From an uncultured Gemmatimonadota bacterium (GTDB taxonomy: Bacteria; JAAXHH01): a stretch of 64,000 nt of DNA. The stretch covers positions 2,368,001 through 2,432,000 of the forward strand of contig OX638340.1 of assembly GCA_951812955.1 (NCBI GenBank), written 5' to 3'. The first letter of the stretch is position 1. Every line of letters begins with the position of its first letter. This document shows, piece after piece, positions 1 to 64,000 of the stretch. Below the pieces are notes generated by a model that was not told the origin of the DNA, ran no database searches, and was given only the letters and a program-made list of their open reading frames with translations. Made by a program: the position numbers and the translations under genes.

Positions 1-126
1 GTACCTTCCGACTAACGACGGATATGCCCTGCTGCTCAGCATCGAAGAACCAGACGCATTTCTCAGGGAATTAGGTCGCATGTAAACCGCGTTTAAGATC
101 GCAACAGCCCATCAAGGAGACCCGAA

Positions 127-1479
127 ATGGAAGCCTGGATTTTTGTCCACAACCCCTTCGACAGATACCTCACCGATTTTAAGCGGATCTTCGACGCGTG
201 GCAGGAAGGCGGCGTCACCGGCATCGTGGTGGGCTATCTCCACTTCGAGCTGGAGGACGGAACTCGGATTCCGGTCTTCGGCAGCGACCCCGCAGTGTAC
301 CGGTCATTCGGCGTAGATCCGCCCGCAGAGACGCCCCGCGACCGGGAGAAGGAACGCCTTTTCGCCGCCATGCTCGACGACGCGGCGAACCGCGGATGGC
401 ACATCATCACCTTCGGCGCCGGCCTGGGCGGGGGACGCCTGCCCGCGGTGGAAGATCCATACGGCGCCATCAGCCACGCCGCGGCGGTCCAGGACGCCAT
501 GAACGCCCTGCCCCAGGCCCACGGATTCCTCATCGACGGGCCAGGGGAGCAGCACTACGAACTCGCCTTCCACCACGGAGGCGAACTCTTCGAGATCCGG
601 CCCGGGGAGGACGAGCGATTTGGTGCGCTAGGGTATGACCTCGACCGGCTCCAAAGGGGTATCGAACACCTGAGGACGCGGTTTCACCAGTTGACACCGG
701 CCGAAGTGCGCTATCGCGCGCCCGGCGGCATGCTGGCGGGCATGCAGCTTTTCGACATTAACGAGGATGCCCTGTACTGGCTGCGCGCACGCCGGGAAAC
801 GGCGCTTGGATTCATGGCGGCCACGCATGAGCAGGTTGGGAAACTCAATCGGAAGGTGGAACTCGGCGGCATTCCGCGCACGGCGGCGTTCTCCTCGCTG
901 ACCTGCCAGGACTATCACGCAATGGCCTCGTGGTTCGACTTTATCTTTCCCAAGCACTACTACTGGCACCGGGGATTCGACGGCATGTACGGGACCGTCT
1001 CCCGCTGGGTGCAGCGGCTGCGGAAATGGAACCCGTCGCTCACCGAGGAAGACGCATTCGACGTGGTCAAACTGCTCTTCGGCATCGATCTGCCGGGCGT
1101 GCGCACCCTGATGGACATGGAGATGGGGTTCTCCGACGAGTTCTTCTCCACCATCGTGTACGGGGAAACCCGCCGGGCACTGGAGGCCATCGGCGATACG
1201 GACAAGTGCATCTGCTGGGTCTCGACCGGCCGTGCGCCCCACGCGGGCGACGCCATGCCGGCCCGTGACCTGCACGGCATCTTAAGCGCCTCCAGGGAAG
1301 CCGGTCTGAAGCGCTTCCTCTTCCATCCCGATCCGGATATCGGCGCGCCCGAGTGGCATATCCTCACCAACTTCTGCGGTAATCCATGGCAGGAGTCGAA
1401 CGACGCAGTCTACTGGCCGCCCGACACGCCGAGGCTCGACTCCTTCAGTCACGGACGCAAGCCCACGCGGACCGATTAG
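127..1479 (+). CDS. hypothetical protein (450 aa), function unknown
   Basis: Long ORF with an AGGAG Shine-Dalgarno 8 nt upstream of the ATG. Codon usage matches the neighbourhood. No family recognised. Confidence 0.5.
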   Translation: MEAWIFVHNPFDRYLTDFKRIFDAWQEGGVTGIVVGYLHFELEDGTRIPVFGSDPAVYRSFGVDPPAETPRDREKERLFAAMLDDAANRGWHIITFGAGLGGGRLPAVEDPYGAISHAAAVQDAMNALPQAHGFLIDGPGEQHYELAFHHGGELFEIRPGEDERFGALGYDLDRLQRGIEHLRTRFHQLTPAEVRYRAPGGMLAGMQLFDINEDALYWLRARRETALGFMAATHEQVGKLNRKVELGGIPRTAAFSSLTCQDYHAMASWFDFIFPKHYYWHRGFDGMYGTVSRWVQRLRKWNPSLTEEDAFDVVKLLFGIDLPGVRTLMDMEMGFSDEFFSTIVYGETRRALEAIGDTDKCICWVSTGRAPHAGDAMPARDLHGILSASREAGLKRFLFHPDPDIGAPEWHILTNFCGNPWQESNDAVYWPPDTPRLDSFSHGRKPTRTD

Positions 1480-1532
1480 GGAGCCCGTGGTACGGGCGCA
1501 GCTCAGACGCAGATCGGCCAGGGAACGAAACG

Positions 1533-2225
1533 ATGGCGCTATCGGATTTCACGGGACCGGATTACATCGACGCGTGGGCGGCGGACCTGGACCGGCGGTG
1601 GCCCGAGCGGGCGGCGATGGTGGATTGCGTCGTGCGGACGCTGGTCGAGTGGCAGGATGAACGGCGCGTACGAAATCTGCGCCAAGCGGGATCGCGCGAG
1701 AAGAAGTGTCATGCAGTGATCCGCCTCCTGGAACTGGGGATCGGCGCGGGTGGACTCGCCGAAGCCGTATTGGACGCGTTGGTCGATGCATCCGGTGAGG
1801 GGTCGCCCGATGCCGTCGAATACACGGGGATCGACATCGAGCCGGCACTGGTAAGCCATGGGAAGGAGCGGCTCATGGTGGCCGGGCACCATGACGCCCA
1901 CCTGATCCAGGCGGACCTGAAGGATGGCAACTGGATCTGCGGGAACGGCCCTTTCGACGCGGTCTACTCCCTCCAGACATTCCATGATCTCGGCGGCGTC
2001 GAAGCCCTCGAAACCGTCTACCGGCAGACCCACGGACTCCTCGCTCCGGGCGGCGTCCTGGTCAATGCGGATTTCGTCGTACCCTTCGAGAAAGACGATC
2101 CGGAACGTCCCCGGCGGTTGCCCGTCGAGACGCACCAGGACCTGCTGTCCAGCCTGGGTTACGTTGATTTCAAGTGTAAACTGCGGTTAGGAAAAATAGC
2201 GTGCATGGCGGCCAGGCGGCCGTAG
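1533..2225 (+). CDS. class I SAM-dependent methyltransferase
   Basis: Motif I LELGIGAGG and an acidic motif II (ADLKDG), followed by LAPGGVLV. The ATG at 1533 is in frame with the longer ORF that starts at 1386. Confidence 0.6.
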   Translation: MALSDFTGPDYIDAWAADLDRRWPERAAMVDCVVRTLVEWQDERRVRNLRQAGSREKKCHAVIRLLELGIGAGGLAEAVLDALVDASGEGSPDAVEYTGIDIEPALVSHGKERLMVAGHHDAHLIQADLKDGNWICGNGPFDAVYSLQTFHDLGGVEALETVYRQTHGLLAPGGVLVNADFVVPFEKDDPERPRRLPVETHQDLLSSLGYVDFKCKLRLGKIACMAARRP

Positions 2226-2262
2226 ACTTTCCAGGAATGACTTCTTTTATCCAGCCCTGCCC

Positions 2263-3015
2263 TCAAATCCCCAACTTCTTGCGAGCTACCGGCTCCCAGC
2301 CAAGGAGCATGCGGGCCTTGGCCATATTCATTTCCTCACGCTGCTCGTCCCCTGAGATGAAGAACACCTCGCAGCGGCCCTTGCCGGGCTGGTCGAGGAA
2401 CCTCAAGCCTGCCAGGTAGGCCTCGGCCATGTCTTCCTCGTCGGTGTAGTACAGCTTCGGATCTCCGGGTGGGTGCTTGATCCGGTCGATGTACATGGTC
2501 CGGTTGCAGGGTCCCGTGATCCGGTAGACGAGGAGGTTCATGTCATACTCGCGGGCGAAGTACCGGCAGATCCGCTCCGTTAGACCCTTGGTCAGACCGT
2601 ACACGTTCGGACCGTCCAGGGGAACCTCTTCCTCGGAAGGATACCAGGTCCGGTGCCGGTTGTGCACGCTCATGGTTCCGGTGTAGATCCCCCGCGTGAC
2701 ACCCATTTCGAAGGCGGTCAGCAACAGCACGTGATGGCCCAGGCAGTTGACGGTGTAGTTGTCGATCACCTGGTCCATGGTATGATGGCGATCGTGTCCG
2801 CCCTGGCCGCCCTTCATCGCCATGGTAATGAACCCGTCCATGCCGTCCAGGGCCTCGCGCACCGCGTCGGGATCGGTGATGGACCCCTGAATGTATTCGA
2901 TATCGTCGTTCCGGGGAGGATTGAGGTCCAGCACGCGCAGGCTATGGTGTTGCTGGAGATAGGGCGTGACGGCCGTCCCGACGAGACCGGAACCGCCGAC
3001 GAGGAGCAGGTTCAT
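2263..3015 (-). CDS. NAD(P)-binding Rossmann-fold epimerase/dehydratase-family protein
   Basis: N-terminal LLVGGSGLVG is a GxxGxxG dinucleotide-binding motif. Architecture is that of a short SDR/epimerase. Confidence 0.55.
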   Translation of the reverse strand: MNLLLVGGSGLVGTAVTPYLQQHHSLRVLDLNPPRNDDIEYIQGSITDPDAVREALDGMDGFITMAMKGGQGGHDRHHTMDQVIDNYTVNCLGHHVLLLTAFEMGVTRGIYTGTMSVHNRHRTWYPSEEEVPLDGPNVYGLTKGLTERICRYFAREYDMNLLVYRITGPCNRTMYIDRIKHPPGDPKLYYTDEEDMAEAYLAGLRFLDQPGKGRCEVFFISGDEQREEMNMAKARMLLGWEPVARKKLGI

Positions 3016-3026
3016 GAAGAGGACCC

Positions 3027-4430
3027 TTAGGAGGTCGCCTCGGCCTCAGCTTCGGCCCTGGGCGTGATCTCCGGTCCCCGGGGCGTGTCCTTGATATCGA
3101 AACCGGCGGCGATGATCTGATCGCGCAGCGAATCGGCATCGGCGTACCGTTTTTCCGCGCGGGCCATCCGCCGTTCCTCCGCCAGCGCCGTGATGTGGTC
3201 GGGGACGGCCGCCTCTTCCGGTTGCCACTCGGCCAGGCGCAGTCCCAGAATATCGTCGAACCGCGTGATCGTGGCTTTCTTGAGGTCGTCCGGCAGATCG
3301 CTTCGGACCAAGTCCCAGGTGACGGACATGGCGCGGGGCATGTTCAGATCGCTATTCACAACCTCGGTAAAGCGCTGCATGTAGACCTCGTCCGCTTCCG
3401 CGGCGGGATCGCCCCAGCCGTGGACCGCCAGCCGAAGCCGGTTCAGTTGACGGGCGGCGCCTTCGATGCTTTCCCATCTGAAGTTGAGCTTGGACCGGTA
3501 ACTCGCGCTCAGACAGAACAACCGGTAGACGAGGGGATCGTAACCCCGTTCGATCAGGGTCTGCACCCGCAGGAAGCCGCCGGCGGATTTCGCCATCTTG
3601 GCGTCTCCCAGTTGCAGGAAATACCCGTGCATCCAGAAGTTGGCGAGGCGCGTGCCGTGGCAGGCCTCGGTCTGGGCGATCTCGTTCGCGTGGTGCACCG
3701 AGATGTGGTCTTCGCCGCCCAGGTGGATGTCGAACCAGGGACCGAGGTACTTCGCAGACATGGCCGAGCACTCGATGTGCCATCCGGGGAACCCGACGCC
3801 CCAGGGACTGTCCCATTCCATCTGCCGTTTCTCGTCCGGCGGGCTGAATTTCCACAGGGCGAAATCGGTCACGTTGCGCTTTTCCGCCATGGCAACCCGC
3901 GCGCCGGCCTCCAGCCCCTCCACGTCCAGCCGCGCAAGGTAACCGTAACCGGGCTGCTTCGACGTGTCGAAGTAGATCCCGTCGGAAGTCCGGTAGGTGA
4001 GCCCCTTCTCTTCGATGCACTGGATCTCCCGGATCTGCTCGGCGATATGGTCGGTCGCCCGGCACCACGTATCCGGCGCCAGGATGTTCAGCCGCTGCAT
4101 GTCTTCCTTGAAGACCCCGGTATAGAACTCGGCGATCTCCCAAGCCGTCTTCCCCGCTCGCCGCGAACCTTCCTCCATTTTGTCCTCGCCGGTATCCGCG
4201 TCGGAGGTCAGGTGTCCCACATCGGTGATGTTCATCACTTGACGGACCTTGTAGCCATTGAATTCCAGCACGCGCCGCAGCAAGTCGCCGAAAATGTACG
4301 TGCGCATGTTGCCGATGTGCGGGAAATCGTAGACCGTGGGGCCGCAGGCGTAGAGACCCACCTCGTCCCGGGACAGCGGCTCGAACTCGCGGAGACTTCG
4401 CGTGTAGGTGTCATACAGGGTGAGGGGCAT
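3027..4430 (-). CDS. cysS: cysteine--tRNA ligase
   Basis: Class I aminoacyl-tRNA synthetase HIGN (HIGH) and KMAKS (KMSKS) motifs. The GPTVYD N-terminus is typical of CysRS. 467 aa. Confidence 0.9.
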   Translation of the reverse strand: MPLTLYDTYTRSLREFEPLSRDEVGLYACGPTVYDFPHIGNMRTYIFGDLLRRVLEFNGYKVRQVMNITDVGHLTSDADTGEDKMEEGSRRAGKTAWEIAEFYTGVFKEDMQRLNILAPDTWCRATDHIAEQIREIQCIEEKGLTYRTSDGIYFDTSKQPGYGYLARLDVEGLEAGARVAMAEKRNVTDFALWKFSPPDEKRQMEWDSPWGVGFPGWHIECSAMSAKYLGPWFDIHLGGEDHISVHHANEIAQTEACHGTRLANFWMHGYFLQLGDAKMAKSAGGFLRVQTLIERGYDPLVYRLFCLSASYRSKLNFRWESIEGAARQLNRLRLAVHGWGDPAAEADEVYMQRFTEVVNSDLNMPRAMSVTWDLVRSDLPDDLKKATITRFDDILGLRLAEWQPEEAAVPDHITALAEERRMARAEKRYADADSLRDQIIAAGFDIKDTPRGPEITPRAEAEAEATS

Positions 4431-4657
4431 GAAACGTGACTCCGCTGGATCTTCTCCGGCTGCCTGAATCCGTTTAGAGGTTCGTCCGGTTTTTCGTCAA
4501 TTTTGCCATGTACCAGATACGCAGGGGGACGGTCAAAGTCAAGCGGTAAAACGGTGAAATACCCATCGTCTTTGGGGTTCGATTTTAAGATTACAGTTAC
4601 TGATCCTGCTAGGATTCTGGCAAAAAGCAGACTGAAGCTACCAATAAAGAAATGACA

Positions 4658-4686
4658 TTGCACATTTATGGTGGATTCGCTATAAT
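4658..4686 (+). promoter_or_regulatory. sigma70-like promoter TTGCAC-17nt-TATAAT upstream of the toxin gene
   Basis: -35 TTGCAC at 4658-4663, a 17-nt spacer, and -10 TATAAT at 4681-4686, all in an AT-rich islet. The ATG at 4691 is only about 5 nt downstream, so the transcript may be leaderless. Confidence 0.45.
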
Positions 4687-4690
4687 TTAA

Positions 4691-5068
4691 ATGACTTTAA
4701 CGATACTCAAACCGATTGAATGGGTAGGCTCCAGTAAGTCCGATCTCAAAACGTTTCCAAAATTCGTTTGTGGCAGGATTGGCTTTGCGCTTTATCAGGC
4801 GCAATCAGGACTCAGGCACCGGGACGTCAAACCGCTCAAAGGGCTGGGTAGCAACGTTCTGGAGGTAATTTGCCGTTACGACGGCGATACTTTTCGGGCG
4901 ATCTACACGGCCCAATTCAGAAGAGCAATATACGTGCTGCTTGCTGTACAGAAGAAATCCAAACGCGGAAGAGCAACACCTAAACCAGAGATCGACCTGG
5001 TCAGGAGTAGGTTAAAATCCGCGGGGCAACATTACCGGACATTCTATGCAGGAGAATACGATCGATGA
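4691..5068 (+). CDS. type II toxin, RelE/ParE superfamily (Gp49/HigB-like, phage-related protein family)
   Basis: LKPIEWVGSS..DL..FP, KPLKG.G..VLEV..RYDGDTFRAIYT and AVQKKSKRG..TPK match the Gp49-type addiction-module killer family. The gene overlaps the downstream antitoxin gene by 4 bp. Confidence 0.8.
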   Translation: MTLTILKPIEWVGSSKSDLKTFPKFVCGRIGFALYQAQSGLRHRDVKPLKGLGSNVLEVICRYDGDTFRAIYTAQFRRAIYVLLAVQKKSKRGRATPKPEIDLVRSRLKSAGQHYRTFYAGEYDR

Positions 5069-5391
5069 AACCTCAAGATGTAAAAATCGAACGCAGCAGC
5101 GGAAATGTCTTTGCCGATCTTGGCTTGCCGGATGCCGAAACGCACTTGCTTAAAGCTGAGCTAGTGACGCGAATCGACAGGATCATTCGCCAGCGTGGTC
5201 TGAAGCAGGTCGAGGCGGAGAAATTGCTCAGGCTGTCTCAACCTGACGTGTCCCGACTGATGCGAGGGGACTTCCGGGAGTATTCAGTGGAAAGGCTCCT
5301 GCGCCTTCTGACGGCATTGGGACGCGATGTCGATATAGTCGTCCACGAGAACCACGCCGGGCGACCTGGACGTCTCAGCGTAAGAACTTGA
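5065..5391 (+). CDS. XRE-family HTH antitoxin (HigA-like addiction-module antidote)
   Basis: ATGA overlap with the toxin gene. The protein shows the NVFADLGLPDAE..L.K.L and Q.E.A.LLGLSQP.VSRL.RG pattern of an HTH_37 antidote protein. Confidence 0.8.
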   Translation: MKPQDVKIERSSGNVFADLGLPDAETHLLKAELVTRIDRIIRQRGLKQVEAEKLLRLSQPDVSRLMRGDFREYSVERLLRLLTALGRDVDIVVHENHAGRPGRLSVRT

Positions 5392-5482
5392 AATGCCTAA
5401 AACGACAGGAAATGCATGACCACGGAAACGCTCAATTCCCACCTGTTTCAATCCGCGTAGACATTCGCAGCCCTTATCAGCC

Positions 5483-6310
5483 TTACTGGTCCGTCGCGAT
5501 ATCGTCCTCCCAGTCCAGCGTCTTGAACCAGTAATCCCGCCGTTCTTTCAGCCACCCGTCCTCCGTACGCAGCATGATCCAGTTGTCGAAGAAATTCAGG
5601 GCGTCCGCTTCTCCCTGACGGATCGCGATGGCCTCGGCGCCACGGTCCAGGGGTTCATCAAAAGGGATAAAGAGCCGATCGCTGTTGCGCAGGACCTCAT
5701 GTTCCGGTTTGGGCGAGGAAGCGATCACCGCTTCGGCGTTGCCGTTCAGTGCCTCCTGGAAGGCGAGGATGTCGTCGTCGAACTGCTGGATTACAGCGCT
5801 GGGGAAGTTCTTTCGTGCGGCCTGGACCGAAGTCGATCCGCGGCGCACGGCAATGGTGATCTCGGCGCTGTCGTAGTCCTCTTTGCTTACCAGGTTTCCC
5901 GCCAACTCCCTGCCGGCGGCCAGGAGCAGTTCCGAATGGGAATAGGGCCGGGTGAAGTTTACGCTCAGGTTACGCGTCGGGGTGATGGACATGCCGGCGA
6001 TGATCACGTCGAACTTGCCGGCCAGGAGTCCGGGGATGATCCCGTCCCATGCCGTGGGAATGAACTCGATCTCCAGGCCCGCGTCGGAGGCCAGGCGGTT
6101 GGCTACATCGATCTCGAATCCCACCAGTTCCCCCTGCTTGTTGCGCATGGCCCAGGGGACGAAGGTCGACACGCCGACCCGTATGGTTCCCCGCTGTTTG
6201 ATCTGGTCGAGCAGACTCGGGCGGGAAGTCTCCGTGGCGGATCCACAGCCCGTAACGATCAGTGCGGCCGCGCAGATGGCAGCCAGGATAAATTTGCTCT
6301 TGTAAACCAT
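5483..6310 (-). CDS. amino-acid ABC transporter substrate-binding lipoprotein (family 3 SBP)
   Basis: Signal peptide plus lipobox (LIVTGCGS) after an internal Met. A type-II periplasmic binding fold (GFEIDVAN, AGMSIT). The start is taken at residue M22 of the long ORF. Confidence 0.8.
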   Translation of the reverse strand: MVYKSKFILAAICAAALIVTGCGSATETSRPSLLDQIKQRGTIRVGVSTFVPWAMRNKQGELVGFEIDVANRLASDAGLEIEFIPTAWDGIIPGLLAGKFDVIIAGMSITPTRNLSVNFTRPYSHSELLLAAGRELAGNLVSKEDYDSAEITIAVRRGSTSVQAARKNFPSAVIQQFDDDILAFQEALNGNAEAVIASSPKPEHEVLRNSDRLFIPFDEPLDRGAEAIAIRQGEADALNFFDNWIMLRTEDGWLKERRDYWFKTLDWEDDIATDQ

Positions 6311-6415
6311 GTGGAGGGATCCTCTCACGCTCCGTGGTGTATGATTATGCGTTGAATTTATGCCCGAATTCATGATGACTGACTGTGCGGAATTTCGTGC
6401 TTCGATGACAGATTA

Positions 6416-6571
6416 CCGCGCGGGACCCATCGCCCCTCGCCGATTCGCTGCCTCCAGGGCTGAACGGCACCTCGTAGATTCGCCGTAAGCCGGGACCCAT
6501 CGCCCCTTCGCCGATTCGTTGCCTCCGGCGCATCTTCTCTACTGTGCGGCAGCCATCGCCCCCTCGCCGAA
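6416..6571. repeat. three direct copies of a roughly 35-bp element (GGGACCCATCGCCCCTCGCCGATTCGYTGCCTCC) in the SBP upstream/leader region
   Basis: Copies lie at about 6419-6453 and 6490-6526, with a partial copy at about 6548-6571. A CTGTGCGG motif is also repeated, at 6384 and 6543. Confidence 0.5.
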
Positions 6572-7330
6572 GATAACGGGAAAAGTACTCCCCGCCCGGG
6601 ACCGGGTCGCCGCATCCATGAAGCACATGCTGAAGGCGCGCCTGGCCGAACCGGTGCTGTTCGTTCCGGAACTGTGCAGCATCCAGTTGTGCATCAGGAC
6701 GGTCTCGCCGCACGCGACTTCCATGTTGATGGGTTCATGCTCTGCGACGACCGCCGCCGCCTGTTCTTCCGTCAGGAATCCGGACCCGTGGCTCGGATTA
6801 ACGAGGCTGCGGTGGGAACCCGGAATGATCTTTACGCAGCCGTTCTCCTCGACGGCGTCGTCCAGTGCCGTCCAGAGCGTTACGAGCGGGTCGCGGTCCA
6901 GGTCGGTCCAACGGTCCTGGTGCCACACGAGGGGCGTTCCTTCCCCGCTAGGCTTGTTCATGAACATCGCCCGGAAGCAGGCCACCGGCGTATCCGCTCC
7001 GTAGACCCTCTCGCAGATCTCCTCGAAGACTGGCTTCCGCATGAAGGAGTGGTACACAGGATCCAGTTCCAGGTCCTGGATCTTCCGGTAGCACAGCGTG
7101 GCCCCCTTGTGGCCCCTGGACTGGGGACCGGGCTTGTCGCCACCGCGCTCCGGGTCGCGGTCGAGCTGCATCATGACCCGGCTGTAGTCGATATCGGCCC
7201 TGCCCAGCATGATGTCGTCGATGCGCTCCTGCAGCCGCTCGAGTTCTCCCGGCTCCATCAAGGTGCCGAGACGCAGGTAGCCCTGCCGTTCGAATACCGC
7301 CCACTGGTCCTCGGTAATCCGGGCATTCAT
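6539..7330 (-). CDS. phytanoyl-CoA dioxygenase (PhyH) family Fe(II)/2OG oxygenase
   Basis: WHQD, IIPGSH and a C-terminal H/R facial triad. Looks like a PhyH-family oxygenase. Confidence 0.8.
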   Translation of the reverse strand: MNARITEDQWAVFERQGYLRLGTLMEPGELERLQERIDDIMLGRADIDYSRVMMQLDRDPERGGDKPGPQSRGHKGATLCYRKIQDLELDPVYHSFMRKPVFEEICERVYGADTPVACFRAMFMNKPSGEGTPLVWHQDRWTDLDRDPLVTLWTALDDAVEENGCVKIIPGSHRSLVNPSHGSGFLTEEQAAAVVAEHEPINMEVACGETVLMHNWMLHSSGTNSTGSARRAFSMCFMDAATRSRAGSTFPVIFGEGAMAAAQ

Positions 7331-7402
7331 GGATTTCGCTCCTGTCTGTCAGCGCAAAGGCCGTGGTTTGTCCTGTGTACCGAGTCACGCTGTATTGGCC
7401 CG

Positions 7403-8521
7403 CTAGAGCAATCGTGCGAAACGAAACGCTTCATTGTCTATAGTCGTCGGCTGTCCCAGCGCCGTCTCGGCCATCCATTCGCCAAAGGCGCAGGAGAACT
7501 TGAACCCGCCTCCGCTGAATCCGCAGCCCACGGTAACCCGGTCATAGGCCGGGTGGCGGTCGAGCACGGGCAGGTAATCCTTCGTACTGGTGTACATGCA
7601 GATCCGCATTGCGGTGAGCGGTCCGTCGGCATCGGGTATGTAACGGCGCAGGCACGCCCGGACCTCCTCCTCGTCGTCGGGTCGGACGCCGCGGTCCAGT
7701 TGATCGGGATCCGAAGTCTCCCCGTAATTGTGCAGGGCCAGCTTGAACCCCGGATGGTCGGGCATCATGGGGAAACCGTAGTACTCGCCGTCCGGCTCCG
7801 GCGCGGGGATCTGCCAGATGGGCAGCGATCCCACGTCGAAGCAGGCCGCGTTCCGCGCGGGCCATACCCAGGCCAGGGGCTGGCGGCTGACCGTCAGGGA
7901 AATGCCCAGGTCCGCGATCAGCGGGGCGGTCCACGAACCGCTGCAGAAAACGACCTGGTCCGCGCAGTAACGGCCACGGTCCGTCTCGACTTCCACGCAG
8001 TCGCCCGTTTCCTTCCAACCGGTCACGGTCTCGCGGCCGTGTATCTCGGCGCCGCGGCGCATCGCCTGTATGAGGTGGCTCGCGATGCCCAGTTCCGGAC
8101 GCAACAGGCCGCCGTTCGGATCGTAAAGGCCGTGGTAATCGGACGTCAACGTGAACTGCGGGTACCGATAGGCCAGTTCGTCGGCGGTAAGGACCTCGTG
8201 CCTGACTTTGCCCTGCAAATGGTCCCATGTGCCGGTGTTCGCCATGCGCAGGTAGCCGGTCGTCACCAGGATCTGCTGGCCGGTCTCGCCCTCGAGCAGC
8301 CGCCACAGTTCGAAGGACCGGCCGATGAAGGGTTCGAAGGGCGTATCCACGTAGACCGCCGTCTTGGTGTGGCGGGAATACCCGTGGGAACTCCCCTGGG
8401 CGTGAGGCAGATCGAAGCGTTCCAGTCCGAGGACCTTCGCGCCCCGTCCTCCAAGGTGGTAGCATGTGGCCGAACCCATGGCGCCAAGACCCACTACGAT
8501 GACGTCAAAGTGTTTACCCAT
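7403..8521 (-). CDS. FAD-dependent sarcosine/N-methyl-L-tryptophan oxidase family protein
   Basis: N-terminal FDVIVVGLGAMGSA FAD fold. YYGFP and CGFSGGGFKF motifs as in MSOX/SolA. The start is taken at the internal M (MGKHFD). Confidence 0.8.
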   Translation of the reverse strand: MGKHFDVIVVGLGAMGSATCYHLGGRGAKVLGLERFDLPHAQGSSHGYSRHTKTAVYVDTPFEPFIGRSFELWRLLEGETGQQILVTTGYLRMANTGTWDHLQGKVRHEVLTADELAYRYPQFTLTSDYHGLYDPNGGLLRPELGIASHLIQAMRRGAEIHGRETVTGWKETGDCVEVETDRGRYCADQVVFCSGSWTAPLIADLGISLTVSRQPLAWVWPARNAACFDVGSLPIWQIPAPEPDGEYYGFPMMPDHPGFKLALHNYGETSDPDQLDRGVRPDDEEEVRACLRRYIPDADGPLTAMRICMYTSTKDYLPVLDRHPAYDRVTVGCGFSGGGFKFSCAFGEWMAETALGQPTTIDNEAFRFARLL

Positions 8522-9101
8522 CCTTCCCCCTCTGCTCCATGTGTCGCACCAGGTCCGGGAAAAACCGCAGGAAGTGCCCTTCCATTTCTCCGTAGTTGGC
8601 CTCGAGTTCCTCCACCGATCCCGCCAGCGTGTTGGGCCGTCGGAGGCGCATGGACAGGCCATTCAGCGCCCGGCCGACCCCGGAAGTTTCATGGTAGCCC
8701 TGCAGCCAGTCGTGTTCCACCATGTGCCGGATCACCCTGGTCATGACCGGCGGCATTTCGCCTCGATAGTCGCGGAGGGACCCGTAAGTCCTGTCGATGA
8801 ACTCGGTCAGCGGAACGTCCGAGAAGTTCGACCAGTTCCTCGCGAGAAAATGGTCGTAGCACACGTCCACGATGATTCCGGCGAATCTCCTGCGGCCGCT
8901 GCTGATGAGCGCCTTGCTCTCGCGCACCACGTCGTGGCTGTCGGTGAAACGGTCCACGGCCACGTGGCTTCGCATGCCCTGCATGACTGCGCCGTTGTAC
9001 GGCTGCCGGTCCACCGGTCCCCGCACGAAATCGGCCATGAGGTTCCCCACGCGGGATTCGGGCGTATCTTCTGCGAAATACAGGTGGGCCAGGAAGTTCA
9101 T
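8514..9101 (-). CDS. acpH: acyl carrier protein phosphodiesterase
   Basis: MNFLAHLYFAE...GNLMADFVRG...DHFLARNWS matches the N-terminus and core of AcpH. 195 aa. Confidence 0.8.
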   Translation of the reverse strand: MNFLAHLYFAEDTPESRVGNLMADFVRGPVDRQPYNGAVMQGMRSHVAVDRFTDSHDVVRESKALISSGRRRFAGIIVDVCYDHFLARNWSNFSDVPLTEFIDRTYGSLRDYRGEMPPVMTRVIRHMVEHDWLQGYHETSGVGRALNGLSMRLRRPNTLAGSVEELEANYGEMEGHFLRFFPDLVRHMEQRGKDG

Positions 9102-10321
9102 AGACTGGACAGCCGGGTCTCCACCAGGATCTCGGAATGCAGGGTCCGGTGCACGGGGCAGCGGTCGGCGATCTCGAGCAGCCGCGACCGCTGTTCTCCG
9201 GTCAGGTCGCCGATCAACTCGATCTCCCGTTCGATGCGGTCCACCTTGCCCTCGGCGGTCTCGCAGGTCTCGCAGTGGCTGGCGTGGATTTTCGCGTGGG
9301 TGAGCCGGACGACGATCTCCTCCAGCGGCCAGGACTTGCGGTCGGCGTACATCCTGAGCGTAATGGACGTGCAGGAGCCCAGGGCCCCGAGCAGGAGGTC
9401 ATAGGGAGTCCCGCCGCGGTCCGTGCCCCCGACCGACTCCGGTTCGTCCACGGTAATGTGATGGCCCGAGGCCGCGACTTCCGTATAGTAGCGTTCCCGC
9501 CCCGTCCGCACCACCACCTGGCTCCCCGCTGGTTCGGGTCCGGCGTCCCTCGCGGCGGGCACGTCCAGGTACCGCGTCGCCCATGCCGCGGCGGCCCGGC
9601 CGACGTAGAATGCATCGGCCTCGTTCGAAAGCAGGTGATCCGCCTTGTCGAGGGAGAGGAAACTCTTCGGGTGGAGCGCGGCCTGGAATATCCGGGCGGC
9701 GTTATCTATACCGACCGTCTGGTCGATCGGCGAGTGGCACACCAGCAGCGCGCGGCGGAGACCCCGGATGTTCTCCTCCATCCGTGTCTCCTCGAGATCG
9801 TCGAGAAACTGTTTTTTGATCAGGAAAGAGCGGCCAGCCAGCGAGACGGTGGCCTGGCCGGTCCGCTCGATGGTCTCCCGCGCGTCCGCAATCAGGTGCG
9901 TCACGTGCTCCGGATCGGCCGGTGCGCCGATGGTCACCACCGCCTTGCAGGAAGGGATCGAGCCGGCGGCCTTCAGTACGGCCGCTCCGCCGAGGGAGTG
10001 GCCGATCAGGACCTGCGGCGCCTCGTAATGGGTCTCCAGGTAACTCGCCGCGGAGACCAGGTCGTCCACGTTGGAAGAGAAACTGGTTTCGGAGAAGTCC
10101 CCTTCGCTGTCGCCCAGGCCGGTGAAATCGAACTGCAGTACGGCCAGACCGTGGTCGGACATCTCCTGGCTGATGCGCCGGACGGCGTTCAGGTTCCGGT
10201 TGCAGGTGAAACAGTGGGCGAACAACGCGTAGGCGACCGGCCTGCCGTCGGGCGGCAGGCTGAGCCGCGCGGCAAGCTGGTCGCCGTGGTCATTCGGAAA
10301 GCTGATCGTCTGAACGGGCAT
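9098..10321 (-). CDS. bifunctional alpha/beta-hydrolase / OsmC-family protein
   Basis: N-terminal GHSLGG nucleophile elbow. The C-terminal roughly 140 aa resemble OsmC/Ohr (GALGSCTSITLRMYA). Confidence 0.7.
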   Translation of the reverse strand: MPVQTISFPNDHGDQLAARLSLPPDGRPVAYALFAHCFTCNRNLNAVRRISQEMSDHGLAVLQFDFTGLGDSEGDFSETSFSSNVDDLVSAASYLETHYEAPQVLIGHSLGGAAVLKAAGSIPSCKAVVTIGAPADPEHVTHLIADARETIERTGQATVSLAGRSFLIKKQFLDDLEETRMEENIRGLRRALLVCHSPIDQTVGIDNAARIFQAALHPKSFLSLDKADHLLSNEADAFYVGRAAAAWATRYLDVPAARDAGPEPAGSQVVVRTGRERYYTEVAASGHHITVDEPESVGGTDRGGTPYDLLLGALGSCTSITLRMYADRKSWPLEEIVVRLTHAKIHASHCETCETAEGKVDRIEREIELIGDLTGEQRSRLLEIADRCPVHRTLHSEILVETRLSSL

Positions 10322-10351
10322 GACAATCCCCGGTCCGCGTTCGACCCGTTC

Positions 10352-13204
10352 CTACTCCAGCTGGCCGGTTTCGTCGGACAGGCGTTGCAGGACGTTCTCC
10401 AACTGCTGCAGCGAAGTCCCGTAACCGGACCAGTCGCCGGTCTGCAGGTAGTTCTGCGCGTCGTCGAAATGGGCTACCGCCCGTTTAGCCAGTTCATCCA
10501 GCGTGGCACGACGGGTATGGATCACCTCCTGGCCGTCGACGATCGTCTTGGTCTGCCGGGCCAGCGTGCCTTCGTCGAATGAGAAGATGGACGACAGCGC
10601 CTGGTCCAGCGTCTCCCGCATGGCGATCCGGTTGCCGTAGGCGACGATCACGCGCTTGAGTTCGGGCAGCCCGCCCCGGCTGGACCGTTGCCGGAGGTAC
10701 AGCGGTTCGATGTAGAGGAGCGACTCCTGGATCGGCACGACGATGATGTCGCCCCGGATCACCTGCGAGCCTTCCTGGTTCCAGAGGGTAAGCTCCTTGG
10801 CGATATCGGCGTCCTGGGTGATCCTGGCCTCGATCTGCATGGGACCGTAGACCAGCTCCTGTTTCGGGAAGTTGTAGACCTGTATGCGGCCATAGAGCGG
10901 TTGGTCGCAGTGGGCCGCCATCCAGCCGATCATGTTCTCCTTGTTGGCTGGCGTGAAGGGCAGCAGCAGGAGCAGTTCCTCCTTGTCCATCTGGGCCGTC
11001 TTCATCACGGCGTAGTACGGGTACACCTGCTGTTCCTGTTCGGCGTAGACCTGCTGGGGAACCGCCCACATGTCTTCCTTGTTGTAGAACACCTGGGGAT
11101 TGCGCATGTGGTAGATACGGTACATGGCGGCCTGGATGGCGAACATGTCTCTCGGATACCGGATGTGGTCCTTCAGCGTCTGCGGCATCTCGCTCAGCGG
11201 CCTGAAAAGCGTCGGGAAAATATTCCGGTAGGTCCGCACCAGCGGATCCTCTTCGTCCACCAGGTAGAAGTCGGTCTCGCCCGAGTAGGCGTCGATGACC
11301 ACTTTCACCGAATTGCGTATGTAATTGATGTTCTGCAGCGTAGGCTGGTTCTGGACGAACCGTCGTTGCGGCGCCTGGTTGAGGCCCGGTATATCCGACT
11401 GCGGTCCGGTGCCCAGGTCGCCCGTGTCCGGCATCTGCAGAAGCCCGCTGAAGCGTTGCGAGTAGGGATAGGAACCGGTCGTCGTATAGGCGTCGATCAT
11501 CCAGTAGAGCTTTCCGCCGGCGATGATCAGGTAGGGATCGTGATCATAGTCCAGGAACGGTGCGACGTTCTCCACCCGGCTTTGCAGGCGGCGGTAGAAC
11601 ATGACCTGGCTTTCTTCGGTGATGAGCGGGCTGATGACGAAGTTGGCCTCGCTGAAATACCGGGCGAAGGCCAGGCGGCGGAAATAGGAACTGAGCTCCA
11701 CGCCGCCGTCGTCCTCGTACCTGCTGAACTTGTTCTGGTCGCCTTCCGGATAGTCGAATTCCTCCTGCGTGGTCTTCACGACCGCGTAGGCTTCCATGTT
11801 CTCGCCGAAGTACAGCTCAGGACGCCGTACGGCAAGGTCGTCGCTGATGGCAACGGGCGGGATGTCCTTCACGAAGAGATCCGGCAGTCCCTCGGGCGTG
11901 GATGTATTCACCGGACTGAGGCAAAGACCGTAACCGTGCGTGTAGAAGAGGTGCCTGTTCTGCCACGTGGGCGACGGGATCTGGTTGTAGTTCAGCTCGC
12001 GCGCGGCCAGCATGACCTGTCGGTACTGGCCGTCGATCAGGTACCGGTCCTCGTCCACGTTGGAGAAATCGTAATAGGTCCGGATCTCCTGAAGTTGCTG
12101 GTAAGTCCGGCGCAATGGACGCTTGTCCTGGATCTTCAGGTTGTTGATGGTCGTGATGTTGGACTGGATATCTTCCGACGTGAGGTTCTCCTGAATCTGG
12201 AAGGGCACCTCGTCGACGCTGTCCAGCCCGTAGCCTTGCAGCGTGTAGTTGATGGTATGCTGAATGTAAGGCGCCTCGCGGTCGTACTCGTTGGGAGCCA
12301 CCAGGAAGTACTGAACGAGTCCAGGATATACCGAACCGACGATCAGGGAAGAGGCGATCATGCCGCCGATGGCGATGAAGGGAAGGTTGCGGCGCTGAGA
12401 GCGGAGCGACATCACGAACAGGCCTGCGCACGTGATGGCCACGAAGAGCAGGATCCACAAGGCGTTAATCCGGGCGTGCAGATCGGTATAGCCCGCGCCG
12501 AAGGCGAATCCCGATTCGGAGTAGAGCAGACGGTACATGTCGAGCCGGTAGCCCCAGGCCATGAGCAGGAAGACGATGGCGCCCAGGACGCAGACGTGGT
12601 TCCTTGCGTAGGAGCGGATCTGTATGCCGCGTTCCTCGATGGTGACTGCGCCGCGGTAAAGGTAATACAGGGTAACGGCGATCGCCGAGGCCACGACCAG
12701 GAGCAACAGCCAGAACCGGACGAAATGCATGATCGGCAGCGAGAAAACGAAGAATCCGATATCGAGATTGAATATGGGGTCCGTGGCGCCGAAGGCTTCC
12801 TGATTGAAATACCGTAGCATGCCGTCCCAGTTTGCCAGGCCGATCAGACCCATGATTGCGGAAATGACCAGGATGCCGACGATCGTCACGACCTCGATCA
12901 GTTTCGACGAGGAAAAAAGCTGTTCGAGTTCGGACATTTCCTCGTTGAAAAGGTGCAGTTCGGTGAGGCGCGTCGAGAAATACCGCGCCAGGTAGACATT
13001 CGTCCCGAGGCCGACCACCGCGACCAGCCCAAATACCAGTCCCGTGAAGAACTTTGCGCTGATCGTCGTCCAGAACACGTCGTTGAATCCCAGTTGATCG
13101 AACCAGAGCGCTTCTACCCAGATGTTGGCCCCGAATCCGCTGAGGATCCATAGTCCGATAACGACGATGGCTGCAATGAAGATTAAAGATCTGAATCTAC
13201 CCAA
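10352..13204 (-). CDS. UPF0182 family membrane protein
   Basis: 950 aa with N-terminal multi-TM segments followed by a large soluble region. Size and N-terminus (IAAIVVIGLWILSG) are typical of the UPF0182/YerB family. Confidence 0.8.
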   Translation of the reverse strand: MGRFRSLIFIAAIVVIGLWILSGFGANIWVEALWFDQLGFNDVFWTTISAKFFTGLVFGLVAVVGLGTNVYLARYFSTRLTELHLFNEEMSELEQLFSSSKLIEVVTIVGILVISAIMGLIGLANWDGMLRYFNQEAFGATDPIFNLDIGFFVFSLPIMHFVRFWLLLLVVASAIAVTLYYLYRGAVTIEERGIQIRSYARNHVCVLGAIVFLLMAWGYRLDMYRLLYSESGFAFGAGYTDLHARINALWILLFVAITCAGLFVMSLRSQRRNLPFIAIGGMIASSLIVGSVYPGLVQYFLVAPNEYDREAPYIQHTINYTLQGYGLDSVDEVPFQIQENLTSEDIQSNITTINNLKIQDKRPLRRTYQQLQEIRTYYDFSNVDEDRYLIDGQYRQVMLAARELNYNQIPSPTWQNRHLFYTHGYGLCLSPVNTSTPEGLPDLFVKDIPPVAISDDLAVRRPELYFGENMEAYAVVKTTQEEFDYPEGDQNKFSRYEDDGGVELSSYFRRLAFARYFSEANFVISPLITEESQVMFYRRLQSRVENVAPFLDYDHDPYLIIAGGKLYWMIDAYTTTGSYPYSQRFSGLLQMPDTGDLGTGPQSDIPGLNQAPQRRFVQNQPTLQNINYIRNSVKVVIDAYSGETDFYLVDEEDPLVRTYRNIFPTLFRPLSEMPQTLKDHIRYPRDMFAIQAAMYRIYHMRNPQVFYNKEDMWAVPQQVYAEQEQQVYPYYAVMKTAQMDKEELLLLLPFTPANKENMIGWMAAHCDQPLYGRIQVYNFPKQELVYGPMQIEARITQDADIAKELTLWNQEGSQVIRGDIIVVPIQESLLYIEPLYLRQRSSRGGLPELKRVIVAYGNRIAMRETLDQALSSIFSFDEGTLARQTKTIVDGQEVIHTRRATLDELAKRAVAHFDDAQNYLQTGDWSGYGTSLQQLENVLQRLSDETGQLE

Positions 13205-13328
13205 AATATCGCTCCTTGCCCGTTGTGTTGGGGACGATATGTGGAGTCACAGAACCCCCGCCCCCGGATTGGTTCTGCCTTGTTCTTAAAACTCTATTCT
13301 CTTAAAATCGGTTATATCTGTCTCTAAC

Positions 13329-14306
13329 TTATACGTGCCTCAATCCCGCCACAGCTATTCCTTTATCCAGCATCATGGGACGGGCGGCCTGGCGTATGCG
13401 GGCCTTGACCCCGTCATCGGTGATGTACTTGACCTGGTTGATCCCATCGATGCGAAACATCATTTCGAGGCCGGCCTGGCGCAGAGCAGTCGTTTCGGTA
13501 CCTTCCGCCAGATAATCGCCCATGCCGTCCGCGTACGTGCCCCACAGCCCTTCAACAGCGTCGAATACCCTATCTGCGTTCCGAGGACTGTTGTATGCGT
13601 GCAACAGGTAGTGGGCCATGATGAAGCCCGCGTCCTGGGCCGGGTGCCCGTAGTTTACGAATTCCAGGTCGAAGGTATGGACCCGCTCCTCCGCGACGAT
13701 GACGCTGGCCGTCCAGAAATCACCGTGGAGCAGCGCCTGTTTCGTTTCCGTGAACGTCTCCGCCAACTGGCGGGCGACGCGGTTCAGATCCGGATCTTCG
13801 ACGAAATAGAAACAGTACTTGTACCTCAGGCCCTGCATGTCTTCATTGTCGAATCGCGCACGCAAATCCGGGTCGTCCCAGGTCTGGCAGTGCAGGGACG
13901 AAAGGAACCCGCCGAGTTTGCCTGCTACGCTCGCGTCGACGCGTCCCCGCTCCAGCTCGGTTTCGAGGGACGGCCGCTTTCCCAGGTCGGACATGACCAG
14001 GATACGCCGCTCGTCGTCGAAATGCAGAACGGCCGGAACGGTTCCCTCGGGGAAAAGCCCGTCCAATTCCCGGAGGGCCTGCATCTCGTATACGATCCTG
14101 TCGGTGGTGACCCTGAGGTCCGGGAACAGCCGCAACGCGTCCAGGGCCTGCTTGACCACGACCGACCGGTCGCCTGCCGAGACCCGCAGCACGGTGTTCA
14201 GAAACCCGCCGCCCAGTTCTTCCACCGTGCAGGATCCCTCCGGCGGCGCGTCTAAAAGATGTCTTGTATACAGGTAATCCGCTACATTATCTTTATCTAT
14301 GTTCAT
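13329..14306 (-). CDS. phosphotransferase-family kinase (APH/MtnK-like fold)
   Basis: The Brenner-like HGDFW motif and D..F.N.G motifs of the aminoglycoside phosphotransferase / methylthioribose kinase family. The start is taken at MNIDKD (AT-rich context). Confidence 0.55.
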   Translation of the reverse strand: MNIDKDNVADYLYTRHLLDAPPEGSCTVEELGGGFLNTVLRVSAGDRSVVVKQALDALRLFPDLRVTTDRIVYEMQALRELDGLFPEGTVPAVLHFDDERRILVMSDLGKRPSLETELERGRVDASVAGKLGGFLSSLHCQTWDDPDLRARFDNEDMQGLRYKYCFYFVEDPDLNRVARQLAETFTETKQALLHGDFWTASVIVAEERVHTFDLEFVNYGHPAQDAGFIMAHYLLHAYNSPRNADRVFDAVEGLWGTYADGMGDYLAEGTETTALRQAGLEMMFRIDGINQVKYITDDGVKARIRQAARPMMLDKGIAVAGLRHV

Positions 14307-14365
14307 GACCAAAGTGGCGTCATCATAACGCGACTCCCATCGCGCCAAGCCATGCATTCCGGCCA

Positions 14366-15115
14366 ATGATCCCTTACCCGCGTACCGCACTCGTCCTGCT
14401 CGCCAAGTACCCCGAACCCCGACGCGTCAAGACCCGGCTGGTCAATGGCACTGCGGAGAACGGTTACGCAGGCCTCAAGGATATCCGGGACAGGTCGGGC
14501 GCGATTCTTGGTCCGAAAGAAGCCAATCGCCTGGCGGCCGCTATGTACCGCGCTTTCCTGGTGGACCGGTTCGCGGCGCACCGGGGACGGGATTACGACG
14601 TCCTGCTGGCCGCGTCCCAGCCCGAATGCGCGGATGCCTTTCGCCCGATTACCGGGCCGGACGTCCCGTACCACGCCGCATCCGGCGCGAACATGGGCGA
14701 GATGATGCTCGGGATCTTCGAGGAACTGCTCGTAAGATACCCGTACGTGCTGATCTCCGGGAGCGACATGCCGCGCCTGGACGAAACCGTTATCGATCAA
14801 GCCCGTGCGTCCCTCTCATCCCACGATATTGTGCTTGTTCCTGCCCAGGACGGCGCGTACAATCTTATCGGCATGCGCAAGCCGCATCGGATATTCGATA
14901 TTTCGCGCTGGAGTTCGGGTTCTGAACTCGAGGAGACCGTAGCCTTGCTTCGGGACCGCCGAATCACCCACGAGGTGCTCGACGACTACCGCCTGCTGGA
15001 TATCGATACGATCGAAGACCTGGTGCAGTTGATGCGCAGTCCGAAAACCGTCGAAACGCCGCAAACCAACGCTTTTCTGGCTGCGCTCGACGAACGTTTC
15101 GACATCGCGGATTGA
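14366..15115 (+). CDS. DUF2064 / TIGR04282-family glycosyltransferase-like protein
   Basis: LVLLAKYPEPRRVKTRL, ISGSDMPRL and DIVLVPAQDGAYNLIG match the nucleotide-sugar-transferase-like DUF2064 pattern. Confidence 0.65.
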   Translation: MIPYPRTALVLLAKYPEPRRVKTRLVNGTAENGYAGLKDIRDRSGAILGPKEANRLAAAMYRAFLVDRFAAHRGRDYDVLLAASQPECADAFRPITGPDVPYHAASGANMGEMMLGIFEELLVRYPYVLISGSDMPRLDETVIDQARASLSSHDIVLVPAQDGAYNLIGMRKPHRIFDISRWSSGSELEETVALLRDRRITHEVLDDYRLLDIDTIEDLVQLMRSPKTVETPQTNAFLAALDERFDIAD

Positions 15116-15157
15116 ACGCGTGAATCAACGCCGTATATTAAACCGGACAGGCTTCGG

Positions 15158-16825
15158 GTGTCAAGGGATTTCACCGGTAAAAGGGTTACCGTACTGGGCC
15201 TCGGCGTGCTATCGGGCGGCGTCGCTTCCGCGCGGTATTTCGCCGAGCGGGGCGCGGACGTCACCGTTACGGATCTGCAGCCGGCAGAAGCGCTTCGGAA
15301 GTCCATCGACGCGCTCGCGCCATGGCCGGTCCGCTACGTGCTCGGTGAGCACCTCGATGAGGACATTACCGGAGCGGACCTCGTGGTGGTCGGCCCCGCC
15401 GTCCGGGACGACAGTCCCTTCCTCCGGCTGGCGCGGGACCGGGGCATTCCGCTGACCACCGAAACGAACCTGGTCTTCGAGAACTGCAGACGGCCCATCA
15501 TCGGCATTACGGGCAGCAACGGGAAGACCACGACCACCCGCCTTATCGGGGCGATGTTCCATGCGGTCGACCCGGCTACGCTCGTGGGCGGAAACATCGG
15601 CCGGTCCGTGCTCAACGAGCTTGCGGATCTGGACGTTGCAGATGGCCAGGACGAGGCGTCAGGTCCCGGCGCAACGCCCGGAACTTGCCCTGGTGCGACG
15701 CCCGGCGCCGGAAGCACTCGGGTCAGGCCGACAGATGAAAGCCCCGTGATTCTCGAGCTGTCCAGCTTCCAGCTTCACCGCCTGGCCTGGATCCGGCAAA
15801 GCCCCGGTGTGGCCGTGGTGACGAACCTGTCTCCGAATCACCTGGACTGGCACGGTACCTTCGACGCCTACGAAGAGGCCAAGCAACACATCGTGCATTA
15901 CCAGTCGCCGGAAGACGTGGTCGTCCTGAACGCCGATGATGAGCGGCTGCGCGGGTGGGCGGCGTGCTGTCCGGGACGGATAGCCTGGTTCAGCATGGAG
16001 GGACCGGTCGAGACCGGATGCTACGTGCGGGAAGGACAGGTAGTCTACCGCGGCCCAGCGGAGGGAAGTGGCGTATCGGAAAGTAGTGACGCATCGGAAG
16101 AACACGGCCCGGTGGACGGGCACGATTCAGCGGACGGAGGCGGTCCGGCCGAACGCGGCCTGCCAGGCGAGCGCGTCGTGTGTCCCGTGGACGCCCTCCG
16201 GCTCCCGGGTCCGCACAACCGGGCCAACCTGCTGGCCGCCGTGACGGCTGCGAGCCTGTGGGGGATCCCGGCATCGGTCATCCGGTCGACGGTCGAGGCG
16301 TTCCGCGGCGTGGAACATCGCCTGGAAGAAGTGGCCGTAATCGATGGCGTGGGGTACTATAACGATTCGGCCTGCACCACGCCGGCTTCGACGATCACGG
16401 CCCTCCGGGCTTTCGACGCACCAGTGGTCCTGATCGCAGGCGGGTACGACAAGGGTATGTCGTTCGACGGCATGGCATCGGTACTCGTCCGCCGCGCCCG
16501 GGCGGCCGTCCTGATCGGCGCGACCGCGGATGCGATCGAGGCAGCGATCGGGAAAGCCGGGGTGGCTCATGCGGCTGGCGGGAAAGCCAACGCGGCTCAT
16601 GCGACCGGCGGGAAAACCGGTACAACGGACGCACTGACCATCGCCCGTTCCGATTCGCTCGATGACGCCGTGCGGCAGAGCGCCGGCCTGGCGCGGCCTG
16701 GAGACGTGGTGGTGTTGTCACCCGGCTGTGCGAGTTACGACATGTTCACCAACTACGAGGAACGCGGACGGCGGTTCAAGGAAGCCGTGGCCGCGCTGGC
16801 GCGAAACGCGGACGGTAACGCGTAG
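15158..16825 (+). CDS. murD: UDP-N-acetylmuramoylalanine--D-glutamate ligase
   Basis: VLGLG...GITGSNGKTTTT Mur-ligase P-loop, NHLDWHG, and the C-terminal DAVVLSPGCASYDMF. The protein is 555 aa because of three low-complexity Gly/Ala/Ser/Pro/Asp-rich inserts. Confidence 0.85.
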   Translation: MSRDFTGKRVTVLGLGVLSGGVASARYFAERGADVTVTDLQPAEALRKSIDALAPWPVRYVLGEHLDEDITGADLVVVGPAVRDDSPFLRLARDRGIPLTTETNLVFENCRRPIIGITGSNGKTTTTRLIGAMFHAVDPATLVGGNIGRSVLNELADLDVADGQDEASGPGATPGTCPGATPGAGSTRVRPTDESPVILELSSFQLHRLAWIRQSPGVAVVTNLSPNHLDWHGTFDAYEEAKQHIVHYQSPEDVVVLNADDERLRGWAACCPGRIAWFSMEGPVETGCYVREGQVVYRGPAEGSGVSESSDASEEHGPVDGHDSADGGGPAERGLPGERVVCPVDALRLPGPHNRANLLAAVTAASLWGIPASVIRSTVEAFRGVEHRLEEVAVIDGVGYYNDSACTTPASTITALRAFDAPVVLIAGGYDKGMSFDGMASVLVRRARAAVLIGATADAIEAAIGKAGVAHAAGGKANAAHATGGKTGTTDALTIARSDSLDDAVRQSAGLARPGDVVVLSPGCASYDMFTNYEERGRRFKEAVAALARNADGNA

Positions 16826-16865
16826 CATCGAATAATCCGGAAATACAGCACCTGGAGGATCCGGC

Positions 16866-17717
16866 ATGGCCATAGAAACCGTGGGCGTCATCGGATGTGG
16901 GCTGATGGGGGCGGGCATCACGCAGGTTTGCGCCGAGGCGGGGTACCGGACGATCGTCCGCGAGGCGTCAGGCGAATTGGTAAGCGGAGGCATCAGCCGA
17001 ATCGACGGCGTCCTGTCGCGCAACGTATCTAAGGGGAAGATGTCGGCAGACGAAAAGGCGGCCGTACTCGGACGCATCACGGGCACCACCGAATTCGACG
17101 ATCTGGCCGATTGCGACCTGGTGATCGAAGCGGTCACCGAGAACCTGGAAACCAAGCAGGAGGTCTTCCGGATCCTGGACGGCATCGCCTCGCCGGAGGC
17201 CATCCTGGCCAGCAACACCTCATCCATCTCCATCACCGAACTGGCTTCGGCGACGGACCGGCCGGAGCAGGTCCTGGGACTGCATTTCTTCAATCCCGTG
17301 CCCGTGATGCTGCTTATCGAGATGGTCATCGGACTGCAGACCAGCGAGAAGACCGTGGCAACGGCCCGGCAGTTCGGAGAATCACTGGGCAAGCAGGTGA
17401 TCGAAGTCAGGGACACGCCCGGTTTCATCGTAAACTACCTCCTCATCCCGTACCTGCTCGACGCCGTGCGGCTGGTCGAATCGGGCGTGGCTACGAAGGA
17501 GGATATCGACGCGGGAATGGTCCTGGGGTGCATTCACCCGCTCGGTCCGCTCAAGCTCCTCGACTTCATCGGACTGGACACCACGCTGTACATCGCGGAA
17601 GTGCTCTACGACGCCTTCCGCACCGACCGGTACGCCGCACCGCCTCTGCTCCGTCAGATGGTCTCCGCCGGCATGAACGGGCGCAAGAGCGGGCGGGGGT
17701 TCTACGGGTATGGTTGA
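16866..17717 (+). CDS. hbd: 3-hydroxybutyryl-CoA / 3-hydroxyacyl-CoA dehydrogenase
   Basis: VGVIGCGLMGAGI NAD-binding motif, the NTSSISIT signature and the C-terminal dimerisation domain. 283 aa. Confidence 0.85.
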   Translation: MAIETVGVIGCGLMGAGITQVCAEAGYRTIVREASGELVSGGISRIDGVLSRNVSKGKMSADEKAAVLGRITGTTEFDDLADCDLVIEAVTENLETKQEVFRILDGIASPEAILASNTSSISITELASATDRPEQVLGLHFFNPVPVMLLIEMVIGLQTSEKTVATARQFGESLGKQVIEVRDTPGFIVNYLLIPYLLDAVRLVESGVATKEDIDAGMVLGCIHPLGPLKLLDFIGLDTTLYIAEVLYDAFRTDRYAAPPLLRQMVSAGMNGRKSGRGFYGYG

Positions 17718-17750
17718 ACTGCGCAAAGGGTATGATTGAACTGCGCAAAG
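17707..17750. repeat. 22-bp tandem duplication (GGTATGRTTGAACTGCGCAAAG x2) spanning the hbd stop codon
   Basis: Two adjacent copies that differ at one position. Confidence 0.6.
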
Positions 17751-17843
17751 CCGATCAATCCGGACGTAGAACGTGTGGAAGGCAATGTCGATCGAGCGGT
17801 GTGTGTCGTCGATTGGATCTGAGTCGATTGGATCTGTTTCACC

Positions 17844-17857
17844 TGTACAATTGTACA
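17844..17857. promoter_or_regulatory. perfect 14-bp palindrome TGTACAATTGTACA upstream of the M24 peptidase gene
   Basis: Exact inverted repeat (GTAC-N4-GTAC core). A 15-bp tandem GTCGATTGGATCTG x2 lies at 17806-17835 and a CTGCAGGT x2 just after. Confidence 0.4.
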
Positions 17858-17939
17858 ATACATGCTGCTGCAGGTATGGTGCCTGCAGGTGTTTTATTAC
17901 GAATTTAGCAGGACAGAACCCAAAGCGAGAGGCATTTGG

Positions 17940-19079
17940 ATGAACGCTACACCCGATAACGAGGCCGTTCTGCTCATCGCGGACAGCGAAAGCAGTGCCG
18001 ACATGCTGTACGCTACGGGGCTGTTCGTGCCGGACCCTTTTACCTACCTGCGGGTGGGCGGCCGGTCGACCATCATGATGAGCGACCTGGAGATCGACCG
18101 TGCACGAGCCCAGTCGAAGGTCGATGAAGTAGTATCGCTCACGGACTACACGGACCGTGCGAAGACAAACGGAAAGGCGGACCCACGAATTGTGGACGCC
18201 GTCATCGAGTTGCTCCGGGACCGGGAAGTGAAGGGCGTCAGGGTGCCGTACGGCTTCCCCCTGGGGTACGCGGATAAACTACGGGATCGAGGATTCGAGG
18301 TGGCGGCGAAGGAGGATCCCTTCTGGGACGAGCGGCCGGTGAAATCCGACGACGAGGTGGCGGCCATCTCGGAGGTCTCCCGGTACACGGAAGACGCCCT
18401 GCGCATGGCCTTTGGATTGCTCGCCGAGGCCGATGTGAAGGACGGCGTTCTCCACGGTCCGGAAGGTCCGTTGACTTCCGAGTATATCCGTACGCGCATC
18501 CACGTATTTCTGCTGGAACGGGATTGCATCGCCCAACACACCATCGTCGCGGGGGGCGTCCAGGGATGCGACCCCCACAACGGAGGTTCCGGTCCGCTGC
18601 GCGCCGGCGAGCCCATCATCTTCGACCTCTTTCCCAAGTCCACGAAGACGGGCTATTTCGCCGACATCACCCGCACAGTGGCGAAGGGTCCGGTATCCGA
18701 TGCGTTCCGACGGCTATACGATACGGTGCTGGAAGGTCAGGAAACCGCGCTCTCCAGAGTACGGGCCGGGGTGGACGGCCAGGAGATCCACGGGGAAGTG
18801 GAACGGCTGTTCGAAAGCAGCGGCTACGAGACAGGCGCGAAGGACGGACGCATGCAGGGCTTCTTCCACGGCACGGGCCACGGCTTCGGCCTGGAGATCC
18901 ATGAACCGCCCCGCATCTCAAAGGTATCTCAGACCCTCGTTGCCGGACACGTCGTGACCGTGGAACCGGGTCTGTACTACCCCGGCTTCGGCGGCGGCGT
19001 TCGGATCGAGGACAATGTGGTCGTTACCGAGGATGGATGCGTCAACCTGACGCGGCTGGAGAAGGTATTCGAGATGTAA
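17940..19079 (+). CDS. M24-family Xaa-Pro aminopeptidase / creatinase-like metallopeptidase
   Basis: Creatinase-N-like N-terminus and the C-terminal pita-bread fold, with HGTGHGFGLEIHEPP and the metal-ligand pattern of M24B peptidases. Confidence 0.8.
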   Translation: MNATPDNEAVLLIADSESSADMLYATGLFVPDPFTYLRVGGRSTIMMSDLEIDRARAQSKVDEVVSLTDYTDRAKTNGKADPRIVDAVIELLRDREVKGVRVPYGFPLGYADKLRDRGFEVAAKEDPFWDERPVKSDDEVAAISEVSRYTEDALRMAFGLLAEADVKDGVLHGPEGPLTSEYIRTRIHVFLLERDCIAQHTIVAGGVQGCDPHNGGSGPLRAGEPIIFDLFPKSTKTGYFADITRTVAKGPVSDAFRRLYDTVLEGQETALSRVRAGVDGQEIHGEVERLFESSGYETGAKDGRMQGFFHGTGHGFGLEIHEPPRISKVSQTLVAGHVVTVEPGLYYPGFGGGVRIEDNVVVTEDGCVNLTRLEKVFEM

Positions 19080-19098
19080 AGCAGACAAGCCCGATACG

Positions 19099-19770
19099 CT
19101 AAGCAATAGACGTAAGAAAACTGCGCACATCACCCAGAACGGGATGATCCAGATCCCAGTAACCGTTCTTCGCCGCCACACCTACGGATACGTGAGGGTC
19201 CGGCTTTGTAGCCAAGTATGCGTGGGCACGGGCTTTATATGGTCTGTCTACGGACAGGCCAGGTATCGCTTTGACACAATTTAAAAAGTCGTCGATACAC
19301 TGATCCTCTGGTTTGTCTTTGAAACTTTCGCATAGAAGTGTCTCCAGCATACCCGGACGATTGTCGCCAGGCAAAATCAACACCGTCACTTTCGGACTGG
19401 TATCGGTAGGAAAACCAGGTTGCGCAGGTAAAGGTAAATCTGCATTTTCCAAGGACGATCTAACACTTTGGAACGCACTCACGGCGCATGTCTCCGCATC
19501 GCGAACGATGCCGATACTTCGCACGTTTGATTCGAAACCCGACGATGCCACGATGGCACTAAGGAACCCGCGGAGTCCAGTCACGCCACCAAAATCGTGA
19601 ATCTGGATATCCACTTGTTCTAGAGACAAGTGCTCAATGAACGCTTCGAAAAAGTTAAACTCGTCCCTGCCCTCCACAAGAAGCTGGGTTTCCGATTCGA
19701 TTTGTATTCGCGCCATATTAACGAACATCCAGGCCGTGTTGAACGGCAGCGTCGATGGACTCGTGCTCAT
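19099..19770 (-). CDS. small TOPRIM-like protein (RloB/DUF4276-like) partner of the upstream ATPase
   Basis: An N-terminal LLVEGRDEFNFFEAF (EGxxE) motif, followed by IGIVRDAE and VLILPGDN acidic motifs, as in the TOPRIM-like partners of OLD/AbiL-type ATPases. The start is ambiguous: M1 gives a 53-bp overlap with the ATPase gene, and M19 lies 1 nt after the ATPase stop. Confidence 0.55.
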   Translation of the reverse strand: MSTSPSTLPFNTAWMFVNMARIQIESETQLLVEGRDEFNFFEAFIEHLSLEQVDIQIHDFGGVTGLRGFLSAIVASSGFESNVRSIGIVRDAETCAVSAFQSVRSSLENADLPLPAQPGFPTDTSPKVTVLILPGDNRPGMLETLLCESFKDKPEDQCIDDFLNCVKAIPGLSVDRPYKARAHAYLATKPDPHVSVGVAAKNGYWDLDHPVLGDVRSFLTSIA

Positions 19771-20755
19771 AGGTAACGCAACGAATCATTTCCTCTACGT
19801 ATTCGAGCCTGTGCAGACTGAACCTATCGGCACTCAATGCTTCATGGGCCGCCTCCACGCATTCTTGGCTGTGAGTGGTCGCAAATACCTGTACGTGGAA
19901 AAGTTTGGCCGCTTCATCTACCGCTCGCCAGACGTCAGCAAGAACGGAGTGATGAAGGCCGTTTTCGATCTCGTCCACGAGTACGAGACCATTCGGCGTG
20001 GTGCCTATGGCAAGGACGAAGCGAGCGATTTGTGTCATGCCTTCACCCATAGATGGCAGAGGTATTAGTTCGCTCAACCCGATGTCGCCCCATATCATGG
20101 GCGAACCGTTTGAGTAAATGACTTCGATGCTTTCCAGTCTAGGTTCAACGGCTTTCATCGCACTTAAAAGTATATCTCCCCGCTTGTGCCTTCTCAGGTT
20201 TGCAAGTCTGGACGCATCATCGTGCAGGCTCCTTTTTAATCGCGGAAGGAGAATGATCGCCGGAAATTGAAAGCCATGAGTTGGTTGCTCTATTTCAAAC
20301 TTATCCCCTCTAATGTGAATGTGACTGTCGGTACCAACACCTGAATTATCGAAATACGTGAAGGTCAACGTACAATCATCAGAATAATCCATTCCCGGGC
20401 GATCTAAGGGAACTTCGGTTTGGGGCTGCCACGACGACGAAATCTGTAATTCCATTTCACCATACGTTGAATGTGTTCCTGCTATCTCGATGGTACTCCC
20501 CGTATCCAACCTGTTAAAAAGCTGATCCCAGACATTCCATCCCGATTCACCGAGGGTTCCTTGTTCCAGACCACGGACGACATGAGGATCTGATGCCATT
20601 CGCGCATTTCCAGCGCTTCCCAGCAGGAATACAGCCTCGAGCAAACTGGTCTTCCCCGAGTTGTTCTTGCCAGCAATGAGATTGATATCGCTCAGGCGGT
20701 TAACTTCGAGTCTGTTGAAGCAGCGGAAACCATGTATCCGCAAGCTTTCTATCAT
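19718..20755 (-). CDS. AAA_21/ABC-type ATPase, OLD-family-like (candidate defence ATPase)
   Basis: Walker A GKNNSGKTS, a signature-like SMGEGM, Walker B LVLVDEIENGLH and an H-loop TTHS. 345 aa. The gene sits in a roughly 42% GC islet. Confidence 0.75.
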   Translation of the reverse strand: MIESLRIHGFRCFNRLEVNRLSDINLIAGKNNSGKTSLLEAVFLLGSAGNARMASDPHVVRGLEQGTLGESGWNVWDQLFNRLDTGSTIEIAGTHSTYGEMELQISSSWQPQTEVPLDRPGMDYSDDCTLTFTYFDNSGVGTDSHIHIRGDKFEIEQPTHGFQFPAIILLPRLKRSLHDDASRLANLRRHKRGDILLSAMKAVEPRLESIEVIYSNGSPMIWGDIGLSELIPLPSMGEGMTQIARFVLAIGTTPNGLVLVDEIENGLHHSVLADVWRAVDEAAKLFHVQVFATTHSQECVEAAHEALSADRFSLHRLEYVEEMIRCVTYEHESIDAAVQHGLDVR

Positions 20756-20980
20756 TATGATTACTCCATCTGCATCAGATGTTCCGATCCGTTCGGGGAA
20801 AACAGGGACTCCTTTAAAAGATCTCTTGTAACATACATAGTACCGGATTCGCTAGAAAAACCAAATCTTTCCTGGACTATTCTACTCTGTACTGAATACC
20901 CGACTTCGCAGCGCACTTTCAGCGTCTGGAAGTGGGATCAGGCAAGGTAAGTCACGATCTTCCAGACGCCATTTCCGGCT

Positions 20981-22306
20981 TCAATCCACCAGCGCCTGGT
21001 AGATAAGCGCCCGAATGCGTTGGTGGTCGTCGAGACCCTGGGCCGGGATGACCTGCGTCATGTACGAAACCACCAGTTCTTCCGCCGGATCGACCCAATA
21101 CGTGGAGTGATACGCCCCGCCCCAGGTGTACGTCCCCGGTGAACCCGGCAACCCGCTCCAGCCGATCTCCTCCGTGATGCCGAACCCCAGGCCGAAACCG
21201 CCGCCGTCTCCCTGCCACGCGTCGTGGACGTGATCGACAGTCATGAGTTCCACGGTCTTGGGCGACAGGATTCGCACTCCGTCCAGCGTGCCCCCGCGGC
21301 GCAACGCCTCGAGGAATCGGGCATAATCTCCCGGTGTGGAGACGAGTCCCGCGCCGCCCGAGAAGCTCTTGCGCGGTCCTTCCAGATACATGCCCTGCCC
21401 GACCATGTGGCCCGGGTCGGGCGCACGCGCCATCCCATTTTCCTCCGTCACCGAGTAAACGACGGTGAGGCGGTCCGCTTTCTCAGGTGGCACGTAGAAG
21501 TGCGTATCCACCATGCCCAGCGGCTCGATAATCTCGACCCGCAGAAATTCGTCCAGCGACATCCCGGAAGCCCGCTCGATCACCACGCCCAGGATATCCG
21601 TGGCGTAGCCGTATACAAACTTCTCGCCCGGATGAGCATCCATGGGCAGATTCCCCATGCGCTCCACGGTATCGGCAATTGGTTCGTCGCGATCGGCGAA
21701 ATACCAGCCCTCTATGCCGGCCTCCTCCCAGCGCTCGGTGCCGGGGCCCCAGCCATACCCGATTCCGGCGGTGTGCGTAAGCAGGTCGCGCACCGTGATC
21801 TTGCGATCGGCGGGAACTGTCTCGAATCCCCCATCCTCATTGCTCACGGCGACGGTCGTACTGTCGAACTCGGGGATAAAGTCACCCAGGTCCTGGTCGA
21901 TCAGCAGGCGTCCTTTCTCCTGCAGTATCATCACACCCACCGAAATAACCGCCTTGGTCTGCGAAGCGATGCGGAAAAGGTCCGTAACCTCGAGCGGTTC
22001 CCCCGCCTCGCGGTCTCGATAGCCGAAGGCCCTGGCGTAAACCACATGCCCGCGCCGTCCGATCACGAGCGCGGCGCCCGGCAGCCGTTCTTCCTTGACG
22101 TACGCTTCAAGCGCCGCGTCGATGCGGGCAAGCCGTTCGGAAGAAACGCCCGCCTCCTCGGGGCTGGCCGGGGCGAAAGTCTGAGCAAAAGCCCGCGCCG
22201 CGTCGTGCGCGCAGAAGAGCAACGCCGCGAGCAGGGGAAGCAGCGGAAGCCGGTTGCGAAAGCGTCGTATTGACGACGAGGGTTTAACAGAACTCCACGT
22301 TAACAT
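20981..22306 (-). CDS. secreted serine hydrolase (beta-lactamase/PBP4-like, class C family)
   Basis: Signal peptide. ASQTK (SxxK) active-site motif and YGY/HTAG motifs downstream. Confidence 0.8.
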   Translation of the reverse strand: MLTWSSVKPSSSIRRFRNRLPLLPLLAALLFCAHDAARAFAQTFAPASPEEAGVSSERLARIDAALEAYVKEERLPGAALVIGRRGHVVYARAFGYRDREAGEPLEVTDLFRIASQTKAVISVGVMILQEKGRLLIDQDLGDFIPEFDSTTVAVSNEDGGFETVPADRKITVRDLLTHTAGIGYGWGPGTERWEEAGIEGWYFADRDEPIADTVERMGNLPMDAHPGEKFVYGYATDILGVVIERASGMSLDEFLRVEIIEPLGMVDTHFYVPPEKADRLTVVYSVTEENGMARAPDPGHMVGQGMYLEGPRKSFSGGAGLVSTPGDYARFLEALRRGGTLDGVRILSPKTVELMTVDHVHDAWQGDGGGFGLGFGITEEIGWSGLPGSPGTYTWGGAYHSTYWVDPAEELVVSYMTQVIPAQGLDDHQRIRALIYQALVD

Positions 22307-22421
22307 GACAATTAAATCCCTTCTCCACCTTGGTCATCGAAAGCGTCGCGTTCTCGAATGTCATCGTATACCACCATGATAAATACGTTCGCCGACAGTA
22401 AATAGTTGTTTCTTGTCCCTT

Positions 22422-22500
22422 TCCTGGCCTGCCGCCTGCTATACCTGGCCTGCAGCCTCGACTGCTATTCCTGCCCTGCCACCTGCTATTCCTGGCCGGA
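22422..22500. repeat. about four tandem copies of a roughly 19-bp unit (CCTGSCCTGCMRCCTGCTATW)
   Basis: Intergenic, between the hydrolase start and the Fic gene end. Confidence 0.4.
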
Positions 22501-23433
22501 ACTGCCCAATCTTTGATCCGTAGGTGTGCTTCGAGGCCGATCCTGTCCCCGGTTATCGAATGCCCTCCCGATCTTCCAGACCCCTTTCTCACGAAATGCG
22601 GGAATGGACTGCCGGCGGGCGGCGTTGGTTACGGCGGGCGCCGACAGGCCGTTCTGCCTGATGTAGTCCGAAAGCCGGATAATTTCTGCGCCTTTCAAGT
22701 AGCTCAACCACTTGTGCAGTGATTCCATTAGTCCAAGGAATACGATATTTTCCATAGCCTTAGTCGATGCGTTATCGCCATATTCCCTGAACGCCTGGTA
22801 GTACCTTTCCTTTTCGGAATTTCGAATGATGATACGCGGCAGACCGAGTTGCAGAAGCTGGAAATTCATGATGACCCGTCCCAGTCTGCCGTTTCCGTCA
22901 CAGAAGGGATGTATATATTCGAAAGCCAGATGAAAAAGTGCGATCTTATCCAGAAAGTAGGAATCCAGGTCGCTGACATAGTCGATCAGGAGATTGTCCA
23001 TCATGCGTTCCACGTGCTCGGGCTCGGGCGCAATATGCGTGCCCACTCGCACGTATTCGCCTTTCTGTCGGAATCGTCCGGCGATGGAATCATCGATGCC
23101 GCCAATCAGCATCTGATGGAATCCCAGGATAAGGGTCTCACTCAACTCGCTGTCTTTCGCCCTGCTACGTTTGTATTCCATGACCCGGGCAAGGTTCTTC
23201 GCCTCGTAGACTTCACGGATGGATACGTTGCGGGAGAGCATCTGTTCCAACAGGATCCGCTCTGTTTCTTCGAGCGACAGCGTGGAATTCTCGATGGCGT
23301 TCGAGTTGTATACGCCCTCGGGTATCTCAACCTCGTCGATCATGGACAAGAGCGAGTCCTTGCCCATTCGCAAGATGTCGAATTCACGCTTCAGCGATCG
23401 TATGCGGTTTTTCATTGGTCGTGTAGAGGGCAT
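22486..23433 (-). CDS. Fic-family protein (AMPylase/Doc fold)
   Basis: Canonical HPFCDGNGRLGR Fic motif with NSNAIENSTL upstream. The start is taken at MPSTRP, immediately downstream of an AT-rich promoter region. Confidence 0.8.
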   Translation of the reverse strand: MPSTRPMKNRIRSLKREFDILRMGKDSLLSMIDEVEIPEGVYNSNAIENSTLSLEETERILLEQMLSRNVSIREVYEAKNLARVMEYKRSRAKDSELSETLILGFHQMLIGGIDDSIAGRFRQKGEYVRVGTHIAPEPEHVERMMDNLLIDYVSDLDSYFLDKIALFHLAFEYIHPFCDGNGRLGRVIMNFQLLQLGLPRIIIRNSEKERYYQAFREYGDNASTKAMENIVFLGLMESLHKWLSYLKGAEIIRLSDYIRQNGLSAPAVTNAARRQSIPAFREKGVWKIGRAFDNRGQDRPRSTPTDQRLGSSGQE

Positions 23434-23596
23434 ATAAGTTAAATTAGTATATTCACTTATTATTGTCAAAATAATGTGAATAATCTCGTACATATCGTTA
23501 TCATTAACTAATTTATTAGCAATATAGGTTAACATACTCCCAATCCTCCCGACCCGAGGCCCCGGGGGGATTTCCACCGGAGCGGAGGGCCATCCC

Positions 23597-23654
23597 CGGG
23601 GCATCCTCGAGGCCCTCCAAAGCGCCATCACTGGGGCATCCTCGAGGCCCTCCC
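23597..23654. repeat. 22-bp direct repeat GGGGCATCCTCGAGGCCCTCC x2 in the divergent Fic/GNAT intergenic region
   Basis: Two identical copies 14 bp apart. A CRTGTTAAWCAR repeat also occurs at about 23700-23730. Confidence 0.4.
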
Positions 23655-23769
23655 AGGCCGGGCTCCTCTCAATCCGATCCCGGTTCCATGCATCCAGCCG
23701 CGTGTTAAATCAGCCGCATGTTAATCAAGTAACCCGACAAAAAAGGCCATCCACCCAGGACCCGTTTCC

Positions 23770-24774
23770 ATGAAGATCATCACCCTCGAAATCGACCAGG
23801 CGGCTGCTCTGGCGGACTTCTACAACGAGCAATTCGCGGCCATGCCGTATTGCTATCCCGTCACGGAAGATGAATTCGAAACCGGTGTCTGGTGGCATGA
23901 GGAGCGGGACGGCGAGCCGTACGAAGACCTGTCGGACGAGTCGTTTCTAGTGGTGGAAGACGACGGCAATGTCGCGGGTTTTGCCCACGTGGCCGTCTGC
24001 CGCAAGGGCGAGGAGGACCACCGCATCGGCCTCCATCCGATCGAGGAGCTGTTGAAGGACCGGATCGGCCTTATCCGCTTTTTTCACTACCGGGCCGGTG
24101 CGCGGCCGGCAGGCCAGGCGCTCCTGGAAGCGGCGGAGGCCCACTTGCGAAGCTTCGGCATCGACCAGATTCGCGCCTTCAGTTACTTCGGATACCGGTT
24201 CTACCGCTTCTGTCACGCGTTCCAGTCCGACCGGATGGGCCACGTGGGCGCGCTGCTCAGTATGAACGACTACCGCATAACCCGGGGTATCATCCTCCTC
24301 GAGCTCCCGGACTTTGACGTACCGGATCCCGTATTGCCGGACGCCGGTGTGACCACGTGCTTCGAAATTCAGGCCGGGCGCGGCAGGCTGCCCAACATGG
24401 CATTCCAGCTTTTCCGCGGAGATCAGTGCATTGGCCAGGGATTCGCCCAGTCGCTAGGGGATTTCTGCCGGTCGTCCCAGGCGCAGGAAACCTTCTACAT
24501 ACCCTGGTTCTCCATCGAAGGAAGTCCGGTGGGAGGGCGCGTCAGCGAGGGGGAGCAGGGCAAGGGATTCGGACGGTACATGATGGAGGTCCTGCTGCGG
24601 GAGATGCGCCAGCTCGGTTACCGCCACGCCACCACCCAGGCGAACACGGGCAGTCCCCGGCCCATTCTTCTGTACACGAATATGGGATACGAGGTAGTGG
24701 ACACCAACTACCAGTATTTCAAGGACCTGGAGAAGGAAATCCCGCTGGAGGTTTTTAAAGAGGTCGGGTTTTAG
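23770..24774 (+). CDS. GNAT-family N-acetyltransferase-like protein (two-lobed)
   Basis: C-terminal [13 protein letters not shown]...GY acetyl-CoA-binding-like motif. 334 aa. Confidence 0.5.
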
Positions 24775-26780
24775 GAGGCCGCGACCAACGCCTTCGCCTT
24801 TTCGACGATATTCCCGGCAGTGAAGCCTAGGTTCTCGAACACGACCTCGTAAGGGGCCGAGGCGCCGAAACGTTCCAGGCCGATGACGTCGCCCCGCTGC
24901 CCCACGTACCGCTCCCAGCCCAGTGTTACGCCGGGTTCGATAGCCAGGCGCGCGGTGACCGACGCCGGAAGTACGGACTCCCGGTATTCCCCGGTCTGCG
25001 CTTCGAACAGCTCCCAACTCGGCATGCTGACGACGCGCGCGGAGATGCCTTCACCGGCCAGCGCGTCCCGGGCCTCGAGGGCCAGGCAGACTTCCGAACC
25101 CGAGGCGATGAGGATCAGATCCGGATGCCCGTCGGCATCGGCGAGGACATAGGCGCCCATGTGGAGGCCGTCGGCGGGCGCGAGCTCCGCACGGTCCAGC
25201 ACGGGGAGTTTCTGGCGGGTCAGCGCCAGGGCGACGGGGCCGTCCTTGCGCCGAAGCGCCGCGACCCACGCTTCCGATGTCTCTGCCGCGTCGGCGGGCC
25301 GGATGAGGGTCAGGTTGGGAATCGCCCGTAGCGACATGTAGTGCTCGATGGGCTGGTGGGTCGGACCATCCTCGCCAAGTCCCACGCTGTCGTGGGTGAA
25401 TGCGTAGACCGGCGCGATGCCCATCAGCGCAGCCAGGCGGATGGACGGCCGCATGTAGTCCGAGAACACGAGAAATGTGCCGGCATAAGGTCGCAGACCC
25501 CCGTGGAGCGTCATTCCGTTCAGCGCGGCGGCCATGGCGTGTTCGCGTACGCCGAAGTGAAGGTTCCGCCCACCGTAGTTGCCGGCGGCGTAATTTGTTT
25601 CGGCTTCCACCATGGTGTTGTTGGACCCTGCCAGGTCCGCCGAACCGCCCAGCAATCCGGGAATACGTTGGGACAGGGCGTTGATGGTCACGCCGGACGC
25701 CTGCCGCGTGGCCATGGGTCCCTGGTCGGACGAAAAGGACGGCAGATTCTCGTCCCATCCGGCCGGCAGTTCGCCGTCCATGGCCTGCTTCCAGCTCTCC
25801 GCCAGGTCCGGAAAAGCGGCCGCGTAGGCATCGAAGGCCTGGTGCCAGGCCAGTTCCCACCCCTTGCCGTACAATGGCATCTGCTGGAAGTATGCCCGCA
25901 CTTCGTCGGGTACGAGGAACTTCGGTTCCAGGGGCCAGCCCAGGTTCTGCTTGGTCAGTTCCACCTCGTCCTCGCCGAGGGGCTCGCCGTGGGCCTTGGA
26001 TGTCCCGGCCTTGTTGGGACTGCCGTAACCGATGACCGTGCGGCAAATAATGACCGAGGGACGGTCCGTCTCCTGCCGCGCCAGTTCCACCGCGGCTTCG
26101 ACCCGGGCGAGGTCATTGCCGTCCAGGACCCGCTGCACGTGCCATCCGTAGGCGTCGAACCGCAGGCCCGTGTTTTCTGAGAAGGCCAGGTCCGTACCGC
26201 CGTCGATCGTGATGCTGTTGTCCAGGTAGATGACGATCAGCCGGCCGAGTCCGAGGTGCCCGGCGAGGGAACAGGCCTCGGAGGCGACGCCCTCCATCAT
26301 GTCCCCGTCGCTCGCGATAACGTAGGTGAAGTGGTTGACGATTTCGTGGCCTGCGCGGTTGTACCGTGCTGCCAGATGGGCCTCGGCCATGGCCATGCCC
26401 ACGGCGTTCGAAATGCCCTGGCCGAGCGGACCCGTGGTGGTCTCCACGCCGGGCGTATCGCCGTATTCGGGATGGCCGGGCGTCTGGCTCTCCCATTGCC
26501 GGAAGTTCCTGATCTCATCGAGGGACAGGTCGTAGCCGGTGAGGTGCAGCATGGCGTAGAGCAGCATCGACCCGTGCCCACCGGAAAGCACGAAGCGGTC
26601 CCGGTTCGGCCAGTCGGGATTCTTCGGATTGTAGCGCATGAGACGCGTCCACAGCACGTAGGCGATGGGCGCGGCTTCCATGGGAAGGCCGGGATGGCCG
26701 CTGTTGGCCTGCTGAACGCCGTCCACGGCCAACATGCGGATGGTGTTGATGCATCGTTGCTCGAGATCGTTCGCTGACAC
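24771..26780 (-). CDS. tkt: transketolase
   Basis: N-terminal thiamine-diphosphate motif ANSGHPG..MEAAP, a GDG...N ThDP-binding region, and the pyrimidine and C-terminal domains. GTG start. 669 aa. Confidence 0.9.
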
Positions 26781-26941
26781 GGTCTTTAGTCCTTTTCAGT
26801 TTGTCGTTCCGCCAGAAGTTGAAGTGGCGGATCACCTGTTGATGCTCGCGTTTGGCGGCCGGTCATTCAGCCCGGGTTCGCCATGGGGATTTGGCTTCGA
26901 TCAGGCTCGTTCCAACGCCCGCTAAGATACAACCCGGCCCT

Positions 26942-28480
26942 TCAACTGTCCATCATCATATCATACAGATCCTGCTGCCGTTTCATCGCTTCCCGGTAGC
27001 GGTCCCGGTTCGCCGGATCCGGTTCAAAGGTCTTTCCCATGGGGGCCGGCGCGGCGGACAGGTCTTCCAGCGCTCCGGAGGCCTCCAGCGCCAGCAGCGC
27101 GGCGCCGCGGCTCGAGGCCTCGGTCACGGCCGAGGCGGTGATGGGCCGCTCCAGTACGTCGGCCAGCATCTGCATCCAGACGGGCGACTGCAGCAGGCCG
27201 GCGCCCGACGCGACGATCTCGCCGGAGTCTCCCCAGATTGACCGCAACCGGCCATGGATGTTCGCGAAACAGTAGGCCGTGGCCTCCAGGCTGGCCCGCA
27301 TGACGTCAAGGGGCGTGGTGTGCAGCGTCATGCCGGTAATGGCCGCCCTCGCGGCGTCGTGCCAGCCCGGGCTGCGCTCACCCGCCCAGAATGGCAATAC
27401 CGTGAGGCCGTGGCTGTCCGGCGCCATCTCGCCCAGATCCTGCTCGACCCTTTGCTCGTCGGAGAGGCGCAACGTGTCGCGCATCCAGCCGTAGACGTTC
27501 CCGCCGTTGCTCAGGGCGCCGCCCATCAGGATCCTCCGGCGGTCCGACCGGTAACACCACAGGCCTTCGGGGATCGCGAACTCCGCGGCCCGCCTCATGA
27601 CCCGCATGGCGCCTGAAGTGCCCACCATCAGGGCGATACGATCCTCGTCCACGCATCCGCTGCCGATGTTGTTGCAGGCGCCGTCGCCAATGGCGGGATA
27701 CCAGGAAGCTCCGGCCAGGACCGGCCAGCGGGACGCGAATTCGTCCTTCAGCCCCCGGACCGGCTCGTCCACGTCGCACAAGGGCGTCAGTTGGGCCCGT
27801 TCCACCGGCAGCGCGGCCAGCGTCTCGTCGTCCCAGTCGCAGGTGTGCGCGTTGAACAACCCCGTGCCAGAAGCCATGGAAACGCTGCAGGCCGGCGCGC
27901 CGAACCATCTGAGGAAGAGGTATTCTCCGATGGACATCCAGCGTTCCACCCGGGCGAAACGACCGGGATCATTCCGGGCGATCCAGCATATCTTTGCAGG
28001 GAGGTAGGAGGCGTGAAGCACGCAGCCGGTACGCCTGTGCGTCGCGCCGATGTCGAAGCGCTCGGCCAGATCGGGGATAACGGACCGCGGCCGCGTATCG
28101 GCCCAGCTGATCAGCGGGGTCACGGCACGGCTTCCCTCCACGCCAACCACGTTGTGCCAGAAAGTGGTCATGGCCACGCCGTCGATCGCGGTATTGCCGC
28201 CCGCGGCGCAGAAGTCATCGAGCACCGAGCCCACCTCCGCCACCAGGCGGTCGGCGTCGATAAAGACCCCGCCGCCCGGCGTGGTCTCCATGCCGTAGGG
28301 TTTCTGAAAGACGGGCGACGCGATCCCCGCGGTCCGGTCGAACAGGATCGCCCGCACGGACGACGTGCCGATGTCGATGGCCAGTACGCGGGGCGGCTGA
28401 ATCGTGTCGCGGGGCATGGACGATGCCTGACTATCGGGTCGATGAGAAACAGCGTCCTGATGCTGCGCGGACTTATCCAT
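26942..28480 (-). CDS. FGGY-family carbohydrate kinase (xylulo-/gluconokinase-like)
   Basis: LAIDIGTSSVRA N-terminal FGGY motif and the C-terminal FGGY domain. The start is ambiguous between M at 28480 and M at 28417; the longer upstream ORF is unlikely to be coding. Confidence 0.75.
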   Translation of the reverse strand: MDKSAQHQDAVSHRPDSQASSMPRDTIQPPRVLAIDIGTSSVRAILFDRTAGIASPVFQKPYGMETTPGGGVFIDADRLVAEVGSVLDDFCAAGGNTAIDGVAMTTFWHNVVGVEGSRAVTPLISWADTRPRSVIPDLAERFDIGATHRRTGCVLHASYLPAKICWIARNDPGRFARVERWMSIGEYLFLRWFGAPACSVSMASGTGLFNAHTCDWDDETLAALPVERAQLTPLCDVDEPVRGLKDEFASRWPVLAGASWYPAIGDGACNNIGSGCVDEDRIALMVGTSGAMRVMRRAAEFAIPEGLWCYRSDRRRILMGGALSNGGNVYGWMRDTLRLSDEQRVEQDLGEMAPDSHGLTVLPFWAGERSPGWHDAARAAITGMTLHTTPLDVMRASLEATAYCFANIHGRLRSIWGDSGEIVASGAGLLQSPVWMQMLADVLERPITASAVTEASSRGAALLALEASGALEDLSAAPAPMGKTFEPDPANRDRYREAMKRQQDLYDMMMDS

Positions 28481-28676
28481 GGACAATGGACGCAGCGGAC
28501 GCGGATACGAGAGCGGGAAACGGCTGCAGGCGGTATTATATCGTAGGGCGGTTCGCGTTTCAAGCCAAAAGCTACAGACCAAGAAAGGATTGACAGCCGG
28601 ACCTCTGCCGCTTTTTTTAAAGCGGTCTACGTGCCATGTACAACCCAGGTATACTCGCGAGGAGAAGCAGCATAAG

Positions 28677-29702
28677 ATGTCTTCCAACCTGAAAGAAGTC
28701 GCCCGGGCCATGGTCGCTCCCGACAAGGGGATACTGGCGGCGGATGAAAGCAGCGAAACGATCAAGAACCGGTTCGACAGTATCGGACTGCCGTCGACAA
28801 CGGAGAACCGCCGCGCCTATCGCCACATGCTGTTCAGCACCGAAGGCATGGAGGAATTCATCAGCGGCGTCATCCTCTACGAAGAGACGCTGCGGCAGAA
28901 GGCTCTCGACGAGGCCGAAACTCCGTTTCCGAAGCTGTTGTCCGACAAGGGCGTGATTCCCGGGATCAAGGTAGATGCCGGGATCCATGACCTGGCCGGT
29001 TTTCCGGGAGAGAAAGTCACCGAGGGGCTCGACGGCCTGCGGGCGCGCCTGAAGCGATACGGCCGGCTAGGCGCCGCCTTTGCGAAGTGGCGAGCGGTCA
29101 TTACCGTGGGCAAGGGTATTCCTTCGGATGTCTGCATCGACGCGAACGCCCACGCGCTGGCGCGGTACGCCGCCCTGTGCCAGGAAAACGGCATCGTACC
29201 GATCGTCGAACCCGAGGTGCTGATGGAAGGCGACCACACCATTTATCGGTGCGACGAGGTGACCGGTGTCACGCTGCGGCACGTGTTCGAGGCCCTGGCC
29301 GTGCATGGTGTCAAGCTGGACGGGATCGTCCTGAAGCCCAGTATGGTCATCTCGGGCTCGGAATGTCCTGAACAGGCTTCCGTGGAGGAAGTCGCGCGCC
29401 GCACGGTGAATAACTTCCTGCGTAACGTTCCGCGGGATGTGCCCGGCATCGCCTTTCTTTCGGGCGGGCAGTCCTCGGAGACCGCCACGGCGCACCTGAA
29501 CGCCATGAACGCCATGTTCGGCGAACTGCCGTGGGAACTCAGCTTCTCCTACGGCCGCGCCCTGCAGGCGGCTCCGCTGCGAGCATGGGGTGGAGATTCC
29601 GCCAATTTCGAGGCGGGGCAGAAGGCTTTTTACCACCGTGCCATGTGCAACAGCTACGCGCGGACCGGCCAGTACAGCGCCGACATGGAAGACGCGGCCT
29701 AG
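28677..29702 (+). CDS. class I (Schiff-base, eukaryotic-type) fructose-bisphosphate aldolase
   Basis: ILAADES..T, LFST.G, GIKVD, LKPSMV (active-site Lys) and LSGGQS motifs. GAGGAG Shine-Dalgarno 10 nt upstream. 341 aa. Confidence 0.85.
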   Translation: MSSNLKEVARAMVAPDKGILAADESSETIKNRFDSIGLPSTTENRRAYRHMLFSTEGMEEFISGVILYEETLRQKALDEAETPFPKLLSDKGVIPGIKVDAGIHDLAGFPGEKVTEGLDGLRARLKRYGRLGAAFAKWRAVITVGKGIPSDVCIDANAHALARYAALCQENGIVPIVEPEVLMEGDHTIYRCDEVTGVTLRHVFEALAVHGVKLDGIVLKPSMVISGSECPEQASVEEVARRTVNNFLRNVPRDVPGIAFLSGGQSSETATAHLNAMNAMFGELPWELSFSYGRALQAAPLRAWGGDSANFEAGQKAFYHRAMCNSYARTGQYSADMEDAA

Positions 29703-29744
29703 CGTTTCGGCCAGTACAGCGCCGACATGGAAGACGCGGCCTAG
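29666..29744. repeat. 37-bp direct repeat (CGGCCAGTACAGCGCCGACATGGAAGACGCGGCCTAG x2, 5-bp spacer) duplicating the aldolase 3' end and stop codon
   Basis: Exact copies at 29666-29702 and 29708-29744. Confidence 0.6.
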
Positions 29745-29773
29745 CGGCCCAGCACGTAGCGACGACAGATCTG

Positions 29774-30880
29774 ATGTCCAGACCCCCATATTCCGACATC
29801 GTGGCAGGCCTGCCCTCCGTGACTCCCTTCGTGGGGCCCGAAACCATCGAACGACAGCAGGGAAACACGTTCCGGGTACGCATCGGCGCCAACGAAAGCG
29901 CCTTTGGCGTATCGCCTCGTGCCGCGGCGGCCATGAGCGATGCCGCGGCGGGCGTCGCCTGGTACTGCGACCCGGAAGGTTACGAACTGCGGTCCGAACT
30001 GGCCGCGATTCATGGCGTGAGCATCGAGAACGTGACGCTCGGCGCGGGGATCGACGACCTGCTGGGACTGATCGTCCGCATGTACATGAACCCGGGCGAC
30101 GCGGTCGCCGCTTCCCTGGGCTCCTACCCGACCTTCGCGTACCACGTCGATGGCTTCGGCGGCAGGCTTGAAACTGTACCCTACCGCAACGATCGCAACG
30201 ACCTCATGGCGCTTACGGACCTGGCCGCGCGCACGAAGGCCTGTATCCTCTATCTGGCCAATCCTGACAACCCCACGGGTTCCTATTACGGCAGCAACGC
30301 CATCGGCGATCTCCTGGACCGTCTGGACCGCGTGCCCTCCGACTGTCTCTTCATTCTCGACGAGGCTTACCTGGACTTCGTACCGCCCGACACCATGCTC
30401 CCCATCGACGTGGACGACCCCAGATTGATCCGCGTGCGCACCTTCTCCAAGGCCCACGGCATGGCCGGCGCCCGGGTGGGGTACGCCATCGCCCACCGGG
30501 ACATCATCCGGACCTTCGACAAGGTCCGCCTGCACTTCGGCGTGAGCCTGGTAGCACAGGCCGGCGCACAGGCCTCGCTGCGCGACCCGGACTTCGTGGC
30601 AGGCGTTGTAAAGGCGGTGGAGGAGGGCCGGCGGGAATACCGGGAACTGGCCGAGGACGCCGGGATATCGGCCCTGCCTTCCCTGACCAATTTCGTTGCC
30701 TTCGACTTCGGTACGGGCGAACGGGCCGGCGCGGTGATGAACACCCTCATCGAACGGGGCGTGTTCCTGAGAAAACCCGTCGCGCCGGACCTGGACCGCC
30801 TGGTCCGGGTCACGGTGGGCACGCCTGATGACCGGGCCGTCTTCTCGGAACTGTTCAAAGATGTGATGAATGGAAAGTAG
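29774..30880 (+). CDS. hisC: histidinol-phosphate / aromatic aminotransferase-family PLP enzyme
   Basis: ANPDNPTG, a PLP-lysine region RTFSKAHGMAG, and fold-type I aminotransferase architecture. 368 aa. The hisC call is based on family resemblance only. Confidence 0.65.
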   Translation: MSRPPYSDIVAGLPSVTPFVGPETIERQQGNTFRVRIGANESAFGVSPRAAAAMSDAAAGVAWYCDPEGYELRSELAAIHGVSIENVTLGAGIDDLLGLIVRMYMNPGDAVAASLGSYPTFAYHVDGFGGRLETVPYRNDRNDLMALTDLAARTKACILYLANPDNPTGSYYGSNAIGDLLDRLDRVPSDCLFILDEAYLDFVPPDTMLPIDVDDPRLIRVRTFSKAHGMAGARVGYAIAHRDIIRTFDKVRLHFGVSLVAQAGAQASLRDPDFVAGVVKAVEEGRREYRELAEDAGISALPSLTNFVAFDFGTGERAGAVMNTLIERGVFLRKPVAPDLDRLVRVTVGTPDDRAVFSELFKDVMNGK

Positions 30881-30952
30881 GAAAGTAAACCCAGGCGCAG
30901 GCCGGGGGAGGCATGGGAACCGGATGCCGGAGTATGCAACACGGCGCCGGCT

Positions 30953-31726
30953 TTGACGGGTATCCGGCCGGGGGAGGACGCTCCAACTGTGGTCGATCTC
31001 GAGTTTTTCAAACACAACGGCTACGTAAATCTCGGACAGCCGTTTACCGAAGAAGAACTAAGCCGATACACCGAACTGTACGACCGCGACCGGTCGGAGA
31101 CGGGGTATTTCTGGCGGCCAATCTCCTTCGACGGTCACCAGAGCGTGAACTGCGAACCGCTGATCTCCTCACCTGAGTTCGACGGGCTGATCCGCCACCC
31201 TTCGCTCATCGGCGCGATCGAGACCATTTTCCAGGGACCAAGCTGCCTCGCCGAGGCCTGTCTGCGTCACATGGCGCCCCACGAAGGCGAACCGGTGGAG
31301 GTCTGGCACCGCGACCGGGGACACATGACCGACCGGCCCTACCGGTGCGGCTACCTCCACATGATGCTCTACCTGACGGATGTAAGCGAGGATACCCACT
31401 GCTTTTCCATATCGCCGGAGCCCTGCGACGCGTCTATCCTGGATACCGAGGAACAGGTAGAGCAGCGCGGCGCTGTCCCGCTCCACGGTCCGGCCGGAAC
31501 GGTCATCCTTTTCAACCTGTCCGTCGTCCACGCGGCAACAGTCCGGAGAACCCCCCACGAACGAAAGTCCGTCCAGGTCTACTACGGCCACCGCGACGGA
31601 CCCGTCCTCAGCCAGTTCACCACCATCCCAACGAGCCTTTGGCGCGACCATTCCGATCCTGAAATGCGTGGATTCTACAGCCTGCTGAACACGCGGTCAG
31701 AGAAGTTCGCGGAGGCGTTCGGCTGA
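30953..31726 (+). CDS. phytanoyl-CoA dioxygenase (PhyH) family protein
   Basis: A WHRD...H facial triad and the C-terminal H/R of the PhyH fold. The start is uncertain: the ORF begins at a TTG, and a GTG 36 nt downstream follows a GGAGG. Confidence 0.7.
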   Translation: MTGIRPGEDAPTVVDLEFFKHNGYVNLGQPFTEEELSRYTELYDRDRSETGYFWRPISFDGHQSVNCEPLISSPEFDGLIRHPSLIGAIETIFQGPSCLAEACLRHMAPHEGEPVEVWHRDRGHMTDRPYRCGYLHMMLYLTDVSEDTHCFSISPEPCDASILDTEEQVEQRGAVPLHGPAGTVILFNLSVVHAATVRRTPHERKSVQVYYGHRDGPVLSQFTTIPTSLWRDHSDPEMRGFYSLLNTRSEKFAEAFG

Positions 31727-31862
31727 AGACGATGGCCTTCACGGATCATTACACCCCGCTTCGTTGAAGGCACACTTCCCGTCAGCACATGAACGGATGG
31801 AAACACCCGTAACGTCAGCGACTTACTGATCGGACGGTTCCTCTCGCATGCGCGGCTTCATC

Positions 31863-32183
31863 TCATACTCGCATTGCGGCCGCGCGCCGTTTGGCAGCTC
31901 GGTTCCTGCGCTCCTGCGTAAGCTCGTAGCTCGCCTGCATCCGCATCCAGTGATCGGCGGTGCCCCAGCCTATGTCTTCCAGCGCCAGCGCCATGTTCGC
32001 GGATACCCCCGCCTTGCCATTCAGAAGGCGCGACAGTGTTCCTCGCTCGCATCCAAGCCGGGCCGCCGGCCTTCGTCCGCGAGCGATTGGTCGAAGTGAT
32101 CCAGCTTGTAGTTCTAATCTCATGCGGTCTACTGGACGCGTCGAGCGTTCACTACACAGCCTGCCTCCGTACACGCTGGCCAC
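31863..32183 (-). CDS. HigA-family HTH antitoxin-like protein, orphan (no adjacent toxin)
   Basis: The C-terminal LSRLLNGKAGVSANMALALEDIGWGTADHWMRMQASYEL matches the HigA HTH core. The N-terminal half is degenerate and Arg-rich. GTG start. Confidence 0.5.
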   Translation of the reverse strand: MASVYGGRLCSERSTRPVDRMRLELQAGSLRPIARGRRPAARLGCERGTLSRLLNGKAGVSANMALALEDIGWGTADHWMRMQASYELTQERRNRAAKRRAAAMRV

Positions 32184-32391
32184 CCAAGCACGGTCCTGAA
32201 CTAACTGTCACTTCCTTGCATGATTTCGCGTAAATAACATTTAATAGAGGGTAATTAACACACAATACACATACTTGATATGGTATATTAGTATACAGGC
32301 ATCATTATGACTTTGGTTTTCGATGACCGAAGAATATACCGGGGTTTCCTCAGGCAATTGTCCGATGAAAACCAAGCCATAGACACAGGAA

Positions 32392-32736
32392 GTGGGCAAT
32401 ATGTACAGCACAACTGTATTTGCGGTGGTGCTGTTGTCCTTGGCCCTGGGCTGTAGCGGTGATAAGAACCCCATAAATCCCGAACCGCCGTCACTCCCAC
32501 CACCACTCCCACCACCACCCATAACACAGGCGGACCCTGACGCATGCAAGGTCGGCCAGACACTTTCACCAGGCGAGCGTTGCAAGGTCGGCAGTGCGTG
32601 GTTCTCCGTTACCGATGATGGGGGTGGTCATTACACTGACACAGGGATACATATCATCGTGGGAGAAAGCATCACACTCGGTTCTTTCATAGTCCGCCAC
32701 TTAGGGGACGGTCGCTGGATTATCGAAGGAGTGTAG
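32392..32736 (+). CDS. small secreted lipoprotein, hypothetical
   Basis: Signal peptide plus lipobox (LALGCSG) and a Pro-rich linker. First gene of the AT-rich island. Confidence 0.5.
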   Translation: MGNMYSTTVFAVVLLSLALGCSGDKNPINPEPPSLPPPLPPPPITQADPDACKVGQTLSPGERCKVGSAWFSVTDDGGGHYTDTGIHIIVGESITLGSFIVRHLGDGRWIIEGV

Positions 32737-32798
32737 CAATAAAAAACTATGATAACCGGCGGGAGTTGCTTAGACGATTTCCGAGGGAGGGAAATACG

Positions 32799-33365
32799 AT
32801 GTATCGACTCATATTGTCCGCGTCAGTAGCAGTTTCAATCTTGGTTACTACGCAAGCGTTGGGCCAGCAGCCCGGGGCGTTCCTGCTGGTGGATCGTCCG
32901 GCGACAAACTTGATGGCTTTAACGGACTCCGTGGCACCGGCCATCCCACAGTCGACCGAAGTGAATGAGAAAAACCCCTGGGCGGCCTTCTTTTATTCGT
33001 GGCTTATACCGGGTGGAGGCCAGTTCTATAACGATCAAGGAAAGAAGGGGCTGCTTATGCTAACAGGCGCCGCTACCGGGATCGGATTTGTGATTTATGG
33101 CATCAATGACAAGCAGGAGGAATCCTCTGAAAGTATAACGCGTACAGCAACGTCGGTTACTTTCTCGAGCCGCTACGAAGAGAGTAGCAATGATTCGGCC
33201 ATAACCATCGGGGCGGCGATCTATCTGGGAAGCGCTCTATGGTCAATGATCGACGCGCCTGTTTCTGCTAACAAAATCAACCGGGAACTACGGCAGACTT
33301 CGTTGCAGATCAACCCGGTCATTGCAGAAGATCTCGCGGGCGTGAGCCTGACACTCAAATTCTGA
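32799..33365 (+). CDS. hypothetical exported/membrane protein
   Basis: Signal peptide, a central TM helix (GLLMLTGAATGIGFVIYGI) and a WLIPGGGQFYN motif. The start is taken at the internal MYRLIL. Confidence 0.5.
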   Translation: MYRLILSASVAVSILVTTQALGQQPGAFLLVDRPATNLMALTDSVAPAIPQSTEVNEKNPWAAFFYSWLIPGGGQFYNDQGKKGLLMLTGAATGIGFVIYGINDKQEESSESITRTATSVTFSSRYEESSNDSAITIGAAIYLGSALWSMIDAPVSANKINRELRQTSLQINPVIAEDLAGVSLTLKF

Positions 33366-33540
33366 TTTCCCCATTCGCATGGATCATAATGAACCGTTTA
33401 CGTTCGCCGTTCACTGTGAGTTGAGATCAAAAGCATAGGGAATTATACACAATAGATCCAATATTGAACCCGACCGACTCGGGCGTACTGCCTTTAAGTC
33501 CTTGTGGGTTGTGTAGAGTGCTGTGTAAGGATTTTAGCAC

Positions 33541-36500
33541 ATGTCACAGCGTTATTTACCTACCTCGAAGTGCAGTTACCGTTTTGCCGTTTACATCATA
33601 ACCTGCGTAACCCTTCTTGGGCTGGCCACCTGCGGCAAGGATAGCCCCACCAAGACCGTTACACCGCCACAACCACCGGCGCCACAGCCTCCGACGCCAC
33701 AGCCTCCGACGACAACTCAACCCGCGCGTATAACAATCACGCCGAGATCGGCGAGTCTGTCCGCCATTGGTCAGAGGATACAACTGTCGGCCACGATTTA
33801 TGACAATCGCAATGTTCAGATCCCAGAAGCCGCAGTGTCATGGTCGAGCAACGATCCTGCCGTTGCCACAGTAGGAGCCCAAGGCCTTGTCACAGCGGTC
33901 GGCAACGGCACGGCCACAATCACCGCGCGGTCAGGAAACGCCTCAGAAACGGCATCCGTGACGGTCTTGCAGACCATCGCCAGTATCGTTGTCTTTCCCA
34001 TGCATAGCACGCTCTATGCCATAGGCGAGACCGTGCAACTAAACGCACTTGCGAGTGATAGGAGCTTGCAGAGTGTAGCCGATGCTGCCTTTACATGGAT
34101 TAGCGACAAACCTGCCGTTGCCACAGTAAGCGACCAGGGCCTAGTCACCGCGGTCAGCAAAGGCACGGCCACCATCACCGCGCGGTCAGGAAACGCCTCA
34201 GAAACTGCAACCGTGACGGTAGTCAGTAGGGACGATACAAGACTCAACCGAGAAGCCCTTGTCGCACTGTATCATAGTACGAATGGACCTGGCTGGACAA
34301 ACAGCACAAACTGGCTGAGCGATGCGCCCCTCGGAAATTGGCATGGCTTGGCTTCGTTTTTCCATGGAGAGGTGGAAGAGGTACGGCATCTTAACCTAAG
34401 GGAGAACAATCTCCAAGGCAAGATCCCACCCGAAATCGGGCAACTGCAGAGCCTAGTAAGTCTGGGGCTCTCCAACAACCAGTTGACCGGAAATATCCCA
34501 CCCGAAATCGGGCAACTCAATGAACTGACAAGCATGGAACTCTCCAACAACCAGTTGAGCGGATATATCCCATCCGAAATCGGGCAATTGCAGAAATTGA
34601 CAAGCATGGGCCTCTACAACAACCAGTTGACCGGAAACATACCATCCGAAATCGGGCAATTGCGAAAATTGACAAGCATGGGCCTCTACAACAACCAGTT
34701 GACCGGAAACATACCATCCGAAATCGGGCAATTGCAGGAATTGACCTTCCTGGGCCTCTACAACAACCAATTGACCGGAAACATACCAACCGAAATCGGG
34801 CAATTGCAGGAACTAACGCGCCTGGACCTCTCCAACAACCAGTTGACCGGAAACATACCAACCGAAATCGGGCAACTGCAGGAGCTTACAGAACTATTCC
34901 TTGGGTATAATTCTGGCCTTACCGGTCCACTGTCTGTAGAGCTCATCATGCTGTCCAATCTAGAGTTTTTTTATATACATAATACGCAGATATGCATTCC
35001 GCAAACATCTCAGTATCTGGCATGGTTTGAAGGTATACGAAACAGGTCAGGAGGTTTATACTGCCCCGCTCCTCATAGAGACTCCCTGATCGCACTGTAT
35101 GACCGGACGGATGGTCCCAACTGGACAAACAGCACGAATTGGAAAAGCCTTGATCCGCTGGACCAGTGGTACGGTATTACTGTTGACGGAGAAGGTCAGG
35201 TTACGGGACTTTCCCTGGAGAACAACAACCTGAACGGAGCGGTACCCCATCATCTGAGTGATCTTTCAAATCTCAAGATCCTCAACTTGTCGTTCAATCC
35301 AGGTCTAACGGGAATCCTGCCTGCTTCAGTGTCGCGCCTGGAACTGGAAGAACTGGAACTGGATGGTACACAGGTCTGCGCGCCTGCGGACACCGAATTT
35401 CAACAGTGGCTGGCTGATATCCCGCAACGTACTGTTACCAACTGTACCGATCTGCGACCGGACTATTATGCATTGGCCGGGCTGTATTTCAACACCACTG
35501 GACAGAACTGGACAAACAACACGAACTGGTTGAGCGACAGGCCGCTTAACACATGGTTCGGCGTGCAGACTAATTCAAGCGAAGAAGTCACGGGGCTGGA
35601 CTTAAAGGAGAACAATCTCGCGGGAGCTATCCCATCTGAAATTGGACAACTACAAAAACTTGAAAATCTGTACCTTTATAGGAACCAGTTGTCGGGCAGC
35701 ATACCCCAGGAAATCGGGCAATTGCAGGAACTGAGATTCCTGGATCTTTCTGATAATCGATTGGCAGGAGATTTACCACCCGAAATCTGGCGACTACAGA
35801 AACTCGAAAATCTGTTCCTTTATGGCAACCAGTTGTCGGGCAGCATACCACCCGAAATTGGACAACTACAGAAACTCGAAAATCTGTTCCTTTATGGCAA
35901 CCAGTTGTCGGGCAGCATACCCCAGGAAATCGGGCAATTGCAGGAACTGAGATTTTTGTATCTTTCTGATAATCGATTGGCAGGAGATTTACCACCCGAA
36001 ATCTGGCGACTACAGAATCTTAGGGCACTGGCTATTCGTGGCGATGCCTATAACCGGGATTCAGGCATCCAGTTGACGGGTATCATACCAGCTGAAGTAG
36101 CTCAGCTGGAAAACCTCGAAACTCTGAATCTCGAGTTTAACAGGTTAACGGGAAATATACCTCCCGAGATCGGAGACTTACAGAAACTCCGATATCTTAG
36201 ACTTGGTGGCAATCGGTTAACCGGGACAATCCCTTCTGAAATCGGAAAACTCCATAATCTGGTAGACCTGATACTTTCTAACAATCGCTTGACGGGGAAC
36301 ATTCCATCCAATATCGGGCAACTTCCGACCCTCGTGACACTTGATCTTTCCAGGAACGAACTGGAGGGTTCCATACCGGCTGAAATAGGAGGTCTACAAT
36401 CCCTTACACAATTGACGCTTAGCAACAACCAGTTGACCGGAACCATTCCAACAGAATTCGCGGGACTTGGCATGCTGGAAGTGCTACGCGTATCATTTAA

Positions 36501-38214
36501 TCGACTGTCGGGCAGTATCCCTGACTCCTTCGGCGATCTGGCCAACTTGAGATATCTGGGACTTACGGACAATGCCAACTTGTCTGGCACGCTGCCCCTA
36601 TCTCTTATCGGTCTGAATCTCGATGATCTGCTGCTCGGTGGCACGATGCTGTGCGCGCCTGAGATTACAGAGATCCAGGACTGGCTGCGGGAGATACCCA
36701 ATAGCCGCGTTTCCCGTTGCGACACCATTAACCTCCGATCTGTAGCTTACCTTACGCAGGCAGTGCAGACGCTGGAGTATCCGGTTCCCCTGGTAGCTGG
36801 TGAGGATGCACTCCTTCGCGTCTTCGTCACGTCCGAAACGGATATGGACGCCTATATGCCCCTGGTGCGAGCAACTTTTTACGAAGGTAGCGCCGAGGTG
36901 CATACCGTGGACATGCCGAGCCAGGAAACGCCCATACCCACGGAGGTCGATGAGGGCGACCTTTCGTCCTCAGCCAACGCACGCATTCCCGGGTCGGTGC
37001 TGACGCCCGGACTGGAGATGGTCATCGAGATCGATCCTGAAGGCGAGTTGGACCCCGCTCTTGGCATAAACGGACGATTGCCAGCGGAAGGACGGATAGC
37101 CATCGATGTACGAGAAATGCCTCCTTTCGATCTGACGATGGTACCTTTTCTGTGGACGGAGAACCCGGACAGGTCCATCCTGGCGCGGGTGGAAGGCCTG
37201 ACTGCCGATTCCGAACTCTTTCGACTTACACGCGATATCCTGCCGGTAGGTGAGTTTTATCTCACCATTCGCGAGCCTGTATGGACTTCGGTGGAGCCAA
37301 CCCCCCACAATTTTGGATCTACCTTTCGTGAGACAGTCACTATACATGCTATGGACGGCGCCGGCGGACACTATATGGGGGTTCTCACAGGGAGCGGTAC
37401 CGGGCTGGCCAATGCTCCGGGAGTAGTGAGTGTCTCAACGCTTGATAACATGGTTATCGCCCATGAACTTGGCCACAACATGAGCCTGGGGCATGCTCCG
37501 TGTGAAATCGGCAGCAACGATCATTTTATAGACCCCGATTATCCCTATCCAGTTTCGGCAGTTGGAGTTTGGGGATACGATCTGCTCAATGAGATGCCTG
37601 TGCAACCTGATACAAAAGAAGTTATGGGCTGTGGTAGCTGGATCAGCGATTACTTCTTCACCAAGGCTATAGGCTATCGATACTATCAAGAAAACGAAAC
37701 TTTGTTCTCCGCGGCATATGAACCACCAGTTCGAGGCCTGCTGCTCTGGGGTGGCGTGAACAGCGACGGTGAAGTTTTACTGGAACCGGCCTTTGTGGTT
37801 GACGCATCACCGTCTTTGCCCGACCTGTATGGGCCGTATCTACTGTCCGGCGAGGATGATGTCGGCGGCACGCTGTTCAGCCTCTCCTTCGGCATGGCCG
37901 AGATCGCAGACGGTGATGGCGAGAGAGCCTTCGCCTTCATCATTCCGGCGAGTACTGAGTGGTCAAACCGGCTTACGCACCTCACGCTGTCAGGGCCTGA
38001 GGGTGTCGCGACACTGGGCGGTGATGGGGGGTTGGAAGAGGAGCCTGCCGCCGCACTCCTGCTGGATCCCACCACGGGCAAAGTGAGAGGCCTCCTGCGC
38101 GACTGGCCGGTGCCGGGGATTACGGCTGTTTCAGCAAGGCGTGTGTTGCCTGAGCCGGGACTGGAGGTTTTTATCAGTTCGGGGGTGCCTGCTCCCGCCG
38201 ACTGGAGGCGGTAA
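33541..38214 (+). CDS. giant surface lipoprotein: 2x Big_2 + 3x plant-type LRR arrays + C-terminal metzincin-like zinc-metalloprotease domain
   Basis: 1557 aa. Lipoprotein signal (LLGLATC) and a PPQPP linker. Two Ig-like Big_2 domains. Three arrays of 24-aa LRRs (LxxLxLxxNQLTGxIPxEIGQL), each preceded by a cap motif ALY..T.GPxWTNSTNW...P...W.GV. HELGHNMSLGH (HExxH....GH) at about 37462-37494. Confidence 0.8.
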   Translation: MSQRYLPTSKCSYRFAVYIITCVTLLGLATCGKDSPTKTVTPPQPPAPQPPTPQPPTTTQPARITITPRSASLSAIGQRIQLSATIYDNRNVQIPEAAVSWSSNDPAVATVGAQGLVTAVGNGTATITARSGNASETASVTVLQTIASIVVFPMHSTLYAIGETVQLNALASDRSLQSVADAAFTWISDKPAVATVSDQGLVTAVSKGTATITARSGNASETATVTVVSRDDTRLNREALVALYHSTNGPGWTNSTNWLSDAPLGNWHGLASFFHGEVEEVRHLNLRENNLQGKIPPEIGQLQSLVSLGLSNNQLTGNIPPEIGQLNELTSMELSNNQLSGYIPSEIGQLQKLTSMGLYNNQLTGNIPSEIGQLRKLTSMGLYNNQLTGNIPSEIGQLQELTFLGLYNNQLTGNIPTEIGQLQELTRLDLSNNQLTGNIPTEIGQLQELTELFLGYNSGLTGPLSVELIMLSNLEFFYIHNTQICIPQTSQYLAWFEGIRNRSGGLYCPAPHRDSLIALYDRTDGPNWTNSTNWKSLDPLDQWYGITVDGEGQVTGLSLENNNLNGAVPHHLSDLSNLKILNLSFNPGLTGILPASVSRLELEELELDGTQVCAPADTEFQQWLADIPQRTVTNCTDLRPDYYALAGLYFNTTGQNWTNNTNWLSDRPLNTWFGVQTNSSEEVTGLDLKENNLAGAIPSEIGQLQKLENLYLYRNQLSGSIPQEIGQLQELRFLDLSDNRLAGDLPPEIWRLQKLENLFLYGNQLSGSIPPEIGQLQKLENLFLYGNQLSGSIPQEIGQLQELRFLYLSDNRLAGDLPPEIWRLQNLRALAIRGDAYNRDSGIQLTGIIPAEVAQLENLETLNLEFNRLTGNIPPEIGDLQKLRYLRLGGNRLTGTIPSEIGKLHNLVDLILSNNRLTGNIPSNIGQLPTLVTLDLSRNELEGSIPAEIGGLQSLTQLTLSNNQLTGTIPTEFAGLGMLEVLRVSFNRLSGSIPDSFGDLANLRYLGLTDNANLSGTLPLSLIGLNLDDLLLGGTMLCAPEITEIQDWLREIPNSRVSRCDTINLRSVAYLTQAVQTLEYPVPLVAGEDALLRVFVTSETDMDAYMPLVRATFYEGSAEVHTVDMPSQETPIPTEVDEGDLSSSANARIPGSVLTPGLEMVIEIDPEGELDPALGINGRLPAEGRIAIDVREMPPFDLTMVPFLWTENPDRSILARVEGLTADSELFRLTRDILPVGEFYLTIREPVWTSVEPTPHNFGSTFRETVTIHAMDGAGGHYMGVLTGSGTGLANAPGVVSVSTLDNMVIAHELGHNMSLGHAPCEIGSNDHFIDPDYPYPVSAVGVWGYDLLNEMPVQPDTKEVMGCGSWISDYFFTKAIGYRYYQENETLFSAAYEPPVRGLLLWGGVNSDGEVLLEPAFVVDASPSLPDLYGPYLLSGEDDVGGTLFSLSFGMAEIADGDGERAFAFIIPASTEWSNRLTHLTLSGPEGVATLGGDGGLEEEPAAALLLDPTTGKVRGLLRDWPVPGITAVSARRVLPEPGLEVFISSGVPAPADWRR
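34380..34900. repeat. about seven near-identical 72-bp tandem DNA repeats (one LRR each) inside the giant gene
   Basis: Units such as CAACCAGTTGACCGGAAACATACCATCCGAAATCGGGCAATTGC... recur with more than 90% identity. Confidence 0.7.
35640..36020. repeat. second block of near-identical 72/144-bp tandem LRR-coding repeats
   Basis: CTACAGAAACTCGAAAATCTGTTCCTTTATGGCAACCAGTTGTCGGGCAGCATACC... is repeated almost exactly three times. Confidence 0.65.
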
Positions 38215-38264
38215 CAGTTGGTTGTCCCCTTGTCGCATTCGCCGAACGTCGAGGATGTTTTCAG

Positions 38265-39332
38265 TCATTCGGTACCAATCCCCTTATCCCATGGAACATC
38301 CGACAGCCAGGGCCCGATCTGGTCCCCGTAAGCGAAGATAGCCGGCAGTCCACCCGTATGGATGAACAGCACCCGGCTACCCGCAGGGATAACGCCTGAA
38401 CGCACGTGTTCGATCAGTCCCGCCATCGTCTTGCCGGTGTAGACCGGGTCGAGGAGCAGCCCCTCCTGACGTGCCGCAAGGGCGATCGCTTCGCGCGCGA
38501 CTTCGTTGAGCCGGCCATAACCGGGCGCTAGCACGCCGTCAAACGCCATCACGTCACCCGCGTCGAACGCCTCCGGCTGTTCGATCATCGCGGCCAGTTG
38601 CTCCGCCACTTTACTCACCCGCGCCACCTGGCTGCCGGCATCGCGTCGCACGCAGATGCCGTACACGGGCACGTTGACGCCCAAGGCCCGCAGCCCTACC
38701 AGGATACCCGCGTGGGTCAGGGCGCTGCCCGTGGGACAGACCACGGCGTCGAATTCCAGCTCGAGGGACCGGGCCTGTGACAGGGTCTCCTCGGCCGCGA
38801 TGACGTATCCGAGCGCACCGATCGGAGGATGGGCGGGGGCGAGATGGATGACGTAGGGCCTGCGGCCCTCCTCTTCGAGCGATTGGGCAAGCAGGTCCAG
38901 CGCCGCGTCCGCCGCGGGCTCATCATCGCCGACCGGGAAGGAATGCAGCTTCGCGCCGAAGAGGCGGTCGAGCAATACGTTGCCAGAAGTACGGTAAAGG
39001 TTGTCCACGTCGGACACGCGCTCTTCCAGCTGGATGTGTGTCTCCATGCCAAGTCGGCGTCCGGCGGCCGCGGCCACGCGGACGTAGTTCGACTGCACCG
39101 CGCTGGTGATCAACAGGGTGTCGGCATCCCGGGACTGCGCCTCGCCCAGGGGGAATTCGATTTGGCGGACCTTGTTTCCGCCCATCACCAGTCCCGTGCA
39201 GTCGTCGCGCTTGATCCACAGCTCGATGCCGAGTTCCGCGCCGAGGCGTGGCGCGGCCTCGAGCGGCGTGGGCGCGTGACATAGCCGGACCCGGGGGAAC
39301 TTGTCGATGGCCTTGGAAAGTCGACTGGGCAT
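38265..39332 (-). CDS. D-cysteine desulfhydrase / ACC-deaminase-family PLP enzyme
   Basis: N-terminal TPLE...L.IKRDD...GGNKVR (PLP-Lys in NK) and fold-type II PLP architecture. 355 aa. Confidence 0.75.
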   Translation of the reverse strand: MPSRLSKAIDKFPRVRLCHAPTPLEAAPRLGAELGIELWIKRDDCTGLVMGGNKVRQIEFPLGEAQSRDADTLLITSAVQSNYVRVAAAAGRRLGMETHIQLEERVSDVDNLYRTSGNVLLDRLFGAKLHSFPVGDDEPAADAALDLLAQSLEEEGRRPYVIHLAPAHPPIGALGYVIAAEETLSQARSLELEFDAVVCPTGSALTHAGILVGLRALGVNVPVYGICVRRDAGSQVARVSKVAEQLAAMIEQPEAFDAGDVMAFDGVLAPGYGRLNEVAREAIALAARQEGLLLDPVYTGKTMAGLIEHVRSGVIPAGSRVLFIHTGGLPAIFAYGDQIGPWLSDVPWDKGIGTE

Positions 39333-39398
39333 GATGGTTTTGCTCGGTTTTCAGATTAACATCTCGACCCGGCCGGTCCGGTTTATTACTCAGGGTAA

Positions 39399-39452
39399 AC
39401 CGGGTTTCCGGAATCGACCGGGTTTCCGGAATCGACCGGGTTTCCGGGTTCG
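39399..39452. repeat. 18-bp tandem repeat ACCGGGTTTCCGGAATCG x3 (the third copy diverged), with degenerate copies continuing to about 39520
   Basis: Intergenic, between the desulfhydrase start and the GH32 end. Confidence 0.6.
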
Positions 39453-39483
39453 ACTTGTATCCGGGCTCGACCGGATTCTCGGA

Positions 39484-41025
39484 TCAGGCGGGTTGCCCGG
39501 ACGAACCGGTTTCCCACGCGGACTTGAGTTCGTGGACGGTCAGCGATACGATGCGCGCGCCGCCGCTGTCCGACCGCAACGCCAGAGCGTGATTGGCCGC
39601 TGCCGGCAGGAAGCAGAATGACATGGACAATTCCCCACCGTTACCGAAGATCTCCAGGGAGGTGCGGTCGACCAGGAGCTGGAGCCGCACGCGCCGCCCG
39701 ATGGTCCTCAGGTCCGCGCTCCTTCCCATGCACGAAAGGGTCTGCCTTGCCGCGTCGTATGCCACATCGTGGCCCTGCACTTCGATGGTGAATCCCTTTC
39801 CTTCGCCGATTGCGTTGTCGGCTTGGCGCCCTTCAGCACCGCACACCTCGATCTCCATGCACACGTCGAACAGGTCGCCCTCTTCCGCAAGCACCAGCCG
39901 GCTTTCCGAGTCGCGCAGGCTCGTTACCGCGTAACTGCCGATCTCACCCCTGCCGTATTGCCGTCGAAACTGTTCGGCCGCCATTGCAGCCAGGTCACCG
40001 CCCGGCCAGTTGCGAGTCCCTGTATGAAGCAGTTCGATCTCCCTCACCGGCTCGCGGCACAGCCGTATACCCACCGGCAACGTCCTGAGCGTCAGCTCCA
40101 CCGGGAAGGTCATCTGCTGGTTGAAGGGCATGGCCGGGTATTTGCCGTCCCGCATCCACGAGATCTGGATCCGCCGTCCGTCCTCCGACGGGAGGTCGCT
40201 CCAGGTCTGGGCGGCATATCCGTTGGCGCCCTCTTCCGCCTGGAGGACGTCCGTTTCCGGCGTGAAGGTCTTGCCGTCGAAGCGCCCGAGCAGGTAACCG
40301 CCGCTCGCGCCCCAGAATACCCAACGCGTGTCCGAGGGATCTCCGTCCACCGGCAGTTCGAAGAAATCTGGACATTCAGACACGCCGGGCAGGGTCAGGT
40401 CCTGCAGACGCGTCCACGACCTGAGGTCCGGGGACGAGAACAGGGCGTAGTCGTTGCCGTCCATGAACAGGGTCATGATCCATCGCGCGGTCGGTTCGTA
40501 CCAGACCACCTTCGGATCCCGGTTCTCCGAACGGATATGCCCGATAACGGGATTGCCCGCATATTTCATCCACGTCCGGCCGCGATCATTGCTGTGGGCT
40601 ATACATTGTATACACCGCTTACCGGGGAACATCCTTTCGCCCCCCGCCGTGTAGAAGGCGATCAGGGGCGGATCATCTCCGTCCTGGAACCCGCCGGTAT
40701 TTTGATGGTCCACCGCCGCGGAACCCGACCACATCCATCCCGTGTCGTCCACGTCCAGCGCGGCGATATGGAGCTGCTTCCAGTGGACGAGGTCGGTGCT
40801 GACCGCGTGGCCCCACGTCGTGCGCCCGTGCACCATACTGCCCGGCGTGTGCTGGAAGTAAAGATGGTACTCCCCGTCGAAATAAACCAGTCCGTTGGGA
40901 TCGTTGATCCAGTGCTGCTTCGCCGTGAAGTGAAACTGGGGGCGGAGAGTTTCCCGGTAGAGGGTGTCGTTGGGCATCGCAGCGCCATTAGGTTTCGCTG
41001 ATTGGCCGGTCAGGATTCGCTCCAC
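39484..41025 (-). CDS. glycoside hydrolase family 32 (beta-fructofuranosidase/levanase/inulinase-like)
   Basis: HWINDPNG (WMNDPNG block), FRDP (RDP) and SECPD (EC) catalytic motifs, and the five-bladed beta-propeller length. An alternative start is the M at 40977. Confidence 0.8.
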   Translation of the reverse strand: MERILTGQSAKPNGAAMPNDTLYRETLRPQFHFTAKQHWINDPNGLVYFDGEYHLYFQHTPGSMVHGRTTWGHAVSTDLVHWKQLHIAALDVDDTGWMWSGSAAVDHQNTGGFQDGDDPPLIAFYTAGGERMFPGKRCIQCIAHSNDRGRTWMKYAGNPVIGHIRSENRDPKVVWYEPTARWIMTLFMDGNDYALFSSPDLRSWTRLQDLTLPGVSECPDFFELPVDGDPSDTRWVFWGASGGYLLGRFDGKTFTPETDVLQAEEGANGYAAQTWSDLPSEDGRRIQISWMRDGKYPAMPFNQQMTFPVELTLRTLPVGIRLCREPVREIELLHTGTRNWPGGDLAAMAAEQFRRQYGRGEIGSYAVTSLRDSESRLVLAEEGDLFDVCMEIEVCGAEGRQADNAIGEGKGFTIEVQGHDVAYDAARQTLSCMGRSADLRTIGRRVRLQLLVDRTSLEIFGNGGELSMSFCFLPAAANHALALRSDSGGARIVSLTVHELKSAWETGSSGQPA

Positions 41026-41047
41026 CGTTCGCTTTTGACGCCGCGAA

Positions 41048-41596
41048 TCACACGTTCGTCTCGATCAGCGTAACGCTGTGGGGATCCAGCAGGGTATAGT
41101 CCACGACTTCGAATCGGTTGCCGTCGACGTCGGTGAGCAAAAGCCGCGTATCCGAGGCCCAGTGGGTGTTCTCGTGGCCGCGGATGACGAACTCCCGTCT
41201 GCCCCGGTCGGTCATGACGTTCCAGTAGGTGACGCCGTACTCCATCTGAATGGAGTCAATGCGCTGTATCGTGGCGCGCAGGTACCGGTGGTCCAGCTCT
41301 TCCTCGATGACCTTGCGGGAATCTTCGTCCAGGTCGTCCATGTCCCGGATGAAGGCCACTTCCTCGTTCTTTATGTCCAGGAGCGACACGTACCGGTCGG
41401 TGTGGGCCAGGGGCGAGGCCTGGACCGGCCGGACGCGTATATAGGACCGCTCGGCGCCGACCGTCATGCGCACCGTGTTCGTCGGCGCCCGGAAGACCCG
41501 TATCTCGTGAGCCTGATAGGGTTCGACGGGGGCGTTCTCGATGCCCGTCTCGAATTCAAAGCTGTCCGGCGCGTCTACGCCTGGTTCATCCGGCAT
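41048..41596 (-). CDS. hypothetical protein, co-operonic with the ABC exporter pair (possibly DUF1854-like)
   Basis: 182 aa, 14 bp downstream of the second ABC gene on the same strand. The DUF1854 assignment is from memory and unverified. Confidence 0.45.
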   Translation of the reverse strand: MPDEPGVDAPDSFEFETGIENAPVEPYQAHEIRVFRAPTNTVRMTVGAERSYIRVRPVQASPLAHTDRYVSLLDIKNEEVAFIRDMDDLDEDSRKVIEEELDHRYLRATIQRIDSIQMEYGVTYWNVMTDRGRREFVIRGHENTHWASDTRLLLTDVDGNRFEVVDYTLLDPHSVTLIETNV

Positions 41597-41610
41597 TTCT
41601 ATCTCCCCGC

Positions 41611-43899
41611 TCAGGATGTATGTCCGTTGGCGCCGCTGTGCGGGTCGTTCCGGCCCCCGCCCACGGCCATGACGGCGGTGCTGGCACGCTGGGTTTCAAC
41701 CATTCGGTAGAAATGACCCTTCATGCCCAGCAGCTCCGCATGAGTGCCCGTCTCCACGATCCGTCCCGCGTCCAGCACCACCAGACGGTCCGCTCGGCGA
41801 AGGGTCGACAGCCGGTGGGCGATGGCAAAAGTCGTCCGGCCCTTCACGAGATTGGCGATGGCCTCCTGGATGAGCTTCTCCGTGTGGGTGTCCACCGAGG
41901 AGGTGGCCTCGTCCAGGATCAGGATGCGGGGATCGTGGATGATAGCCCGCGCGATGGCGATCCGCTGCTTTTCGCCGCCCGACAGTTCCTTGCCGTTCTC
42001 GCCGATCTGCGTATCGTATCCGTCGGGCTTCGCGCAGATGAAGTCGTGGGCGTTCGCCGTCCGCGCCGCCCGCATGATCTGCTCGAAGGAGGCGTCCGGA
42101 CTGCTGTACCGGATGTTCTCCGCGACGGATCCGCTGAAGAAGTAGGAGTCCTGCAACACCACGCCGATCTGCCTTCGAAGGTCCTTCAGGCTGATGTCCC
42201 GGATCGGCACGCCGTCGATCTTCAGGCCGCCGTCATCGATATCGTAAAACCGGCACAGCAGGTTGGTCATCGTCGTCTTGCCGGAACCGGACTTGCCTAC
42301 CAGACCGATCATCTCGCCCGGCTGCACGTGGAGGTTGATGTCGTGGAGTACGGGCTTGCCGGCCTCGTAAGCAAAGACCACGTCGCTGAATTTCACCTCG
42401 CCCTTTACGTCATTCATCTCTACCGGGACGTCCCGATCCTCGGTTTCCGCCGGCGTGTCTACGATCTCGAAGACCTTTTCCGCGCCGCTCATGGCACGGC
42501 TCGACCAGGTGTTCAGTTCGCCGAACCACCGAAGGGGCTCGTAGAGCATCCAGAGATAGGCGATGAACATCATGAGTGCGCCGAGGGTGAACGAGTCGTC
42601 GATTATGGCAGAACCCCCGTAGTACCAGACCAGGATCAGGCCAGACGAGGTAAGCATGCTGACCGTGCTGAAGAACACGGCCGCCTCCTTCTCGCTTTCG
42701 TAATCTCCCCGGAAGACGCCTTCGTTGCTGCTGCGGAACCGGCGCATCTCACGTTTTTCCTGGACGAAGGTCTTGACGACGCGCACGGAGGAGAGCATCT
42801 CGCCCGCGAGCCCTACGAGTTTGCCCCACCGGTAGTACTTCGTCCGGAAAGCCCGGATCAGCCGGATCCAGAAGAACCATCCTCCCGTTACGAGCAGAGG
42901 TATGGGAATGAGCACGAGAAGCGTGAGTTGCCAGCTGGTTATAAAAAGCAGGACCAGGATGCCCACCATGAGCAGGAGGTTGGTAATGATGTAGGGCACT
43001 CCGTCGACCAGGAACCACATCATGCTTTCCGTGTCGTTGGACACCCGCGAAATCAGGGATCCGACCTGGCGCTTGTTGTAGAATTTCATGCTCAGGCGGG
43101 AAAGGTTCTCGTACAGGTCTTCGCGGACGGACACGATCACGCGGCCGCCGAGCCATACGGAAAGCCGGTCCCTGAAGATCTCGAGGACGTAGGATCCCAG
43201 GCGGACGAACGCGAACGCGCCGATGAGGTAGTAGAGGAACGTCAAGGCGTCCTCGCGCGCGTCTACGTCCGCGACCAGGACGTCGTCGATGATGTAACGC
43301 ATAATGTAGGGCGGGCCGAGTTCCGCCAGGGTGAAGAGGAGCGACAGGAATACCATCATCGCGATGCGGCCCTTGAAGGGCAGGGCATACTTGGCGATCC
43401 GTCCCATCATCGCGAGCCGGTTGGTGCACGCCGAACAGATCCCGTTCGGCTCAGGCAGGAGGCGGTCGCATTTGCCGCACCTTGTCCGGTCTACTTCTCC
43501 CTGCATGTCGACCGGTTCGTCCTTGATGAGCTGGTCGATGCCCCGGGCGATCCGAGCGAACTTGGCGCGCTGGGTCGCGGTGTAGCGGAGGACCTCGATC
43601 TCTTCGTTTCCGATTACCACGTTGATTCGGCCCGAGCCTACCAGTTCCTCCACTGCGGCGCTTTTGGCGTCGGAAAACTCGATGGAAGCGTCCCCGTTTC
43701 CCATGCTTGCGCCGTTGGAATCGAACCGCATCAACCGCTGGTCCGTCACCACGAGCCAGCGTTCCTCGAACCGCAGTTCTTCCGTCAGGTCGGTCGCCGC
43801 CGCGATGCGGATGGTTTCCCCTTCCCGCAGCGCCTCCCGGCAACGGTCGGCCAGCGCGTCGGGCATCCGCTCTTCGTAGCTGGTTGTGCTATCCGTCAT
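41611..43899 (-). CDS. ABC exporter, fused permease-ATPase, with a roughly 180-aa N-terminal PH-like + Cx2C..Cx2C zinc-ribbon extension
   Basis: Type I exporter TMD (6 TM helices). NBD with Walker A GKSGSGKTT, signature LSGGEKQR and Walker B ILILDEAT. N-terminal WLVVTDQRLM and RCGKCDRLLPEPNGICSAC. Confidence 0.85.
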   Translation of the reverse strand: MTDSTTSYEERMPDALADRCREALREGETIRIAAATDLTEELRFEERWLVVTDQRLMRFDSNGASMGNGDASIEFSDAKSAAVEELVGSGRINVVIGNEEIEVLRYTATQRAKFARIARGIDQLIKDEPVDMQGEVDRTRCGKCDRLLPEPNGICSACTNRLAMMGRIAKYALPFKGRIAMMVFLSLLFTLAELGPPYIMRYIIDDVLVADVDAREDALTFLYYLIGAFAFVRLGSYVLEIFRDRLSVWLGGRVIVSVREDLYENLSRLSMKFYNKRQVGSLISRVSNDTESMMWFLVDGVPYIITNLLLMVGILVLLFITSWQLTLLVLIPIPLLVTGGWFFWIRLIRAFRTKYYRWGKLVGLAGEMLSSVRVVKTFVQEKREMRRFRSSNEGVFRGDYESEKEAAVFFSTVSMLTSSGLILVWYYGGSAIIDDSFTLGALMMFIAYLWMLYEPLRWFGELNTWSSRAMSGAEKVFEIVDTPAETEDRDVPVEMNDVKGEVKFSDVVFAYEAGKPVLHDINLHVQPGEMIGLVGKSGSGKTTMTNLLCRFYDIDDGGLKIDGVPIRDISLKDLRRQIGVVLQDSYFFSGSVAENIRYSSPDASFEQIMRAARTANAHDFICAKPDGYDTQIGENGKELSGGEKQRIAIARAIIHDPRILILDEATSSVDTHTEKLIQEAIANLVKGRTTFAIAHRLSTLRRADRLVVLDAGRIVETGTHAELLGMKGHFYRMVETQRASTAVMAVGGGRNDPHSGANGHTS

Positions 43900-43974
43900 G
43901 CCTCAGTGTCCTTGCCTATTCCGACGGCCGGCTTCGTTAAAGTCCTCACGGACCGGCCGGTTTTGATCAAACTT

Positions 43975-44048
43975 CGGTCAGGCCCCGGTCAAGCCTCACG
44001 GATCTTCCCGGCCGGCACGTGAGCGGTCAGGCCCCGGTCAAGCCTCGT
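43975..44048. repeat. about 24-bp direct repeat CGGTCAGGCCCCGGTCAAGCCTC x2 between the two ABC genes
   Basis: Copies at about 43975-43999 and 44024-44048. Confidence 0.45.
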
Positions 44049-44059
44049 TCAGGCCCTGG

Positions 44060-46324
44060 TCAGGCAACCTCCATGATCTCGGAGGTGGCTTTCTGCAGCC
44101 GCACCAGATGATGGAAATGACCGCGGTTTGCGATCAGTTCCTCGTGGGTGCCTTCCTCGACGACCTTTCCCTGCTCCAGCACCACGAGCCTGTCGGCGTC
44201 CCGCAGCGTGGAAAGGCGGTGGGCGATGGCGATCGTGGTGCGTCCCTTGATCAACCGGGCAATGGCTTCCTGGAGCTGTTTCTCCGTCTCGGCGTCCACC
44301 GAGGAGGTCGCCTCGTCCAGGATCAGGATGCGGGGGTCGTGGAGGATCGCCCGGGCGATCGAGACGCGCTGCTTCTCACCGCCCGACAGTCCGTTGCCCT
44401 TGTCCCCGAGTATCGTGTCGTATCCATCGGGCTTTGCGAGGATGAAGTTGTGGGCATTTGCCGCCCGGCCCGCCGCCATGATATCCTCAAAACTCGCGGC
44501 GGGTTTTCCATAGGCGATATTCTCCCGGATCGTCCCGTTGAAGAGGATCGGTTCCTGCAGGACGACGCCGATATGGCCACGCAGATCCTCGAGCCGGATG
44601 TCCCGCAGGTCCACGCCGTCCAGGGTGATCGAACCGTAATTGACATCGTAGAACCGGCAGATGAGATTGATGGTCGTACTCTTCCCGGCGCCCGACTTGC
44701 CAACCAGCCCGATCATCTCGCCGGGCCGGATCCGGAGATTGACGTCCCGGAGCACCGGAAGGGCTGCGTCATAGCCGAAGGTCACGTTATTGAATACGAT
44801 CTCGCCCTGCGTGCGCGGCATCGGCTTCGCGGTCCGGTCCTCATAATTCTCCGGTTCCATGTCGATGAGCTCGAATACCCGTTCGGCGGCGCTCATCGCC
44901 CGGGTCATCCAGCTGTTGACCCGGCCGAGCCACCGTAGCGGTCCGTAAAACATCTGCAGGTAGAAGTAGAACAACATCAGTTCGCCCGGGGTAAGTTCCT
45001 GGCCGAGCACCTGCCTGCCCCCCACCAGCCAGACCACGATGAAGCCCAGGAAGTTCAGCAGGCCCATGGTGGAGAAGTAGTAGATCCACTGCTTCTCGGT
45101 CCAGTATTCCAGGGCGAACATGTCCCGCGCGTTGCGCCTGAACCGGTCGACTTCCCTGTTTTCCTGTGCGAAGGCCTTGACGATGCGAATCCCCGAAAGG
45201 GACTCCTGGATGTGGGTGAAGAACCCTTCCCATTGGCGCCACATGCGTGTGTAATAGGACCGCAGTCTTCGGTACAGGACCCGGCCCCATATGACGATGA
45301 ACGGCACGGGAATGAGAATGTAAAGCGTGAGCACCCAGTTGGTATACAACAGCATACCGATGATCCCGAGCGTCGTCAGCCAGCGGAGGACGAGGAATGG
45401 CAGGCCGTCCACCAGGAAGCTGCGCACGTTCCGGGTGTCCCGCGTAACCCGCGAAAGCAGGCCGCCCGTCTTTTGCTTGTCGTGGAATCCCAGCGACAGG
45501 TATTCGACGTGGTGGTACACCTGGGCCCGGATATCCGCCACAACCCGGGCGCCTACCCAGGCCGTCAGCCAGCCGTTCGCCATCTCGCCCAGCCAGCGGA
45601 TGACAAGCAGTCCGGCCATGGCCGCGACGAACCAGAACAGAAGCTCCTTGTCCCCGTCCGGGAAGGCGTCGTCGATGATGAGCTGCGTGATCTTGGGCGG
45701 GAGGAGTTCCGCCACACTGAGTACCGCGAAGAGCCCCACCATGGTTATGGCCTTGGCCCGATGGGCGCCAAGGTAGGAGCAGATCCGCTTGAGCATGCCC
45801 CACTTGCTGACACAGGCCGGACACAGCCCGTCCTTCGTGGGCAGGCGACGGCCGCAAGTCTCGCAGACTACCCGCGGGAACTCGGTCTTGACCTGGAACG
45901 GCTTTTCCTCGATGTGCTGCTCGATACCGCGCTGCGCCTCGTTGAAGACGTCGACCCGGCTCTGGGAATACCGGATGAGCGGGATGGTGTCTTTGGCCGT
46001 GGAAACTTCCAGGCAGGAACCGCCGACCAGGGGTTCCACCGCCACCCTGGTCAGGTCCGCCAGCGGGACGGCGATGTCGTCGCCGGCGCCGTTGAGTTCC
46101 AGGGTCATGACGCGGCGGTCGGTTACGATGAGCCAGGAAGGCTCGAATCGGCCTTTCGCATCCATGTCCGATTCCAGGGTGATGCGGATTTCTTCGTTGG
46201 GTTCCAGAACGGGGTAGAGTTTTTTCTGAATCTGATCCGGCAGGGGATCGGCCAGGCGCATAGAACTTCCTTTGGGCCTATGCTGCGGGGAGTGGCTGCG
46301 TGCGGACTGAACGGAACCGTTCAT
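44060..46324 (-). CDS. ABC exporter, fused permease-ATPase, paralog with the same N-terminal PH-like + zinc-ribbon extension
   Basis: Walker A GKSGAGKST, signature LSGGEKQR and Walker B ILILDEAT. N-terminal WLIVTDRRVM and CETCGRRLPTKDGLCPAC. Confidence 0.85.
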   Translation of the reverse strand: MNGSVQSARSHSPQHRPKGSSMRLADPLPDQIQKKLYPVLEPNEEIRITLESDMDAKGRFEPSWLIVTDRRVMTLELNGAGDDIAVPLADLTRVAVEPLVGGSCLEVSTAKDTIPLIRYSQSRVDVFNEAQRGIEQHIEEKPFQVKTEFPRVVCETCGRRLPTKDGLCPACVSKWGMLKRICSYLGAHRAKAITMVGLFAVLSVAELLPPKITQLIIDDAFPDGDKELLFWFVAAMAGLLVIRWLGEMANGWLTAWVGARVVADIRAQVYHHVEYLSLGFHDKQKTGGLLSRVTRDTRNVRSFLVDGLPFLVLRWLTTLGIIGMLLYTNWVLTLYILIPVPFIVIWGRVLYRRLRSYYTRMWRQWEGFFTHIQESLSGIRIVKAFAQENREVDRFRRNARDMFALEYWTEKQWIYYFSTMGLLNFLGFIVVWLVGGRQVLGQELTPGELMLFYFYLQMFYGPLRWLGRVNSWMTRAMSAAERVFELIDMEPENYEDRTAKPMPRTQGEIVFNNVTFGYDAALPVLRDVNLRIRPGEMIGLVGKSGAGKSTTINLICRFYDVNYGSITLDGVDLRDIRLEDLRGHIGVVLQEPILFNGTIRENIAYGKPAASFEDIMAAGRAANAHNFILAKPDGYDTILGDKGNGLSGGEKQRVSIARAILHDPRILILDEATSSVDAETEKQLQEAIARLIKGRTTIAIAHRLSTLRDADRLVVLEQGKVVEEGTHEELIANRGHFHHLVRLQKATSEIMEVA

Positions 46325-46528
46325 ATATCAATAAAGTGGATGCACCCTTAAGCCATCATTGCCGCGAATGCCGTTGAAGCATTCATCGGGAGTGCGTTAA
46401 ACCCCCGTCCGAACCAGTTTGTGAAAGTACATTTTCGAGCACCAAAGTCAAGGAGAAGCTTCGGCATGAACGCGTTTATTTCCTGTATATTCCTTGATTT
46501 ACGTACGCCTCCGCTTACATTGCGTGAG

Positions 46529-46592
46529 GTCGTTCCGAACCTGAATTTTTACCGCATGTGATCGTCCCGAACCCGTATCCTTACCGTGTGTG
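46529..46592. repeat. about 32-bp tandem direct repeat (GTYSYCCGAACCYGWATYYTTACCGYRTGTG x2) in the divergent promoter region
   Basis: Lies between the ABC operon start and the PfkB kinase gene. Confidence 0.4.
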
Positions 46593-46701
46593 GCCATTCG
46601 GTACCCGTATACCCACAACCTGAAATCACCCTGAACGCCAGATCTCATCCGAGTTCTCACGGGGCCGATCATTCCCCGGCCCTGTCACGACAGCCTGACT
46701 C

Positions 46702-47763
46702 ATGATGACCCCGCACCGATTGGAAAATCTGTTGTCCCGCTTCGCCGGACTGTCCGTCCTGGTCGTCGGCGACTTCTTCCTCGACAAGTACCTGGTCATC
46801 GATCCGGATCTCGATGAGCCGTCCCTGGAGACCGGGCTGCACGCGCACCAGATAGTGGACCGCCGGTGCATGCCAGGCGCAGCGGGTACGGTCACGTCCA
46901 ACCTGCACGCCCTGGGCGTCGGGAACATCCATGCCCTCGGCGTCACGGGCGACGACGGGGAAGGATACGAACTCAGGCAGGGGCTGGCGGCGATGGATGT
47001 GCGGCTGGAGGGACTGATCGTATCCCCGGAACGATTCACGCCCACCTACATCAAGCCCATGTACCGCGAGCAGGGCGTAGAGCGGGAATCGAACCGGATC
47101 GACCTGCAGAACCGGACGTCCACGCCGGGTGCGCTGGAAGACCGGATCATCGAAAACCTGCGAGACATGGCGCCCGTGATGGATGGGCTGGTCGTACTGG
47201 ACCAGGTGGGACAGCGCAACACCGGGGTCGTCACGGACCGGGTCCGGGAAGCGATCTGCGACCTGGGCAGGACCCAACCGGAAAAGGTCATCCTGGCGGA
47301 TTCCCGCGAACGCATCGGCGAGTTCCGTCATGTGATTCGCAAGGGGAACCGAAGCGAAATCCACCGTGCCGCGCCGGACAGGTCGGACAGGTCGGAAAGA
47401 ACGGGCAGAACGGACAGATCGCATGCGGCCGGATGGGGCCAGGCGCTTTTCGAACGCGGCCTGGACGCGGGCGAAGGAACTTACAGGCCGGTTTTCGTCA
47501 CCCTGGGCGAGGACGGCTTGCTAGTGATCGATGACGACGGCTGCCGTCATTTGCCGGGCATCACGGTTCCCGGGTCCGTGGACACGGTCGGTGCGGGAGA
47601 CAGCGTCACCGCCGGGATCGTTTCCGCGCTCGCCGCCGGCGCGACCCTTGACGAGGCTGGCTTGGTGGGAAACCTGGCGGCTTCCGTCACCGTCCGGCAA
47701 CTTGGGGTCACCGGAACGGCGTCGCCGGGGCAGCTGTTGGAAGCTTTGAAAGCGCTAGGTTGA
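46702..47763 (+). CDS. PfkB-family sugar kinase (RfaE/HldE kinase-domain-like)
   Basis: N-terminal VLVVGDFFLDKY, a GAAG.V..N. region and the C-terminal DTVGAGD anion-hole motif. Contains an Arg/Ser/Asp-rich low-complexity insert (RSDRSERTGRTDRS). Confidence 0.65.
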   Translation: MMTPHRLENLLSRFAGLSVLVVGDFFLDKYLVIDPDLDEPSLETGLHAHQIVDRRCMPGAAGTVTSNLHALGVGNIHALGVTGDDGEGYELRQGLAAMDVRLEGLIVSPERFTPTYIKPMYREQGVERESNRIDLQNRTSTPGALEDRIIENLRDMAPVMDGLVVLDQVGQRNTGVVTDRVREAICDLGRTQPEKVILADSRERIGEFRHVIRKGNRSEIHRAAPDRSDRSERTGRTDRSHAAGWGQALFERGLDAGEGTYRPVFVTLGEDGLLVIDDDGCRHLPGITVPGSVDTVGAGDSVTAGIVSALAAGATLDEAGLVGNLAASVTVRQLGVTGTASPGQLLEALKALG

Positions 47764-47797
47764 AGGGGCGCCTGACAGGTTCCGAAGCGCAACATGA

Positions 47798-50700
47798 TTA
47801 CTTCGCTCCGGCCTTCTCACGCGTACGCCTGCCACTCAGATAGGCCTTCAGCTTCGGCGGAAAATCCCGCTTGACCAGTTCCTGCCGCAACGCCCACTTT
47901 TCTTCGTCCGACACCGGAGACGCCTCCCTGATATCACCGCCCTCCATGATCAGGATCGGTTCGCCGTCCCGGTAGAGGATCCGGTTGTTGGTGATGCCGG
48001 GAATGCGCCGCCCGGGCGTAATGATCCCGACCAGATTGAGCGGGTCGGCCGCGCTGATGGCGACGAGCGTGCCCTGCTTCTCCTTCCGCCGGATACTTCT
48101 CAAAAGGGTGACGGCCTCGCCCAGGGCGTACTGCTCGCCCCAGACGCCGTTCACGAACCGGCCGCCGCGGATCTCTCCCCTTGCTTCCATCCGCCTCAGT
48201 ACCCGTACCAGGTCCCTCCACGGCGGCGAGGTGTTTTCCCGTTCCGTGAGCCGCCTGAACACCACGCCGTACCTGGCCAGGGCGACGCGGGCATAGGCCT
48301 CGAGATCCTCCTCCGGGTTGCCGTCCTCCGGTGTCCTGGCAGTCAGCCCCCACCGTCCCGCCGTCGACAGGTCGAAGGGATTCCTGCGTTCCCGTCCCCG
48401 CCTGGACTCCCTGTGGCGCGTCGGCGCCAGCAGGGCCCTGAGCCCCGCGAAACTGTCGGAGGTCGCCATCCCCGCCGAGACCAGTTCCGCCACGGCTTCC
48501 TCGGCGTGGGTACGCAGGATCCCGGCCTGCGCGACGATGTCGTCGAAGAACACAGCGCCTTGCCGGGTCATGACGTCCAGTGCCGTCTTCGCGTAGGTGG
48601 ACAGCGAAAGATCCTCGTCGCCGGTCACGCCGCTCAGGGACATCCACAGCGACCGGTTCATGCGGTCCACGATGGCGATGGGCGTCGTTCGGATCGGGCC
48701 GGCCGTCTTCCCGTTCTCGCCGTTCGATTTATGGGGACGAAGCCGTCCCCACGCGTACTTGCCGGAAAGACACAGGTTGTCGAGCCAGACATAATCGTAG
48801 TCGGTAACGCGGGAAGGCAGGATCTCGCTCTCCCAGGCCGCGGCCGGCGCCTCCACGCCTTCGAGCATGCGCAGCACGGCGGTCACGGCGTCGGCCCCCT
48901 TCAACCGGGTGTCTGGCGCCAGGTGATGCCAGGTGAAAAGGAACTGCATGAAGTCGGCAGGTGAAACAGGCTGGATTTCGCGGCGCAGCTTCGTGATCGT
49001 GAAGCGATGGATCCGGGCGAGAAGCCGGCGCTCGCACCATTCCAGCCCGTCCGCGGCCGGCGAAAACTGTCCTCTGAAGACAAATCCCTCGTTCTCGAGC
49101 ACGGAAAGTGCCTTTTCGATCTTCCCGACCGGCAGATCAATGGAATCGGCCAAAGCAGCAGCCGTAACCGGGCCGAGTGTCTCCAGTCTTCCGCGCACCA
49201 GTTCCACCAGGGCGGATTCTTCCGTCGCGGATGCTCCACCCGCGGATGCTCCACCCGCGGGTTGAAAACTCTTTTCCAGGTTGCCCCTCACTTCGGCCGG
49301 GATTTCCTCCTCCGGCTCGAACCTTCCCTGCGGGTGCACCTGCTCGAAGTGAATGCGTCGCTCAAGGGGCGCCCACAATCGCCGGCCTCCACGGGTGATG
49401 AGCGTGGCGGCCCGGCGGTCGCCTTCCAGCTCGGCGTAGTAGTCCGTCCAACTCCCGTACTGATCCCCCTTCTTTCCCTCTTCCTCCGTCACGTACCCCG
49501 CGAGCACCAGAGCGTCGTGGAGTTCGTCGGGACTCCGCACCTCGGGCCAGGCGTCGCCGCGGACGGTGTCGATGGCCTCCGGGTCCAGGCGTCCCAGGTC
49601 CCCCGCTACGGCCGGGTCGAGCCAGCGGCGGTTCCGAACGGCGTTGGTCCGCCGCTCCTCGAGCGGCGCGTCGTCCAGGAAGGCGTACGGACGGGCGTTG
49701 AGAATCTCCTCCGCCATGGGCGAGGGCTCGCGGAGGTCCCGCGCGTGCACGTTCATTTCCCCTGCCTTCATCGTCTTCAGCACGGACTCCAGCGTCTCGA
49801 TGTCCATGGCCTCGTGCAGGCAGTCTTCGATGGTCTGGCTGACCAGGGGATGGTCCGGCACTTCCCGGTCTCCCGCGATATTCTCGAGGCACGCGATCTG
49901 GTCGGGGAAGATCTGGGCGATCAGGTCTTCGGACACGGACCGCTGTATCTGCGGCGGCACCCGGTCCCCGCCCCTGCGCCGCAACACGGCCAGGGCGATC
50001 GACGCGTTCCACCGCCAGCGCACCTCGAACATGGGCGCGTCGAGCAGGGCCTGGACCAGGACTTCGCGTACCGAAGCGGCGTTGAGGTATTTGAAAACGT
50101 CGTCGAGGGGAAAGCTGTGGGTGGCGCCCAGGGACAAAATGATGGCATCCTCGTTCGCCGCGGCCTGCAGCTCGAAGTTGAACGTGCGGCAGAACCGCTT
50201 GCGCAGGGCAAGGCCCCATGCCCGGTTTACCCGGCTGCCGAAGGGACTGTGGAGCACGAGGTGCATGTCGCCGGCCTCGTCGAAAAACCGCTCGGCCACC
50301 AGGTCCTTCTGGGAGGGTATCACGCCGAGTGCAGCCTTGGCAGTGCCCAGGTACTCCGCGATCTGCGTCGCCGCCACGTGGGAGATGCCCGCGGACTCCA
50401 TCAGCCATTCCTCGGCCTCCCGCTTCCATTCCGCGTCGAGCTTTCTTCCGCTATCCCGTCCGTTTACGGCATCCGATCCGTCGTTGTTCAACGGTCCGTT
50501 TTCGGCGCCCGATCCGTCGTCAGTGTTCAGCGGTCCGTTTTCGGCGCCCGATCCGTCGTCAGTGTTCAGCGGTCCGTTCCCGATGTCCATCCGGCTCGCA
50601 ACTTCCTCTCTCAACCGCGACAGGGAAGCGGATAGTTCGGCCGTCCTCCCCGGCGCTTCGCCGAACCAGAAGGGCATCGTGGGCGGCATGCCCTGGGCGT

Positions 50701-52351
50701 CCTCCACCCGGATCTTGCCCTTCTCCACGCGCAGGATGCGCCACGAGTTGTTGCCCAGTTGCACGATGTCCCCGGCCGTGCTCTCGATGGCGAAGTCCTC
50801 GTTCAGCGTACCGATGAAAGTCTCCGTCGGCTCCATGATCACGTCGTAGTCGAACTGGTCCGGGATCGTTCCGCCCGACATCAGGGCGTTGATCCGGGCC
50901 CCTCCGCGGCCCTTGACCGCTCCGTTCATCAGGTCACGCTGGATGTAGGCGTGCTTGCGCCCACGACGCGGGGTATAGCCCTCGGACAACATGGCCACGA
51001 CGCCGTCGAATTCCTCCCGGGACAGGGCGCGGTAGGGATAGGCCTTCCGCACCAGGTGGTACAGGTCGTCCTCCTGGAAGTCGCAGTTGGCCACCTCCGC
51101 GATGATCTGCTGGGCCAGCACGTCCAGCGGCTTTTCGGGGATGATGATGCGGTCGAGTTCTCCCCGCCGCACCGAATCCATGATCGCGGCCGCCTCCACC
51201 AGTTCGTCGCGCGTCAGGGGGAACAGGCGCCCTCGCGGCGTGCCCGTGATCGTGTGGCCGGAGCGGCCCACGCGCTGGATGAGCGTCGCGATGGCCTTGG
51301 GCGAACCGATCTGGCACACCAGGTCGACCGACCCGATGTCGATCCCGAGTTCCAGGGAGGCCGTGGCCACGAGGGCCTTCAGCGTGCCGGCCTTGAGCCG
51401 CTGTTCGGCGTCGTGGCGATGCTCCTTCGACATGCTGCCGTGGTGGGAGGTGACGTTCTCCACGCCCAACCGGTCGCTCAGGTGGCGGGCCAGCCGTTCC
51501 GACATGCTCCGCGTCGTGACGAAGACCAGCGTGGTCTCGTGCCGGAGAATGAGCTCCTCTAGGCGTTCATACACCTCCTCCCACACTTCGTTGGACATGA
51601 CCGCGCCGAGCGGGGAGCGTGGCACCTCGATCTTGAGCTCGAGTTTCCGCCGATGGCCGGTGTTGAGGATCTTGCATCCCTCTCCCTTCGCGTAGCCCGC
51701 GCCGGTGAGGAAGTGGGCGATCCGGTCGATGGGTTTCTGTGTTGCCGATATGCCGATGCGCGTAAGTGGACCGGAGGTAAGCCGTTCCAGGCGCTCCACA
51801 GAAAGGGCCAGGTGCGATCCCCGTTTGTTGCCCACCAGCGCGTGGATTTCGTCGATGATGAGGGTGTGCACATTCGGCAGGATGCGCCGGCCCCCCGCGC
51901 TCGTGAGCAGCAGGTACAGGCTTTCCGGCGTCGTTACCAAAATGTGGGGCGGGTGCTTCGTCATGGCGGCGCGCTCGCTCGTGGGCGTATCGCCCGTGCG
52001 GACCGCCACGCGGATGGGCACGTCCGGCCTCTCGCGCTCCTTCAGGATCGCCCGGATGCCCTTCAGGGGGACCTGCAAGTTGGCGTGGATGTCGTTGCTG
52101 AGGGCCTTCAGGGGCGATACGTAGACGATCTGGGTGCCCTCGGGCAGCGAACCGTACTGGCCCTGTCGGACCAGGTCGTCGATGGAAGACAGGAAGGCGG
52201 CAAGCGTCTTGCCGGAACCTGTGGGTGCGGCGATCAGCGCGTGCTTCTGCTGCTTGATGACCGGCCAGGCACGCTTCTGGATGTCGGACGGTTCCGCGAA
52301 CCGTTCCTCGAACCAGGCAGCCACGGCGGGATGGAAGAGGTCGTTGGTCAT
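47798..52351 (-). CDS. lhr: Lhr-family large ATP-dependent helicase (superfamily 2)
   Basis: Q-motif/Walker [10 protein letters not shown] and DEIH (DExH) motifs, helicase C, and a long Lhr-specific C-terminal extension. 1517 aa. Contains a 13-aa x3 repeat insert. Confidence 0.85.
50462..50578. repeat. 39-bp tandem repeat x3 inside lhr (encodes [13 protein letters not shown] x3)
   Basis: Two exact copies at 50501-50578 preceded by a diverged copy. Confidence 0.6.
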
Positions 52352-52459
52352 GGGTCCAATTTAGATGATAATCAATTATTGTACGTTGATACTCGCTCTC
52401 AGTTCAATGGGTGATGGAAGACCATCAATTGTAGTGGTAGTTACCACGATATATTAAAG

Positions 52460-52624
52460 CTAAATCGAAATCCCGTAAACCAACATTACGGTACCGGCGA
52501 TAAGCGCGATTAGTCCCCTGTTCCGGGTGGTGAGTCCGATCCGTTCATACGTTCTGCCGCTGGCCCATACAAGCACGCCCGAGACGAACAGGTATATGCC
52601 GGCGGCGATCAATGCTACGCTCAT
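52460..52624 (-). CDS. possible small two-TM membrane protein (54 aa)
   Basis: Reading MSVALIAAGIYLFVSGVLVW...LIALIAGTVMLVYGISI, with an ATG 13 nt after the PhyH stop. Only the 3' tail of the 127-aa ORF lies outside the PhyH gene. Confidence 0.3.
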   Translation of the reverse strand: MSVALIAAGIYLFVSGVLVWASGRTYERIGLTTRNRGLIALIAGTVMLVYGISI

Positions 52625-52637
52625 AAATCCGCTCGAT

Positions 52638-53477
52638 TCATTCCTCGTACAACACTGGACAATACGCGGGATCGTCCAGGTGCTGCACGTAGTAGTCTTC
52701 GCGGCCCTCCACCGGACGTGCCTTTTCGGTCCGCATGTGGAAGGCGAAGCTTCGGCGCGGCGCGTCCGATACATTGGGCCCGCTGGCGTGGTAGGTGTGA
52801 CGGTCGTGGAAACTGACCGCGCCGGGCGGCAGAACCACCTCAACTTCCTCCCAATCTTCCCCCTCGGGCACGGGGATCTCCTGCTGTTGGGCTTCGTGAT
52901 CGTGTCCGAAGAAGTCGCCGCTGTCCAGCAGGCCCCACCGGTGCGAGCCCCGCAGGAACCGCATCGGTCCGGATTCAGCGGTCACGTTGCTCACGGCAAC
53001 CCAGGCCGTGAACAACTCGCCGTCCAGGTACCTCCAGTACTGCTTGTCCTGGTGCCATCCGACATTGCCTGCCACCTCGCCGCCGGCTGGCTTGAAGAGC
53101 ATCTGGGACGCCCAGAGCTGGACACGTTTCGCGCCAAGCAACTCCGCCGCCCAGCGCCCGATTTCCGGATGGGAGGCCAGTTCGTAGATGGCCCGGTTCG
53201 ACAGGTGCGCCTGGTCGATCTTCCGGATGCGCTTCGGGTCGTCGCCGGGATTCCACGATCGGCGGGGTGGTTCACCGGTTTCGTACGTGCCATCCATGAC
53301 CGCGTCCATGGCGGTCGTCACCCGTTCGATCAGGTCGGCCGGGATGATGGGCGTCGACAGGAAGAAGCCGTCTCGGCGGTAGTGTTCCCGGGCGGACGGG
53401 GGGATGGACACTTTCGGAATAGAAATCGTCATCTGGTCCTCGTCAATCCGGCTGTCGCTCATTCGGTCCTCGCTCAT
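52638..53477 (-). CDS. phytanoyl-CoA dioxygenase (PhyH) family protein
   Basis: WHQD..., GSH and RSFAFH motifs. Third PhyH paralog in the window. Confidence 0.8.
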   Translation of the reverse strand: MSEDRMSDSRIDEDQMTISIPKVSIPPSAREHYRRDGFFLSTPIIPADLIERVTTAMDAVMDGTYETGEPPRRSWNPGDDPKRIRKIDQAHLSNRAIYELASHPEIGRWAAELLGAKRVQLWASQMLFKPAGGEVAGNVGWHQDKQYWRYLDGELFTAWVAVSNVTAESGPMRFLRGSHRWGLLDSGDFFGHDHEAQQQEIPVPEGEDWEEVEVVLPPGAVSFHDRHTYHASGPNVSDAPRRSFAFHMRTEKARPVEGREDYYVQHLDDPAYCPVLYEE

Positions 53478-53484
53478 CCTAACC

Positions 53485-54891
53485 TCACGCGTCCGGCAAC
53501 GCGCTCTTGTACGTCGCGCCGCCGCGCGCCTCGTAGAATTCCTCGTTGGCCCGGGCGAGCAGGTCCGGGTTCCGCAGCAGGTCCAGCCCCGTCAGCGCCA
53601 TGGCCTTGGCGGCGAAGAGCATGCCCCTGTTGCCGATACTCGATCCGGAGGAGGCCACCATCTGCCAGCTGTGGGCGGGCGTGCCCAGGGGCCAGCAGCA
53701 GGTCGTGATCTGCCCGGTGGGCGTGATCCAGCTCACGTCGCCCACGTCCGTCGACCCCTCCACGCCCGGCGGGGTGTCGTTATGGGGAAGCACCTGCGTC
53801 CACAGCGGGTTCTCGATGCTCTCTTCGATGGAGTTTCTCTCCGTTGACTTCTCCATCCGTTCGTAGGCCATCTGGACGGCGTTCTCCGGGAACGTGGCCT
53901 GCAGCTGGCGGGCGAAGCGCCGCTCGTCAGCAGTGAAGGCTAGGTCGTTCACCACCTGCATCTTCGCCAGCATCAGGTCGGAGAGCGTATCGTTCGGTAG
54001 GACGTCGTAACAGCCCGCGATGAACTCGATCTCGTGGGTGGTGCCGCTCATCAGGGCCGCGCCCCGGGCGATGTCGAGCACGCGCTCGTACATCTCGTCC
54101 ACCTCGGAGCGTTTCGGCGACCGGATGTAGTACCAGACCTGGGCGAATGCAGGCACCACGTTCGGCGCCTCACCGCCGCTCGTCACCACGCTGTGGATGC
54201 GAGCCTCCGAAATCACGTGCTCCCTGAGGTAGTTCATGCCCACGTCCATGAGCATGACGCCGTCCAGCGCGCTGCGCCCGAGGTATGGCGCCGCGGCCGC
54301 GTGGGAGGCCACGCCGTGGAAGTTGACCTTGAAGGAGTTCAGGGCCAGAGAGGACCCGTTCCAGACCAGGTTCGTGCTGCCGGGATGCCAGGTGATGGCG
54401 GTGTCGAGGTCGTCAAAGACTCCGGCGCGGGCCATCAGTACCTTGCCCACCACCTGCTCCTCCGCCGGGCAACCATAGTACCGGATGGTGCCGGCGATAC
54501 CGTCCCGCTCCATCGCCCGCTTAAGCGCCATTACCGAACCCATGCAGGCTGTGCCGTACAGATTATGCCCGCAACCATGGCCGGGTCCACCCGGCTCGAT
54601 CACCTCCTTCTCCGCGGACACTGTCTGCGACAGGCCCGGCAGGGCGTCGTATTCGCCGAGGTAGCCGATGATCGGGCCGCCCGAGCCCCACGTGGCGATA
54701 AAGGCCGTGTCCATCCCGCCAGCGCCCCACTCGATGGAGAAGCCATCCGCCTCCAGTTCCTTTGCCTGCAGCTCCGACGCGTAGGTCTCCTGCAGGGCGA
54801 TCTGCGGATGGTCCCAGATGTCCTTCGCGATCCGGGACAGGCTGTCGTCCTGGTCGTTGACGTAATCGATGATTAACTTTTCCGAACTCAT
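53485..54891 (-). CDS. M20-family amidohydrolase (AbgB/aminobenzoyl-glutamate hydrolase-like)
   Basis: GPGHGCGHNL metal-binding motif and an M20D dimerisation domain. The start is taken at MSSEKL. Confidence 0.75.
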   Translation of the reverse strand: MSSEKLIIDYVNDQDDSLSRIAKDIWDHPQIALQETYASELQAKELEADGFSIEWGAGGMDTAFIATWGSGGPIIGYLGEYDALPGLSQTVSAEKEVIEPGGPGHGCGHNLYGTACMGSVMALKRAMERDGIAGTIRYYGCPAEEQVVGKVLMARAGVFDDLDTAITWHPGSTNLVWNGSSLALNSFKVNFHGVASHAAAAPYLGRSALDGVMLMDVGMNYLREHVISEARIHSVVTSGGEAPNVVPAFAQVWYYIRSPKRSEVDEMYERVLDIARGAALMSGTTHEIEFIAGCYDVLPNDTLSDLMLAKMQVVNDLAFTADERRFARQLQATFPENAVQMAYERMEKSTERNSIEESIENPLWTQVLPHNDTPPGVEGSTDVGDVSWITPTGQITTCCWPLGTPAHSWQMVASSGSSIGNRGMLFAAKAMALTGLDLLRNPDLLARANEEFYEARGGATYKSALPDA

Positions 54892-55157
54892 GTGCGTGCT
54901 TCTCCGGTTGATTTGCGCGGTATTCAAAGGGTATTCGGTATTTGGGATGTCGATGCGGAATACAGTGGTATATTATAACGGTCACCCGAAGCACATGCAA
55001 CGTAGATGCAACGTAGATGCTGAAGTGTAGACATATTGAAGATACGGACACTGTAGCATAGAAACACTGTAAATACGGCTGCGGAGTTTCTGACGGGCAC
55101 CGGGGTACCACCCTACCATCAGCGCATCAGGAACCATCCAGGGAGCGTACCGCCACC

Positions 55158-56000
55158 ATGCGCCAGTTCGACCGGAAATTCGGCGAAAGGCTCATCGAGA
55201 ATTCTCCCATGACACCTGCGGTATACCTGTTCAAGGACGGGCAGGGCTCGGTGATCTACGTCGGCAAGGCCGGGAACATCCGCCGGCGCCTCCAGCAGTA
55301 CCGCAACGCCTCTCGGCGCAAGGTGCACCGCAAGATGCGGACGCTGGTCCGAGAGGCGAGCGCTCTCGAGATCATCCCTCAGGAATCCGAACGCGAAGCC
55401 CTGTTGCTCGAGAACGAACTGATCCGCAAGCTGCGGCCGCCGTACAACGAGGACGGCACGTGGGATTTTCTATATCCGGCACTCGGAATCGGCGGCACCG
55501 AAAAACAGGTACTGATTTGCTTCACAACCCACGTGGACGCGTGGAAAAGCCTGGACCTGAGGTGGTACGGCGTGTTCAAATCGCGGCGGCGGGCGCTGGC
55601 CGCATTCGATGCGCTGGTCTACCTCCTGCGGCTGATCGGACATATCGAACCGGTGCGGTATCTTCCGCCCCACGAACGGATCCGGGGTTCCCGCCTCACC
55701 GGTTTCCGCCAATTGGCGCCCGAAGTCGTTTCCGCGCTGGACCGCTTCCTGTCCGGAGTCGGCCCCGAAGCGCTCCTACCCCTGACCCACGGTCTGCTGG
55801 AAAAACCCGCCGCCCGCCACGACGCATCGGAAGTCCAGCGGAACATCCGCATGCTCGCGCACTTCCACGAAAGGGACCTCGCGCCCCTGCGCGCGGCCAT
55901 GCGTTCTGCGGGGCGGCCGGGCTCCTTCGTGTCCCAGGCCGAGCGCGACGCGCTGTTCCTGGCCACGGACGAGCGGATCGGCAATGAGGCGGATCCCTGA
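55158..56000 (+). CDS. GIY-YIG nuclease family protein (UvrC N-terminal-like / Cho-like)
   Basis: PAVYLFKDGQGSVIYVGKAGNIRRRLQQY fits the GIY-YIG pattern of UvrC/Cho, and ENELIRKLRPPYN is conserved. 280 aa. Confidence 0.6.
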   Translation: MRQFDRKFGERLIENSPMTPAVYLFKDGQGSVIYVGKAGNIRRRLQQYRNASRRKVHRKMRTLVREASALEIIPQESEREALLLENELIRKLRPPYNEDGTWDFLYPALGIGGTEKQVLICFTTHVDAWKSLDLRWYGVFKSRRRALAAFDALVYLLRLIGHIEPVRYLPPHERIRGSRLTGFRQLAPEVVSALDRFLSGVGPEALLPLTHGLLEKPAARHDASEVQRNIRMLAHFHERDLAPLRAAMRSAGRPGSFVSQAERDALFLATDERIGNEADP

Positions 56001-56063
56001 CCTCGCCGCCGGCAAAGATTCCGCAAATTCGAAGTAAGTAAATAACCATCAGTAAGGAGTTTT

Positions 56064-56086
56064 AGAAATAGTAATTTCTATTGACA
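56064..56086 (+). promoter_or_regulatory. vapBC promoter/operator: 16-bp palindrome AGAAATAGTAATTTCT abutting a TTGACA -35
   Basis: Perfect 6-bp inverted arms at 56064-56079, TTGACA at 56081-56086 and an AT-rich -10 region just downstream. Confidence 0.4.
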
Positions 56087-56111
56087 ATAGTAAGGGTTTT
56101 CTTGTAGAGTA

Positions 56112-56381
56112 ATGATATTGTCCGATGACCATGGGAGACATACGACCGTGATTGAATCCGGCATCACGAGCAAAGGGCAGACCACGGTGCCCAAGTTGGT
56201 ACGGGAAGCGCTTGGTCTGGAGTCCGGCGACAGGGTGCGATACGTGATTGATGACCAGGAAGTGCGCATGCTGCCCGTACGTCCGATCGGCAGGCTGTTT
56301 GGCGTACTCAGACATTGTGGCCCACCCGTCACCATCGACGAGATGGAACAGGCCGTTGCCCGCGGAGCCGTCGACCAATGA
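56112..56381 (+). CDS. vapB: AbrB/MazE/SpoVT-fold antitoxin (VapB-like)
   Basis: SKGQTTVPKLVREALGLESGDRV swapped-hairpin motif. Possible GTG start at 56148 with GGGAGA upstream. 4-bp ATGA overlap with the PIN gene. Confidence 0.7.
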   Translation: MILSDDHGRHTTVIESGITSKGQTTVPKLVREALGLESGDRVRYVIDDQEVRMLPVRPIGRLFGVLRHCGPPVTIDEMEQAVARGAVDQ

Positions 56382-56770
56382 TCGCGCTGGATACCAATGT
56401 CCTGGTCCGGTTTCTCGTGCGCGATGACGAGTCGCAGGCTGCGTCCGCCCGGACTATGCTGGCATCGTGCTCGGCAGAAAAACCCGGATTTGTCTGCCGC
56501 GAAGTCATCCTCGAACTCGTATGGGTCCTTGAACGGGCATACAGCTTCCCTCGCGAACAGATTGCCGACGTACTGGAGCAACTGGTCTCGACCGAGGAAC
56601 TGGTGGTGGAGGCCGCCGCCGATGTTGCGCGCGCTGCATTCAAATACGGAACGGGTGAAGCGGGATTCTCCGACCTGATGATTCTGGCAGCTGCCGAAAG
56701 ATCGCACGCACTGCCCGTGTACACCTTTGACCAAAAGGCCGCGCGGGCCGAAGGTGTGCGTTTGCTGTAG
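56378..56770 (+). CDS. vapC: PIN-domain ribonuclease toxin (VapC)
   Basis: N-terminal IALDTNVLV (first catalytic Asp), an acidic residue cluster and a C-terminal D..Q. The start is taken at the internal MIALD that overlaps the vapB stop. Confidence 0.8.
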   Translation: MIALDTNVLVRFLVRDDESQAASARTMLASCSAEKPGFVCREVILELVWVLERAYSFPREQIADVLEQLVSTEELVVEAAADVARAAFKYGTGEAGFSDLMILAAAERSHALPVYTFDQKAARAEGVRLL

Positions 56771-56906
56771 GGAACGAATACTCACCCGTCCGATGTTTTA
56801 CCGAGTGACCAAATAGCTGAAACGAACCAGGGAAGATTGCCTGCTTACCATGAAGAAGCGCTGCTACTTAATCGAGGCATACGCTTCTTCTTAATCGAGA
56901 CATACC

Positions 56907-57764
56907 ATGTTTAAAAAAGTACTGCAGGATGTTTGGGCCTTCGACGCGGAATGGGTTCCCGATCCCGATGCGGGGCGTTTGCTCTACGACCTGCCGCCCG
57001 ACATGCCCGACCGCGAAGTCGTCCAGGAAATGTGGCGCATGAACGGAGCCACGGTAGAAATGCCGCGACCTTTTCTCAAGTATGCCATGAGCCGCCTGGT
57101 GTCCATCGCCATGGTGACCAGAACCCAGGGCCCGGATGGAAACGTATCGCTCGACCTGCGGGTGCAGCCCAGGAATCCGGAAAACCCCGATGACTGTGAC
57201 GAAGCCACGATTCTGTCCCGTTTCCTGGAAAGCGTGGGCCGGCGCCAGCCCCAGCTCGTAGGCTTTAATTCCTCTGGATCGGACCTGCCGATCATGATTC
57301 AGCGGGGGATCATCAAGGGCGTCACCGCGGCCGGGTTCTGCAAGCGGCCGGACAAACCCTGGGAGGGTTACGACTACTTCTCCCGCGCCAGCGATTGGAA
57401 CGTGGACCTGATGACGGCAATCGGGGATTGGGGCAAGGCGCGGCCGTCATTGAAGGAGATGGCCGTACTGTCAGGCATACCTGGGAAGATGGGCGGTTTC
57501 GACGGCGACAGCGTTGCCGAGGCCTGGCTTGACGGAGACATCCGGAGGATCGCCCAGTACAACCAGCACGACGCTGTGACGACCTACCTTGTCTGGCTGC
57601 GCATCGCCCACTTCGCGGGCTTCTTCGACGACGTTCAGTACCGAGACGAACACGCTCTGGTGCGATCGATGCTCAAAGAGAAGGCGCAGTCACCAGAGAA
57701 CCAGCACCTGGCCGAATATGTGCAGGAATGGGACCGGCTCACGGGGATGATCGGGGAAGGGTAG
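56907..57764 (+). CDS. predicted 3'-5' exonuclease, RNase H-like (PolB exonuclease-domain-like)
   Basis: WAFDAEWVP (Exo I-like D.E), YNQHDAVTTYLVWL (Exo III-like Y...D), and size typical of stand-alone PolB-like exonucleases. Confidence 0.5.
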   Translation: MFKKVLQDVWAFDAEWVPDPDAGRLLYDLPPDMPDREVVQEMWRMNGATVEMPRPFLKYAMSRLVSIAMVTRTQGPDGNVSLDLRVQPRNPENPDDCDEATILSRFLESVGRRQPQLVGFNSSGSDLPIMIQRGIIKGVTAAGFCKRPDKPWEGYDYFSRASDWNVDLMTAIGDWGKARPSLKEMAVLSGIPGKMGGFDGDSVAEAWLDGDIRRIAQYNQHDAVTTYLVWLRIAHFAGFFDDVQYRDEHALVRSMLKEKAQSPENQHLAEYVQEWDRLTGMIGEG

Positions 57765-57837
57765 GGGATGAGAGCCCCGATCAGATGAAGGATTGCTCAA
57801 CCTGTTGGGTATGGTTTTCGATCCCGTGTTTACCAAC

Positions 57838-58284
57838 TCATATATACATTTCCATGCACCACGTCTCGAACCCATGGCTCCGGTAGAACTTGAGCACACC
57901 GTCCAGGTCTTTTGTCGCGGAATGCACGCGGAACCGCCGAATGCCATTCCGACCGGCAATCTCCTTCATGCGTTCAACCAGCTTGCCCCCGACTCCGGCG
58001 CTTCGGTAGGGTTTTCTGACATACAGATCGTATATTTCCATATGCCGCTCACCTTCTTCGAATACACACAGGTCGCGGCTGACGTGGACCTCGCCGCGGC
58101 TGTACCCGATGATTTCGTCATCGACGACAGCCACGAGCAAATAGGGTCCCAGGGCTTCCCTGATTTCGTCCGGCGAACTGGGTCCGAAGCCGTATGTTAC
58201 CCCTTCGGATTCCCAGTCCAGGTCCAGTTGATGAACGGCTTCCACGTCACCGGGTTCGCATTCGCGTATGATCAGGTTGTTCAT
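57838..58284 (-). CDS. GNAT-family N-acetyltransferase
   Basis: RSAGVGGKLVERMKEIAGRNG acetyl-CoA-binding motif (R/Q-x-x-G-x-G/A). 148 aa. Confidence 0.7.
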   Translation of the reverse strand: MNNLIIRECEPGDVEAVHQLDLDWESEGVTYGFGPSSPDEIREALGPYLLVAVVDDEIIGYSRGEVHVSRDLCVFEEGERHMEIYDLYVRKPYRSAGVGGKLVERMKEIAGRNGIRRFRVHSATKDLDGVLKFYRSHGFETWCMEMYI

Positions 58285-58496
58285 TTGAGCGCCTTTGGTT
58301 TACGTATTGTGGATTAAAATCCCTCGAAACCTTAGTTGCCGCAGTACCTTTGGAGTCCGGCTTTACCACGGAATCCGCAACGCCTGCAACTTGCGGATCC
58401 TTGCTCTCGCTTCGTTCCGCGTATAATAATGTACTATGAGCTATATGAAATCCAGTTGTTAAACATCGTGAAATTGAAGGTAAAAGGTAGCGCCAG

Positions 58497-58823
58497 ATGC
58501 GAGATGATGGACTTGCAGGTAGGATACGTCCTTTGCTTTCACAGCTTCCGGGTTACTCAGAGAAATACATGTTCGGCGGCGTCTGCTTCATGATCAACGG
58601 CAACATGTGCGCGGGAACATGGAAGGACTCGCTGATCGTACGGCTCGAACGGGATAAGCACGACGAGACGCTGGCCGAACCGCACACGAAACCCGCCGAC
58701 ATCGCGGGTCGGGCCATGAGAGGATGGGCACTTGTGGAACCGGAAGGGATCGCGAGTGAGGATGACCTGGAAACGTGGGTAGCCCGCGCCGCCGATTACG
58801 CCGGTTCTCTGCCGGCGAAGTAG
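58497..58823 (+). CDS. TfoX/Sxy N-terminal-domain protein
   Basis: EKYMFGGVCFMINGNMCAG matches the TfoX_N core. 108 aa. Confidence 0.65.
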   Translation: MRDDGLAGRIRPLLSQLPGYSEKYMFGGVCFMINGNMCAGTWKDSLIVRLERDKHDETLAEPHTKPADIAGRAMRGWALVEPEGIASEDDLETWVARAADYAGSLPAK

Positions 58824-58881
58824 GCGAATCGGTACCGGCCATTTTCAGGTTCGAATGGATGAAGATTGCTGGTCCGCGTGG

Positions 58882-58943
58882 CGGCTGTTAGCAAGTCCAG
58901 GTTGCGGCTGATTGCAAGTTTTTAACCGTCCAAGTGCAAGTTT
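58882..58943. repeat. three copies of a CGTCCAAKTGCAAGTT / GGCTGATTGCAAGTTT-type repeat at the 3' end of the ATPase gene
   Basis: The last copy encodes the ATPase C-terminus (NLHLDG*). The sequence is homologous to the array upstream of the same gene. Confidence 0.5.
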
Positions 58944-60244
58944 GAGGCGGTTTCTACCGGATTCTCCCAAAGCAAACTGACCGGCGCAACCGTCAGTCCT
59001 TCTCCAAAACTCCAACACTTTTCTCCGTCATAAAGCACCACGCCGCCGGCGAACCGGTCACCAGCTGCATCCTTCAGCTTGCGCAATCCGTGGAAATCCG
59101 AAGCGCGTACAGTACTTGACGCTTTCACTTCCACACCCGCAACGGCCATTGTCCCCTTCTCGATCACCAGGTCTACCTCAACCTTGTCCTTGTCCCGATA
59201 GTGATAAAATGTCAGCGTATCATCAGACCAACTGGCCTGTCGTTTTAACTCTTGAAACACGAATGATTCCAGATACTGTCCGAATAGATCCCGATCTTTC
59301 TTCAGCGCCTCGCTGCTCGCACCGATCACGGCGCATCCGATTCCCGTGTCGCAGACATGCAGCTTCGGTGCCTTGACCATTCTCTTCAATCGATTGTTCT
59401 GCCATGCGGGTATCCGTTCCAGCAGGAAGATTCTTTCAAGGATCTCTACATACTTACCTATGGTCGGTCGGCTGAGGCTAAAGGTGGAGGACATGTCCTG
59501 AAGATTGTACAACCTTGCTGTTTGAGTCGCTGCAACAGAGAGGAGTCGAATCATGGCTCCATGATCACTTATCTTGGCTATGTCACGTACATCCCTTTGA
59601 AGTTGTGTTTCAACATAGTTCAGGTACCAATTGCGTCTTCTACCCTCGGTTGAGCGAGCCAACGCGGCCGGGAATCCTCCAGCTACGATTCTATCGGCCA
59701 GTCGGTCCGACGCTCCGGCCAACTCTGGCGCTTTAAGATCACCAGAAAACAATCGATCAAGAAAGGTGGGATGCTGACCCGACAGTTCACACTGGGCCAG
59801 TGGGTGGAGTCTGATGATCTCCAGCCGCCCCGCAAGAGAATCCGATACTCGTGGCACGAGCAGTACCTGCGATGATCCCGTTAGCAGAAACCGGCCGGGA
59901 ATCCGATCACGGTCGATCGCCATTTTCAAAGCGGTGAATATGGAAGGCGCCCGCTGAACCTCATCCAGAATTACTCTGCCAGGCAAATCGTTAACGAAGC
60001 CTATTGGATCTCTTTCCGCGGCTTCGCGTGCTGTTTCATCGTCAAAGGTAATGTAGTTGGCACCGCCCCATTCAATGACCGTTTCGCCGCCCCATACTAT
60101 GGTTTGCGACGGATTCATCATTCTCGCCAAGGTGGTCTTGCCACACTGTCTCGGACCGTGGATCAGGACGGCCGGCGAATCGGCAAGCGCCTCTTTCAGT
60201 GGGTGTTCCGCGTAACGCGGATAGAGTTTGGTCTCGGATGTCAT
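58922..60244 (-). CDS. AAA+ ATPase (COG1373-type; AAA_14 + DUF4143-like)
   Basis: Walker A GPRQCGKTT, Walker B VILDEVQ and a C-terminal restriction-endonuclease-like region. The start is ambiguous between M at 60244 and M at 60319. Confidence 0.75.
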   Translation of the reverse strand: MTSETKLYPRYAEHPLKEALADSPAVLIHGPRQCGKTTLARMMNPSQTIVWGGETVIEWGGANYITFDDETAREAAERDPIGFVNDLPGRVILDEVQRAPSIFTALKMAIDRDRIPGRFLLTGSSQVLLVPRVSDSLAGRLEIIRLHPLAQCELSGQHPTFLDRLFSGDLKAPELAGASDRLADRIVAGGFPAALARSTEGRRRNWYLNYVETQLQRDVRDIAKISDHGAMIRLLSVAATQTARLYNLQDMSSTFSLSRPTIGKYVEILERIFLLERIPAWQNNRLKRMVKAPKLHVCDTGIGCAVIGASSEALKKDRDLFGQYLESFVFQELKRQASWSDDTLTFYHYRDKDKVEVDLVIEKGTMAVAGVEVKASSTVRASDFHGLRKLKDAAGDRFAGGVVLYDGEKCWSFGEGLTVAPVSLLWENPVETASNLHLDG

Positions 60245-60351
60245 TTTCGTAACGGGCTTTCGAGTAAGTTCCGTTCCTGATCGCATTGTACTGAGTGGTA
60301 CGTTCAATTCTTCTACCATGGCTTCCTGTTGTAAAATCTAATCCTTTCATC

Positions 60352-60440
60352 GGCTGATTGCAAGTTTATAATCGTCCAAGTGCAAGTTATCACCCGTCCA
60401 ATTGCAAGTTTAATTGCCGTCCAAGTGCAAGTTATCGATC
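60352..60440. repeat. array of four roughly 22-bp direct repeats (core CGTCCAAKTGCAAGTTW) upstream of the ATPase gene and downstream of dnaE2
   Basis: GGCTGATTGCAAGTTTATAAT, CGTCCAAGTGCAAGTTATCAC, CCGTCCAATTGCAAGTTTAATTG and CCGTCCAAGTGCAAGTTATCGAT. Confidence 0.55.
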
Positions 60441-60483
60441 AGTAACATGTTGAAATCATATCATTTAACCATTTATAATCTCC

Positions 60484-63400
60484 TCAACGAAAATCCCGAC
60501 TCCGAAGCCGCAGCGTCCGGTCCTCCAGCCTCGGGTCCCAGACCGCCTCGGCCACGAGGTGGACCACCCCTTCGCCCACCTGCAGGTTTCCGGTCACGCC
60601 TAAGCAGGGAAGCGTCCTGACCAGCGAGGAATAGTACTCGAATACTTTCTCCCAGATGACCAGATTCACGAACCCCGTTTCGTCCTCCAGTGTCATGAAG
60701 GTGACGCCCTGGGCAGTCCCCGGACGCTGACGGCAGATGACCATGCCCACGTAATGGACCAGGCTGCCGTCCGGCATCCCGTTGAGTTCCCGTGCCGCGG
60801 GCAGTCCCTGGGCGGCCAGACCGGGGCGCAGCGGTTCCAAGAGGTGGCCCAGAACGCTGTGGTCGCTGACCTGATGATCCCAGACGATAGTTTCCAGGCT
60901 GCCCAGGGAGGGAAACCGGGGAGGGGAGGTGCGGCTGTCGAGCGGCAGCGCGGGCGGCTGCCGGGTTTTGGTACCCAGGACCTGCCATAAGGCGCCGCGG
61001 CGGTCTAGGCCGAAACACGCGAAGGCACCCGCCTCGGCCAGGGACTCCAACTTGTCCTCGTGGAGTCCGCTCCGCCGGGCGACGTCCGGAAGGTCCCGGA
61101 AGGGGGTCCGCTCCATAGCCCGGATCAGTTTCTCCCAGTCTCCTTTGCTCAGTCTCTGGACATAGCGCAGTCCCATGCGCACCGCGAACCGGGCGCAACC
61201 CTCACCGCCATCCCCGGCACCGCCCCTGCTATCGTTCCCTGTACTGCCTCCGCTATCGCCCGCGTCTTCCGCTTCAATCTCCTCCAGGGTGCAGTCCCAG
61301 CGGCTGTGAAGAATGCTCACCGGCCGCACTTCCACCCCGTGTATCCGGGCGTCGTTGACGATGGTGGCGGGCGAGTAGAATCCCATGGGCTGGGCGTTCA
61401 GCAGGGCGCAGGTGAACTCCGCCGGGTAGTGGCAGCGCAGGTAGGCGGTGGCGTAGGCGATGTGGGCGAAGCTGGCGGCGTGGCTTTCCGGGAACCCGTA
61501 CTCGCCGAACCCCCGGATCTGCTGGAAGACGCGTTCGCCGAATTCCTGCTTGATGCCCTTCCTCATCATGCGCGTGACCAGCCGTTCCCGGTGCCGTTCG
61601 ATCCGTCCCGAGCGCCGCCAGGCGGCCATGTCCCGCCGGAGCTGGTCGGCCTCGCCGGGGGTGTAGTCCGCCGCCACCATGGCCAGTTGCATCACCTGCT
61701 CCTGGAAGAGGGGCACGCCCAGGGTCTTCTCCAGGACGGGCACGAGGCACTCGTGGGGATAGGTGACTTCCTCCACTCCGTTGCGCCGACGCAGGTAGGG
61801 ATGGACCATGCCGCCCGTGATGGGCCCGGGACGGACGATGCTGATCTCGATCACAAGGTCATAGTAGGTGCGCGGCTTCAGGCGCCCCAGCATGGCCATC
61901 TGGGCCCGGCTCTCGATCTGGAACACCCCCACCGTGTCGCTGCGGCAGATCAGGTCGAAGGTGGCGGCATCCCCCCGGGGGAGCTTGGCCAGAGAGAGGT
62001 CTATCCGGCGGTGCCGCCGCAGGAGGTCGAAGCCGAGGTGCAACAGGTTGAGGGCGCCCAGGCCCAGGAGGTCCACCTTGAACAGTCCCGCGTCTTCCAC
62101 ATCCTCCTTGTCCCACTGGATCACGGTCCGCCCCTCCATGGTGGCGTTCTCGATGGGCACCAGGTCATGGACGGGATAATGGCCCAGCATGAAGCCCCCG
62201 GGATGGATGGAGAGATGGCGGGGAAAATCCTGGATCTCCCGCACCAGGACGTTCAGGTGGAGCAGGGCCGGGTTTTCGGGATCGAGGCCTGCCTGCCGGA
62301 TGAAGGCCCCGTCCCAGCGTTCGTGAGCTATCAGCTTGGCCAGACGGTCCAGGCTGGTTGCTGGTATCTCCAGTACCTTGCCCACCTCCCGGATGGCGGA
62401 CCGGTGGCGGTAACGGACGACGTTGGCCACCATGGCGGCGTGGGTGCGCCCGTACTTCTGGTACACGTGCCGGATCACCTCTTCCCGGCGGTTGTGTTCG
62501 ATGTCCAGGTCGATGTCCGGCGGCTCCGCCCTTTCCCTCGACAGAAAACGCTCGAAGAGGAGGTCCACCTGGGTGGGGTCCACGCTGGTGATGCCCAGGG
62601 AGAAGCAGACAGCGGAGTTGGCCGCCGATCCGCGGCCCTGGCAGAGGATCTTCTCGCGGCGGCAGTATTCCACGATCTCGTGCATGGTCAGGAAATACCC
62701 CTCGTACTCCAATTCCCGGATCAGGGCGAGTTCTTTCTTCAACTGGGGAGTCAGTTGCTTACTTTTGCCGGGCAGGCGGCGTTCCGCGCCCGCGAAGGTG
62801 CGTTCCTCCAGGTACTGGATGGACGTCTTGCCTTTTGGCAGGCGCTCCAGCGGGTAGCGGTAGCGCAGTTCCCCGAGGGAGAAGGTGCAGCGGTCGGCTA
62901 TCTCAAGGGTGCGTTCGAGGGACGCCGGGTCATCGCCGAAGAGCCGCGCCATGTCTTCCGATCCCTTCAGGGCGTACTGGTCGTTCGGCCGGAGGAGGCG
63001 CCCGGCCGCGGGCAGCGTCACGCCCTCCCGGATGCAGGTCAGCACGTCCTGCAGGGGACGCCGTTCGGGCGCGTGGTAGAGCACCTCCACGGCAGCCACG
63101 GTGGGCAGTCCGAAGCGGTCCGCCAGCTCCCGGAGACGAAACTCCTTCAGGATCTCCTCCGCCCTGCGATGCCGGGCCAGGACCACGTACAGGCGGTCTT
63201 TGAAGGCCGCGCGGAGTGGTTCGAGGATAGGGGCGAGGCTGGGGTCTGCAAGGGGCGGCGCGGACTCGGAAAGACCCGATTCGGGGGACGCGCCCTCAAG
63301 GGGCGGCGGGGACGCGTCGGCGGCTCCGGGCGCCGTCGATTCAGGCACGCCGCGCGATTTCAAGTCTCCAGCGCCAGGCGCGGACCCGACGGTGACCGTT

Positions 63401-63882
63401 CCAGAGCCGGACGATCCAGATCCCCCGATCCACAGGGCGATCAACCCCGGGCTGTGGCGGCACACTTCCTCCCAACTCACCCGGCAGTTCCCCTTGGCGC
63501 CGCGCAGGTGCCCGGCGGTCAGCAGCCGGCAGAGCTGGGCGTAGCCGTCCCGGTTCTGGACCAGCAGCAGGATCTCCGAGCCGTCCCGGAGGCTGACCTG
63601 CGATCCCACGACCAGGTGGACGTCCAGTTCCCGGGCGCGGACGTGGGCCCGCACGATGCCGTACACCCCGTTGCGGTCGGTGAGGACCAGGGACGGAAGG
63701 TCCAGGCGGCGGCAGGCCTCCACCAGTTCCTCGGGATGGCTGGCCCCTTCCAGGAAGGAGTAGTTGCTCTTGCACCAGAGGGGCGCGTAGGAGGGAGCTG
63801 GAGACACAAATCCATTCGTGGCCGCCGGACGCGACCCGGTTTTTGTTTTCTCGGTATTCATGATGATCTCAGCGGCCGACAA
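60484..63882 (-). CDS. dnaE2: error-prone DNA polymerase III alpha-family (DnaE2/ImuC)
   Basis: PHP domain at the N-terminus ([29 protein letters not shown]), the DnaE2-type polymerase core, and a C-terminal OB fold. 1132 aa, with a Gly/Ser/Pro-rich insert. Confidence 0.85.
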
Positions 63883-64000
63883 GGCTGGACAGGACCGAAA
63901 GGATCAAAGAGATTCCGGCCATCATTCCACCCGGCCCTGGACGTACCAGCGGCCCCGCCGGTGGTCGTAATAGACCCAGAGGGTTTCGCCCCGGGCGGTA

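Follow-up and report, generated by a model that had tools for sequence, protein, structure and literature searches.

The AAA_14-DUF4143 ATPase-nuclease gene described here is preceded by a row of direct 16-bp cores, which form the units of an array with a period of 22–23 bp. Judging from sequence, these cores are predicted to be sites at which the ATPase itself binds its own promoter, with a probability of about 0.6. The gene lies in a stretch of 64,000 nucleotides from an uncultured Gemmatimonadota bacterium (contig OX638340.1), which was analysed at its full length and is referred to below as the window. Two large clades of the AAA_14-DUF4143 (COG1373, PDC-S01) family are characterised by direct-repeat arrays with a period of 22–24 bp. 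The general feature is the upstream array, and not the bracketing of the gene by repeats that is seen in the window.

The ATPase-nuclease gene was assigned to 58922–60319 on the minus strand from the ORF list, Pfam and PADLOC (PDC-S01). The longest ORF starts at ATG 60319, with AGGAAG before the start, and ends with a TAA stop codon (58922–58924); the core common to the family begins at ATG 60244. The protein matches AAA_14 (1.2e-23, 84 bits; cut-off 27) and DUF4143 (4.9e-44, 150 bits; cut-off 28.1). It also matches the PADLOC PDC-S01 profile PDLC04790 (8.8e-160) over essentially its full length (residues 6–428 against profile positions 10–420 of 422). The two Pfam domains, the Walker motifs and the PD-(D/E)XK residues are likewise shared with PDC-S01. 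Walker A (G30-P-x-x-C-G-K36-T), Walker B (D94-E95) and the nuclease residues D358...E372-x-K374 are invariant in both alignments (A1 and A2). A 13-codon C-terminal tail, NPVETASNLHLDG (58925–58963, minus strand), runs on into the first of the repeat units at the 3' end. It is absent from relatives outside a narrow clade (alignment A1), the family ending in ...LLWE and the relative L072 in LLWEHPE.

The structure model contains an AAA+ domain, a PD-(D/E)XK-like sheet and, between residues 259 and 297, a helix-strand-strand winged-helix region (H259–272, E275–278, E294–297) that is partly of low confidence (pLDDT < 50 for residues 239–258). A fold search with the model returned generic AAA+ clamp-loader and Card1/Cdn1-type matches only, with no full-length analogue. 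A sequence search of solved structures gave no match to the protein, NCBIfam gave none, and an exact-protein look-up showed that it is not on record.

The repeat finder identified a 38-nt direct repeat at 58905–58942 and 60351–60388, with 95% identity and a distance of 1446 bp. This bears out the first-pass annotation, which had reported a repeat of about 38 bp at both ends of the gene with coordinates off by 1, and had counted, correctly, three units at the 3' end and four upstream. The upstream array (60351–60433, minus strand), the proposed operator or iteron array, consists of four direct cores: U1 (60418–60433), U2 (60395–60410), U3 (60373–60388), which is of the AACTTGCAMTTGGACG type, and the last unit U4 (60351–60366), AACTTGCAATCAGCCG. 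The 3' array (58882–58942, minus strand) consists of D1 (58927–58942), which encodes the C-terminal residues NLHLDG ahead of the stop codon, as had been noted; D2 (58905–58920), directly after the stop codon; and D3 (58882–58897), which is degenerate and matches D2 at 13 of 16 positions. All units lie on the minus strand, and the two arrays are direct relative to each other. The 3' array partially duplicates U3–U4, the two units nearest the promoter, and is specific to the lineage. The copy sits at the stop codon, so that the ORF extends 13 codons into the units.

The 16-mer CGTCCAAKTGCAAGTT, with up to three mismatches allowed, has six matches in the 64-kb window, all at the ATPase gene, where 0.82 would be expected by chance; none of 100 shuffles reached six matches. 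The 8-mer TGCAAGTT has seven matches in the window (0.97 expected), six of them at the ATPase gene. The repeat finder detected no inverted-repeat structure in the repeats, and the repeat region has no Rfam match at E<=1. A known RNA or a generic interspersed REP-like repeat was rejected, since the motif is not palindromic, lacks an Rfam match and is confined to the ATPase gene in the 64 kb. A core common throughout the genome, which the first-pass annotation had named as the outcome that would speak against its proposal, is thus not what the window contains. Only two arrays of periodic 7-mers with a period of 20–26 bp occur in the window, the other one being at 22436–22483.

The ATPase gene lies, as previously described, between a TfoX_N gene on the left (58497–58823, plus strand) and a DnaE2-type polymerase gene on the right (60484–63882, minus strand). 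MazE/PIN, GIY-YIG, PolB-like exonuclease and GNAT genes are also nearby, in line with the earlier description of the surroundings as rich in nucleases and toxin-antitoxin genes. Neither the genes called in the 13-kb orthologous locus nor the scanned neighbours in the window include a recombinase, integrase or transposase.

A weak candidate sigma-70-type promoter can be placed at 60335–60363 (minus strand), with a -35 hexamer TTGCAA (60358–60363) inside U4, a 17-nt spacer and a -10 hexamer TAGATT (60335–60340), matching the consensus at 8 of 12 positions. The same -35/-10 arrangement is kept in the relatives L001, L004, L072 and L002. A promoter consensus scan did not list this candidate and preferred a different weak site, TTTACA-17-AAGAAT, at 60335–60307. 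An AT-rich segment (60434–60483, no strand assigned) extends from the dnaE2 stop codon to the array. The gene strand of this segment carries TGATATGAT, and its plus strand reads TTGAAA-18-TATAAT; it is conserved in the narrow clade, the only place where it is found, and is missing from most relatives. An out-of-frame ATG (60348–60350, minus strand) directly abuts U4, at the position of the true start codon of relatives, and may be what remains of a leaderless start. In L095, L126, L141 and L208, the last unit ends at the ATG start codon. No DnaA-box-like site is present within 60300–60500.

The gene is syntenic, at the same site, in the close relatives L001, L002, L004 and L072. The upstream array is conserved in all four while the spacers diverge; orthologues at 79–97% nucleotide identity retain three to six upstream units with changed spacers. 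Of these four relatives, L001 and L004 have the 3' units, L002 has them in degenerate form and L072 lacks them; no 3' match above the gene-interior background was detected in 13 other subfamily loci that were scored. The 3' units are therefore confined to the narrow clade of the window and are decaying there, which makes a function for them doubtful. The idea that bracketing characterises the family as a whole was rejected on the basis of the same 13 loci.

One relative, L065, has dnaE2, a single four-unit array and tfoX, without the ATPase gene. An empty site with one array, which the first-pass annotation had suggested looking for, therefore exists; its interpretation as a site awaiting insertion was rejected. 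The flanks of L065 are nearest to those of the gene-bearing L002 (dnaE2 99.2%, exo2 92.4%), such that L065 is nested among gene-bearing relatives, and a deletion between the flanking repeats fits as the parsimonious reading. The clean loss of the gene in the lineage of the window would then be due to the flanking repeats. In Segatella copri (L021 and L098), the array is also retained and the ATPase gene is absent; here the missing segment has no bounding repeats, and the array was left behind. Among L002, L004 and L072, the ATPase gene is more diverged (79–81%) than its flanks (87–94%).

Beyond this clade, the arrays sit immediately upstream of the ATPase gene in constant orientation. Their period is rigid at 22–24 bp, and the number (3–8) and sequence of the units differ by lineage. 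They occur in bacteria, archaea, plasmids and virus-labelled contigs, and the ATPase is the sole gene common to all array-bearing loci. A DNA-first scan of 185,579 genomes for three copies of AACTTGCA at a spacing of 20–25 bp showed that 18 of 24 period-23 arrays precede a same-strand DUF4143 ATPase ORF by 31–73 bp. The associated ATPases include some that are just 25–30% identical to the window protein; these are found in Collinsella, Prevotella, Actinotignum, Bacilli and Methanomassiliicoccales archaea. None of the 53 period-21 arrays was so placed. A treatment of all AACTTGCA arrays as one class was rejected, as those with a period of 21 bp are a mixed group, many of them located within ORFs, and have no downstream gene in common. 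Three matches to the pattern (L041, L061 and L069) are true Rep_3 plasmid iterons, which are unlike the ATPase arrays in appearance.

Relatives were also chosen by protein similarity, from metagenomes and viral contigs. Periodic 6-mers were found upstream of the gene in 11 of 72 members of the metagenome sample, downstream in 1 of 67, internally in 0 of 77 and in 0 of 360 shuffles. Of the 20 metagenome members that share 50% identity or more with the window protein, 15 have at least two units. In this group the spacing is 23 bp and the last unit abuts the ATG; the forward strand has 11.3 units per kb and the reverse strand none, compared with 0.045 per kb elsewhere. In the second clade, represented by viral contigs, arrays were detected upstream in 20 of 29 cases, downstream in 0 of 31 and internally in 0 of 32, with a 23-bp spacing throughout except for one 22-bp step. 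Such figures for prevalence are lower bounds, as TRF and exact 6-mer detection miss degenerate arrays that are visible by eye in L126, L132, L134–L141 and L211.

Among cultured strains, homologues (46% identity) on the Agrobacterium tumefaciens pAt plasmid, a plasmid of Rhizobium leguminosarum CB782 and pMAQU02 of Marinobacter VT8 carry 22-nt arrays, which reach as far as the ATG or, in Marinobacter, stop about 14 nt short of it. The A. tumefaciens homologue is located at 132489–133745 of CP048549. The number of units varies from 3 to 5 among near-identical Collinsella strains. Units such as GCCAACTCTCGGAA and CACCAAACAAAACA keep the exact 23-bp period and contain no sigma-70-like hexamer. The archaeal members L046 and L051 bear the same type of array, which in L051 is located just upstream of an AT-rich, TATA-like element, which argues that sigma-70 cannot be the whole explanation. 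No array is detectable in most family members below 35% identity, so that the biochemical activity of the family does not depend on it.

The sequence of the units follows the protein. All 21 proteins with Arg259 in the predicted recognition helix have a TGCA-type core (mostly TTGCA, with TTACA or GTGCA in two), and proteins with Ser, Thr, Gln or Glu at this position (seven scored, from about five lineages) have other cores; the comparison is qualitative, in part ascertained through the AACTTGCA search, and its lineages are not independent. Since the unit sequence tracks the predicted recognition helix, the best reading is that the units would be iteron-like binding sites for the ATPase, used in autoregulation, and the rows upstream of the gene are probably its own docking sites. 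The earlier suggestion of an iteron-like protein-binding array thus gains comparative support, both from this covariation with the predicted helix and from the fixed 22–24-bp period across phyla.

In the proposed model, the winged-helix domain of the ATPase (helix S-R259-P-T...Y265) would read one unit per subunit, and the AAA+ domains would oligomerise along the array in a 23-bp register. The array would overlap the promoter, with the last unit providing the -35 hexamer TTGCAA in the window and the last two units providing both -35 (TTGCAA) and -10 (TACAAT) in many relatives, where their position abutting the start codon implies a leaderless mRNA. Occupancy of the promoter would then lead to negative autoregulation of a potentially toxic nuclease. 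The 3' units may be an auxiliary site that loops to the promoter or blocks the convergent transcript of tfoX; alternatively, they may be a relic in decay. The one visible effect of these units is that the gene is flanked by direct repeats, which would allow its deletion, as in L065.

Several other explanations were considered. The arrays could be the att-like ends of an integrated cassette, one of the two readings offered by the first-pass annotation. Such a mobile cassette, of 1.45 kb, would have integrated site-specifically into an existing array and might be excised as a circle. This would account for the 95%-identical 38-nt repeats on both sides of the gene and for the gene-free sites in L065 and Segatella copri (L021, L098); the greater divergence of the gene (79–81%) than of its flanks (87–94%) could reflect cassette exchange, and multiple transfers of the family between domains have been published (PMC12988326). 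However, the position of the gene is identical in all close relatives, the 13-kb neighbourhood contains no integrase or transposase, and the repeats are direct without attC-like inverted structure. Loss is parsimonious in L065, whose flanks are closest to gene-bearing L002; the segment missing from S. copri has no bounding repeats and its array remains; and the 3' units occur in one narrow clade only, where they are decaying, with no comparable match in 13 other loci. A cassette is therefore quite unlikely. It is highly improbable that the array and the AT-rich segment constitute a small replication origin with the AAA+/winged-helix protein as its initiator. The array does have the geometry of classical iterons, with 22-bp direct repeats in 3–8 copies adjoining a gene, the same DNA pattern recovered the true Rep_3 iterons of L041, L061 and L069, and an AT-rich segment of 50 nt lies beside the array in the window. 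Nevertheless, the locus is chromosomal and syntenic, Pfam gave AAA_14 and DUF4143 only and no Rep-family domain, no DnaA-box-like site is near the array, most relatives lack the AT-rich segment, and an intact nuclease motif is not a feature of initiators.

The repeats might instead be promoter hexamers or UP-like elements that were duplicated by slippage and are read by RNA polymerase alone. Plausible -35/-10 hexamers with 17–18-nt spacers are indeed formed by the last one or two units, and the variation from 3 to 5 units among near-identical Collinsella strains is what slippage predicts. Against this, the best-conserved part of the unit in the clade of the window is its 3' half, YRGMCG, which lies outside the hexamers; the units of many lineages (e.g. 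GCCAACTCTCGGAA and CACCAAACAAAACA) have no sigma-70-like hexamer with the 23-bp period intact; archaea, whose promoters are not of the sigma-70 type, bear the same array (L046, L051); and the unit sequence follows the residues of the ATPase helix. We thus consider this explanation improbable. It is also unlikely, to a somewhat lesser degree, that the ATPase-nuclease must assemble on the array for its main job, such as a defence sensor or effector complex, handcuffing or looping, with the overlap with the promoter being secondary. In both clades the period is more conserved than the sequence, as if an oligomer dictated a structural register; arrays remain as orphans once the gene is lost; and the clade of the window has a second array 1.45 kb away, resembling the paired iterons of plasmids P1 and F. 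On the other hand, no array is detectable in most of the other subfamilies of this protein family, loci as a rule have a single array, and the rest of the window gave no evidence of further ones. In its strongest form, the arrays would be an obligatory track and an ATPase-nuclease filament, with one subunit per unit, would be the working unit of the family, which we regard as doubtful.

Several known systems come close to the window locus. The plasmids P1 and mini-F have iteron sets on both sides of the rep gene (incC/incA and incB/incC, respectively), the upstream set lying over the rep promoter. Plasmid iterons share with the window locus direct repeats of about 19–22 bp in 3–9 copies adjoining the gene of the presumed binding protein, an upstream set on the promoter (a candidate promoter in the window) that fits autorepression, and a repeat sequence that co-varies with the protein. 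The second set downstream of the gene is shared with the clade of the window and is not general in the ATPase family. The window locus differs in being chromosomal, syntenic and without DnaA boxes, and it encodes an AAA+ ATPase fused to a nuclease in place of a WH1-WH2 Rep protein.

Other AAA+ proteins, the initiators DnaA (DnaA boxes, dnaA promoter) and archaeal Orc1/Cdc6 (ORB elements), bind repeated boxes and autoregulate. As predicted for the ATPase, they combine an AAA+ module with a helix-turn-helix or winged-helix DNA reader, and their arrayed sites permit an oligomer on DNA and adjoin their own gene, as here. Beyond the AAA+ fold, they have no sequence or family kinship with the ATPase. 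In contrast to their sites, the ATPase units are strictly tandem and unidirectional with a 22–24-bp period, and the ATPase differs from these initiators in its C-terminal PD-(D/E)XK nuclease.

Integron and att-flanked cassettes likewise have a single gene between related repeats, and one site can occur in both a filled and an empty form. The window locus has neither an integrase nor an attC-type imperfect palindrome; it is fixed in place, its empty site is best read as derived and its upstream repeats would carry the promoter. The ends of Tn7-type elements contain arrays of 22-bp TnsB sites, and these elements encode a PD-(D/E)XK nuclease, TnsA, and an AAA+ ATPase, TnsC. Both the 22-bp period and the pairing of an AAA+ ATPase with a PD-(D/E)XK nuclease are thus seen at the window locus. 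The end arrays of Tn7 are mutually inverted, whereas those in the window are direct, and the window locus lacks both a DDE transposase and a target-site duplication and shows no mobility among relatives.

COG1373/DUF4143 proteins have been labelled "function unknown" since at least 2012. Under the name PDC-S01, they are now ranked fourth in abundance among the candidate defence systems of prokaryotes, one survey having counted about 39,000 copies, and multiple transfers of the family between domains have been reported (PMC12988326). One PDC-S01 representative gave no protection against T7, T5 and T4 in E. coli B. The ATPase gene of the window is a candidate anti-phage gene. The descriptions of PDC-S01 that were found give no cis element, and a search of the literature on DUF4143, COG1373, AAA_14, PDC-S01 and the motif strings found no description of the arrays; the conserved array at the predicted promoter is an addition to what has been described of this system. 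As a practical warning, heterologous tests in which the ORF is cloned without, or with, its native array may mislead with respect to expression. If the doubtful filament-track reading were true, the protein could be a defence sensor or effector, and the gene plus its array could possibly be a self-propagating module in which the repeats drive gain, loss and exchange between genomes, including between bacteria and archaea. The conserved cis element is the first concrete molecular handle on this long-uncharacterised family. From it follow predictions of a specific DNA ligand, of a contact residue (Arg259) and of a regulatory logic, and arrays of this kind are available in cultured strains, on the A. 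tumefaciens pAt plasmid, on the R. leguminosarum plasmid and in Marinobacter nauticus VT8.

The ATPase gene (58922-60319, minus strand, with a conserved core starting at 60244) encodes AAA_14 and DUF4143 domains. A repeat finder recovered two 38-nt copies of a direct repeat, at 58905-58942 and 60351-60388 (95% identity, 1446 bp apart), with additional in-register copies beside them in steps of 22-23 bp. Reading of the sequence placed four 16-bp units upstream of the gene (60418-60433, 60395-60410, 60373-60388 and 60351-60366) and three at its 3' end (58927-58942, 58905-58920 and 58882-58897, the last a 13/16 copy), in agreement with the repeats described in the first-pass annotation. Two unit types, AACTTGCAMTTGGACG and AACTTGCAATCAGCCG, are found on the gene strand. 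The 16-mer core, allowing up to three mismatches, has six matches in the 64-kb window, all at the ATPase gene, with 0.82 expected and none of 100 shuffles containing six; the 8-mer TGCAAGTT has seven matches in the window (0.97 expected), six of them at the gene. The first 3' unit does encode NLHLDG, the final six residues of the protein, as had been noted, and the stop codon lies in the spacer. The sole other periodic 7-mer in the window is CTGCTAT, with three copies at intervals of 26 and 21 bp (22436-22483).

Homologues of the protein number in the thousands, and it matches the PADLOC profile PDC-S01 at 8.8e-160; no solved structure related to it by sequence was found. The AlphaFold model (mean pLDDT 74) consists of an AAA+ domain, a helix (residues 259-272) followed by a two-strand wing, and a PD-(D/E)XK-type sheet, and a fold search with this model returned generic AAA+ clamp-loader and Card1/Cdn1-type nuclease matches and nothing else. 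In a 12-protein alignment, the Walker A/B motifs and D358/E372/K374 are invariant and the usual C-terminus is ...LLWE; by this comparison, the last 13 residues of the window protein are a clade-specific tail that arose where the ORF runs on into the repeat. Gene and domain calls confirmed the reported placement between tfoX-N and dnaE2, with nuclease and toxin-antitoxin genes nearby: TfoX_N, a GNAT acetyltransferase (57838-58284, minus strand), a PolB-type 3'-5' exonuclease (56907-57764, plus), a MazE-PIN toxin-antitoxin pair (56112-56770, plus) and a GIY-YIG nuclease (55158-56000, plus) occupy one flank and a DnaE2-type polymerase the other. The orthologous locus L002 is without tfoX, GNAT and the toxin-antitoxin pair, and thus this stretch is variable among relatives.

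The gene order lexA, imuA-like, imuB, dnaE2, ATPase, tfoX is shared by five contigs with 85-94% identical proteins. Each close relative carries 4-6 upstream units with an unchanged core and divergent spacers. The 3' units exist only in the window and the orthologous loci L001, L004 and L002 (degenerate in the last); they are absent from L072, an 82% relative, and none of 13 other subfamily loci scored has a 3' match above the gene-interior background. The order within the 3' units is that of the two promoter-proximal units, TTGGACG-type and then TCAGCCG-type. The window lineage has gained a partial second copy of the array at the 3' end, and this renders the gene deletable. Among L002, L004 and L072, nucleotide identity is markedly lower in the ATPase gene (79-81%) than in its flanks (dnaE2, exonuclease, tfoX; 87-94%), and the L002 ATPase is nearer to the window's than the L002 flanks are; this pattern suggests fast evolution or allelic exchange of the ATPase gene.

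A DNA-first scan for three AACTTGCA at 20-25-bp steps covered 185,579 species, one genome each; matches were sorted by period and a linked ATPase was sought with an iterated HMM. Among the matches listed, 18 of 24 period-23 arrays sit 31-73 bp upstream of a same-strand DUF4143 ATPase ORF, as do 0 of 53 period-21 arrays. The listed period-21 arrays, being heterogeneous, frequently coding and with no downstream gene in common, were rejected as members of the same class. Array-linked ATPases extend down to 25-30% identity with the window protein, in Collinsella, Prevotella, Actinotignum, Bacilli and two Methanomassiliicoccales archaea. At one orthologous site in near-identical Collinsella strains (L006, L011, L053, L070, L103, L115) the unit number ranges from 3 to 5, which implies rapid gain and loss of units. 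In L116, which has three adjacent DUF4143 paralogues (317-1627, 1872-3110 and 3238-5127), a 23-bp array is found only at the first. The scan also returned 21-22-bp AACTTGCAAGG... arrays that precede Rep_3 (WH1/WH2) initiator genes by 150-250 bp in Prevotella/Xylanibacter (L041, L061, L069), which are classical plasmid iterons with the 8-mer in common by chance, and long period-21 arrays with no ATPase-gene association in Tepidisphaerales/Tepidisphaeraceae MAGs (nine units in L016; palindromic AACTTGCAAGTT units in L017).

Since the DNA-first scan was conditioned on the motif, samples selected by protein only were added. In 80 metagenomic loci, with an array defined as at least three periodic 6-mers at 21-25 bp, 11/72 upstream and 1/67 downstream regions contained one, and none was present in 77 gene interiors or 360 shuffles. 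Among 20 loci with at least 50% identity to the window protein, 15 match a degenerate 13-nt unit at least twice within the upstream 200 bp. Forward-strand matches there have a density of 11.3 per kb, the reverse strand has none, and the density elsewhere is 0.045 per kb; the spacing is 23 bp and the last unit abuts the ATG. Most of the remainder show degenerate units by eye. In the second clade, sampled as 33 virus-labelled contigs, arrays lie upstream in 20/29, downstream in 0/31 and internally in 0/32, spaced by 23 bp save one 22-bp step at one locus, with unit sequences that differ strongly by lineage. Homologues with 22-nt arrays occur in cultured strains, on A. tumefaciens pAt, a R. leguminosarum CB782 plasmid and Marinobacter VT8 pMAQU02; the Marinobacter array stops about 14 nt short of the start codon, and the others run up to it. 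No array was found at family members less than 35% identical to any array-bearing query. A 25%-identical homologue on L211 (MT839327, a 'Bacteriophage sp.' faecal contig) has about five TGCAAAATnTATCGGATTAGA units with a 23-bp period, ending in TATAAT (~270-420), which the exact-6-mer detector would miss; the phage-labelled homologues L209 and L210 show no clear array. The array is a hallmark of two large clades of the ATPase-nuclease family, rather than a local oddity.

Many relatives have TTGCAAT in the penultimate unit and TTAC(A/G)AT in the last, with the ATG about 7 nt further on. By sigma-70 geometry, these two units would supply -35 and -10 elements separated by 18 nt, with a transcript predicted to begin at the start codon. 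In archaeal loci, an AT-rich, TATA-like stretch immediately follows the array. In the window clade, about 100 additional bp separate the array from the conserved start; a candidate weak promoter here combines TTGCAA in the last unit, a 17-nt spacer and TAGATT (60363-60335), an arrangement kept in L001, L004, L072 and L002. A consensus promoter scanner did not list it and proposed a different weak site just downstream. A 92-aa out-of-frame ORF (60072-60350, minus strand) has its ATG directly abutting the last unit, at the position of the true start codon of relatives, and may be what is left of a leaderless ancestral start that the insertion displaced. Upstream of the array, the AT-rich segment 60434-60483 contains a conserved TGATATGAT (extended -10-like) on the gene strand and a strong promoter-like TTGAAA-18-TATAAT (11/12; 60450-60479, plus strand) directed antisense into the dnaE2 3' end.

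The ATPase is the sole gene common to all array-bearing loci, and the first residues of helix 259-272 covary with the repeat. A TGCA-type core (mostly TTGCA) accompanies S-R-x-T in 21 of 21 proteins; where S, T, Q or E replaces the arginine (seven proteins scored, about five lineages), the cores are different: CTTTAAAT, TCCAGAT, CTGTAAT, GTTGCTGAAT and AACTCGGAAG. Therefore, we propose that the protein binds its own array through the winged helix. Each subunit would read one unit, with the AAA+ domains forming an oligomer in fixed register on the array, and negative autoregulation would follow from occupancy of the promoter. The iteron-like protein-binding array, one of two readings offered in the first-pass annotation, is supported by the observed linkage to the ATPase, periodicity, orientation and covariation; binding and regulation by the ATPase are predictions.

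The other reading took the arrays as att-like ends of an integrated mobile cassette. A gene-less site with a single array, as sought among relatives, does exist: the Latescibacterota MAG L065 has dnaE2, one four-unit array and tfoX. However, its flanks are closest to those of gene-bearing L002 (dnaE2 99.2%, exonuclease 92.4%) and all more distant relatives carry the gene, so a pre-insertion site was rejected and deletion, probably through recombination between the flanking repeats, is the parsimonious reading. No recombinase is present among the genes called in the orthologous 13-kb locus or the neighbours scanned in the window, the repeat finder detected no inverted-repeat structure at the repeats, and the 3' units are limited to four loci; the cassette reading is therefore weak. 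A generic REP-like repeat was rejected from the confinement of all six core matches in the window to this gene and the lack of an Rfam match. Segatella copri, compared with Prevotella L034, keeps the array and lacks a 1.38-kb segment with the ATPase ORF, which has no repeats at its bounds. S. copri L008, L021 and L098 have arrays of the Prevotella ATPase type (CCTCAACTTGCACAATGAAATAG) and no ATPase. These orphan arrays lie downstream of an ammonium-transporter gene and are followed by a gene for an XRE-HTH/Peptidase_M78 (ImmA-like) protein in L021 and L098, and by about 1.7 kb of unrelated DNA in L008.

The plasmid iteron/Rep arrangement is the nearest functional analogy. In P1 and mini-F, the rep gene is bracketed by iteron sets, the upstream set overlapping the rep promoter, and the window gene is likewise bracketed by repeat sets. 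Unlike a plasmid replicon, the window locus is chromosomal and syntenic, with no DnaA box near the array and no Rep domain in the protein, and the array is thus unlikely to represent origin iterons. The self-binding, autoregulatory array remains the preferred reading.

PDC-S01 is an unvalidated defence candidate that has been described as ranking fourth in abundance among defence systems and as frequent in archaea; one representative did not protect against T7, T5 or T4. DUF4143 was assigned to the PD-(D/E)XK superfamily in 2012, with function unknown. No mention of arrays was found in literature on the DUF4143/COG1373/PDC-S01 family and the motif. The array, probably embedded in the promoter, is conserved and apparently undescribed, and it marks two large clades within this very abundant and uncharacterised family of ATPase-nucleases.
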